A stretch of 30,439 bases of DNA, from the sequence record SRR22947727_488; one strand, given 5' to 3'. This document shows positions 1 through 30,439 of this stretch, one piece after another. Position 1 is the first letter of the stretch. Each line of letters opens with the position of its first letter. Under the pieces are notes generated by a model. That model made no database searches. It saw only the letters and a list, made by a program, of their open reading frames with translations, and was not told where the DNA came from. The translations under genes were made by a program, and so were the position numbers.

Positions 1-77
1 CTGTTGCCCCCTTGACTGAGACAGTAGATTCAGTTGATACAACAATCCCGTTAGATGATGAAACTTCTAATCCTTAG
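1..77 (+). CDS. 3' end of a gene truncated by the window edge, probably preprotein translocase subunit SecG (acidic/Pro-rich tail VAPLTETVDSVDTTIPLDDETSNP*)
   Basis: Frame from position 3 is open to TAG at 75-77; low-complexity acidic tail; secG normally lies directly upstream of pyrG in Alphaproteobacteria. Identity rests on synteny only. Confidence 0.45.
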   Translation, partial: VAPLTETVDSVDTTIPLDDETSNP

Positions 78-173
78 ACTGCTTAAGAAGGTAAATCATC
101 AAAGGCACTAAAGATGCTTAATTAAACGAATTAACGTTTTTCTAGGCGCTTAAGTTTTGATTGGACGGGCATC

Positions 174-1814
174 ATGGTTAGTTTAACCCCAAAATATATT
201 TTTATTACAGGTGGTGTGGTTTCTTCATTGGGAAAGGGTCTAGCTTCCGCAGCTTTAGGTGCTCTTTTACAAGCTAGAGGTTATAAAGTTAGATTGAGAA
301 AACTTGATCCCTATTTAAATGTGGATCCGGGAACTATGAGTCCTTATCAACATGGTGAAGTATATGTAACTGACGATGGAGCAGAGTCTGATCTTGACTT
401 AGGCCATTATGAGAGATTTACTGGTGTTTCTGCTGCCCAATCAGACAATATAACTACAGGCCGTATTTACTCAAATATAATCAGTAAAGAAAGAAAAGGT
501 GAGTACCTTGGAGCAACTGTGCAGGTAATACCTCACGTTACTAATGAGATAAAAGAATTTATTACATCTGATGCTGGAGATGTTGACTTTGTATTATGCG
601 AGGTCGGAGGTACAGTGGGTGATATTGAAGGTTTGCCATTTTTTGAAGCTTTACGTCAGCTTAGACAGGAGTTACCTATTAACCAAAGTTGTTATATGCA
701 TGTAACTCTAATGCCATTTATTGCCGCTGCAGGTGAAATGAAAACAAAACCCACACAACATAGTGTAAAAGAATTACGTTCAATAGGTATACAGCCAGAC
801 ATTCTTCTCTGTCGAACTGAAAGAGAAATTAGCGATAGTGACCGTAAAAAAATTAGTCGGTTTTGCAATGTTAGAGAAAGTTCTGTAATTCAAGGTCTGG
901 ATGCTAATTCAATTTATACTGTCCCTTTATCATATCATTATGAAGGACTTGATAAAGAGGTACTTTCGCACTTTAATATAATCGATGCACCAGCCGCAGA
1001 CCTAACAAAATGGCAAAAAATATCGGATACACTTAAAAGTCCCGATGGAGAAGTAAGTATTGCTGTTGTAGGAAAATATACAGTATTACCAGATGCTTAC
1101 AAGTCTATAACTGAAGCACTTGTTCATGGCGGTATAGCCAATAAAGTAAAAGTTAAGATTAAATGGTTTGAGTCGGAGGAATTTGAAAATAACGATGATA
1201 TAGAAATACTAAAATCTATTCATGGTATACTTGTTCCAGGTGGATTTGGAAAAAGAGGGTCTGAAGGTAAAATAAAAGCAGCTAATGTAGCTCGCACTTT
1301 AAGCTTACCTTATTTTGGAATTTGCTTTGGTATGCAAATGGCAGTCATCGAAGCTGCTCGTAATTTAGCAGGAATTGTAGATGCAAGCTCATCAGAATTT
1401 GATACTAAAGGTGAAAATATAGTGGGTTTGATGACAGAATGGTTCAAAGAAGGTCAAGCAGTTCATCGCAATTCTGAAACTGATTTGGGTGGAACCATGC
1501 GGTTAGGTAAATATCCAGCTGTATTGACTAAAGGTTCAGTTGTAGCAAGAGAATATGGGAAATTAAAAATTTCAGAACGCCACCGCCATAGGTATGAAGT
1601 TAATATTGAATATAAGGAAAGATTAGAGGCTGTCGGTTTATTATTTTCTGGTATTTCACCAGATGGACTATTACCTGAGATAGTAGAAATACCAAATCAC
1701 CCATGGTTTGTAGGTGTGCAATATCACCCTGAATTGAAATCTCGACCTTTTGATCCACATCCATTATTTTCTGGTTTTATAAAAGCTGCACTCATGCAAA
1801 GTAGATTGGTTTGA
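174..1814 (+). CDS. pyrG: CTP synthase
   Basis: [16 protein letters not shown]-loop, [30 protein letters not shown], glutaminase GICFGMQ and QYHPE motifs. Confidence 0.99.
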
Positions 1815-2422
1815 ATAAAGTGTTTTCAAGTTTTAAAAATATTTTATTCATTTCTGTATGTTGCATTTATTTCTTACTAGTTGCATGTCAGTCAAAGCCC
1901 TTAACAGCATGGAATTTATTGAGTTCTGAATCGAAAATTAATTATGTGTCTGTTAAAAATAATGATTTAATGGAAAATAATAGTTTTGAAATTTTTGAGG
2001 GGTTTGTTGGATTAGATGGTGAAGCTGAGCTAATAATAGATCTTAATTCAGTAAATACAAATAACGATATTCGTGATGAACGTATGCGTGAAATACTTTT
2101 TAAAACTGAAACACACCCATTTGCTAAAATTACTGCATTACTTGACTTGTCTGATTATGAGAAACTGTCTATTGGTTCCAGTCTTGTAAAAAATCTTGAT
2201 TTCCATTTTAGCTTTCAGGGTCTAACTAGTACTTATGAAGCTAAAATTGAAGTTTATAGGCTTAGTGTAAATAAGGTCTTAGTTAAAAGTGTTGAACCCA
2301 TATTCATCCATGGTGATGACTATGATTTATACCCTGGGCTTCAAAAATTACAGAAATTGGCTGGCTTAGATAGTATAACGCCTGTAGTACCAGTTATTGT
2401 TTCTCTAATATTTGAAAGATAA
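1811..2422 (+). CDS. YceI-family (polyisoprenoid/lipid-binding) protein, probable lipoprotein
   Basis: W-x-L...ES-x-I-x-YVS-x-K and [22 protein letters not shown] match the YceI pattern; hydrophobic N-terminus with lipobox LVAC; TTG start overlaps the pyrG stop (TTGA). Confidence 0.85.
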
Positions 2423-2432
2423 AGAGGATTTA

Positions 2433-2771
2433 TTATACACTGAAGCTTGTACCGCATCCACATCCAGCAGTTGCATTTGGATTATTTATTTTAAATGACG
2501 ATCCAATTAGCTCATTAACAAAATCTATAGTAGCGCCAGATAAAAATTCTAAGCTTATATTATCAATTAAAACTTTCGCTCCATTTTTTTCAACGAGATG
2601 ATCCTCTTTTTCAGCTATATCGGCAAAATCATATTTATATTGAAAGCCTGAGCAACCTCCTCCTTGAACTGAAATTCTCAAGAATTTATCAAACCCTTGA
2701 TTTTTCATTATCTTAGAAATTTGTTTTGCAGCATTTTCTGTTAATGAAACTAATGTGGTGTTATCTGGCAT
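2433..2771 (-). CDS. erpA: Iron-sulfur cluster insertion protein ErpA (HesB/IscA family)
   Basis: LRISVQGGGCSGFQY and NPNATAGCGCGTSFSV motifs; divergent from dgt as is usual in Alphaproteobacteria. Confidence 0.93.
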   Translation of the reverse strand: MPDNTTLVSLTENAAKQISKIMKNQGFDKFLRISVQGGGCSGFQYKYDFADIAEKEDHLVEKNGAKVLIDNISLEFLSGATIDFVNELIGSSFKINNPNATAGCGCGTSFSV

Positions 2772-2815
2772 ATTGACTATATAAGGTAATAAATCACAAA
2801 GTTAAAGGCTTAGAT

Positions 2816-4006
2816 ATGAGTAAATTTTCTGCTTACCGTCAGCGCGCTGTATATGCTGTTGATCCTGAGAATTGCAAAGGAAGGCGTATTACACAAAAAA
2901 TCACATCAGAAAGAAGCCCATTTCAGCGTGACAAAGATAGAATTATACATAGCTCTGCTTTCCGTAGATTGAAGGGTAAAACCCAAGTATTTGTTGCACA
3001 TGAAGGTGATCACTATCGAACTCGATTGACTCATAGTTTGGAAGTATCTCAGATTGCCAGATCTATTTCGAGAGTTTTAGGTCTTGATGAAGATTTATCC
3101 GAGTGCTTAGCTCTAGCTCATGATTTAGGTCACCCCCCCTTTGGGCATTCGGGTGAGGATGCTCTATCGACAGGAATGATCAATTATGGTGGTTTTGATC
3201 ACAATGCTAATACATTACGGATAGTTGAGCATATTGAAGGTAGGTATGCGGAATTTGATGGTTTAAATTTAACTTGGGAAACTTTGGAGGGGATAGCCAA
3301 ACACAATGGGCCCTTAATTAAAGATAAATCTAAATCAAAAAAATTACCATGGGCGTTGGTCTCTCTTGAAAATTGGGAACGTCTTGACTTGCATACATAC
3401 GCTAGTGCAGAAGCACAAGTGGCAGCTATTGCAGATGATATTGCATATAATAATCACGATATTGATGATGGTTTAAGGGCCGGTTTATTTTCAATAAAAG
3501 ATATATCTGAAGTTCCAATTGTTGGTGAAACATTTATCAAAGTGAAAAAAAAGTATCCTCTTATCTCTGAAAATCGCCTTATTCATGAAGTTGTAAGAGA
3601 TATGATCGGATTTATGGTCAAAGATGTGTTAACGGAAACCCGTCAAAGACTTAATGATTCTAAACCAGGAAGTTCTGATGAAGTAAGATATCTCGGATAT
3701 CCTATTTGTGACTTTTCAGAAAGTTTTCGTGAGAAAGAAGCACCCCTACGAAAATTTTTATATGAAAATATGTACCGGCATTTTCGTGTAAATAGGACTA
3801 TGGGGCAAGCGAGACGTATAGTAAAAGATCTATTTGAGCTTTTTTTATCTGATCCTTCTTTATTACCTTCCGAATTGCAGAAAAAAGCTTCTGATCCATA
3901 TTCAGAAATCACCGCAAGGACTGTTTGTGATTACATTGCAGGAATGACAGATAATTATGCAATAAATGAACATAAGCAACTTTATTCTACTTCTGGTTAT
4001 ATATAA
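2816..4006 (+). CDS. dgt: Deoxyguanosinetriphosphate triphosphohydrolase (dGTPase-like, HD domain)
   Basis: RSPFQRDKDRIIHSSAFRRL, RTRLTHSLEV, AHDLGHPPFGHSGE, ADDIAYNNHDIDDG, DYIAGMTD. Confidence 0.96.
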   Translation: MSKFSAYRQRAVYAVDPENCKGRRITQKITSERSPFQRDKDRIIHSSAFRRLKGKTQVFVAHEGDHYRTRLTHSLEVSQIARSISRVLGLDEDLSECLALAHDLGHPPFGHSGEDALSTGMINYGGFDHNANTLRIVEHIEGRYAEFDGLNLTWETLEGIAKHNGPLIKDKSKSKKLPWALVSLENWERLDLHTYASAEAQVAAIADDIAYNNHDIDDGLRAGLFSIKDISEVPIVGETFIKVKKKYPLISENRLIHEVVRDMIGFMVKDVLTETRQRLNDSKPGSSDEVRYLGYPICDFSESFREKEAPLRKFLYENMYRHFRVNRTMGQARRIVKDLFELFLSDPSLLPSELQKKASDPYSEITARTVCDYIAGMTDNYAINEHKQLYSTSGYI

Positions 4007-4054
4007 TTTAAATTGGGAATGCATAATTTTTTAAATTCAATATATTAGAATTTG

Positions 4055-4061
4055 CGAATCA
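4055..4061 (-). promoter_or_regulatory. GANTC (CcrM) site in TGATTCG context, a GcrA-preferred motif, upstream of the ftsN-like gene
   Basis: CGAATCA on + strand (TGATTCG on -) in the 96-bp dgt/SPOR intergenic region; function inferred from Caulobacter. Confidence 0.4.
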
Positions 4062-4102
4062 ATGATTATTTTAGATCTGGAATTTTTTAGATCTATAACT
4101 GT

Positions 4103-4855
4103 ATGAATGTAAACAATATGTTTTCTACAAATAAAAAACAACATAATTCTATTTCTTCCTTTGATGTTAGGGAGAGTGTGGGACCTATAAGTTTGTTAAA
4201 ACTGTTGATTTTAATAAGTTTCTTGGTCGCCATTTTAATTATTTGTCTAAAAGTTTACCAAGGTGGCGTAAGAGAGAGAGCAGAACCCCCAACAATAGCT
4301 GGTGATAGAGCTCCATTTAAAGTTATACTCGAGGAGCCTGGAGGAGTTGAAACGCCTGACCAAGATAAAACTATTTATTCGGTAATGGAGGCAGATATAC
4401 CCAATATTAATGTAACTCCGAAAGAAGTAGTAGAAAATCCTATAGACTTTTCTGAAATTGTTACTGAAAGTTCGGTTGGTTTACCTCAAAAACTCAGCTC
4501 ATCAAAAGTAGAGGCAATTAATCGAGTAAGTCCAGTCTTAAGCTCCTCAGATAACATAAAGACATCTGGTCCTGGTTATATTAAAACTGCACCAAATCTT
4601 ACGAGTGATTTTGTAATACAAATGGCGTCTGTTCGGAGCAAAGAAGCAGCAGAGTACCTTTGGAGCGATATCAAAATAAAACATAAAGATCTATTTTATC
4701 CAGATCTTTATCATAACATTAAGATTGTAGATTTAGGGAATAAAGGAATATATTACCGGTTAAGGGTTGCTGGTTTTACAGATAAAGTAGCAGCTGGTAT
4801 ATTTTGTGAGAAACTTAAGGATTTAAATCAGGCCTGCTTTGTAACACGGAAATAA
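4103..4855 (+). CDS. SPOR-domain cell division protein (FtsN-like)
   Basis: Single N-terminal TM helix, PPTI..D..PFKV..EEPGG..PDQDKTIY motif, low-complexity linker, C-terminal SPOR domain (FVIQMASVRS...GIYYRLRVAGF...C..LK....CFV); upstream of nagZ-scpAB like alphaproteobacterial ftsN. Confidence 0.85.
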   Translation: MNVNNMFSTNKKQHNSISSFDVRESVGPISLLKLLILISFLVAILIICLKVYQGGVRERAEPPTIAGDRAPFKVILEEPGGVETPDQDKTIYSVMEADIPNINVTPKEVVENPIDFSEIVTESSVGLPQKLSSSKVEAINRVSPVLSSSDNIKTSGPGYIKTAPNLTSDFVIQMASVRSKEAAEYLWSDIKIKHKDLFYPDLYHNIKIVDLGNKGIYYRLRVAGFTDKVAAGIFCEKLKDLNQACFVTRK

Positions 4856-4856
4856 T

Positions 4857-5876
4857 GTGCGTAAACTTTCTGTAATTTTTGGTTTGTCGGGCTTTACGCT
4901 TTCACAAAAAGAAAAAGATTTTTTTCAAGAAGTTAACCCTTGGGCTTTTATTCTTTTTAAGCGTAATGTTTTTAATAAAGAGCAACTTTATAGGCTTACA
5001 TCCGATTTACGTCAGGCTTTAGGTAGGAATTGTTTAATATTTATTGATCAAGAGGGAGGACGTGTTCAACGTTTAAATAGTCCAAATTGGCCAAAGTATC
5101 CTTCAGGTTCTTTTTATAATGATTTATATTCGATAAATAAAGCACTAGCTTTAAGATCAGCTTACTCAGCTTTTAGGATGATCGCAGATGATTTGCGTGA
5201 ATGTGGTATAACAGCAAATTGTGCTCCAGTTTTGGATATTCCAGTTGAGGGTGCAGATCCTATTATATCTGATAGGGCTTATGGCCAGAATGCCTCTCAG
5301 GTAATTGATATCGCTAATGCCGTTATGGCTGGTTTAATGTCAGGTGGCGTGGTTCCTGTAATTAAGCATATACCAGGCCATGGTAGAGCTAATGTTGATA
5401 GTCATAAAGAATTGCCAAAAATACCATCTAAATTAAAAACATTAAGGAATTCAGATTTTTTGCCTTTCAAATCCCTTAAAGAGGCGCCCATTGCAATGAC
5501 TGCTCATGCTGTTTACGAATGCAGTTCGAAATTACCTCTAACTGTATCAAAGAAGTCTTTTGAAGGCCTAGTTAGAAAAGAAATAGGATATAATGGTCTT
5601 GTTATGAGTGACGACCTTGATATGAGGGCGCTTAGCGGAGATCTGACAAAAAGAACGATAGCGAGTTTAAATGCAGGCTGTGATATTGCTTTACAATGTT
5701 CAGGTAATCTAGAAGCTATGAATAAAGTAGCTAAAGGAGCTAAGACTTTAGAGGGCATAAGCCTGTACAGAGCTACAGTAGCAGATTACTGTAGTGATAT
5801 TTTCGATTGCATTGATAGAGAAGTACTAAAGAATGAACTAAATTCTTCAATTGTATTTCACCAGAAATATTTTTAA
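4857..5876 (+). CDS. nagZ: Beta-N-acetylhexosaminidase (GH3), peptidoglycan recycling
   Basis: IDQEGGRVQRL, KHIPGHG...DSH, MTAH, MSDDLDM motifs; GTG start. Confidence 0.95.
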   Translation: MRKLSVIFGLSGFTLSQKEKDFFQEVNPWAFILFKRNVFNKEQLYRLTSDLRQALGRNCLIFIDQEGGRVQRLNSPNWPKYPSGSFYNDLYSINKALALRSAYSAFRMIADDLRECGITANCAPVLDIPVEGADPIISDRAYGQNASQVIDIANAVMAGLMSGGVVPVIKHIPGHGRANVDSHKELPKIPSKLKTLRNSDFLPFKSLKEAPIAMTAHAVYECSSKLPLTVSKKSFEGLVRKEIGYNGLVMSDDLDMRALSGDLTKRTIASLNAGCDIALQCSGNLEAMNKVAKGAKTLEGISLYRATVADYCSDIFDCIDREVLKNELNSSIVFHQKYF

Positions 5877-5893
5877 TGAATTGAGGTTTGATT

Positions 5894-6703
5894 ATGAGCG
5901 AAGCATTTCAAGAAGATTTTGATTTTAAAGTTGCTAATGATGCGGCCGATGATGGGCTAGCTTTATTAGTCGATATAGATGGATATGAAGGTCCTTTGCA
6001 TCTTTTACTTGACCTAGCACGCAAACAAAAAGTTGATATAACTAATATTTCAATATTAGAATTGGCTGACCAATATATTAATTTTATAAAGAGTGCTAAT
6101 GATTTACGAATTGAACTAGCAGCTGATTATTTAGTAATGGCCTCTTGGCTCGCTTATTTGAAATCTCGTTTGATTATTCCAAATGAGACTGAAGATGATG
6201 TTCTTGATGAGACCGATAGTATGGCACTTCATTTAGCTTTTAGACTCGAAAGACTTGATGCAATGCGTATAGCAGCCCAAGGTTTGTTAAGCTTGCCTCA
6301 ATTGGGTCAACAAGTTTTTAAACGTGGAATGCCTGAAGGACTACGTTCGCGTAAAACACATTTATGGGAAGCTGAAATATTTGATATATTAAGTGCATAT
6401 GGTATCTCAAGGTCAAGGTCAGTAATGCAACACCACAAAATAGAAAAGCCTATGATACTTTCTCTTTCAGGCGCAAGAAAACGGTTAATGAAAGCTATAC
6501 TATCTATTTCTTCTAATTCTAAAATATGGACTGAATTTGCGAACTTGTTACCTCAAAAAAATGATTTTGACGAAGGTGTTCCAATTGAATCTATTGAGGC
6601 CAGTACATTGTTAGCTAGTCTTGAACTTACCAAAGAGGGTGACATTCAAGTACGGCAAGATAGTTCTTTTAGTCCTATATACATACGTAATAATAAACAA
6701 TAA
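5894..6703 (+). CDS. scpA: Segregation and condensation protein A (kleisin)
   Basis: YEGPLHLLLDLARKQKVD, LAADYLVMASWLAYLKSRL; ATG 5894 preferred because GAGG lies at 5883-5886. Confidence 0.95.
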   Translation: MSEAFQEDFDFKVANDAADDGLALLVDIDGYEGPLHLLLDLARKQKVDITNISILELADQYINFIKSANDLRIELAADYLVMASWLAYLKSRLIIPNETEDDVLDETDSMALHLAFRLERLDAMRIAAQGLLSLPQLGQQVFKRGMPEGLRSRKTHLWEAEIFDILSAYGISRSRSVMQHHKIEKPMILSLSGARKRLMKAILSISSNSKIWTEFANLLPQKNDFDEGVPIESIEASTLLASLELTKEGDIQVRQDSSFSPIYIRNNKQ

Positions 6704-6718
6704 TTTAGAAAGTAAATC

Positions 6719-7447
6719 ATGAAAAAACGCGTTCAAAGTGCATCTAATGGCGTAAGCAATTCTGTATCTAACTTGAAAGCTAGATTGTTCTCAGATTCTG
6801 AAGTAATTATGGATAATGATTTAAGATTGCTTGAGGCATTATTGTTTGCTGCGGTTGAGCCCATTGATACACAAACATTACGCGAAAGGTTAGGCGCTGA
6901 CGTAGATGTAAGTGTTTTATTAGCACATTTGCAGAAAGATTATGCAGGTAGAGGTATTAATTTGATTCGAGTTGCTGATGCATGGAGATTTCAAACTTCA
7001 ATTGATTTACAAGCTGATTTAGTTGACCTTAAGGAGATACCAAAAAAGCTTTCAAAAGCAGCATTAGAAACGCTAGCGATTATTGCTTATCATCAACCAG
7101 TAACTCGCGCGGAGATTGAAGAGGTAAGAGGAGTTGCTGTATCTAAGGGCACTATTGATGTTTTGATGGAATTAAAGTGGGTTAGGTTAAGAGGTAGAAG
7201 ACGCACTCCAGGCCGTCCTGTTACATACGGAACTACTGATGCATTTTTAGCTCATTTTAATTTAGAAGAAATATCTGATTTACCGGGTCGTGAAGATTTA
7301 CGCGCTGCTGGGTTGCTTGACCCAAGACTACCCAAAGACTTTGAAATTCCAGAGCCAATGATGGCCGATGATATAAATTTAGATGAAGAATTAGAAGAGT
7401 TTGAAGGTAAAAATCAATTTTTTGAAGACTTTTTATCTGAATCTTAA
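6719..7447 (+). CDS. scpB: SMC-Scp complex subunit ScpB
   Basis: LEALLFA, LSKAALETLAIIAYHQPVTRAEIEEVRGV, PGRPVTYGTT..FL..F.L....LP. Confidence 0.96.
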   Translation: MKKRVQSASNGVSNSVSNLKARLFSDSEVIMDNDLRLLEALLFAAVEPIDTQTLRERLGADVDVSVLLAHLQKDYAGRGINLIRVADAWRFQTSIDLQADLVDLKEIPKKLSKAALETLAIIAYHQPVTRAEIEEVRGVAVSKGTIDVLMELKWVRLRGRRRTPGRPVTYGTTDAFLAHFNLEEISDLPGREDLRAAGLLDPRLPKDFEIPEPMMADDINLDEELEEFEGKNQFFEDFLSES

Positions 7448-7543
7448 GTTTTTTCAGACTATTATATAATTTTTTTAAATAATGTAGTCTTGTATAGAAT
7501 GCTCAGGGAAGCTAAAAGAAAATATATCAAGAAAGAAAAGAAT

Positions 7544-7744
7544 ATGGCTATAGGACCTTTACAGATAATAATAATACTTGTCATCGCATTATTGGTTTTT
7601 GGTGGCAGAGGAAAGATTTCATCAATTATGGGTGACTTTGGAAAGGGTATAACATCTTTTAAGAAGGGCTTAAAAGATGATTCTGATGACAAAGTTAACT
7701 CACCAGAAGAAGCTCTAGATGTAACACCTAAAAAAGACAAGTAA
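7544..7744 (+). CDS. tatA: Twin-arginine translocase subunit TatA
   Basis: [46 protein letters not shown] 7544 preferred over the TTG at 7490. Confidence 0.95.
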
Positions 7745-7761
7745 ACAATTAGAGGATATCC

Positions 7762-8097
7762 GTGACACCTCAATTTGGCTTTTCTGAAATATTAATATTG
7801 GCTTTATTAGCAATTATAGTTGTGGGTCCCAAAGACTTACCAGTCTTAATGAGAAATATTGGTAAATTTTTTTCAACTTTGCAGTCTTTAGGTAATGAAT
7901 TTAAGACTGCTTTTGCGGATATGGATGCGACTAATGAAATTTCTGAAATCCAAAAAGAAATAAGTAGTTTAAAGGACTTTGGTAAGTATGAAAATTTTTT
8001 GGATAGTGATATAAAGGAAGAGTTGTTTAGTCTTGATGCAGAATTAAGAGAAGAGATTTTACCTAGTGATAAAAAAACTGATGGCTCTGTTTCATGA
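7762..8097 (+). CDS. tatB: Twin-arginine translocase subunit TatB
   Basis: FGFSEILILALLAIIVVGPKDLP; GTG start with AGAGGA RBS. Confidence 0.93.
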   Translation: MTPQFGFSEILILALLAIIVVGPKDLPVLMRNIGKFFSTLQSLGNEFKTAFADMDATNEISEIQKEISSLKDFGKYENFLDSDIKEELFSLDAELREEILPSDKKTDGSVS

Positions 8098-8891
8098 ATA
8101 AAAATAAGTTAATCAATAAAATTGATGACACAAAAGCTCCACTGATCGATCATTTAGTGGAATTAAGACAAAGACTCATTAAGTGTATACTAGCAATAAT
8201 ATTTGGATGTGTATTGTGTGCTCCATTTCTGAAGGAAATTATGGAGATTTTAATATGGCCATTTGATGTTGCTATAGATAGGTATAATTATTCTTTGATC
8301 GCTAATGGTGCCGAAGAAATTAAGCTTGACCTTATTGCTACTCATCCAATGGAAACCTTTTTCGTTAAATTAAAAATTGCTTTATTTGGCGGCATTGTCC
8401 TCTCATTTCCAATATTGGCTTATCAACTTTATCGTTTTATTGCACCTGGCTTGTATAGAAATGAGAGGAAAGCTGTATTGCCCTATCTGGTTATTTCACC
8501 ATTTCTTTTTTTTCTAGGTGCTTCTCTTGTTTTCTTTTATATCTTTCCATTTGTTATGGAGTTTGCTTTAAATCAACAGACTTTAAGTGATAAAAATCAA
8601 ATTGATTTATTAACTAAAATTAGTGATTATTTGAGGCTATCAACTACACTTTTTCTTGCTTTTGGTTTTTCTTTTCAACTTCCCGTAATATTAAGTTTTT
8701 TAGCACGAGCTGGCGTAGTCACTTCTGAATCTCTTAAACGTTCACGAAAGTATGCTATTTTTTTTATAGCTGTATTTGCTGCATTTGTTACACCGCCAGA
8801 TCCGATTACTCAAATCGTATTGGGCAGTGCAATTTACTTGCTTTATGAGTTATCAATTTTTTCAAGTCATATAGTTGAATCTAAAAATTAA
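8094..8891 (+). CDS. tatC: Twin-arginine translocase subunit TatC
   Basis: PLIDHLVELRQRL, FIAPGLYRNE, FQLPV, TPPDPITQ, LYELSI; ATGA overlap with tatB. Confidence 0.98.
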   Translation: MNKNKLINKIDDTKAPLIDHLVELRQRLIKCILAIIFGCVLCAPFLKEIMEILIWPFDVAIDRYNYSLIANGAEEIKLDLIATHPMETFFVKLKIALFGGIVLSFPILAYQLYRFIAPGLYRNERKAVLPYLVISPFLFFLGASLVFFYIFPFVMEFALNQQTLSDKNQIDLLTKISDYLRLSTTLFLAFGFSFQLPVILSFLARAGVVTSESLKRSRKYAIFFIAVFAAFVTPPDPITQIVLGSAIYLLYELSIFSSHIVESKN

Positions 8892-9010
8892 AAAATTATC
8901 ATTGGTTAACTTAAAATTCTTAGTATACTCAATTTGGGCATTGCATATGCGTATTAGGAGTTTATATAAACTTTAGATCTCGTATATGAGCTATTTTTTT
9001 TGGGGGTACT

Positions 9011-9340
9011 ATGTTGAACTTAATTATGCAAACGTCGCCAGGTGGCGCAGGTATTATACAGAACTTTTTGCCTATACTGTTGATAGGTATTATCTTTTAT
9101 TTTTTATTAATTCGTCCTCAAAATCAGCGAATGAAAGCTCATAAAAATATGTTATCTGAAATCTCAAGGGGAGATGTTATTGTTACCAATGGCGGGTTAG
9201 TTGGTAAGGTCAAGAAAGTTTCAGATGAGGAATTAAATGTTGATTTTAACGGAAATGAAATCAAAGTAGTACGTACTATGATTGCTGATGTAAGAAATAA
9301 GCCTGCCCCTGCAAATGATACAGGAAAAAAGAAAAAATAA
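9011..9340 (+). CDS. yajC: Preprotein translocase subunit YajC
   Basis: IFYFLLIRPQ..R.K.H..M...I..GD.IVT.GGLVG.V; directly upstream of secD. Confidence 0.96.
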   Translation: MLNLIMQTSPGGAGIIQNFLPILLIGIIFYFLLIRPQNQRMKAHKNMLSEISRGDVIVTNGGLVGKVKKVSDEELNVDFNGNEIKVVRTMIADVRNKPAPANDTGKKKK

Positions 9341-9373
9341 CTAAACATCGATAAGTAGGCTGTCTATACAATC

Positions 9374-10993
9374 ATGCTGTTTTTTTCAAAATGGAAAATA
9401 TCCTTAATACTGAGCTGTTTACTTTTAGGCTTCTTTTTTGCTTTGCCCAATGTTCTCTCGAGTAATACACGAGCAAATATGCCTAGTATGTTCAACAGGA
9501 CAATTAATTTAGGTCTTGATTTGCAAGGTGGTGCTCACATGCTACTAGAAGTTGATCTCTCAAGTGTAATGTCTCAAGCTCTAGAAAACGAAAAGGAAAC
9601 AATAAGACAAGAGTTTCGTGAGGCTAATAGGCTTAGAACCGAAACAATTCGCGTTGATTCTGAAACAGATTCCATTTTTGTAAGATTAAGAAATAAAGAA
9701 GACACTGAACGGGCATATGACTTATTGCAATCTCTTTCTAAGCCTATCGACCCATCAAGTCTATCGCAAGAAAAAACAACCTCAATTAAGAGGGATGGCG
9801 ATAAAGACTTCAGAATAATGATTACAGAGGCAAATGTTGCTGATATTCAAAAAAGAACTATTGCACAATCAATGAACGTCCTCAGGCGACGAATAGATCC
9901 ACAAGGCACTACTGAAATGACTATAGCTCCTGAGGGTGATGATCGAATTTTACTTCAAATACCCGGTGCTAAAAATGTTGATGACATAAAAAGTGTTATA
10001 AACAAAACTGCTAACTTATCTTTTCATATGGTTAGGAAGGAAAGCAATAATGAAGCGGCTCTTCGTTTGGCGCAAGAAAAAGGAACAGTTCCTCCAGGCG
10101 CTGCCTACTTTTCACAAGAGTTGGGTGGTGGTCTTATTGTTGAAAGGCGCACAAAAATTACTGGAGAATGTTTGAAGACTTCTAGTGAGGGTCTTCATCC
10201 CGAAGGAAACTACCCAATAGTTAATTTTACATTTAATATAAGATGCGCACGACTTTTTGGTGAGTTAACTTCCAAAAATATTGGACAACGATTTTCAGTT
10301 GTTCTTGATGATATAATCATAACTGCACCACGCATTAATGGGGCTATAACTGGTGGTTCAGGTTTCATTGAGGGAAGCTTTACTCTGGAAAGCGCGCGTG
10401 AGCTTTCATTACTTTTAAATGCTGGCGCACTACCCGCTAAACTTGTAATTGTTGAGGAAAGAACTGTTGGGCCCGGTTTGGGTCAAGATTCGATAAATGC
10501 TGGTAAAATAGCATCAATTATAGGCCTCATTGGTGTAGGCTTATTCATGTGGATATCATATGGTTTTAGATTTGGAACAATTGCCAACATAGCTTTATCA
10601 ACTAATATAATTTTAATTGCAGGCGCACTGTCTTTATTCGGATCAACATTAACTTTACCTGGAATTGCTGGGATTATATTAACTATTGGTATGGCTGTTG
10701 ATGCTAATGTGCTAATTTTTGAAAGAATAAGAGAAGAAGCTCATTTGGGACGGCCTCCAGTTAATGCTATTGAAACTGGTTACCGTAGGTCTTTGGCTCC
10801 GATTTTAGATGCGAATATAACTACTTTAATAGCAGCTGTGACTCTATATTTCGTCGGATCCGGCCCTGTAAGAGGTTTTGCAGTTACTTTAGCTATAGGT
10901 ATAGTTATGTCAGTTTTTACCGCCGTTATTGTTGCTCGTTTGATAACAGCTACATGGTTAAGACGTAATCGTCCAAAAAGTTTACCCATTTAG
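9374..10993 (+). CDS. secD: Protein translocase subunit SecD
   Basis: LGLDLQGGAH, GALPAKL..EERTVGPGLG, TLTLPGIAGIILTIGMAVDANVLIFERIREE, DANITT. Confidence 0.98.
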   Translation: MLFFSKWKISLILSCLLLGFFFALPNVLSSNTRANMPSMFNRTINLGLDLQGGAHMLLEVDLSSVMSQALENEKETIRQEFREANRLRTETIRVDSETDSIFVRLRNKEDTERAYDLLQSLSKPIDPSSLSQEKTTSIKRDGDKDFRIMITEANVADIQKRTIAQSMNVLRRRIDPQGTTEMTIAPEGDDRILLQIPGAKNVDDIKSVINKTANLSFHMVRKESNNEAALRLAQEKGTVPPGAAYFSQELGGGLIVERRTKITGECLKTSSEGLHPEGNYPIVNFTFNIRCARLFGELTSKNIGQRFSVVLDDIIITAPRINGAITGGSGFIEGSFTLESARELSLLLNAGALPAKLVIVEERTVGPGLGQDSINAGKIASIIGLIGVGLFMWISYGFRFGTIANIALSTNIILIAGALSLFGSTLTLPGIAGIILTIGMAVDANVLIFERIREEAHLGRPPVNAIETGYRRSLAPILDANITTLIAAVTLYFVGSGPVRGFAVTLAIGIVMSVFTAVIVARLITATWLRRNRPKSLPI

Positions 10994-11007
10994 GAAGTGT
11001 AGTCTCT

Positions 11008-11997
11008 ATGAAAGATATTTCTTTAGTAAAAATATTACCTATGGAACCTAAGGTTCCATTCATTAACTTACGTTTTTTTGCTGCCATACTTTCCTTCATT
11101 GCTTTAATAATATCAGTATATTTATTTAGTTCTAAAGGATTAAATTATGGCATTGATTTTACTGGCGGTACCGTAATTGAAATAGATACAGGTGGCGAAC
11201 CAGACCTTGCAAAAATAAGAACAGTTATTAACGAAGCTGGTTTTCCTGGCGCGACTGTTCAAGGTATAGCTCCTGATGCTTCAAGCACTCTAAATCACAA
11301 TTATGTAAGAATTGGAATACCTCTGCAACAAGAGACAGAAGAAACAGGGGCTGCAGCACAACAGATAGCCATGAAGACAGCTCAAGATGCATTAATTGAT
11401 AATATCGAAGGGTTTAAAGGTTCGGAAAGCATAAGAAGTCAAGAAGCAGTTGGATCTGCTGTGTCAGGTGAGCTTCGACAAAAAGGAATTTTAGCAGTAG
11501 CATTAGCTCTTTTAATGGTTTTGGGTTATATCTGGTTTCGCTTTGAGTGGCAGTTTGGGCTAGGTGCTGTTTTTGCACTTTTTCATGATGTTATCCTAAC
11601 TATTGGTGTTTTTTCATTAACTCAGATTGAGTTCAATTTATCAATAATAGCCGCTATACTAACAATTGTTGGGTATTCACTGAATGATACGGTAATAGTT
11701 TATGATAGAATTAGAGAGAATTTACGTAAGTATAAAAAAATGCCATTGCCTGAGGTCTTAAATCTCTCAATCAATGACACTTTATCACGAACAATACTGA
11801 CTTCATTCACTACTCTTTTGGCCTTATTCGCTTTGTATACACTTGGTGGAGCTGGACTTAGAGGATTTTCGTTTGCAATGATTTGGGGAGTTTTTGTAGG
11901 TACATATTCATCTATATTTGTGGCTTCACCCTTATTACTTCTTTTGAAATTGAAACGAGGCGTTAATACAGGAAATGCAGAAGGTAACAATAATTAA
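11008..11997 (+). CDS. secF: Protein translocase subunit SecF
   Basis: GLNYGIDFTGG, YIWFRFEWQF, HDV, IAAILTIVGYSLNDTVIVYDRIREN, GTYSSIFVASP. Confidence 0.98.
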   Translation: MKDISLVKILPMEPKVPFINLRFFAAILSFIALIISVYLFSSKGLNYGIDFTGGTVIEIDTGGEPDLAKIRTVINEAGFPGATVQGIAPDASSTLNHNYVRIGIPLQQETEETGAAAQQIAMKTAQDALIDNIEGFKGSESIRSQEAVGSAVSGELRQKGILAVALALLMVLGYIWFRFEWQFGLGAVFALFHDVILTIGVFSLTQIEFNLSIIAAILTIVGYSLNDTVIVYDRIRENLRKYKKMPLPEVLNLSINDTLSRTILTSFTTLLALFALYTLGGAGLRGFSFAMIWGVFVGTYSSIFVASPLLLLLKLKRGVNTGNAEGNNN

Positions 11998-12287
11998 AGG
12001 CGACGAAATCCTTTTGCCCCAAAGGAACAAATAGCCTGTCCTATAATTCTTTCTTTCTCCACCATACCAATTAGATAAGATGGTATGGACAAGCTTAAAT
12101 TGTCACCTTCAAACAAATACTTATTGTTTTTTTGGCCGCAAAGTCGTTTAACTATTACCCCAAGGTCAATATGATCAATCACATAAATAAATCCCAGCTT
12201 TAAAAGATGAGGTTTTTTAGATAATAGATATTCCCCATCACTAAGTGTGGGGCTCATTGAACCCCCTGAAATTTTCATTAGCCTCAT
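11994..12287 (-). CDS. sodX: Nickel-type superoxide dismutase maturation protease (S26/S24 family)
   Basis: G-x-SMSPTL..G with catalytic Ser, IVKR with catalytic Lys, GDN motif; 5 nt downstream of sodN. Confidence 0.88.
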   Translation of the reverse strand: MRLMKISGGSMSPTLSDGEYLLSKKPHLLKLGFIYVIDHIDLGVIVKRLCGQKNNKYLFEGDNLSLSIPSYLIGMVEKERIIGQAICSFGAKGFRRL

Positions 12288-12292
12288 ATTAA

Positions 12293-12784
12293 TTATAAAT
12301 CAGGTATTATTACTTCAATATTAGGCGCATATGGTGTTGAGGCTCTTTTAACTTTTACACCTTTCATATCCCAAAAAATTTCTGAGAATTGGTTGCATAA
12401 CTCAACAAGTTTTTCACCATCTTCTCTATGTAAGTCTTGCTTGCAAGCAGATCCAGCTATCATTATTTTATGTGCTAGCTCATGAACTTCTGGATGTTTT
12501 TCTAAGTGAGCGCCTTTCATGAAGTCGCCCCATATAACGCGCACTTCGTGTTTAACAAGTTCAGCTTGTTTTTCTTTTTCTGCAGTATTTCTACTAACTT
12601 GCATGGCGAACGATGTCTGACTTAAGTCTCTGTCTTTAAGACTTAATAAAATATCGATCTGTCTTAAAGTTGAAACAGCGTGATACATAACTGTTCTTGC
12701 ATCATATATTCCACAGGGTATGTCACAATGAGCAGAAACAGCGTCTAAAGAATTATTAAATCCTGAAATTAAATTATTAAACAT
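12293..12784 (-). CDS. sodN: Nickel superoxide dismutase precursor
   Basis: 18-aa leader followed by the nickel hook HCDIPCGIYD; KE..AE.VK.EVRVIWGD, CKQ, FSEIFW motifs. Confidence 0.97.
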   Translation of the reverse strand: MFNNLISGFNNSLDAVSAHCDIPCGIYDARTVMYHAVSTLRQIDILLSLKDRDLSQTSFAMQVSRNTAEKEKQAELVKHEVRVIWGDFMKGAHLEKHPEVHELAHKIMIAGSACKQDLHREDGEKLVELCNQFSEIFWDMKGVKVKRASTPYAPNIEVIIPDL

Positions 12785-12790
12785 TTTTAA

Positions 12791-12979
12791 TTAAGCCTTT
12801 TTTTTGTATGATTTGTAAATTGTAAAGCAAACTGTAGCTAAGCCTATTATAACTAAACCTATCTCGAATTGGGATAAATTATCTACTACTGCAGATAGAG
12901 TTTCTTCATGGTGTGCCATAGCCGGTGCAGTAACACCAAATGACGCTAGAGTTGCTGTAATATACTTGTTAAATTTCAT
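12791..12979 (-). CDS. Small (62 aa) exported, membrane-anchored protein of unknown function; first gene of the sodN operon
   Basis: ATG 12979 has an AAGGA RBS; signal-peptide-like MKFNKYITATLASFGVTAPAMA followed by HHEE; C-terminal hydrophobic helix and KSYKKKA; stop is 6 nt before the sodN start. Confidence 0.75.
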   Translation of the reverse strand: MKFNKYITATLASFGVTAPAMAHHEETLSAVVDNLSQFEIGLVIIGLATVCFTIYKSYKKKA

Positions 12980-12993
12980 ATTCTGTTCCTTAT

Positions 12994-13032
12994 GATAATT
13001 ATTTATCTTAACTGTATGATCAACTTGTGCAA
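12994..13032 (-). promoter_or_regulatory. Putative sigma70 promoter (TTGCAC-N16-TAAGAT) of the sodN operon with an overlapping GATAA-N4-TTATC inverted repeat
   Basis: -35 at 13032-13027, -10 at 13010-13005 on the minus strand; inverted repeat at 12994-13007. Confidence 0.45.
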
Positions 13033-13078
13033 GAAGTCCTATCAATTAATACGGGGAAATGCAAAAAAAGTTTAAAAT

Positions 13079-13831
13079 ATGGAACTTAATAATTTAATAT
13101 CACAATTAAAATTTTACGATCCAGATCGATATAGGGCGGCTGTTTTTGCGGATAAAGTTTCTCGCGAAAATTTAAATATTATATATGGATTTCATTACGA
13201 GCTAGCTAAAGTTCCAGAAATAGTAAGTGATATTACAATTGGCATGCTTCGCTATCAGTGGTGGCGAGATGCTATAGATAATATTTATAACAATGGTTCA
13301 ATTCAAGATCATTACCTACTAAAATGTCTTTCTAATGTAATTATACAAAATGAAATACCACGGTATTGGATTGATAAATTAATCGATGCAAGACAACGTG
13401 ATTTTAATTCAACCAGTTTTTCTGATTTGAATGAAGTTAAGAGTTATTGCTCTGATACATCAGGTACATTAATGAAAATTGCCGTGAAGTCTATTGGTAT
13501 TAATCCCAATGAGGGTGTAATTAAGTTTGGTGAGTCTTGGGGTTTAATTGGTCTAGCTCGATCTTATAAATATTATCACAAAACTATGCTTTCTAATATA
13601 AATTTTGATGAAATCTGTGATGAAGCATCTGAAGTATACTATTCGGCATTAAACGATCTAAAGGAAACACCAGTGAAAATATTTCCTGCAATAGCTTATA
13701 TAGTTTTGATCCCAAAATTTTTACAAAAATTACAAAATAAAAAGCTCAAACCTAAGGAAGATTCTATTATACTTAATCCTCTAGTCAAAAAACTATGCTT
13801 ATTAAAAGCAGCTATTCTAGGTATTTATTAA
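13079..13831 (+). CDS. Squalene/phytoene synthase family protein (NDUFAF6-like)
   Basis: D.DRY.A..FA, Y.F..EL.KV...VS....G.LR.QWWRDAI, LIDARQRD; usual position between secF and trmFO; lacks canonical DDxxD motifs, so probably not a true CrtB. Confidence 0.85.
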   Translation: MELNNLISQLKFYDPDRYRAAVFADKVSRENLNIIYGFHYELAKVPEIVSDITIGMLRYQWWRDAIDNIYNNGSIQDHYLLKCLSNVIIQNEIPRYWIDKLIDARQRDFNSTSFSDLNEVKSYCSDTSGTLMKIAVKSIGINPNEGVIKFGESWGLIGLARSYKYYHKTMLSNINFDEICDEASEVYYSALNDLKETPVKIFPAIAYIVLIPKFLQKLQNKKLKPKEDSIILNPLVKKLCLLKAAILGIY

Positions 13832-13840
13832 TTTTAAAAC

Positions 13841-15241
13841 TTAATATAGAGATAACCATTTATCGATATCGTTGAGCGCTCTTTCGGAAAGCTTCTTCTT
13901 TCTAAATTTTGTTTTATCCTTTCCCCTTAAACTCTTACCACTTTCATCTTTATAGACTATACCATTTATAGGAGGAAATAGACCAAAATTTACGTTCATT
14001 GGCTGAAATTTATTTTTGTTATTGCTCAGAAACCCCCCAGTGATATGTTCAACTAAAGAACCCATAGCAGTCGTTTTTGGCGGTGGTGTACATATATTTC
14101 CAAAAGCATTTGCTGCAGCCATACGCCCTGCAATTAAACCTAAAGCTGCTGATTCAACATAACCTTCTACTCCCATAATCTGACCAGCAAATCGAAGATC
14201 AGGTCTCGATTTTAACTGAAGTTGAGAATTAAGTAATTTAGGCGAATTTATAAATGTATTTCTGTGTATACCACCAAGTCTTGCAAAAACTGCATTTTCC
14301 AGTCCAGGTATTTTTCGAAATATACCTGCTTGTTCAGCATATTTAATCTTTGTTTGAAATCCTACCATATTATAAAGGGTACCAAGTGCATTATCTTGTC
14401 TTAATTGTATTATAGCATGAGCTTTAACTGTTGGGTTATGCTTATTCGTTAGTCCAACTGGTTTCATTGGGCCCCAACGAAGTGTTTCTTCTCCTCTTGT
14501 TGCCATTACCTCTATAGGAAGGCAACTTTCGAAATAAGGAGTGTTTATTTCGAAGTCTTTGAATTCTGTTTTATCTGATTTTATTAGATCATGAATAAAC
14601 TGCTTATATTGATTTTTATCAAGCGGACAATTTATGTAATCTGCACCGTCTCCGCCAGGGCCCTTTTTATCATATCGTGATTGCATCCAGGCTTTAGAGA
14701 AGTCTATACTATCTTTATATATAATAGGAGCAATGGCATCAAAAAAAGCTAAGCTATCTTCACCTGTTTCATTCAGTATTTCATTTGCTAAATTTGGAGC
14801 TGTTAAAGGACCTGTAGCTATAATTGAATTCTTCCATTTTTTATCAGGGAGACTTCGAAGTTCAGAATAATTTATTTCTACTAGTGGATGGTTTTTTAAA
14901 GCTAATGAAACTGATTTTGAAAAATTCTCTCTGTCAACTGCTAAAGCCCCACCAGCAGGGAGTTTATTTATATCCGCCATTCCAATAATAATACTGTCTG
15001 CTTTTCGCATTTCTTCATGTAATACTCCTACAGCATTTCCATCTTTATCATCTGATCTAAATGAATTTGAACATACTAGTTCAGCGAACCCATCAGATTT
15101 GTGCGCTTCAGTCATTCTTTTAGGGCGCATTTCATGTAAAACAACTGGAACACCTTTTCTTACGCATTGCCAGGCAGCCTCAGAACCTGCCATTCCTGCT
15201 CCGATTATATGTACCGGTTCAATAGTTTTTTGTTTTTTCAT
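13841..15241 (-). CDS. trmFO: Methylenetetrahydrofolate--tRNA-(uracil-54-C5)-methyltransferase
   Basis: [82 protein letters not shown]. Confidence 0.98.
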
Positions 15242-15324
15242 TTGGATGTGACTAGTCTAAGGTAAGATTGAAAACAAGTAGTGCAAAAATGATAATGGTG
15301 TTTAAGTACAATATGCTAGATTAA

Positions 15325-18165
15325 TTAATTGCGCTTAGTGTTTTTTAATAAAGGCTTAAGATATTTCCCAGTCCAGCTTTTTGAAATTTTCGCGATCATT
15401 TCCGGTGTTCCATGAGCAACTACTTCTCCTCCTCCATCACCTCCTTCTGGACCTATATCTATAATATGATCAGCAGTTTTCAAAACATCCAAATTGTGCT
15501 CTATTATAACCATTGTGTTCCCATTATCGACTAATTCATTTAAAACTCTCAGTAGTTTATTCACATCCTCGAAATGCAAACCCGTTGTTGGTTCGTCCAA
15601 TATATATAGTGTTCTACCAGTGGCGCGCTTTGCTAATTCTTTGGCAAGTTTAATTCTTTGAGCTTCCCCACCCGAAAGAGTCGTTGCTTGCTGTCCTACT
15701 TTTAAATAAGTAAGTCCAACTCTCTGTAATGTTATCATTTTATCGCGAATACTTGGAATTGCTTTGAAAAAAGAAGCTGCTTCATCTATTGTCATATCCA
15801 GTACGTCGGATATTGATTTGCCTTTAAATTTAACTTCTAAAGTTTCTCTGTTATAACGGGCCCCCTTGCATATATCGCAGGTAACATAAACATCTGGTAA
15901 AAAGTGCATCTCAATCTTAACAACGCCACCACCTTGGCAAGCTTCGCAACGCCCACCTTTTACATTGAAAGAAAACCTTCCAGCTTTATACCCTCTTATT
16001 TTTGATTCAGGTAAACCTGCGAACCACTCTCGTATTGGCGTAAAAGCGCCTGTATAGGTTGCTGGGTTGGAGCGTGGGGTTCTCCCAATTGGATTTTGAT
16101 TTATGTCAATCACTTTGTCTAGGTGCTCTAAGCCTAATATTTCTTTGTGCGGCATTGGTAATATAGTTGATCTATTCAATCGTCTAGCTGTAGCCTTATA
16201 AAGTGTTTCTATGGCTAAAGTTGATTTACCTCCACCTGATACTCCTGAAACACATGTCATCAAACCAATCGGGAAATCAACTGAGATATTCTTAAGGTTA
16301 TTACCTGTTGCTCCCCGAATAGTAATTTTTTTACTAGTGGGTTTTCTACGTTTAATGGGAGTTGGAATATTTTTTTCTCTGCTGAGATACTGACCGGTTA
16401 ATGATTTTCGTGATGCTATTATATCAGCGGGACTTCCTTTCGCAACAACAGAGCCTCCGTGCACCCCAGCCATAGGGCCCATATCTATGACATAATCAGC
16501 CTCTAGGATAGCATCCTCATCATGTTCAACGACAAGAACAGTGTTGCCCATGTCACGTAAATCTTTTAATGTTCTAAGTAATCTTTCGTTGTCTCTTTGA
16601 TGCAATCCTATTGATGGTTCATCCAAAACGTAAAGGACACCTGTTAACCCCGAGCCAATTTGTGATGCAAGACGAATACGCTGTGATTCGCCTCCAGAAA
16701 GGCTTCCAGAACCTCGTCCAATCGTTAAGTAATCCAAACCTACAGCTATCAAAAACTCTAAACGATCTATTATTTCCTTAAATATTCTTTCGCTAATTTT
16801 TTTATCTTTATCATTGAGTAAATTAGGAATCTCTTTGAATTTTTTCAAAGCACATTTAATCGAAATATCACTGATTTCTGAAATCTCTATATTGGCAACA
16901 CGAACTGATAAAGCTTCTGGCTTTAATCTTTTTCCTGAACAAGATGAGCACTGTGCATCTGACATATATTTTCCGAGTTCATCTCTCATCCAATTTGATT
17001 CAGTTTCTCTGTACCGTCTTTGAAGATTGGGAATTACTCCTTCAAATGTTTTTGATGTTTCATATCTGCGACCACCATCTTCATAAATAAAATTTATTTT
17101 GTCTGTACCAGTTCCAAATAATATTGTTTTTTGGATATCTTTTGTTAATTTACTGAATGGTTTATCTACAGAAAATTTATAATAATTTGCTAATGACTTT
17201 ATGGTCTGCATGTAAAGTCCGCTAATTTTGTTTGGCCAAGCTGAAATTGCCCCTGAAGCCAGGGAAGCGTTTTTATCTGGAACGACTAAATCTATATCAA
17301 ACTTTAGTTCTTTACCAAGTCCATCGCAAATAGGGCATGCCCCATGCGGACTGTTAAAGGAAAATAACCTTGGTTCAATTTCAGGAATACTAAAGCCGGA
17401 AACTGGACAAGAAAATCTCTCTGAGAAAACAATTTTTTGATAAGGTTTTTCAGATGTTTCTATTGAGGCAAGTCCATCAGCGAGCTTTAGTGCGGTTTCT
17501 AAGCTCTCAGATAGCCTTGATTCAATTCCTTTTTTAATAATTAATCTATCAACTACGATATCAATGTCGTGTTTTATTTTTTTATCAAGCTCGGGTGGGT
17601 CTTCTAATGAATAAAAATCACCGTTAATTTTTGCACGCTGAAATCCATTTTTTAAAAGTTTTTCAAATTCTTTTTTGAATTCACCCTTACGACCTCTGAC
17701 AATTGGAGCAAGTATTAGTGATTTTGTATTTACAGGAATTTCTAAAGCTTTATCAACCATTTGGCTTATAGTTTGACTTGCTATAGGTAGGCCTGTTGCG
17801 GGGGAATAGGGTACGCCTATTCGCGCCCAAAGAAGTCTTATATAATCATAAATTTCTGTTACAGTTCCTACTGTTGACCTTGGATTACGCGAGGTAGTTT
17901 TTTGTTCTATACTAATTGCTGGTGACAGTCCCTCAATTGAGTCCACATCTGGCTTTCCTTGTAGCTCTAAAAACTGTCTGGCATATGCTGATAGACTTTC
18001 AACATATCGTCTTTGACCTTCAGCATAAATGGTGTCAAATGCTAAAGAAGATTTTCCTGATCCTGATAAACCTGTTATCACTATTAGCTTGTCTCTTGGC
18101 AGATCGATATTAACGTCTTTTAGGTTGTGTTCTCTTGCTCCCCTTACTTGTATGAATTTTTGCAT
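15325..18165 (-). CDS. uvrA: Excinuclease ABC subunit A
   Basis: [36 protein letters not shown], two ABC signatures ([16 protein letters not shown]), zinc fingers. Confidence 0.99.
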
Positions 18166-18272
18166 TTAAGCTTTATCTCCAATAGCCATTTGAAAAGTCT
18201 GTGGACAATATACGTCTAAAGATAGACTCTCGGGTGTAAAATCTTCAAAAGATGTTAAAGTTTTTTCAGTTC

Positions 18273-18301
18273 TTGCAAACTTATATTAATTTGAATAGAA
18301 C
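18273..18301 (+). promoter_or_regulatory. Putative sigma70 promoter for ssb (TTGCAA-N17-TAGAAC)
   Basis: -35 at 18273-18278, -10 at 18296-18301; the -10 overlaps the LexA box. Confidence 0.55.
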
Positions 18302-18312
18302 ATTAAGAGAAC
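18298..18312. promoter_or_regulatory. Alphaproteobacterial LexA (SOS) box GAAC-N7-GAAC
   Basis: GAACattaagaGAAC, an exact match to the Alphaproteobacteria LexA direct repeat, in the uvrA/ssb divergent region. Confidence 0.88.
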
Positions 18313-18337
18313 AAATACAAATCTAAAGAGGCAAATC

Positions 18338-18817
18338 ATGGCTGGTTCAGTAAATAAAGTTATTCTAGTTGGAAATGTTGGTAATGATCCAGAAATACGT
18401 ACTTTTGGTAATGGTGGAAAAGTAGCGAATCTTTCGTTGGCGACATCAGAAAACTGGAGAGATAAGCAGAGTGGGGAAAAAAAGGAAAAAACAGAATGGC
18501 ATCGTATTGCTGTTTTCAATGATGGTTTAGTAGGGGTCATTGAACGCTATGTTAAGAAGGGTAGTAAGCTATACATTGAAGGTAAATTGCAAACAAGGAA
18601 ATGGACTGACAATAATGGCCAAGATAAGTATACAACTGAAATAGTTCTTCAAGGATATGGTGGAACACTCACAATGCTTGATGGCAGAGACCAAGGCGGT
18701 CCTAATCAAAATAACTTTAGTTCTGCGCAAGCAAATAATATTAGCAATAATCAATCCTCTGGTGAAATGAAACCTTCCGAAGAAAACTTTGACTTGGATG
18801 ATGAAATTCCATTTTAA
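18338..18817 (+). CDS. ssb: Single-stranded DNA-binding protein
   Basis: [41 protein letters not shown]-terminal DLDDEIPF. Confidence 0.99.
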
Positions 18818-18974
18818 TTGCTTATTTTTATTCTAGAGTAGTTATTTTTTCTGCTTAAAATTGCTTGCATTATATTAATTAGAAATGTGTTTTTTTAGCG
18901 TTATTAATACTTAATTTAATCTTCATTCGTTTGATGAATCTAAGTAATAATGTTACCATTTATAGTATATTTAC

Positions 18975-18981
18975 CGAATCA
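18975..18981 (-). promoter_or_regulatory. GANTC (CcrM) site in TGATTCG context upstream of gyrA; a second GAATC lies at 18936-18940
   Basis: CGAATCA on + strand about 30 nt upstream of the probable gyrA start. Confidence 0.4.
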
Positions 18982-19012
18982 AAACTAGTTTATATGATTG
19001 GAATTTTATATT

Positions 19013-21757
19013 GTGAATGATGAAACTAAAATTCCTTTTGATAATAGTCCAATTAATCCAGAGCATGGCATATCTCCAATAACGATCGAAGAGGAAATGA
19101 AGCGTTCCTATCTAGATTATGCAATGTCAGTAATTGTTTCTCGAGCAATACCGGATGTTAGAGATGGTTTAAAGCCAGTTCACAGAAGAATATTATACTC
19201 AATGCATGAAAACGGCTTTACTCGAGAAAAAGCATACAAGAAATCTGCTCGTGTTGTTGGTGATGTAATCGGTAAATATCATCCACACGGTGATAGTGCA
19301 GTTTATGATGCTCTAGTACGTCTTGCGCAGGACTTCTCTATGCGACTCCCTTTGCTTGATGGACAAGGAAATTTTGGCTCCATAGACGGTGACCCTCCAG
19401 CTGCTATGCGTTATACTGAGGTTAGAATGGATAAACCAGCTGCTTCACTGTTAGCTGATATTGAAAAAAACACTGTTAACTTTCAAGAAAATTACGATTC
19501 TTCTGAAAATGAACCAGTAGTTCTTCCGTCGCGATTTCCTAATATTTTAGTGAATGGAGCCGGTGGGATTGCTGTTGGTATGGCTACTAATATTCCTCCT
19601 CATAATTTGGGTGAAGTAATTGATGCTACGCTTGCAATCATGTTGGATGAAAATTTATCTGATGAGGACCTTTTGAATATCATACCGGGCCCTGATTTTC
19701 CAACCGGTGCACTAATTATGGGTCATAGCGGTGCTCGCTCTGGTGTACTTACAGGTAAGGGATCGGTTACTATGAGAGCTGTTGCTGATGTAGAGGAAAT
19801 TCGTAAAGATAGGTATGCTATAATAGTCACGGAATTGCCTTATCAAGTGAATAAGGCAAACATGATCAAAAAGATAGCAACTCTTGTTAATGAGAAAAGA
19901 ATAGAAGGTATTTCCGCTGTACGTGATGAATCAGACCGGGTAGGCATGAGGGTGGTAATTGAGCTTAAACGTGATGCTGTTGCTGATGTTGTATTAAATC
20001 AATTGTTTAAATATTCGGCTATGCAACAAAATTTTAGTTCTAATATGTTAGCCTTAAATGGAGGCAAGCCCGAACAAATGAATGTTCGGACTATGCTTAA
20101 GGCTTTTTTAGGTTTCCGAGAGGAAATAATTGCTAGGCGTTCTAAGTTTGATTTAAGCAAAGCAAGAGATCGAGCTCATATTCTTGTTGGTCTCGCAACG
20201 GCTGTAGCTAATATTGATGAAATAATTAAAATAATTAGAGGGTCAAAAAACCCTAAAGATGCACGCTATAATTTACTTTCAAAAACTTGGGATGCTCAAT
20301 CAATGGGTTCTCTTATTGAATTAATTGCTGATCCGAGGTCTTTGCTTTTAAGTGATGGAACTATACAATTAACAGAAGAGCAAGCTAAAGCCATATTGGA
20401 GTTAAGACTTTTAAAATTAACAGCTTTGGGCATGGATGAAATAACCGATGAGGCCAAGAAGCTTTCTATAAAGATAATAGACTTACTGGATATTTTAAGA
20501 TCTCGTGAAAGAGTTCAGTCTATTATTCGTGAAGAGCTTACAGAAGTAAAAGAAAAATTCGCAACTCCACGCCGCTCAATATTTACAGCAGGGGGTTTGG
20601 ACTTTGATGACGAAGACCTGATTCCAATTGAGGAAATGGTCGTTACTGTAACAGCGGGTGGATATGTAAAAAGAACGCCCTTAGATACCTACCGAGCACA
20701 AAGACGCGGGGGTAAGGGGCGATCAGGAATGTCTATGAAAGATGAGGATTATGTTACTACTGTATTTGTTGCAACTACTCATACACCAGTTTTATTTTTT
20801 AGTTCGACTGGAATGTCATATAAGTTAAAAGTATGGAAATTACCATTAGGAGGAGCTGCAACAAGAGGTAAGGCGCTAATAAATTTATTACCACTTGACC
20901 AAAATGAAACAATCAACTCAATAATGTCACTTCCTGAAGATGAAGAAAATTGGAAAAATCTTGATATTATGTTTGCTGCGCGCTCTGGAGGCGTCAGAAG
21001 AAATTCTCTAGCTGATTTCACACGAGTTAACAGAAATGGTAAAATTGCTATGAAACCAGATGAAGGCGATGGTATTGTTGATGTAAGATTGTGCACTGAA
21101 GATGATGATATACTTTTAACCACTGCTATGGGTAAAGCTCTTAGGTGTAGAGTGACTGATGTTAGGAGGTTTGTAGGACGAACATCAAGTGGTGTTAGGG
21201 GAATAAAGTTAGCAGCGGGTGATGAAGTAATATCTATGGCTGTATTGAGACACGTTGATGTAATGACAGAAGAGTCTCGTGCATATATGAAGCATGCTAA
21301 TGCTATGCGTCGAGCATTAGGTGAAGGTGATGATGATTCTGACGAATCTGAAGTAGAAAGCAGTTTGTCAGATGAGCGTATTGGTGTACTCGGTGCAAAT
21401 GAGCAGTTTTTACTTACATTAGCAAGCGATGGGTTTGGTAAAAGAAGTTCTAGTTATGATTATCGTTGTATGAACCGTGGTGGACAGGGGGTAACAGCTC
21501 AAGAATTAGCTAGAAAAGTTGGAGATGACGCTAAGTTAGTTAGAAGCTTTACCATTGAAGATGAAAATCAGCTCATGATAGTTACTGATGGCGGTCAACT
21601 TATCAGATGTCCAGTTAAAAATATTCGTATAGTTAGCCGTACATCAAGGGGGGTTACTGTTATCAGGGTTAAGGATGATGAAAAAGTAGTAAGCGTAGAG
21701 CGTATTGAAGATAATGATGAATCAGAAGAGAATAACGAAGTTAATACAATTACTTAA
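19013..21757 (+). CDS. gyrA: DNA gyrase subunit A
   Basis: [48 protein letters not shown] catalytic Tyr, GyrA-box QRRGGKG (distinguishes it from ParC); GTG 19013 preferred, TTG 18998 possible. Confidence 0.99.
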
Positions 21758-21766
21758 AGTATTAAC

Positions 21767-22936
21767 TTAACTCCATTTTTCTCTCAAAAACTTTTCTTTT
21801 TTGGGATCTATATTAACATTATTAATATCATTATTCGCCCATTCCATTACTCTTTTATCCATTATCGCAAACCAAAGAGGTGGAATAAAAGCTAACGCGA
21901 AGCACCCACCATAGCCGGTTGGAAGAGAGGGAACATTTTCATAGTCCCTAAGTACTTGATATGCGCGCATCGGGTAAGCGTGATGGTCTGAGTGTCTTTG
22001 GAGGTGAAATGATAGAAGATTCGAATATGTATGATTTGTGTTCCAGCTATGTTTAGGTTGACAGCGCTCATATTTACCATTCGGTAATTTTTTACGCATT
22101 AATCCGTAATGTTCTATATAATTTGCCTGCGTTAGTGTTAACCAAGCTAAAAAATGATGTGGAATAAGAAATAATAAGATTGTAGGGTCAAATATGTATG
22201 CAAAAACAAATAAGGATACAGTGGTAACTGCGTAAACTTGTAAAAGATCATTTTCTAAAGACCAGAAATTTTTTCCTGAATTTTTTAATCTTTTTTTCTC
22301 AAAATCTATACCTCTTTTGAATGTTCCAGAAAGCTCACGGATTAAAAATGCATAAAAACTTTCTCCCATTCTCGAACTAGCAGGGTCCTCTGGTGTTGCC
22401 ACCCAAGTATGGTGGCCTTTGTTATGCTCTATATTGAAGTGACCGTATCCCATTATCATGTTACCAATTTTAGCTGAAAACCTATCAAGTTTATTTGATT
22501 TGTGGCCTAATTCGTGCGTCATAACCATTACTCCACCGCTATTAGCGCCTACACCAATAATTAATGCCAGGACAGACCACCACGGCAACTGTTGAGTTCC
22601 TACAAATGCAACAAAGCTGATATAGAGTATAATTGAAACTAGTATTAAAGAGTGAACAATGAACCTGTAGTAATTATCTGCCATCATAGCATTAACAACT
22701 TCTTCCGGAGGATTATGCTCATCTTCACCTATTATAAAGTCCATGATAGGCGGGAAAATATAGAAATATAACATCGGTATCAGTGTAAAAATTGGATTTT
22801 TGTCAAACGTAAAAAACAAATATATTGAAAGCCATGACATTAAAGGGGATACCAAAATTACCCAATATAGATGGCGCTTTTTGTCAGTGTAGATGATTTC
22901 ACTGCCATGTTCTGAAAATCCTGTGAAAGTCTTCAT
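21767..22936 (-). CDS. alkB: Alkane 1-monooxygenase (integral-membrane diiron hydroxylase)
   Basis: All AlkB motifs present: HELGH, EHNKGHH, ATPEDPASSR, NYIEHYGL, LQRHSDHHA; N-terminal YTDKKRHLY and TM helices. Confidence 0.96.
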   Translation of the reverse strand: MKTFTGFSEHGSEIIYTDKKRHLYWVILVSPLMSWLSIYLFFTFDKNPIFTLIPMLYFYIFPPIMDFIIGEDEHNPPEEVVNAMMADNYYRFIVHSLILVSIILYISFVAFVGTQQLPWWSVLALIIGVGANSGGVMVMTHELGHKSNKLDRFSAKIGNMIMGYGHFNIEHNKGHHTWVATPEDPASSRMGESFYAFLIRELSGTFKRGIDFEKKRLKNSGKNFWSLENDLLQVYAVTTVSLFVFAYIFDPTILLFLIPHHFLAWLTLTQANYIEHYGLMRKKLPNGKYERCQPKHSWNTNHTYSNLLSFHLQRHSDHHAYPMRAYQVLRDYENVPSLPTGYGGCFALAFIPPLWFAIMDKRVMEWANNDINNVNIDPKKEKFLREKWS

Positions 22937-23310
22937 GGTTGTTCCTCATATTTTTCTGTAAACGGAACGCAAAGGTCTCGCATAGGGCTCAGTGCTGATA
23001 AAATAAATTCCAATCTTTCAACTATATATGGACCATTAATATCATGAAATACTTGTCGCCCAATTTTTTTTGAGGTTGTTATTCCTGCTTTTTCTAGGTT
23101 TAGTAGATGCCTAGAAATAACAGAACGGTCTTGAGATAAATCTTTTGCTACAGTCGTGACATCGCAAACGCCAGTAGAAACTAATTTTTTTATAATTTGT
23201 ACGCGTGTGGGATCGGTTAACGCTTTTAAAAAAACTGTATCCAGTACTTCAATTATTGTATTTGAAATTGACTTTATTTCAAGTTCTTGAGAATTCTTAT
23301 TTATTATCAT
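22933..23310 (-). CDS. ArsR/SmtB-family transcriptional regulator
   Basis: FLKALTDPTRVQIIKKL...SQDRSVISRHL..LEKAGI....GRQV winged HTH; ATG 23310 preferred because the upstream ATG at 23328 lies inside the operator repeat; ATGA overlap with alkB. Confidence 0.9.
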   Translation of the reverse strand: MIINKNSQELEIKSISNTIIEVLDTVFLKALTDPTRVQIIKKLVSTGVCDVTTVAKDLSQDRSVISRHLLNLEKAGITTSKKIGRQVFHDINGPYIVERLEFILSALSPMRDLCVPFTEKYEEQP

Positions 23311-23340
23311 ATGTGTATGTATGCACACATATGCACATAT
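23308..23340. promoter_or_regulatory. Inverted/tandem repeat operator, probable ArsR autoregulatory site
   Basis: CATATGTGT-N8-ACACATATG (23308-23333) plus the tandem 10-mer ATGCACACAT/ATGCACATAT (23321-23340). Confidence 0.7.
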
Positions 23341-23352
23341 TTCAATTATTTT

Positions 23353-24480
23353 TTAATCTAATGCCTCAGTTTTATATATTTGAATATTTAAACCTCCATT
23401 CGAAACATTTAAATTAGAGGAAACAAAAGGTAAATTAGTGGATTGTGCTAATCCGTTATCAGAGGTAACCATACCAACCCTCCATCCAAAAAATTCATTT
23501 CTCATTTTTTCACCAAATGTTCTGTATAATGAGAAGAGATCTTTTTTCTTACCTATCCTGGCGCCATATGGTGGATTTACTATAACCAAGCCTTCAGAAC
23601 CATCTGGTCTTTTTAATTTTTCAATATTTTGAGTATGAAAATTACAGATATCATCTAGACCAGCTCGTTTGGAGTTTTGATTAGAGTATTCTATTACATT
23701 GTGATTTCTATCAAAGCCCATAAACGAAAATGCTGAAGGTTTATTTTGCCATTTTTTCTTTAAATTACTAAACAATTTTTCATCGTAACTAATGAGGTTT
23801 TGAAAATTAAATTTCCTATTTCTTCCTGGCATTAGATTGCGTGATATTCCTGCGGCCTCTATGACAAATGTACCAGAGCCACACATTGGGTCCACCACAG
23901 GTTCGTTTCCTGAATATCCACAAAAATTCAATGCTAAAGATGCAATATTTTCTCGAATTGGAGCTTTACCCATTGCTAATTTATAGCCGCGTTTATACAG
24001 CCCGTCGCCAGAAGTATCGATAGATATAATAACATTATTATCGATTATTCTTATTTTCAATACAATATCGGCGGACGAAATCGATTGTGCCACTGTGTTA
24101 CCAAGTTCTTCAGAAATAGCTCTTTCTATTCTTTCTACAGCTGCTCCAGCATGGTATATTTTGTTTTTTCTATTTGTAACTACTTCTGCTTTCACACTCA
24201 TTCCCTGAGGTATTGTGTTACGCCATGGAAACCTTCTTGCACGTTTATCAAGTTGAGCTAAATGAAATGCACGAAATTCACCAATACGAGCTAATACTTT
24301 TGTTGCCCCCCTTAAATATAAGTTCATTTTCCAAACATCCATCCAGTCACCCGTTATCGATACTCCTCCTACATGTAAATTTGATTCACTATAACCAAAT
24401 TTTCTGACCTCCTCATGGAGTAAATACTCCAACCCAAGCTGAGTAGTTATAAATATTTCAAATTTGTCTGTTTGTTTCAT
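23353..24480 (-). CDS. THUMP-domain class I SAM-dependent RNA methyltransferase (stand-alone RlmL-like)
   Basis: GLE..L..E, SIDTSG..LYKRGYK....KAPIRENIA, DPMCGSGTFVIEAA, VNPPYG.RIG. Confidence 0.92.
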   Translation of the reverse strand: MKQTDKFEIFITTQLGLEYLLHEEVRKFGYSESNLHVGGVSITGDWMDVWKMNLYLRGATKVLARIGEFRAFHLAQLDKRARRFPWRNTIPQGMSVKAEVVTNRKNKIYHAGAAVERIERAISEELGNTVAQSISSADIVLKIRIIDNNVIISIDTSGDGLYKRGYKLAMGKAPIRENIASLALNFCGYSGNEPVVDPMCGSGTFVIEAAGISRNLMPGRNRKFNFQNLISYDEKLFSNLKKKWQNKPSAFSFMGFDRNHNVIEYSNQNSKRAGLDDICNFHTQNIEKLKRPDGSEGLVIVNPPYGARIGKKKDLFSLYRTFGEKMRNEFFGWRVGMVTSDNGLAQSTNLPFVSSNLNVSNGGLNIQIYKTEALD

Positions 24481-24582
24481 CTTGAAACATATATGCTTAT
24501 ATAAACGTAATAGTAAGTAGATTTAATTTTATTATAAAAAAAATTCTATTTAACTGATGCGTAACTTTTAAAAGGATGCAAA

Positions 24583-26352
24583 ATGGGCAAAAAACCTATC
24601 ACTGATATGAAAGCATTTAGCGCCTCAAAAAATATTAAAAACCAATCATTTGTTTATAATGGCAGTATTTTCACTGAAGACTTAGTGGCTGCAATAATTG
24701 TGACTATTTTATTGGTTCCACAATCATTGGCTTACGCATTATTAGCGGGATTGCCTCCACAAGTTGGAATATATGTGTCAATTTTTCCTTTATTAGCATA
24801 TGCTCTTTTAGGTTCTTCTAAGTACTTAAACGTTGGTCCTACAGCAGTTATCTCTATTATGACTGCAGCATCAATATCGATATTGCCTGAAAGTGAACGT
24901 CTTATTAGCGCTGCAGCATTGGGGGTTATGACTGGAAGTATATTATTAGTTGCGTGGCTATTTAAGGCAGGATTTATAATGAACTTTGTGTCTCGCCCTG
25001 TCGTTTCGGCTTACATTACTGGTGCCGCAATTCTAATCATAATAAGCCAGCTAAAGCATATTTTTGGTGTAAATATCTATAGTAGCACTGCATTAAGCAT
25101 GCTTAGTGAATTACTTAAAAACATGTATAATATAAATGAGTATTCAATGTTAATTGGCATTTGTGCTATTTCTTTACTTATAATTATTAACCGTTATTTG
25201 GCATATAGTTTAATTAGGCTTAGAATAAAAAGCCGGCGAGCAAAACTAGTTGGTAGAATAGCGCCAATATTAATTGTTGCTATTTTTATTATGTTTAGTT
25301 CATTTTATAATTTTTCAAATACTTTCGATCTTAATGTGGTGGGAGAGATACCAAAAGGCTTGCCACCTTTTAGTATTCCGGTTCTGCCTTATTCATCATT
25401 ACAATCACTTGCGATGCCAGCAGTTGTTATAGCGATTGTAGCTTTTGTGGATAGCTGCTCCACAGCACAGGAATTAGCAGCCCGCTCCAGGAGTAGGGTG
25501 GATTCAAATAAAGAACTACTAAGCCTTGGCGCATCAAATTTAGTCGCAGGCATGACTGGTGGCTACCCTATTAACGGCAGCATGTCACGTTCAGCAGTAA
25601 ATTTTAATGCAGGTGGTAAAACAAGATTTGTAGGATTATTGGTTGCCATGATGATGGCTCTAACTGCAGTTTTCCTTACTCCAATACTTAAGGATTTGCC
25701 TTTAGCGGTTTTAGCAGCATTAATAATTGTCGCTTGCTTTAGTTTAGTTGACTTTAAAAACCTTTGGGAAACTTGGGTGTACAGCCGAGCTGATGGAATT
25801 ACTGCAATAGCAACATTTTCTTCAGTTTTAATTTTTGGAGTTCAGTGGGGTGTTTTAGTCGGTGTTATTCTTGCAATGTCTCTTCATATTAACTCAACTT
25901 TATTGCCGCATATGCCTCTTGTTGGTCGTTTTCCAGGAACAGAGCATTATAGAGATTCTGGCAGGTTTAATGTTGAAACTAATGAAATCATAAAAACATT
26001 ACGCGTTGATGAGAGTTTGTATTATGCAAATGCTAGATATCTTGAGGATAGAGTGGCCCAAGTAGTTGAAGAAAGCCCTGATCTTAAAGACTTGGTGCTA
26101 ATGTGCACTGCAGTAAATAGAATAGACGCAAGTGCGCTTTCAAGCCTGGAGGAAATAAATAAGCGTTTGAAAAGTGCGGAAATAAGACTTCATTTTTCTG
26201 ATATGCAAAGTCGTGTTAAAGAACGGTTATTTAGGTCAAATTTTTTGGATAAACTATCAGGTCAAATTTTTCTATCGCAGCATGAGGCTATGGAAGAGTT
26301 GGAGCCTGAGCCAGACTGGAATGTACTTTCTGACCATATAGATATACACTAA
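24583..26352 (+). CDS. SulP/SLC26-family inorganic anion transporter with STAS domain
   Basis: LVPQSLAYALLAGLPP..G.Y, GPTA, GSMSRSAVN..AG, STAS domain (LRVDESLYYANA...IDASAL). Confidence 0.95.
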   Translation: MGKKPITDMKAFSASKNIKNQSFVYNGSIFTEDLVAAIIVTILLVPQSLAYALLAGLPPQVGIYVSIFPLLAYALLGSSKYLNVGPTAVISIMTAASISILPESERLISAAALGVMTGSILLVAWLFKAGFIMNFVSRPVVSAYITGAAILIIISQLKHIFGVNIYSSTALSMLSELLKNMYNINEYSMLIGICAISLLIIINRYLAYSLIRLRIKSRRAKLVGRIAPILIVAIFIMFSSFYNFSNTFDLNVVGEIPKGLPPFSIPVLPYSSLQSLAMPAVVIAIVAFVDSCSTAQELAARSRSRVDSNKELLSLGASNLVAGMTGGYPINGSMSRSAVNFNAGGKTRFVGLLVAMMMALTAVFLTPILKDLPLAVLAALIIVACFSLVDFKNLWETWVYSRADGITAIATFSSVLIFGVQWGVLVGVILAMSLHINSTLLPHMPLVGRFPGTEHYRDSGRFNVETNEIIKTLRVDESLYYANARYLEDRVAQVVEESPDLKDLVLMCTAVNRIDASALSSLEEINKRLKSAEIRLHFSDMQSRVKERLFRSNFLDKLSGQIFLSQHEAMEELEPEPDWNVLSDHIDIH

Positions 26353-26454
26353 TTATAAAAATTTATTTACAGAAAGCTTATATTTCGTCTACGGTGGAAG
26401 AGAATTGCCTTGAGCCCAAATTTGGTTGCTCGGCTAATAAATGTGAGATTAATA

Positions 26455-27597
26455 ATGCCGGATAGAATATTATCCGCAGGCGTAAGTTTGGATAATGATG
26501 GTAAAGAAAAACCAACTAAGCCTCGTCGACGGAAAAACAGGTCTAATTCTTTAGGTAATAAGAGCCCCAAGAAAGATCACCCTTTATATGCTGCCATTGA
26601 TTTAGGTACTAATAATTGCCGTTTGCTAATCGCCCGTCCAGTGGATGAGGGGTTTAAGGTCATTGATAGCTACTCCAAAGTCGTAAGGTTGGGTGTAGGA
26701 CTGGAAAGTACAGGTTTGCTATCTAAGGAAAGCATAAATAATGCGGTTGATGCCCTGTATGTTTGCGCGAAAAAAATAAAAACTCACCGAGTCAAGCGCT
26801 GGAGATGTGTAGCCACAGAAGCTTGTAGAAAAGCCTTAAACGGAAAATATTTTTTGGACCGTGTAAAAAAAGAGACGGGTTTATCCCTTGAAATTATATC
26901 TCCCCGCGTAGAATCAAGGTTAGCTGTGATGGGATGCATAAATTTAATTGATACTACTAAAAATGTAGCTTTAGTTGTAGATATTGGAGGGGGCTCAACG
27001 GAATTAAGTTGGGTTGATGTGCGCCGCCTAAAAGATGAAAATCTATCGACAAAAATTTACAGGCCGCCTATCAGTGCATGGGCCTCACTTCCTATTGGCG
27101 TAGTTACCTTATCTGAAAGAATACCAGAATTAAATGATAGAGCCTTATGGTATGAAAATATGAAAACAGTTGTTCGAGATGAAATAAATAAGAGCAATTG
27201 TAAGAATAGATTTGTAAATATTTTTAATGAAGGAAAAGGACATATTATTGGCACTTCAGGAACTATTACTTCTCTCGCAGGTATCCATTTAAAACTTCCT
27301 TACTACCAACGCGATAAAGTTGATGGACTTTGGTTACGTACGAGTGATGCTATCAAAGTTTCAAGATATATGTCTTCTTTATCACCGTTGGAACGGGCAA
27401 AAGAGCCGTGTATAGGAGAGGAACGGGCAAATCTTTTGGTTGCTGGTTGTGCAATTACTGATGTTATATGTGAAATTTGGCCTAGTAAGATAATACGAGT
27501 TGCTGATAGGGGGCTTAGGGAGGGTATGCTTATGGGTTTAATGCAGCAAAAACAGAAAGTTACTATAGCTAATGGGTTGCAGTATGACCGATTATGA
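26455..27597 (+). CDS. Ppx/GppA-family phosphatase
   Basis: AAIDLGTNNCRLLIA, VATEACR.A.N, VDIGGGSTELSW, GTSGTIT, ADRGLREG; ATG 26455 preferred over TTG 26410. Confidence 0.94.
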   Translation: MPDRILSAGVSLDNDGKEKPTKPRRRKNRSNSLGNKSPKKDHPLYAAIDLGTNNCRLLIARPVDEGFKVIDSYSKVVRLGVGLESTGLLSKESINNAVDALYVCAKKIKTHRVKRWRCVATEACRKALNGKYFLDRVKKETGLSLEIISPRVESRLAVMGCINLIDTTKNVALVVDIGGGSTELSWVDVRRLKDENLSTKIYRPPISAWASLPIGVVTLSERIPELNDRALWYENMKTVVRDEINKSNCKNRFVNIFNEGKGHIIGTSGTITSLAGIHLKLPYYQRDKVDGLWLRTSDAIKVSRYMSSLSPLERAKEPCIGEERANLLVAGCAITDVICEIWPSKIIRVADRGLREGMLMGLMQQKQKVTIANGLQYDRL

Positions 27598-28330
27598 GCC
27601 TAAAAAGCGCATGTCTGGTGGTAAACCTGACACAGAAAAGCGAGAACGAAAGACTAAATCAATAGATGTAACAAATGCTACTAGAATGATGACTCGCAAG
27701 GTGAAAACTGCGCGAGGAAGAAAAATCTCATCAAAACTCTGGATTGAGCGTCAAATTAATGACCCATATGTGAAAGAAGCAAAAATAAAGGGATATAGAT
27801 CAAGAGCAGCTTTTAAATTGTTGGAATTAAATAAGAAATTTAATTTAATACAAAAAGATGCATTAGTTGTTGACCTTGGGTGCGCGCCGGGGGGTTGGGT
27901 TCAAATAGCTCTTAAACTTGGAGCTTATCGAGTTGTAGGTATTGATTTATTATCCGTTGAGCCAATTGGATCTGCAGACATGATTGAAATGGACTTTATG
28001 AATAAAGATGCCCCAGATATATTGAAGAAAAAACTAGGAAGACAGCCTGACATTGTACTTTCTGATTTGGCAGCGAATACTACAGGTCACAGACAGACAG
28101 ATCATTTAAAAACAGTTTCTCTTGTGGAGTCTGCGGCTGAATTTGCTATGGAAGTTCTTAAACCTGGTGGTTCTTTTGTAACTAAAGTTTTTCAAGGAGG
28201 GGCTGAAGAAAAATTATTAAATATACTCAAAAAATCTTTTAAAACTGTAAAACACGCTAAGCCAAAAAGTTCCAGATCAGGAAGCCCAGAAATGTATTTA
28301 GTGGCGAAAGGCTTCCTTATAAAAAAATAA
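27584..28330 (+). CDS. rlmE: 23S rRNA (uridine-2552-2'-O)-methyltransferase RlmE/FtsJ
   Basis: W..RQINDPYV, GYRSRAAFKL, VDLGCAPGGW, VLSDLA, K...SR..S.E.Y; start 27584 or 27572. Confidence 0.97.
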   Translation: MTDYEPKKRMSGGKPDTEKRERKTKSIDVTNATRMMTRKVKTARGRKISSKLWIERQINDPYVKEAKIKGYRSRAAFKLLELNKKFNLIQKDALVVDLGCAPGGWVQIALKLGAYRVVGIDLLSVEPIGSADMIEMDFMNKDAPDILKKKLGRQPDIVLSDLAANTTGHRQTDHLKTVSLVESAAEFAMEVLKPGGSFVTKVFQGGAEEKLLNILKKSFKTVKHAKPKSSRSGSPEMYLVAKGFLIKK

Positions 28331-28365
28331 GCACTGAAATAAAGCATAATTCAATTAACTTTCCC

Positions 28366-28406
28366 TTTGCATTTATTAGTTATCCCTGATAACTCCCGCT
28401 TGCAAA
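28366..28406. promoter_or_regulatory. Symmetric hyphenated palindrome over the putative guaB promoter
   Basis: TTTGCA-N6-AGTTATC-CCT-GATAACT-N6-TGCAAA; overlaps TTGCAT-N17-TAACTC; AGGAGG RBS follows. Confidence 0.55.
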
Positions 28407-28420
28407 AGTAGGAGGATCCC

Positions 28421-29878
28421 ATGGAGATTCGAGAAGGATTAACCTTTGATGACGTTCTTTTGCAACCGCGAGCATCGGAAATACTTCCAGCTGATGCGGT
28501 TTTAAAAACCAGATTGACTAAGTCTATAAGTATCAATGTGCCATTGATTTCCGCGGCTATGGATACTGTTACCGAGGCAAGCTTAGCAATTGCAATGGCG
28601 CAGACAGGCGGTATTGGTGTTATACATCGTAATTTATCAATTGCGGAACAAGCGGAAGAAGTTCGTAAAGTTAAACGATACGAAAGTGGCATGGTTGTAA
28701 ACCCTGTAACTATTTCACCTAATGCAACTCGTCGTCAATTAGGCGAAATTGGACAAAGATTAAATATATCTGGTATTCCTGTAGTGGAAGATGATGGAAA
28801 GCTGGTTGGTATAGTTACCAATCGAGATGTTAGATTTGCTGACGATCCTGATGAGTTAGTATCAAACTTAATGACAACAAATATAGTTACAGTAGAAGAA
28901 GGAGTGTCTGAGTCAGAAGCACGTACATTATTGCATAAGCATAGAATAGAACGTCTACTTGTTGTAGATGATAAATATAGATGCGTTGGATTAATTACTG
29001 TCAAAGATATGGATAAAGCACTTAGCCATCCTAATGCGTGCAAAGATAATAGAGGTCGTTTGAGAGTTGCTGCAGCATCTACTGTTGGTCAATCCGGTTA
29101 CGAAAGAGCAGTTGCCTTGATAGATGCTGGAGTTGATGCAGTCGTAATTGATACAGCACATGGGCACTCAAATAAAGTGATTGAAATAGTAAAGCGTTTA
29201 AAAACTGATTATCCGAAATCTCAAATCATAGCAGGTAACATTGCTACTGCTGAAGCAGCAGATGCTCTTATAAAAGCTGGTGCTGATGCTATAAAGGTGG
29301 GAATAGGACCTGGTTCCATATGCACAACAAGAATCGTCGCAGGAGTTGGAGTGCCTCAACTTACAGCTATAGGAGATGTTTGTAAAATTGCTCTTAAAGC
29401 AAGAATACCAGTTATAGCAGATGGAGGAATCAAATACTCTGGTGATATGGCTAAGGCTCTCGCAGCAGGTGCTGAATGTGTTATGGTTGGCTCTCTCTTA
29501 GCCGGTGCAGAAGAAACACCGGGAGAAGTATTTCTTTATCAGGGGCGTTCTTACAAGTCCTACAGAGGTATGGGTTCGGTATCTGCTATGGCCAGGGGAT
29601 CAGCTGATAGGTATTTTCAAAAAGAAGTGAGTGATAAGATGAAGCTAGTTCCAGAAGGTATTGAAGGCAGAATTGCTTTTAAGGGCCCTGTTGGCCCTAT
29701 ACTGCATCAGTTACTAGGTGGCATAAGGGCTGCTATGGGTTATACTGGTTCTAAAACAATAGAGGAACTTCATAAAAATGCTAAGTTTATAAAAATAACT
29801 AATGCAGGACTTCGTGAAAGCCATGTACATGACGTTCATATAGCAAGAGAAGCACCTAACTATTCGATGCCTGGGTAA
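28421..29878 (+). CDS. guaB: Inosine-5'-monophosphate dehydrogenase (with CBS pair)
   Basis: [57 protein letters not shown]. Confidence 0.99.
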
Positions 29879-29980
29879 TTATTAGATATTTCGTGTTGAT
29901 ACTGATGAATTCTTTAATGAAATTGATAATCAACTAAACAATATTTCGAAGTTTAAAGTATAAAAATTAAGAGAAAATAC

Positions 29981-30439
29981 ATGCTACTAGGTGGACGTAT
30001 TAAAGCTGCTATTGAGGTTCTAGATGATATTCTTAATCGCAAAACTCCTGCAACATTAGCTTTGCGTGATTGGGGTAAGTCCAATCGTTATGCAGGGTCA
30101 AAAGACAGGTCGGCAATCGGTAATTACGTTTATGATGCGTTACGTTGTAAAAGCTCAATAGAATTTAGGATGGATAACGGAGAACCACGTGCGTTAATCC
30201 TTGGTTCAGTTGTATTTATTGGCAAACGAACGGCTGAGGAGTTGATGGAAGCGTTTAAAAATGAAAAATATGCCCCAGCACAGTTAAGTAAAAATGAAAT
30301 TTTAAAACTTTGTGGATCTATAGACCTTAATGATGCACCTGATTGGGTTAAAGCTGATATTCCAGAATGGATATGGCCAGCGTTTGAAAATAATTTCTCT
30401 GATAATTCCATAGAGGAAGGACACTTTTTGACTAAGCGT
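29981..30439 (+). CDS. 5' part of an RsmB/NOP-family RNA methyltransferase (truncated by the window end; absent from the ORF track)
   Basis: Open from ATG 29981 to the window end: MLLGGRIKAAIEVLDDI...LALRDWGKSNRYAGSKDRSAIGNYVYDALR...ADIPEW; this gene typically follows guaB in Alphaproteobacteria. Confidence 0.88.
   Translation, partial: MLLGGRIKAAIEVLDDILNRKTPATLALRDWGKSNRYAGSKDRSAIGNYVYDALRCKSSIEFRMDNGEPRALILGSVVFIGKRTAEELMEAFKNEKYAPAQLSKNEILKLCGSIDLNDAPDWVKADIPEWIWPAFENNFSDNSIEEGHFLTKR

What the first reader, a model, noticed from the sequence alone, without database searches (positions are those of the whole stretch)
12791..12979. Unannotated 62-aa His-His-tipped membrane peptide leading the NiSOD operon: candidate miniature nickel-capture protein
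Seen: a good RBS (AAGGA) and ATG at 12979; a Sec-type signal ending in A-M-A, so predicted cleavage exposes H-H-E-E; a short acidic linker; one C-terminal hydrophobic helix (FEIGLVIIGLATVCFTIY) and a basic stop-transfer tail (KSYKKKA). The stop lies 6 nt before sodN, so the gene is probably co-transcribed. Known: sodN clusters often include a Ni permease of the HupE/UreJ/SodT type, and HupE/UreJ proteins carry a signal peptide cleaved just before a functionally important His; free N-terminal His residues bind Ni/Cu. No such permease is present in this window. Inference: this is either a minimal periplasm-facing metal-binding peptide supplying Ni for SodN or a drastically reduced HupE/UreJ. Like SodN itself (VSA|HCD), it would need proteolysis to expose a His1.
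Basis: partly seen in the sequence, partly recalled or inferred. Interest (0 to 1): 0.8.

Follow-up and report, generated by a model that had tools for sequence, protein, structure and literature searches.

The report
Tiny His-tipped membrane protein beside NiSOD
A real 62-residue gene just ahead of the nickel superoxide dismutase gene encodes a one-helix membrane peptide with a histidine tip, and it belongs to a widespread, unnamed family that probably helps marine bacteria obtain nickel for that enzyme.

Summary
The ORF at 12791-12979 (-) has the stated RBS, start, A-M-A|H-H-E-E site, single C-terminal helix, KSYKKKA tail and a 6-nt gap to sodN.

The gene is real.
- dN/dS is 0.17-0.48.
- An RNA-library contig bridges it and sodN.

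It is tightly linked to sodN.
- In 61 related genomes it occurs in exactly the 17 same-family genomes that carry sodN, always directly upstream.
- A look-alike ORF (signal peptide, then His, one helix, basic tail) lies upstream of sodN in 60 of 80 further loci.
- It also does so in 3 of 4 evenly sampled Pseudomonadota loci.

The best-conserved columns are the A-x-A site and the two His. No Pfam or NCBIfam model covers the family, and sources call it "hypothetical".

Most relatives carry H-x6-H in the helix, which lines up with the HupE/UreJ TM1 signature, but only weakly (hhalign E 0.018). The window's "HHE" form lacks that motif.

Best reading, not shown: a membrane-tethered periplasmic Ni(II)-capture peptide that serves NiSOD. 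Metal binding, cleavage and any partner are untested. I rate it a new variant of a known kind, interest about 0.68.

The parts
12791..12979 (-). 62-aa small ORF (stop included), first gene of the small ORF-sodN-sodX cluster
   Evidence: Orthologs lie in the same position in 16 other genomes of the same family. dN/dS is 0.17-0.48.
12987..12991 (-). Shine-Dalgarno-like AAGGA, 7 nt before the ATG
   Evidence: Read from the sequence. In two orthologs (L003, L004) the ORF begins at the equivalent Met.
12914..12979 (-). Predicted Sec signal peptide, residues 1-22, ending A-M-A
   Evidence: Sequence. The -3 and -1 Ala columns are at least 90% conserved in 53 relatives. Cleavage is predicted, not shown.
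12905..12913 (-). Predicted mature N-terminus His23-His24-Glu25
   Evidence: H23 and H24 are at least 90% conserved in alignment A4 and invariant in A1. An H-H-E start recurs in a distant SodN clade.
12815..12868 (-). Single hydrophobic helix, residues 38-55 (membrane anchor)
   Evidence: Sequence. A hydrophobic stretch at this position is present in all aligned relatives.
12794..12814 (-). Basic C-terminal tail KSYKKKA (predicted cytoplasmic, by the positive-inside rule)
   Evidence: Sequence. A K/R-rich tail is present throughout the family.
13016..13045 (-). Promoter-like site: TTGATA, 18 nt, GATCAT (weak)
   Evidence: 9 of 12 matches, and such sites are no more frequent than in shuffles (6 found, 5.9 expected). 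An RNA-library contig from one study ends at 13012, just downstream. This is a hint only.
12293..12784 (-). sodN, Ni superoxide dismutase precursor (pro-peptide ends VSA, then HCDIPCG)
   Evidence: TIGR02753 at 5.3e-39 (133.7 bits, cut-off 90) and PF09055 at 1.1e-36.
11994..12287 (-). sodX-like S26/S24 peptidase, the presumed SodN maturation protease
   Evidence: PF10502 at 1.4e-6 and PF00717 at 1.1e-5, both over cut-off. TIGR02754 scores 47 bits, below its 63.25 cut-off.

Best explanation
The ORF is a real gene and probably sits on one transcript with sodN and sodX.

Predicted pathway of the product:
- It is exported by Sec.
- Signal peptidase I cuts it after A-M-A.
- A roughly 40-residue single-pass inner-membrane peptide remains. 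Its N-terminus faces the periplasm and its basic tail faces the cytoplasm. Its free N-terminus is His-His-Glu.

It belongs to a widespread, unnamed family of sodN-linked micro-proteins in marine Proteobacteria.

Most likely function: nickel acquisition for NiSOD. The N-terminal amine and the two imidazoles, held at the membrane surface, would capture scarce periplasmic Ni(II). They would then pass it to an inner-membrane entry route. In this genome the only candidate of a known family is a HupE/UreJ-2 permease encoded elsewhere.

Shown here: the gene is real, it is linked to sodN, and the cleavage site, the His pair, the helix and the basic tail are conserved.

Inferred: export, cleavage, topology, Ni binding, hand-off and the partner.
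For: Gene reality:
- Orthologs exist at 34-63% identity.
- dN/dS is 0.23-0.48 in unsaturated pairs. For comparison, sodX gives 0.09-0.22 and sodN 0.03-0.07.
- RNA-library contigs hold the stretch. In run X5 a single 712-nt contig spans 12301-13012, covering sodN, the small ORF and its leader.

Linkage to sodN:
- Among 61 related genomes, sodN passes its cut-off in 18.
- The small ORF is present full-length in exactly the 17 of those that belong to the window's family, always immediately upstream on the same strand. It is absent from the other 44.
- It lies upstream of sodN in 60 of 80 loci from Hellea, Litorimonas, Algimonas, Robiginitomaculum, Alteromonas, Psychrobacter and others.
- It does so in 3 of 4 further sodN loci from an even sample of 401 Pseudomonadota.

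What is conserved:
- In 53 diverse members the only columns at 90% or more are A-x-A and the two His.
- An H-H-E start appears in two distant SodN clades.

Need for nickel in this genome (97% complete):
- I found no Fe/Mn SOD, Cu/Zn SOD, urease alpha subunit, NicO or CbiM.

Precedent:
- 16 classical HupE/UreJ sequences also start their mature form with His after an A-x-A-type site.
- N-terminal His domains that bind metal and are fused to HupE/UreJ-2 are described in PMC12537917 (passages read).
- This genome has that architecture on contig C50.

Parallel case:
- DUF6732 small proteins have the same layout and sit next to the CbiX cobaltochelatase in 3 of 3 loci tested.
Against: - No metal binding, cleavage or topology was measured, and no signal-peptide predictor was available.
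- The window's form has only two His and has lost the H-x6-H helix motif that most relatives keep, so its function may differ from theirs.
- A few relatives start D-G-D-H instead of H (L083, L084, G020, P0052), so His1 is not absolute.
- Two 99%-complete genomes (G020, G027) have the small ORF and sodN but no HupE/UreJ-2 match, so that permease cannot be an obligatory partner.
- About a quarter of the sodN loci surveyed lack such an ORF (20 of 80; 1 of 4).
- An N-terminal His also binds Cu(II). The anglerase domain in PMC12537917 was characterised with copper.
- The 80 loci are the ones most similar to the query SodN out of 567. Actinomycetota, Cyanobacteria and Bacteroidota were not surveyed.
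Confidence: 0.55

Rival explanations
1. Minimal HupE-like channel. The peptide is an evolutionary remnant of the signal peptide plus first helix of a HupE/UreJ permease. Several copies would assemble in the membrane into a nickel-conducting pore, with no separate permease needed.
For: - Most relatives carry H-x6-H at the start of the helix. hhalign places their H1, H15 and H22 on H1, H16 and H23 of classical HupE (E 0.018).
- Three-helix forms of about 125 aa lie upstream of sodN in L009, L136 and L140. They match both sides: against the small family E 2.2e-4, probability 45%; against HupE E 0.0038.
- The HupE signature HPXXGXDH lies in TM1, according to PMC7689651 (passage read).
- L148 matches HupE_UreJ HMM positions 3-48 at E 0.016.
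- G020 and G027 have the small ORF but no HupE/UreJ-2.
- The nearest Atlas cluster that carries a Pfam family has HupE_UreJ on 16% of its members, at a score of 0.79. This is a lead only.
Against: - The window's own protein has no His or other conserved polar residue in its helix.
- All hhalign probabilities are below 50%, and the aligned stretches are 25-31 columns long.
- Only 2 of 53 members touch the HupE_UreJ model, both below cut-off.
- No single-helix metal channel of this kind is known to me (recalled, not searched).
Confidence: 0.15
2. It is a periplasmic metal-handling or protective peptide that does not feed nickel to SodN. For example, it could bind Cu(II) or surplus Ni(II) at the membrane surface, acting as a buffer or selectivity filter. 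Alternatively it could couple envelope metal status to SodN or SodX in some unknown way.
For: - N-terminal His sites bind copper well. Ang-1 was characterised with Cu(II) in PMC12537917.
- The cytoplasmic part is only seven residues long.
- Linkage to sodN is strong, but linkage alone does not give the direction of the function.
Against: - Strict co-occurrence with a cytoplasmic nickel enzyme, in genomes where no other nickel importer family was found, is more simply explained by supply.
- The look-alike DUF6732 sits beside a cobalt-inserting enzyme, which also points to supply.
- A seven-residue tail gives little to signal with.
Confidence: 0.12
3. It is the precursor of a released peptide. 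The C-terminal helix plus basic tail would act as a sorting signal that a membrane protease removes. That would free a histidine-tipped peptide of about 15 residues as a nickel-binding carrier.
For: - The layout (motif, helix, basic tail) gives weak matches to C-terminal sorting-domain models: LPXTG_anchor in 12 of 53 members (best E 0.024) and others.
- One UniRef entry carries an automatic LPXTG name.
Against: - All these matches are far below cut-off and are typical of any helix followed by a basic tail.
- No conserved motif precedes the helix in the HHE forms.
- No sortase-like gene lies beside the cluster in the loci I read.
Confidence: 0.05
4. The ORF has no function as a protein. It is either a chance reading frame or matters only as an upstream reading frame that aids sodN translation.
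For: - The stop lies 6 nt before the sodN start, so translational coupling is possible.
- The protein evolves faster than SodN: 60-63% against 91-92% identity in the same genome pairs.
Against: - dN/dS is well below 1.
- The architecture and the His pair are conserved across distant Proteobacteria.
- In some lineages another gene separates the ORF from sodN (L124, L150).
Confidence: 0.03

Closest known systems
HupE/UreJ nickel/cobalt permeases (Pfam PF04955)
   Same: - Both have a signal peptide with an A-x-A-type site followed directly by His (16 of 16 classical sequences I extracted).
- Both are encoded beside genes for nickel or cobalt enzymes.
- Most relatives of the window's protein carry two His seven residues apart at the start of the helix, where HupE has HPXXGXDH (motif from PMC7689651).
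   Different: - One helix instead of six, and 62 aa instead of about 190.
- No Pfam match for the window's protein, and only 2 of 53 relatives match, both below cut-off.
- The window's protein lacks the helix motif altogether.
Anglerase (Ang-1/Ang-2) domains fused to HupE/UreJ-2 permeases (PMC12537917, passages read)
   Same: - In both, a His exposed by signal-peptide cleavage is tethered at the outer face of the inner membrane and is proposed to 'fish' for metal ions.
- The window's genome itself encodes such a fusion: G000 contig C50, 323 aa, PF13795 at 1.2e-40.
   Different: [quoted passage not shown]
- Here about 15 residues precede a lone anchor helix, and the gene stands alone beside sodN.
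DUF6732 (Pfam PF20506)
   Same: - Same layout: signal peptide, then A|H-x-G-H, one helix and a charged tail.
- Encoded beside a metal-cofactor gene: CbiX in 3 of 3 loci tested.
- 13 of 53 sodN-linked members give near-full-length matches below cut-off.
   Different: - The window's protein does not match the model.
- hhalign aligns only the helix and tail (E 4e-4).
- DUF6732 is linked to cobalt, not nickel.
- No paper in the library mentions DUF6732.
SodT (UreH family), the permease encoded next to sodN-sodX in marine cyanobacteria (PMC4284471, passage read)
   Same: It is a membrane protein encoded with sodN and sodX and is proposed to supply nickel to SodN.
   Different: SodT has six helices and belongs to a different family. 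I saw no sequence relation to it.
N-terminal metal site of the CbiM/NikM ECF transporter component (recalled, not checked here)
   Same: The free N-terminal amine and a His at position 2 bind Ni/Co. The window's mature H-H-E start could offer the same donor atoms.
   Different: CbiM/NikM is a multi-helix protein whose N-terminus folds back into its own core. No CbiM family match was found in this genome.

Membership tests
HupE/UreJ (PF04955) | Match to the family model above its curated cut-off (23 bits) | tested here: not met
   P0001 has no match. Among relatives, 2 of 49 and 2 of 53 match below cut-off, best E 0.0094.
HupE/UreJ (PF04955) | Six transmembrane helices in the mature protein (PMC7689651, PMC4284471) | tested here: not met
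   Only one hydrophobic stretch follows the signal peptide, and the whole protein is 62 aa.
HupE/UreJ (PF04955) | Signature HPXXGXDH in the first helix (PMC7689651) | tested here: not met
   Absent from the window's protein. Commoner relatives have H-W-L-S-S-P-x-H, which keeps the two His at the same spacing but not P, G or D. Profile comparison gives E 0.018, probability 2.6%.
HupE/UreJ (PF04955) | Precursor with a signal peptide whose removal leaves an N-terminal His | tested here: inconclusive
   The sequence fits (A-M-A|H-H) and the site is conserved. 16 of 16 classical HupE show the same pattern. Cleavage itself was not predicted by a dedicated tool or measured.
Anglerase Ang-1 with HupE/UreJ-2 (PMC12537917) | Non-cytoplasmic metal-binding domain (linker to the permease begins near residue 175) fused to a HupE/UreJ-2 permease | tested here: not met
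   About 15 residues lie between the His tip and the helix. There is no PF13795 match in the ORF or in the window. The genome's only match is on another contig.
DUF6732 (PF20506) | Match to the family model above its cut-off (27 bits) | tested here: not met
   P0001 has no match. 13 of 53 relatives match below cut-off, best 19.7 bits.
C-terminal sorting-signal proteins (LPXTG, PEP-CTERM and the like) | Conserved signature motif just before the helix, and a match to a sorting-domain model above cut-off | tested here: not met
   Only weak matches were found: LPXTG_anchor in 12 of 53, best E 0.024. No conserved motif precedes the helix in the HHE forms.
NiSOD gene cluster (sodN-sodX) | SodN with an HCDxPCG nickel hook after a pro-peptide, followed by an S26-type maturation peptidase | tested here: met
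   SodN scores 133.7 bits on TIGR02753 (cut-off 90). SodX passes Pfam S26/S24 but scores 47 bits on TIGR02754, under its 63.25 cut-off.
sodN-linked small His-tipped membrane peptides (the unnamed family defined here) | 40-100 aa; signal peptide with small residues at -3/-1; His at or near +1; one helix; basic tail; encoded upstream of sodN on the same strand | tested here: met
   P0001 meets every item. Profile searches join it to 65 proteins and to positional orthologs in 16 other genomes.

The most novel reading that the evidence does not exclude
These peptides, about 40 residues long once matured, are a new class of dedicated transition-metal uptake component: a 'micro-HupE'. A single helix carrying an N-terminal His claw would be the default nickel supplier of NiSOD in marine Proteobacteria. 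It would work either alone as an oligomer or as a detachable 'fishing line' for a permease. A sister class (DUF6732) would do the same for cobalt beside CbiX. The window's HHE form would be the most reduced version, with all function residing in the His-His-Glu tip and its membrane tether.
Probability: 0.35. Interest if true: 0.8.

Novelty: new variant of a known kind. Interest (0 to 1): 0.68.

Why it matters
NiSOD appears to be the only superoxide dismutase in this genome: I found no Fe/Mn or Cu/Zn SOD. Nickel in seawater is scarce, so how the cell obtains it decides whether it can detoxify superoxide.

Cyanobacteria pair sodN with the SodT permease (PMC4284471). For proteobacterial sodN clusters, no supply partner appeared in the papers I searched.

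A conserved micro-protein of about 60-70 residues that travels with sodN across many marine lineages is therefore a concrete, testable candidate. Carriers include culturable Marinomonas, Psychrobacter, Alteromonas and Litorimonas.

It would also add to two wider topics:
- small membrane proteins that automated annotation leaves as 'hypothetical';
- the recently described principle that a His exposed by signal-peptide cleavage marks a metal site (PMC12537917).

Tried and rejected
Searches that found little:
- A single-sequence homology search found only 2 near-identical proteins. The family appeared only with a profile.
- The representative-library profile search gave 8 hits and no convincing longer or fused form. 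The one long hit, 710 aa with 8 stretches, looks like helix composition.

Weak family matches I set aside:
- Pfam matches to TrbC (29 of 53), YdjM (23 of 49) and Gram_pos_anchor are all below cut-off. I read them as signal-peptide or helix composition, or as the local T-H-S-L motif.
- Three partial matches (G003:C10, G045, G060) cover only the signal-peptide part of 485-739-aa frames. I did not count them as family members.
- hhalign of the small family against DUF6732 aligned only the helix and tail, so I claim no homology.

Promoter and RNA evidence:
- Promoter-like sites are no more frequent than in shuffles, and no terminator-like site was found.
- Long RNA-library contigs in X1 and X2 (2.6-8.7 kb) cover everything and could derive from DNA. 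X13 covers only parts of sodN and sodX (two 151-nt contigs). I drew nothing from either.

Complex prediction:
- Four copies of the mature peptide returned 'no answer' (score 0.02), so it says nothing either way.
- Nickel is not among the ligands offered.

Other dead ends:
- The HupE paper PMC2812973 is not held.
- No paper holds both 'HupE' and 'HX5DH'. That form of the motif is from my memory. The form HPXXGXDH is quoted from PMC7689651.
- The Atlas search gave only unnamed small clusters at 0.88.

In print:
- I found no description of a small gene upstream of sodN in three full-text searches or in the passages read from PMC2667541, PMC4284471 and PMC12537917. Subscription-only papers on sodN diversity were not searchable.

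Full report
**What is there**

On the minus strand, AAGGA (12991-12987) lies 7 nt before an ATG at 12979. That ATG opens a 62-codon frame ending at 12791.

The product has these parts:
- a basic start (MKFNK);
- a 14-residue A/T/S/G-rich hydrophobic stretch;
- A-M-A, followed by H-H-E-E;
- a short acidic linker;
- one hydrophobic helix (residues 38-55);
- the tail KSYKKKA.

Six bases after the stop, sodN begins. It matches TIGR02753 at 5e-39, and its pro-peptide ends VSA before HCDIPCG. An S26/S24-type sodX follows 5 nt later. No ORF of 40 aa or more overlaps the small frame on the other strand. Signal-peptide cleavage remains a reading of the -3/-1 rule, because no dedicated predictor was available.

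**It is a real gene**

- A search of 61 related genomes with the protein found six orthologs in the same genus, each in the same place: trmFO, a divergent SQS_PSY-family gene, the small ORF, sodN, sodX, and convergent secF.
- Nei-Gojobori dN/dS for the small ORF is 0.23, 0.33 and 0.48 in the three pairs where dS is not saturated, and 0.17-0.23 against the window. For the same genomes, sodX gives 0.09-0.22 and sodN 0.03-0.07. The ORF is therefore under purifying selection of about the strength seen for SodX, although it evolves much faster than SodN.
- Thirteen RNA-labelled runs from several studies hold the stretch.
- In one oligo-dT RNA run, a single 712-nt contig runs from 12301 to 13012. 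It covers sodN, the small ORF and 33 nt of leader. The next contig begins at 13126.
- That contig end lies just downstream of a weak promoter-like site at 13045-13016. Such sites are no more frequent here than in shuffled sequence. One study is only a hint of a shared transcript.
- Contigs from two other runs cover the whole region and could come from DNA.
- A T>A difference at 12882 (Asp33 to Val) is seen in three runs and in the held assembly.

**It travels with sodN**

I built a profile from the seven orthologs (A1). It gathered 65 proteins of 42-98 aa. A profile of 49 of them (A2) was then run over the same 61 genomes.

- sodN passes its cut-off in 18 of the 61 genomes.
- The small ORF is found full-length in exactly the 17 of those that belong to the window's family, always directly upstream on the same strand. 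It is found in none of the others.
- Three partial matches covered only the signal-peptide part of long frames. I did not count them.
- The one sodN carrier outside the family (G049) instead has a 126-aa, several-helix ORF that starts A|H-P-G-H.

I then fetched the 80 sodN loci most similar to this SodN, out of 567 found in one genome per species.

- A simple rule (signal peptide, small residues at -3/-1, His at +1, one helix, basic tail, 40-100 aa) is met within 250 nt upstream of sodN in 57 of 80 loci. Elsewhere in all six frames of the 408 kb it is met 4 times.
- With a wider reach and allowing a D-G-x-H start, the rule gave 62 loci. Two of those (L136, L140) are pieces of three-helix proteins, which leaves 60 of 80.
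- One locus (L125) has no upstream sequence at all.
- The carriers are named Hellea, Litorimonas, Algimonas, Robiginitomaculum, Hyphomonadaceae, Maricaulaceae, Alteromonas, Alteromonadaceae, Psychrobacter, Pseudomonadales and unnamed Pseudomonadota.
- In an even sample of 401 Pseudomonadota, sodN occurred in 5 genomes including this one. Three of the other four have such an ORF just upstream.
- These 80 loci are biased towards relatives of the query. I did not survey Actinomycetota, Cyanobacteria or Bacteroidota.

**Anatomy of the family**

Across 53 diverse members, the only columns conserved at 90% or more are the two Ala of the A-x-A site and the two His.

Two main forms exist.
- The commoner form starts H-x-G-x-H and carries H-W-L-S-S-P-x-H at the start of the helix. 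Variants are H-V-G-D-H with H-F-L-A-D-H, and H-x-G-H-D-H in gammaproteobacteria.
- The window's form starts H-H-E and has no further His. In the alignment it lacks exactly the H-W-L-S-S-P segment.

On a SodN tree (FastTree, midpoint root; I did not read support values or test topologies):
- the Hellea H-H-E forms sit inside a clade dominated by the commoner form;
- a second group of H-H-E forms belongs to a distant SodN clade.

This suggests that the H-H-E tip arose more than once, but it does not prove it. A few members start D-G-D-H, so the first His is not absolute.

**Relation to HupE/UreJ**

- Sixteen classical HupE sequences taken from an even sample of the class all start their mature form with His after an A-x-A-type site. 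They continue H-T-G-x-G...G-F...H-P-x-x-G-x-D-H.
- PMC7689651 (passage read) gives HPXXGXDH in the first helix as the family signature.
- A profile comparison of mature small proteins with mature HupE aligns H1, H15 and H22 with H1, H16 and H23, but only at E 0.018 and probability 2.6%.
- The roughly 125-aa three-helix forms found upstream of some sodN genes match both sides: the small family at E 2.2e-4 (probability 45%) and HupE at E 0.0038.
- One small protein matches the first 48 positions of the Pfam HupE_UreJ model at E 0.016.

I read this as suggestive of descent from the N-terminal part of a HupE-like protein, not as proof. By every defining feature tested (model score, six helices, signature motif), the window's protein is not a HupE/UreJ member.

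**Genome context**

In the 97%-complete genome I found none of the following:
- Fe/Mn SOD;
- Cu/Zn SOD;
- urease alpha subunit;
- NicO;
- CbiM.

The one known-family candidate for nickel entry is a 323-aa HupE/UreJ-2 protein on another contig. Its own signal peptide is followed by His (PF13795 at 1.2e-40). This is the 'anglerase' architecture described in PMC12537917, where such N-terminal His domains bind metal and are proposed to feed the permease (passages read).

HupE-family matches are present in 15 of the 17 family genomes that have sodN. However, two 99%-complete genomes with sodN and the small ORF have none. An obligatory pairing is therefore excluded.

**A parallel for cobalt**

- Thirteen of the 53 members give near-full-length matches, below cut-off, to Pfam DUF6732.
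- True DUF6732 proteins have the same layout: signal peptide, A|H-x-G-H, one helix and a charged tail.
- They lie beside the CbiX cobaltochelatase in all 3 loci tested.
- hhalign aligns only the helix and tail, so I claim likeness of design, not homology.
- No paper in the library mentions DUF6732.

**How it most likely works**

Shown:
- the gene is real;
- it is strictly linked to sodN;
- the cleavage site, His pair, helix and basic tail are conserved.

Inferred:
- Sec export and cleavage;
- N-out/C-in topology (positive-inside rule);
- Ni(II) capture by the free amine and the two imidazoles;
- hand-off to an inner-membrane route.

I put 0.55 on a role in nickel supply to NiSOD by tethered capture. 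The rivals are:
- self-assembly into a minimal HupE-like pore (0.15). This is more plausible for relatives with H-x6-H than for the window's form;
- metal buffering or another envelope role (0.12);
- a released peptide (0.05);
- no protein function (0.03).

A fold of four copies of the mature peptide gave no answer.

**Novelty**

- No Pfam or NCBIfam model reaches its cut-off on any member.
- Public sources name the proteins 'hypothetical' or 'uncharacterized' in Hellea, Litorimonas, Algimonas, Psychrobacter and Marinomonas.
- I found no description of the family in three literature searches or in the passages read.

The principle behind it, a His exposed by signal-peptide cleavage serving Ni/Co uptake, is already known from HupE/UreJ and the anglerases. 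I therefore class this as a new variant of a known kind. It is widespread and easy to test in culturable strains.

Noticed in passing
L027:1468-1944 (-), genome G054: A 158-aa SodN-like protein has a Sec-type signal peptide that ends A-F-A directly before H-C-E-I-P-C-G. Signal peptidase, not SodX, would therefore expose its nickel hook. It matches PF09055 at 2.9e-25 but scores only 34 bits on TIGR02753. A signal peptide on a SOD_Ni protein is also used as a search seed in PMC12537917.
   Followed up: partly
L009:968-1489, L124:1287-1814, L129:1967-2476, L132:1928-2482, L150:1974-2477, L189:780-1226, L192:2175-2645, L148:1828-2217: A helical ORF of about 130-185 aa accompanies the small ORF and sodN in many non-Hellea Proteobacteria. 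It lies between them or just before the small ORF. It gives only weak TPR or DUF2753 matches. It is absent from the window's cluster. It may be a further unrecognised NiSOD accessory gene.
   Followed up: partly
L009:595-975, L136:1988-2392, L140:1949-2386: Three sodN loci carry, in place of the one-helix peptide, a protein of about 125 aa with roughly three helices. It starts A|H-P-G-H (or H-L-P-Q) and has an H-x6-H motif in helix 1 and a conserved F-G-L-E motif later. It looks like the first half of a HupE-type permease. No Pfam match was found.
   Followed up: partly
L154-L157 (genomes G322, G159, G195, G161): Pfam DUF6732 proteins (signal peptide, A|H-x-G-H, one helix, acidic tail) lie directly beside the CbiX cobaltochelatase and other cobalamin genes. 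This suggests a cobalt counterpart of the sodN-linked peptides.
   Followed up: partly
G000 contig C50, L008:1090-2061 (+) and L008:152-1090 (+): The genome's only HupE-family gene is a 323-aa HupE/UreJ-2 protein whose signal peptide ends V-T-A before H-E-V. It is preceded by a PpiC-type rotamase-domain gene whose stop overlaps its start codon.
   Followed up: partly
whole genome G000: No Fe/Mn SOD, Cu/Zn SOD, urease alpha subunit, NicO or CbiM family match was found in the 97%-complete genome. NiSOD may therefore be its only superoxide dismutase, and the only one of the nickel enzymes I looked for. Hydrogenase and glyoxalase were not searched.
   Followed up: partly
window 12882: A T>A difference changes Asp33 to Val in the linker of the small protein. 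It is present in contigs of three RNA-labelled runs and in the held assembly of this genome. A synonymous T>C at 12800 is seen in two runs.
   Followed up: no
window 22319-30439: Only places 1-22318 of the window map to contig C88 of the held genome. The rest contains ordinary-looking ORFs and no N, but lies off that contig.
   Followed up: no

Follow-up and report, generated by a model that had tools for sequence, protein, structure and literature searches.

How an ArsR-family protein might govern alkane oxidation, and which carrier supplies the hydroxylase with electrons where no rubredoxin gene is at hand, are the questions raised by a gene pair on the window (the whole analysed stretch of DNA, 30,439 nucleotides of sequence record SRR22947727_488). 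AlkB is the main enzyme of medium- and long-chain alkane oxidation. One of its regulators, AlkS, is a LuxR/MalT-type activator, and to our knowledge all known alkB regulators belong to protein families other than ArsR. The preliminary description of this DNA had proposed an ArsR-type regulator translationally coupled to alkB in an atypical, minimal alkane-oxidation module. We consider it probable that the pair is an autorepressed, translationally coupled operon that is released by a signal and whose AlkB is fed by a carrier other than rubredoxin (Table 1).

Table 1. Features of the ArsR-alkB locus, in window coordinates.
Feature	Position	Strand	Basis
alkB, membrane di-iron alkane 1-monooxygenase homologue, second gene of the operon	21767..22936	-	Open reading frame, PF00487, match to PDB 8sbb, four signature motifs
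ArsR/SmtB-family winged-helix regulator	22933..23310	-	PF01022, predicted ArsR fold; 125 aa from the ATG at 23310
ATGA, overlap of ArsR stop and alkB start (translational coupling)	22933..22936	-	Direct sequence reading
GAGGA, Shine-Dalgarno-like site for alkB, in the last codons of the ArsR gene	22943..22947	-	Sequence; putative function
Candidate operator, imperfect 9-6-9 inverted repeat	23317..23340	-	Conserved upstream of the ArsR ATG; predicted
TTGAAA, -35-like hexamer abutting the operator	23340..23345	-	Aligned upstream regions; putative

The whole unit occupies ~1.6 kb. Its ArsR-like reading frame spans 22933-23328 if read from a GTG and 22933-23310 if read from an ATG; the alignment of homologues favours the ATG by conservation, and from the GTG the frame would read through the operator. 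The plus strand carries TCAT at 22933-22936, which reads ATGA on the minus strand; the stop codon of ArsR (TGA) and the start codon of alkB (ATG) overlap across these four bases, just as first reported. The Shine-Dalgarno-like position reads GGAG or GGGG in most relatives, where it encodes a conserved G-[ED]-A-A C-terminus. In agreement with the preliminary description, Pfam scans of three neighbouring genes and 23 further open reading frames found neither a rubredoxin, a reductase or an AlkL-like protein in the window nor a fused redox domain; genes for alcohol or aldehyde dehydrogenases were likewise absent. The window otherwise holds only housekeeping genes by Pfam (CTP synthase, ScpAB, TatC, SecDF, Ni-SOD, UvrA, SSB and GyrA, together with an RlmL-like methyltransferase, SulP, Ppx, FtsJ and IMPDH). 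The assembly G000 is broken at window positions 22318 and 23367, and the ArsR gene and the N-terminal half of alkB are missing from it; the failure of a search to find the regulator in G000 is thus an artefact of the gap at 22319-23366. Both break points are bridged by contigs of another run (X15 records 9 and 12). The window is not a chimera, because the order methyltransferase-ArsR-alkB-gyrA is the same in its three closest relatives.

We examined conservation of the pair by gene-neighbourhood analysis of 80 fetched loci with relatives of the window's ArsR protein, which with the window gave 81 tree rows and, in total, 44 alkB-linked loci. The adjacency extends well beyond one genome: alkB lay directly downstream of the ArsR gene in 43 of the 80 loci (none within the flank in the other 37), and these 43 loci and the window formed one side of a branch with SH-aLRT support of 100 in a quick IQ-TREE analysis of the 81 rows. 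All members of this clade are Robiginitomaculaceae (Hellea, Algimonas, Litorimonas and Robiginitomaculum), a family of marine stalked bacteria associated with seaweeds. Cultured carriers of the pair are Hellea balneolensis DSM 19091 (locus L023) and Robiginitomaculum antarcticum DSM 21748 (locus L043). The pair had first been attributed to a streamlined genome; it is instead a trait of this family, with genomes of 2.6-4 Mb. Approached from the enzyme, an even sample of the family gave an AlkB of at least 52% identity in 13 of 60 relatives, and the ArsR gene was directly upstream in 11 of these 13. Stop and start codons overlap in 39/44 loci (by 4 nt in 28 and by 1 nt, as TAATG, in 11), the other five have spacers of 0-4 nt, and the spacer is therefore at most 4 nt throughout. 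The flanks change with genus (gyrA, a PabB-like gene, P450, Rieske, PhyH, DUF3179 and others). One suggested marker of the pair did not hold: QDRSVISRHL is the recognition helix, and relatives that share it have methyltransferase, ArsP, flavin monooxygenase, GST and other genes as neighbours in place of alkB. Taken together, these comparisons support, at the level of sequence, a real, conserved and apparently translationally coupled unit of ArsR regulator and alkB. In Robiginitomaculaceae, this is probably a two-gene operon, an ArsR-like regulator followed by alkB, inherited as a unit.

The AlkB protein of 389 aa matched FA_desaturase (PF00487, E 7.9e-31), had no extra domain, and aligned nearly full length with the solved Fontimonas alkane monooxygenase (8sbb: E 3.6e-110, 372 bits, residues 5-384; 8f6t: E 4e-95). 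The histidine boxes earlier called intact are all present in the translation (HELGHK, EHNKGHH, NYIEHYG and LQRHSDHHA), and the full set of HExxHK, EHxxGHH, LQRHxDHH and NYxEHYG was found in 40 of the 44 loci, window included; three of the four loci without it (L012, L018 and L019) are cut by contig ends or interrupted. Judged by its sequence, the protein is an intact enzyme of the alkane-hydroxylase type, and its substrate is presumably an alkane. It might, as the preliminary description proposed, take part in the turnover of biogenic hydrocarbons such as the C15/C17 alkanes of cyanobacteria. The length match and the motif set, NYxEHYG included, argue against a role other than alkane growth, namely that the enzyme oxidises a different hydrophobic molecule, be it a lipid, a metabolite of algae or a component of membranes, under a regulator that answers redox or thiol stress, not hydrocarbons. 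We regard this reading as unlikely. It draws on the pair's setting among housekeeping genes, with no other alk genes beside it in 12 annotated loci or in the window, on the lack of rubredoxin, on the single invariant cysteine of the regulator and on the position that sets chain length. There, Phe58 of the window aligns with Trp62 of FtAlkB; medium-chain AlkBs have Trp at this position and long-chain ones a small residue, and Phe fits neither type. The 44 loci carry Phe (25), Ile (16), Val (2) and Met (1), not the classical Trp. Against this last point, Ile or Val at the Trp62 position is the long-chain-alkane type in the available text of PMC10110569.

The regulator belongs to the ArsR/SmtB family. 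It scored 34.3 bits with the HTH_5/arsR model PF01022 (cut-off 22, residues 39-83), narrowly missed NF033788 of NCBIfam (metalloregulator ArsR/SmtB; 53.6 bits, cut-off 55), and gave no other Pfam match beyond a sub-threshold one to HVO_A0114; none of the DNA-binding domains of described alkB regulator types (LuxR/MalT as in AlkS, AraC, TetR, GntR) was found in it by Pfam. The protein collection contained 203 homologues. An AlphaFold2 model (mean pLDDT 81.5) shows the ArsR/SmtB order of helices and hairpin (H40-52, H57-63, H68-80, E84-89, E92-97, H99-113), and the top PDB matches in Foldseek were all ArsR/SmtB proteins, as were nearly all down to rank 50; ranks 25, 30 and 47 were larger winged-helix regulators not identified as ArsR/SmtB. 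The best structural match was 6j05 (Foldseek E 1.8e-05, rmsd 1.2 Å over 81 columns, 28% identity), an entry titled as As(III)-responsive ArsR repressors and presumably a protein of Acidithiobacillus ferrooxidans.

One alternative, to which this match lends some support, is that the protein is still a metalloid sensor (of arsenite or methylarsenite), with AlkB taking part in an arsenic-related response. In the quick tree, the alkB-linked clade lies among ArsR proteins whose C-terminal tail has a Cys-Cys-Pro motif. Of 41 proteins scanned from the gene neighbourhoods of those relatives, nine are SAM methyltransferases; an ArsP-type permease, flavin monooxygenases, GSTs and a glyoxalase-fold protein also occur there. 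Cys55 also aligns with the second Cys of the helix-3 CVC motif of a CadC-like chain. Trivalent arsenicals need two or three thiols. The 37 more distant relatives have the Cys-Cys-Pro C-terminus, whereas all 44 alkB-linked loci keep one cysteine of the vicinal pair (Cys120, in the motif C-x-P-F), and Cys55 is present in 35 and replaced by Ser or Ala in nine. The regulator holds no recognised metal or metalloid site (helix-3 CXC, helix-5 His/Asp/Glu or C-terminal Cys cluster), and no ars genes adjoin the pair. By ancestry, the regulator belongs to an ArsR lineage whose C-terminus carries a Cys-Cys pair, and it has kept only one of the two cysteines. A surviving metalloid sensor seems to us quite improbable. 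Like the As(III)-responsive repressors, it would be a small autoregulated repressor with a sensor cysteine in the tail after helix 5; unlike them, it has alkB as partner gene in place of arsenic resistance and a single C-terminal Cys.

Upstream of the regulator, the repeat noticed in the preliminary description proved to be a shared element. The family consensus is ATATGTGCA-N6-TGCACATAT, and the window carries ATATGTGCA-TATGTG-TGCATACAT, which ends 6 nt upstream of the ArsR ATG. An inverted repeat with at most three mismatches stands just upstream of the regulator start in all 43 loci with upstream sequence (at most two in 40). Relative to the core ATGTGCA-N6-TGCACAT, 17 of these loci have no mismatch, 19 have one, four have two and three have three; the window operator is among the weaker copies, with two mismatches and the right arm TGCATACAT. 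Measured from a fixed codon, the distance between the end of the core and the ATG is 8 nt in 34/43 loci. Whole-genome scans of five relatives found only 0-2 sites per genome at no more than one mismatch, and the alkB locus supplied the site in G058 (without mismatch) and in G037 (with one); no second operator target recurred in these scans for a regulon. The -35-like hexamer reads TTGCAA or TTGACA in relatives. We treat it as putative, because a consensus sigma-70 scan called no promoter at the operator (6 sites against a mean of 9.9 in shuffles); scans for consensus promoters and terminators gave nothing above shuffles.

The regulon search also turned up a different, multi-copy palindrome, ATATGCA-N6-TGCATAT. 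It was not assigned to the ArsR regulator, because three exact sites also occur in G016, a genome of the same genus in which alkB was not found.

These observations are consistent with the following mechanism. As a presumed dimer, in keeping with other ArsR/SmtB proteins, the regulator would bind the 9-6-9 repeat and repress transcription of its own gene and of alkB, since the repeat takes up the stretch from the -35-like hexamer to the regulator start codon. The regulator mRNA is probably leaderless or nearly so, as the gene has no Shine-Dalgarno site and 6-8 nt lie between the repeat and the ATG; repression and leaderless start are both predictions from the arrangement of these elements. Once a signal had freed the regulator from DNA, ribosomes ending the regulator gene could use the ATGA overlap to begin anew on alkB; both proteins would thus rise together, and the repressor would reset the system. 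A very improbable alternative is that the regulator activates alkB, as some ArsR-family proteins such as HlyU (among the Foldseek matches) activate their targets, or that it controls other genes and merely travels with alkB. An operator overlapping the promoter region is in the position of a repressor site, and alkB persists intact, with all four motifs, in two relatives that lost the regulator: G015, where an in-frame deletion has joined the N-terminus of the regulator to its C-terminal tail and half an operator is left, and G059, which has no regulator gene. A passenger is hard to reconcile with codons that overlap despite changing flanks, and a regulator of other genes with the lack of a second strong operator copy recurring across the scanned genomes.

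Read coverage of the locus came from two sets of runs. Metatranscriptome runs X14 and X15 (one study) covered all 30 bins, and X15 record 12 (22485-23726) links the regulator gene to alkB on one side and to the end of the methyltransferase gene on the other; since the same runs yield contigs of 22-67 kb with even depth, the covering contigs may be DNA carry-over. Oligo-dT runs X16 and X17 (one sample) gave only short pieces at a depth of 2.5-7.

Within the proposed autorepressed operon, the release signal could take two forms. A change at the invariant Cys120, with Cys55 where present, by a pathway-derived electrophile or oxidant is possible, and we put it forward tentatively; non-covalent binding of an alkane-derived lipid appears about as likely. 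A SqrR/BigR-like two-cysteine persulfide switch, suggested by the spacing of Cys55 and Cys120, was rejected as the general mechanism: Cys55 falls at the CVC position of helix 3, a Cys55-Cys120 switch cannot be general where nine of the 44 loci have Ser or Ala at Cys55, and the BigR model scored 20.8 bits on the regulator against a cut-off of 155. Algae contain arsenolipids. In this seaweed-associated family, a re-tooled organoarsenical sensor might switch on AlkB for algal arsenic-containing hydrocarbons or their breakdown products, AlkB being the entry enzyme of arsenolipid degradation, a speculation that we consider extremely improbable.

The absence of rubredoxin extends from the window to the genome: PF00301 gave no matches in G000 (97% complete), and a control search was positive in 7/14 named genomes. 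The pair had been called atypical on this account, which does not hold, because rubredoxin is found in none of the 24 AlkB-holding family genomes (PF00301 matched in 3 of 61 family genomes) and in just 4 of 20 AlkB-like holders in a class-wide sample of 400 genomes. Judging from these counts, rubredoxin seems to be altogether missing from the majority of alphaproteobacterial genomes that carry an AlkB-like gene, which makes the physiological donor a directly testable question. AlkB would have to draw its electrons from something other than rubredoxin; the likeliest candidate is one of the small 2Fe-2S ferredoxins that the genome encodes, paired with a flavin reductase whose gene lies elsewhere. 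G000 encodes three ferredoxins of about 105 aa and two P450s. Orthologues of the contig-7 ferredoxin (at least 56% identity) occur in 8 of 60 relatives, all of them AlkB holders; they are missing from 15 of the 23 AlkB-holding relatives and from all 37 genomes without AlkB. As the relatives are not independent, this association may only mark a lipid-catabolic island. The contig-8 ferredoxin is uninformative as a marker, because its best matches are a ubiquitous housekeeping-type ferredoxin (about 50% identity, 60/61 genomes). In the available text of PMC4021335 and PMC8918992, a ferredoxin with its reductase can stand in for rubredoxin in vitro, and a ferredoxin reductase-ferredoxin-AlkB fusion is active. 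The AlkB-ferredoxin-ferredoxin reductase fusions of Limnobacter, Leptospira and Polaromonas described there are a precedent for AlkB without rubredoxin; their carriers are fused, whereas the window AlkB stands alone and any ferredoxin would be encoded elsewhere.

The Pseudomonas putida GPo1 system (alkBFGHJKL/alkST, OCT plasmid) shares with the window the family of histidine-motif integral-membrane di-iron hydroxylases. As far as the available text of PMC8918992 describes it, a dedicated transcription factor (AlkS) controls alkB in GPo1, beside rubredoxin AlkG, reductase AlkT, clustered downstream enzymes and AlkL; the window has instead a 125-aa ArsR-type regulator coupled to alkB, no rubredoxin in the genome and no pathway genes nearby. 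The suggestion that ArsR-type control of alkB might be undescribed stands, as our literature search found no paper describing such a regulator. The conserved pair with its own control site points to what may be a so far undescribed alkane-oxidation switch. If this is correct, an ArsR-type coupled autorepressor with a sharply defined operator would be a new and very compact design of alkB control, knowledge of its inducer would allow the unit to be transferred as a biosensor or expression module, and the lineage would exemplify a metalloid sensor re-used for a hydrocarbon enzyme. The donor question bears on estimates of the share of marine bacteria, common seaweed epibionts included, in the turnover of biogenic hydrocarbons.

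TetR-type regulators offer a further likeness in layout. AlkX of M. tuberculosis is named in the title of PMC9430723 as the regulator of a conserved alkane hydroxylase system, and like the TetR genes of a second alkB class in the family it is a small local regulator beside alkB; the ArsR-type regulator has another fold and belongs to another family. This second class surfaced in the family sample as ten AlkBs of 35-39% identity, all without an ArsR gene, and TetR_N and MscS genes were present at three of the four of these loci that were scanned.

The regulator gene and alkB overlap in the window, the TGA of the former and the ATG of the latter sharing four bases (plus-strand TCAT at 22933-22936, minus-strand ATGA), as the preliminary description had read. 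Across 44 loci (the window and 43 further ArsR-alkB loci), stop and start overlap in 39, by 4 nt as (A/G)TGA in 28 and by 1 nt as TAATG in 11; they abut in one, and are separated by 2 nt in three and by 4 nt in one. The alkB of one locus (L018) is interrupted downstream of the junction, and in two others (L012 and L019) the contig stops within alkB. A GGAG-like site lies ~9 nt before the alkB start, within the last regulator codons, which accounts for the conserved G-[ED]-A-A end of the regulator. AlkB matched Pfam FA_desaturase (E 7.9e-31) and the solved alkane 1-monooxygenase structures 8sbb (E 3.6e-110, residues 5-384) and 8f6t (E 4e-95), and its translation holds HELGHK, EHNKGHH and LQRHSDHHA, the histidine boxes described as intact, together with NYIEHYG. 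The regulator matched PF01022 at 34.3 bits (cut-off 22) and fell slightly below the cut-off of an NCBIfam metalloregulator subfamily model (53.6 versus 55 bits). In seemingly longer homologues, conserved upstream DNA is being translated and the alignment has no conserved peptide there, and we therefore place the regulator start at ATG 23310.

The pair is indeed flanked by gyrA, which is convergent, and an RlmL-like methyltransferase gene, and the remaining scanned ORFs have housekeeping functions or no family match. Rubredoxin, reductase, AlkL-like and alcohol or aldehyde dehydrogenase genes were not found by Pfam among the scanned window ORFs, in agreement with the earlier reading that redox partner and AlkL are lacking there. 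Only 9 nt separate the stop codons of gyrA and alkB (21755-21769), and no terminator-like hairpin was found between them. Elsewhere the window encodes a nickel superoxide dismutase (Sod_Ni, E 1.1e-36), with an unannotated 97-aa ORF beside it.

The genome assembly matching the window (G000; 1.83 Mb in 92 contigs, completeness 97%) has breaks at window positions 22318 and 23367, leaving it without the regulator and half of alkB. Since both break points are spanned by contigs from another public run, and the order methyltransferase-regulator-alkB-gyrA is identical in the three closest relatives, we consider the window sequence continuous and real. G000 and independent-run contigs end at the same spots, where several short variant contigs occur (22289-22514 and 23311-23377), and variant letters stand at 23337, inside the candidate operator, and at 23354, at the methyltransferase stop codon; these shared breaks and variants suggest strain-level diversity around the candidate operator and within alkB.

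By scanning a 20-sequence alignment of regulator relatives against one genome per species and searching the best 80 of 356 loci by tblastn with the window AlkB, we found alkB directly downstream of the regulator relative in 43 of these 80, and no alkB within the flanking sequence analysed, of up to 4 kb, at the other 37. The adjacency, which the preliminary description had proposed to follow by gene neighbourhood, is thus not unique to the window genome. The 43 alkB-linked records carry the names Hellea, Algimonas, Litorimonas or Robiginitomaculum, or are labelled as unclassified MAGs of Caulobacterales, Hyphomonadaceae or Alphaproteobacteria. A quick IQ-TREE tree of all 81 regulator rows (two identical; 128 columns, few for 81 rows) separates the window and the 43 alkB-linked regulators from all other rows by a branch with SH-aLRT 100, and their nearest neighbours are ArsR proteins from other Caulobacterales. 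Among 12 diverse loci annotated, flanks are shared within the Hellea group (gyrA) and one Robiginitomaculum group (a PabB-like gene) and vary elsewhere (P450, Rieske, PhyH-like, DUF3179, protein kinase, HtrA-like and others), with no recurring redox partner beside the pair.

In an even sample of the family Robiginitomaculaceae (60 relatives and G000), AlkB was found at E of 1e-20 or better in 24 of 61 genomes, with at least 52% identity to the window AlkB in 14 (G000 included) and 35-39% in 10. The regulator gene lies directly upstream of alkB in 11 of the 13 relatives of the first group, and the other two retain alkB with all four motifs. One of them (G015) carries a 50-codon regulator remnant, its N-terminus joined in frame to the C-terminal tail, in which the whole DNA-binding domain is deleted, the TAATG junction is kept and the candidate operator is reduced to its left half; the other (G059) has no regulator gene at its alkB locus (L101). 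At all 10 loci of the second AlkB class the ArsR-type gene is absent, and no rubredoxin (PF00301) was found in these 10 genomes. TetR_N and MscS genes occur at 3/4 of the second-class loci scanned, with only an MscS match at L113 and only TetR at L109; a TonB-receptor fragment is present in two of the scanned loci.

In the open literature surveyed by title and opening abstract lines, no ArsR-type alkB regulator is described; in passages of the two likeliest papers ArsR appears only in a gene table (PMC9430723) and only as differentially expressed genes (PMC12472514), and the papers surveyed on Hellea with alkB, or on these genera with alkane or hydrocarbon, held nothing on ArsR-alkB. The above analyses point to a genuine unit for putative ArsR-type control of alkB that appears not to have been described before. 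The original observation is confirmed and its interpretation partly right: the putative control does appear undescribed, but the unit is a family-wide trait and no oddity of one streamlined genome.

Locations of the gene pair, its candidate operator and related features
Feature	Location	Strand	Basis or content
alkB ORF, 389 aa	window 21767-22936	minus	ORF reading
ArsR-type regulator ORF, 125 aa	window 22933-23310	minus	start chosen by conservation
Candidate operator	window 23317-23340	minus	upstream alignment
Nickel superoxide dismutase gene	window 12293-12784		Sod_Ni
Regulator remnant	L100:1334-1486		G015
Second AlkB class	L104-L113		35-39% identity to window AlkB; G011, G027, G047, G034, G045, G004, G051, G060, G030, G026
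FA_hydroxylase-family genes	L063:3146-3877, L083:1962-2693, L084:4182-5249		beside distant regulator relatives
Catabolic island	L136, C7:60000-77000		G000 contig 7
ATATGCA-N6-TGCATAT	C28:29346-29365 (L116), C23:26552-26571 (L115), C39:55998-56017 (L117)		G000

The predicted regulator model (mean pLDDT 81.5) follows the standard layout: helices, then the recognition helix (residues 68-80, where QDRSVISRHL lies), a beta hairpin and finally helix 5; a low-confidence tail comes after it. Its best PDB match was 6j05, titled As(III)-responsive ArsR repressors (E 1.8e-05, rmsd 1.2 A, 81 columns), and then CadC, NolR, CzrA, HlyU, SrnR and SqrR. Nearly all of the 37 more distant relatives among the best 80 of 356 loci end in Cys-Cys-Pro, some with extra cysteines, and the 41 neighbour proteins scanned around more distant relatives include nine SAM methyltransferases, an ArsP-type permease, two flavin monooxygenases, two GSTs, two MMPL transporters, two hydrolases, a TauD-like dioxygenase, three FA_hydroxylase proteins and a glyoxalase-fold protein. 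Throughout the alkB-linked clade (44/44 loci) a single Cys, in a C-x-P-[FY] motif, is left of the Cys pair, and the classical helix-3 position is Cys in 35, Ser in seven and Ala in two. Given these termini, neighbours and the single Cys, the lineage looks like a former metalloid sensor whose canonical site has been lost. Three distant relatives (Kangiella, a gammaproteobacterial MAG and Kordiimonas) adjoin genes of the FA_hydroxylase family, whose members are likewise membrane di-iron enzymes with histidine motifs.

The lack of rubredoxin had been called atypical, and a genome search for rubredoxin or ferredoxin proposed. PF00301 had no match in the 97%-complete G000 (control search positive in 7/14 named genomes), and among the 61 family genomes it was found in three (G007, G038 and G055), all without AlkB. 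In a class-wide sample of 400 other genomes (completeness at least 90%), 20 carry an AlkB-like gene at E of 1e-40 or better and 28-45% identity, the weaker of which may not all be alkane hydroxylases; rubredoxin is present in four of these 20, in one of them 27 nt from alkB. Because no family AlkB holder and only 4/20 class-wide have rubredoxin, its absence is the rule in Alphaproteobacteria AlkB holders and no peculiarity of the window genome, and the label "atypical" does not hold.

G000 has two P450s and five Fer2-domain genes, three of them free-standing ferredoxins of ~105 aa. According to PMC4021335 and PMC8918992, ferredoxin and its reductase can substitute in vitro for rubredoxin and its reductase, and a ferredoxin-reductase-ferredoxin-AlkB fusion is active. 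Orthologues of the contig-7 ferredoxin (at least 56% identity) occur in eight of 60 relatives, all with AlkB (six of the ArsR-linked class, two of the TetR class), and in 0/37 genomes without AlkB; they are missing from 15 of 23 AlkB-holding relatives. As relatives are not independent, this association is a lead, not a result. The contig-7 ferredoxin (2Fe-2S) belongs to a lipid- or steroid-like catabolic island of this 1.8-Mb genome, which also encodes a P450, a KshA-like Rieske oxygenase, TetR, thiolase, CoA-transferases, enoyl-CoA hydratase, acyl-CoA synthetase, and ChsH2-like and alkyl-sulfatase-like proteins.

PMC10110569 ties chain length to Trp62 of Fontimonas AlkB (Trp55 in the Pseudomonas putida GPo1 enzyme): Trp is associated with C5-C12 alkanes, small hydrophobic residues with alkanes of C12 and above. 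In the alignment to 8sbb the window residue is Phe58, and the 44 orthologues have Phe (25), Ile (16), Val (2) or Met (1), which is compatible with, and no proof of, longer alkanes.

The same element, with consensus cTTGCAATATGTGCATaTGTGTGCACATATAC, lies directly upstream of the regulator ATG in every locus with sequence there, and holds the 9-6-9 inverted repeat ATATGTGCA-N6-TGCACATAT. Compared with the 14 specified bases of ATGTGCA-N6-TGCACAT, 17 of the 43 loci with upstream sequence (all but L020) have no mismatch, 19 have one, four (the window among them) have two and three have three. By a fixed-codon yardstick, the distance from the repeat core to the ATG is 8 nt in 34 of these 43 loci and 5-29 nt in the remaining nine; at the six with 5 or 17 nt, the upstream alignment fits a start codon shifted by one codon downstream or three codons upstream. 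A -35-like hexamer abuts the repeat (TTGCAA or TTGACA in relatives, TTGAAA in the window), and the aligned upstream regions have no Shine-Dalgarno sequence before the ATG. We infer that the promoter would be buried in the candidate operator and the mRNA leaderless or near-leaderless; a simple sigma-70 scan called no promoter at the candidate operator. Whole-genome scans of five relatives gave 0-2 sites per genome at up to one mismatch, the match in G058 and G037 being the alkB-locus site itself, and no sign of a wider regulon.

A separate perfect palindrome, ATATGCA-N6-TGCATAT, has three copies in G000, one between a divergent acyl-CoA dehydrogenase and an Fe-alcohol dehydrogenase/thioesterase pair, the other two preceding nitronate-monooxygenase-like and saccharopine-dehydrogenase-like genes. 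There are many sites across four relatives (G037, with at least nine copies, G054, G042 and G016), including G016, where alkB was not found. This palindrome appears to belong to a different regulator, perhaps one acting on lipid catabolism.
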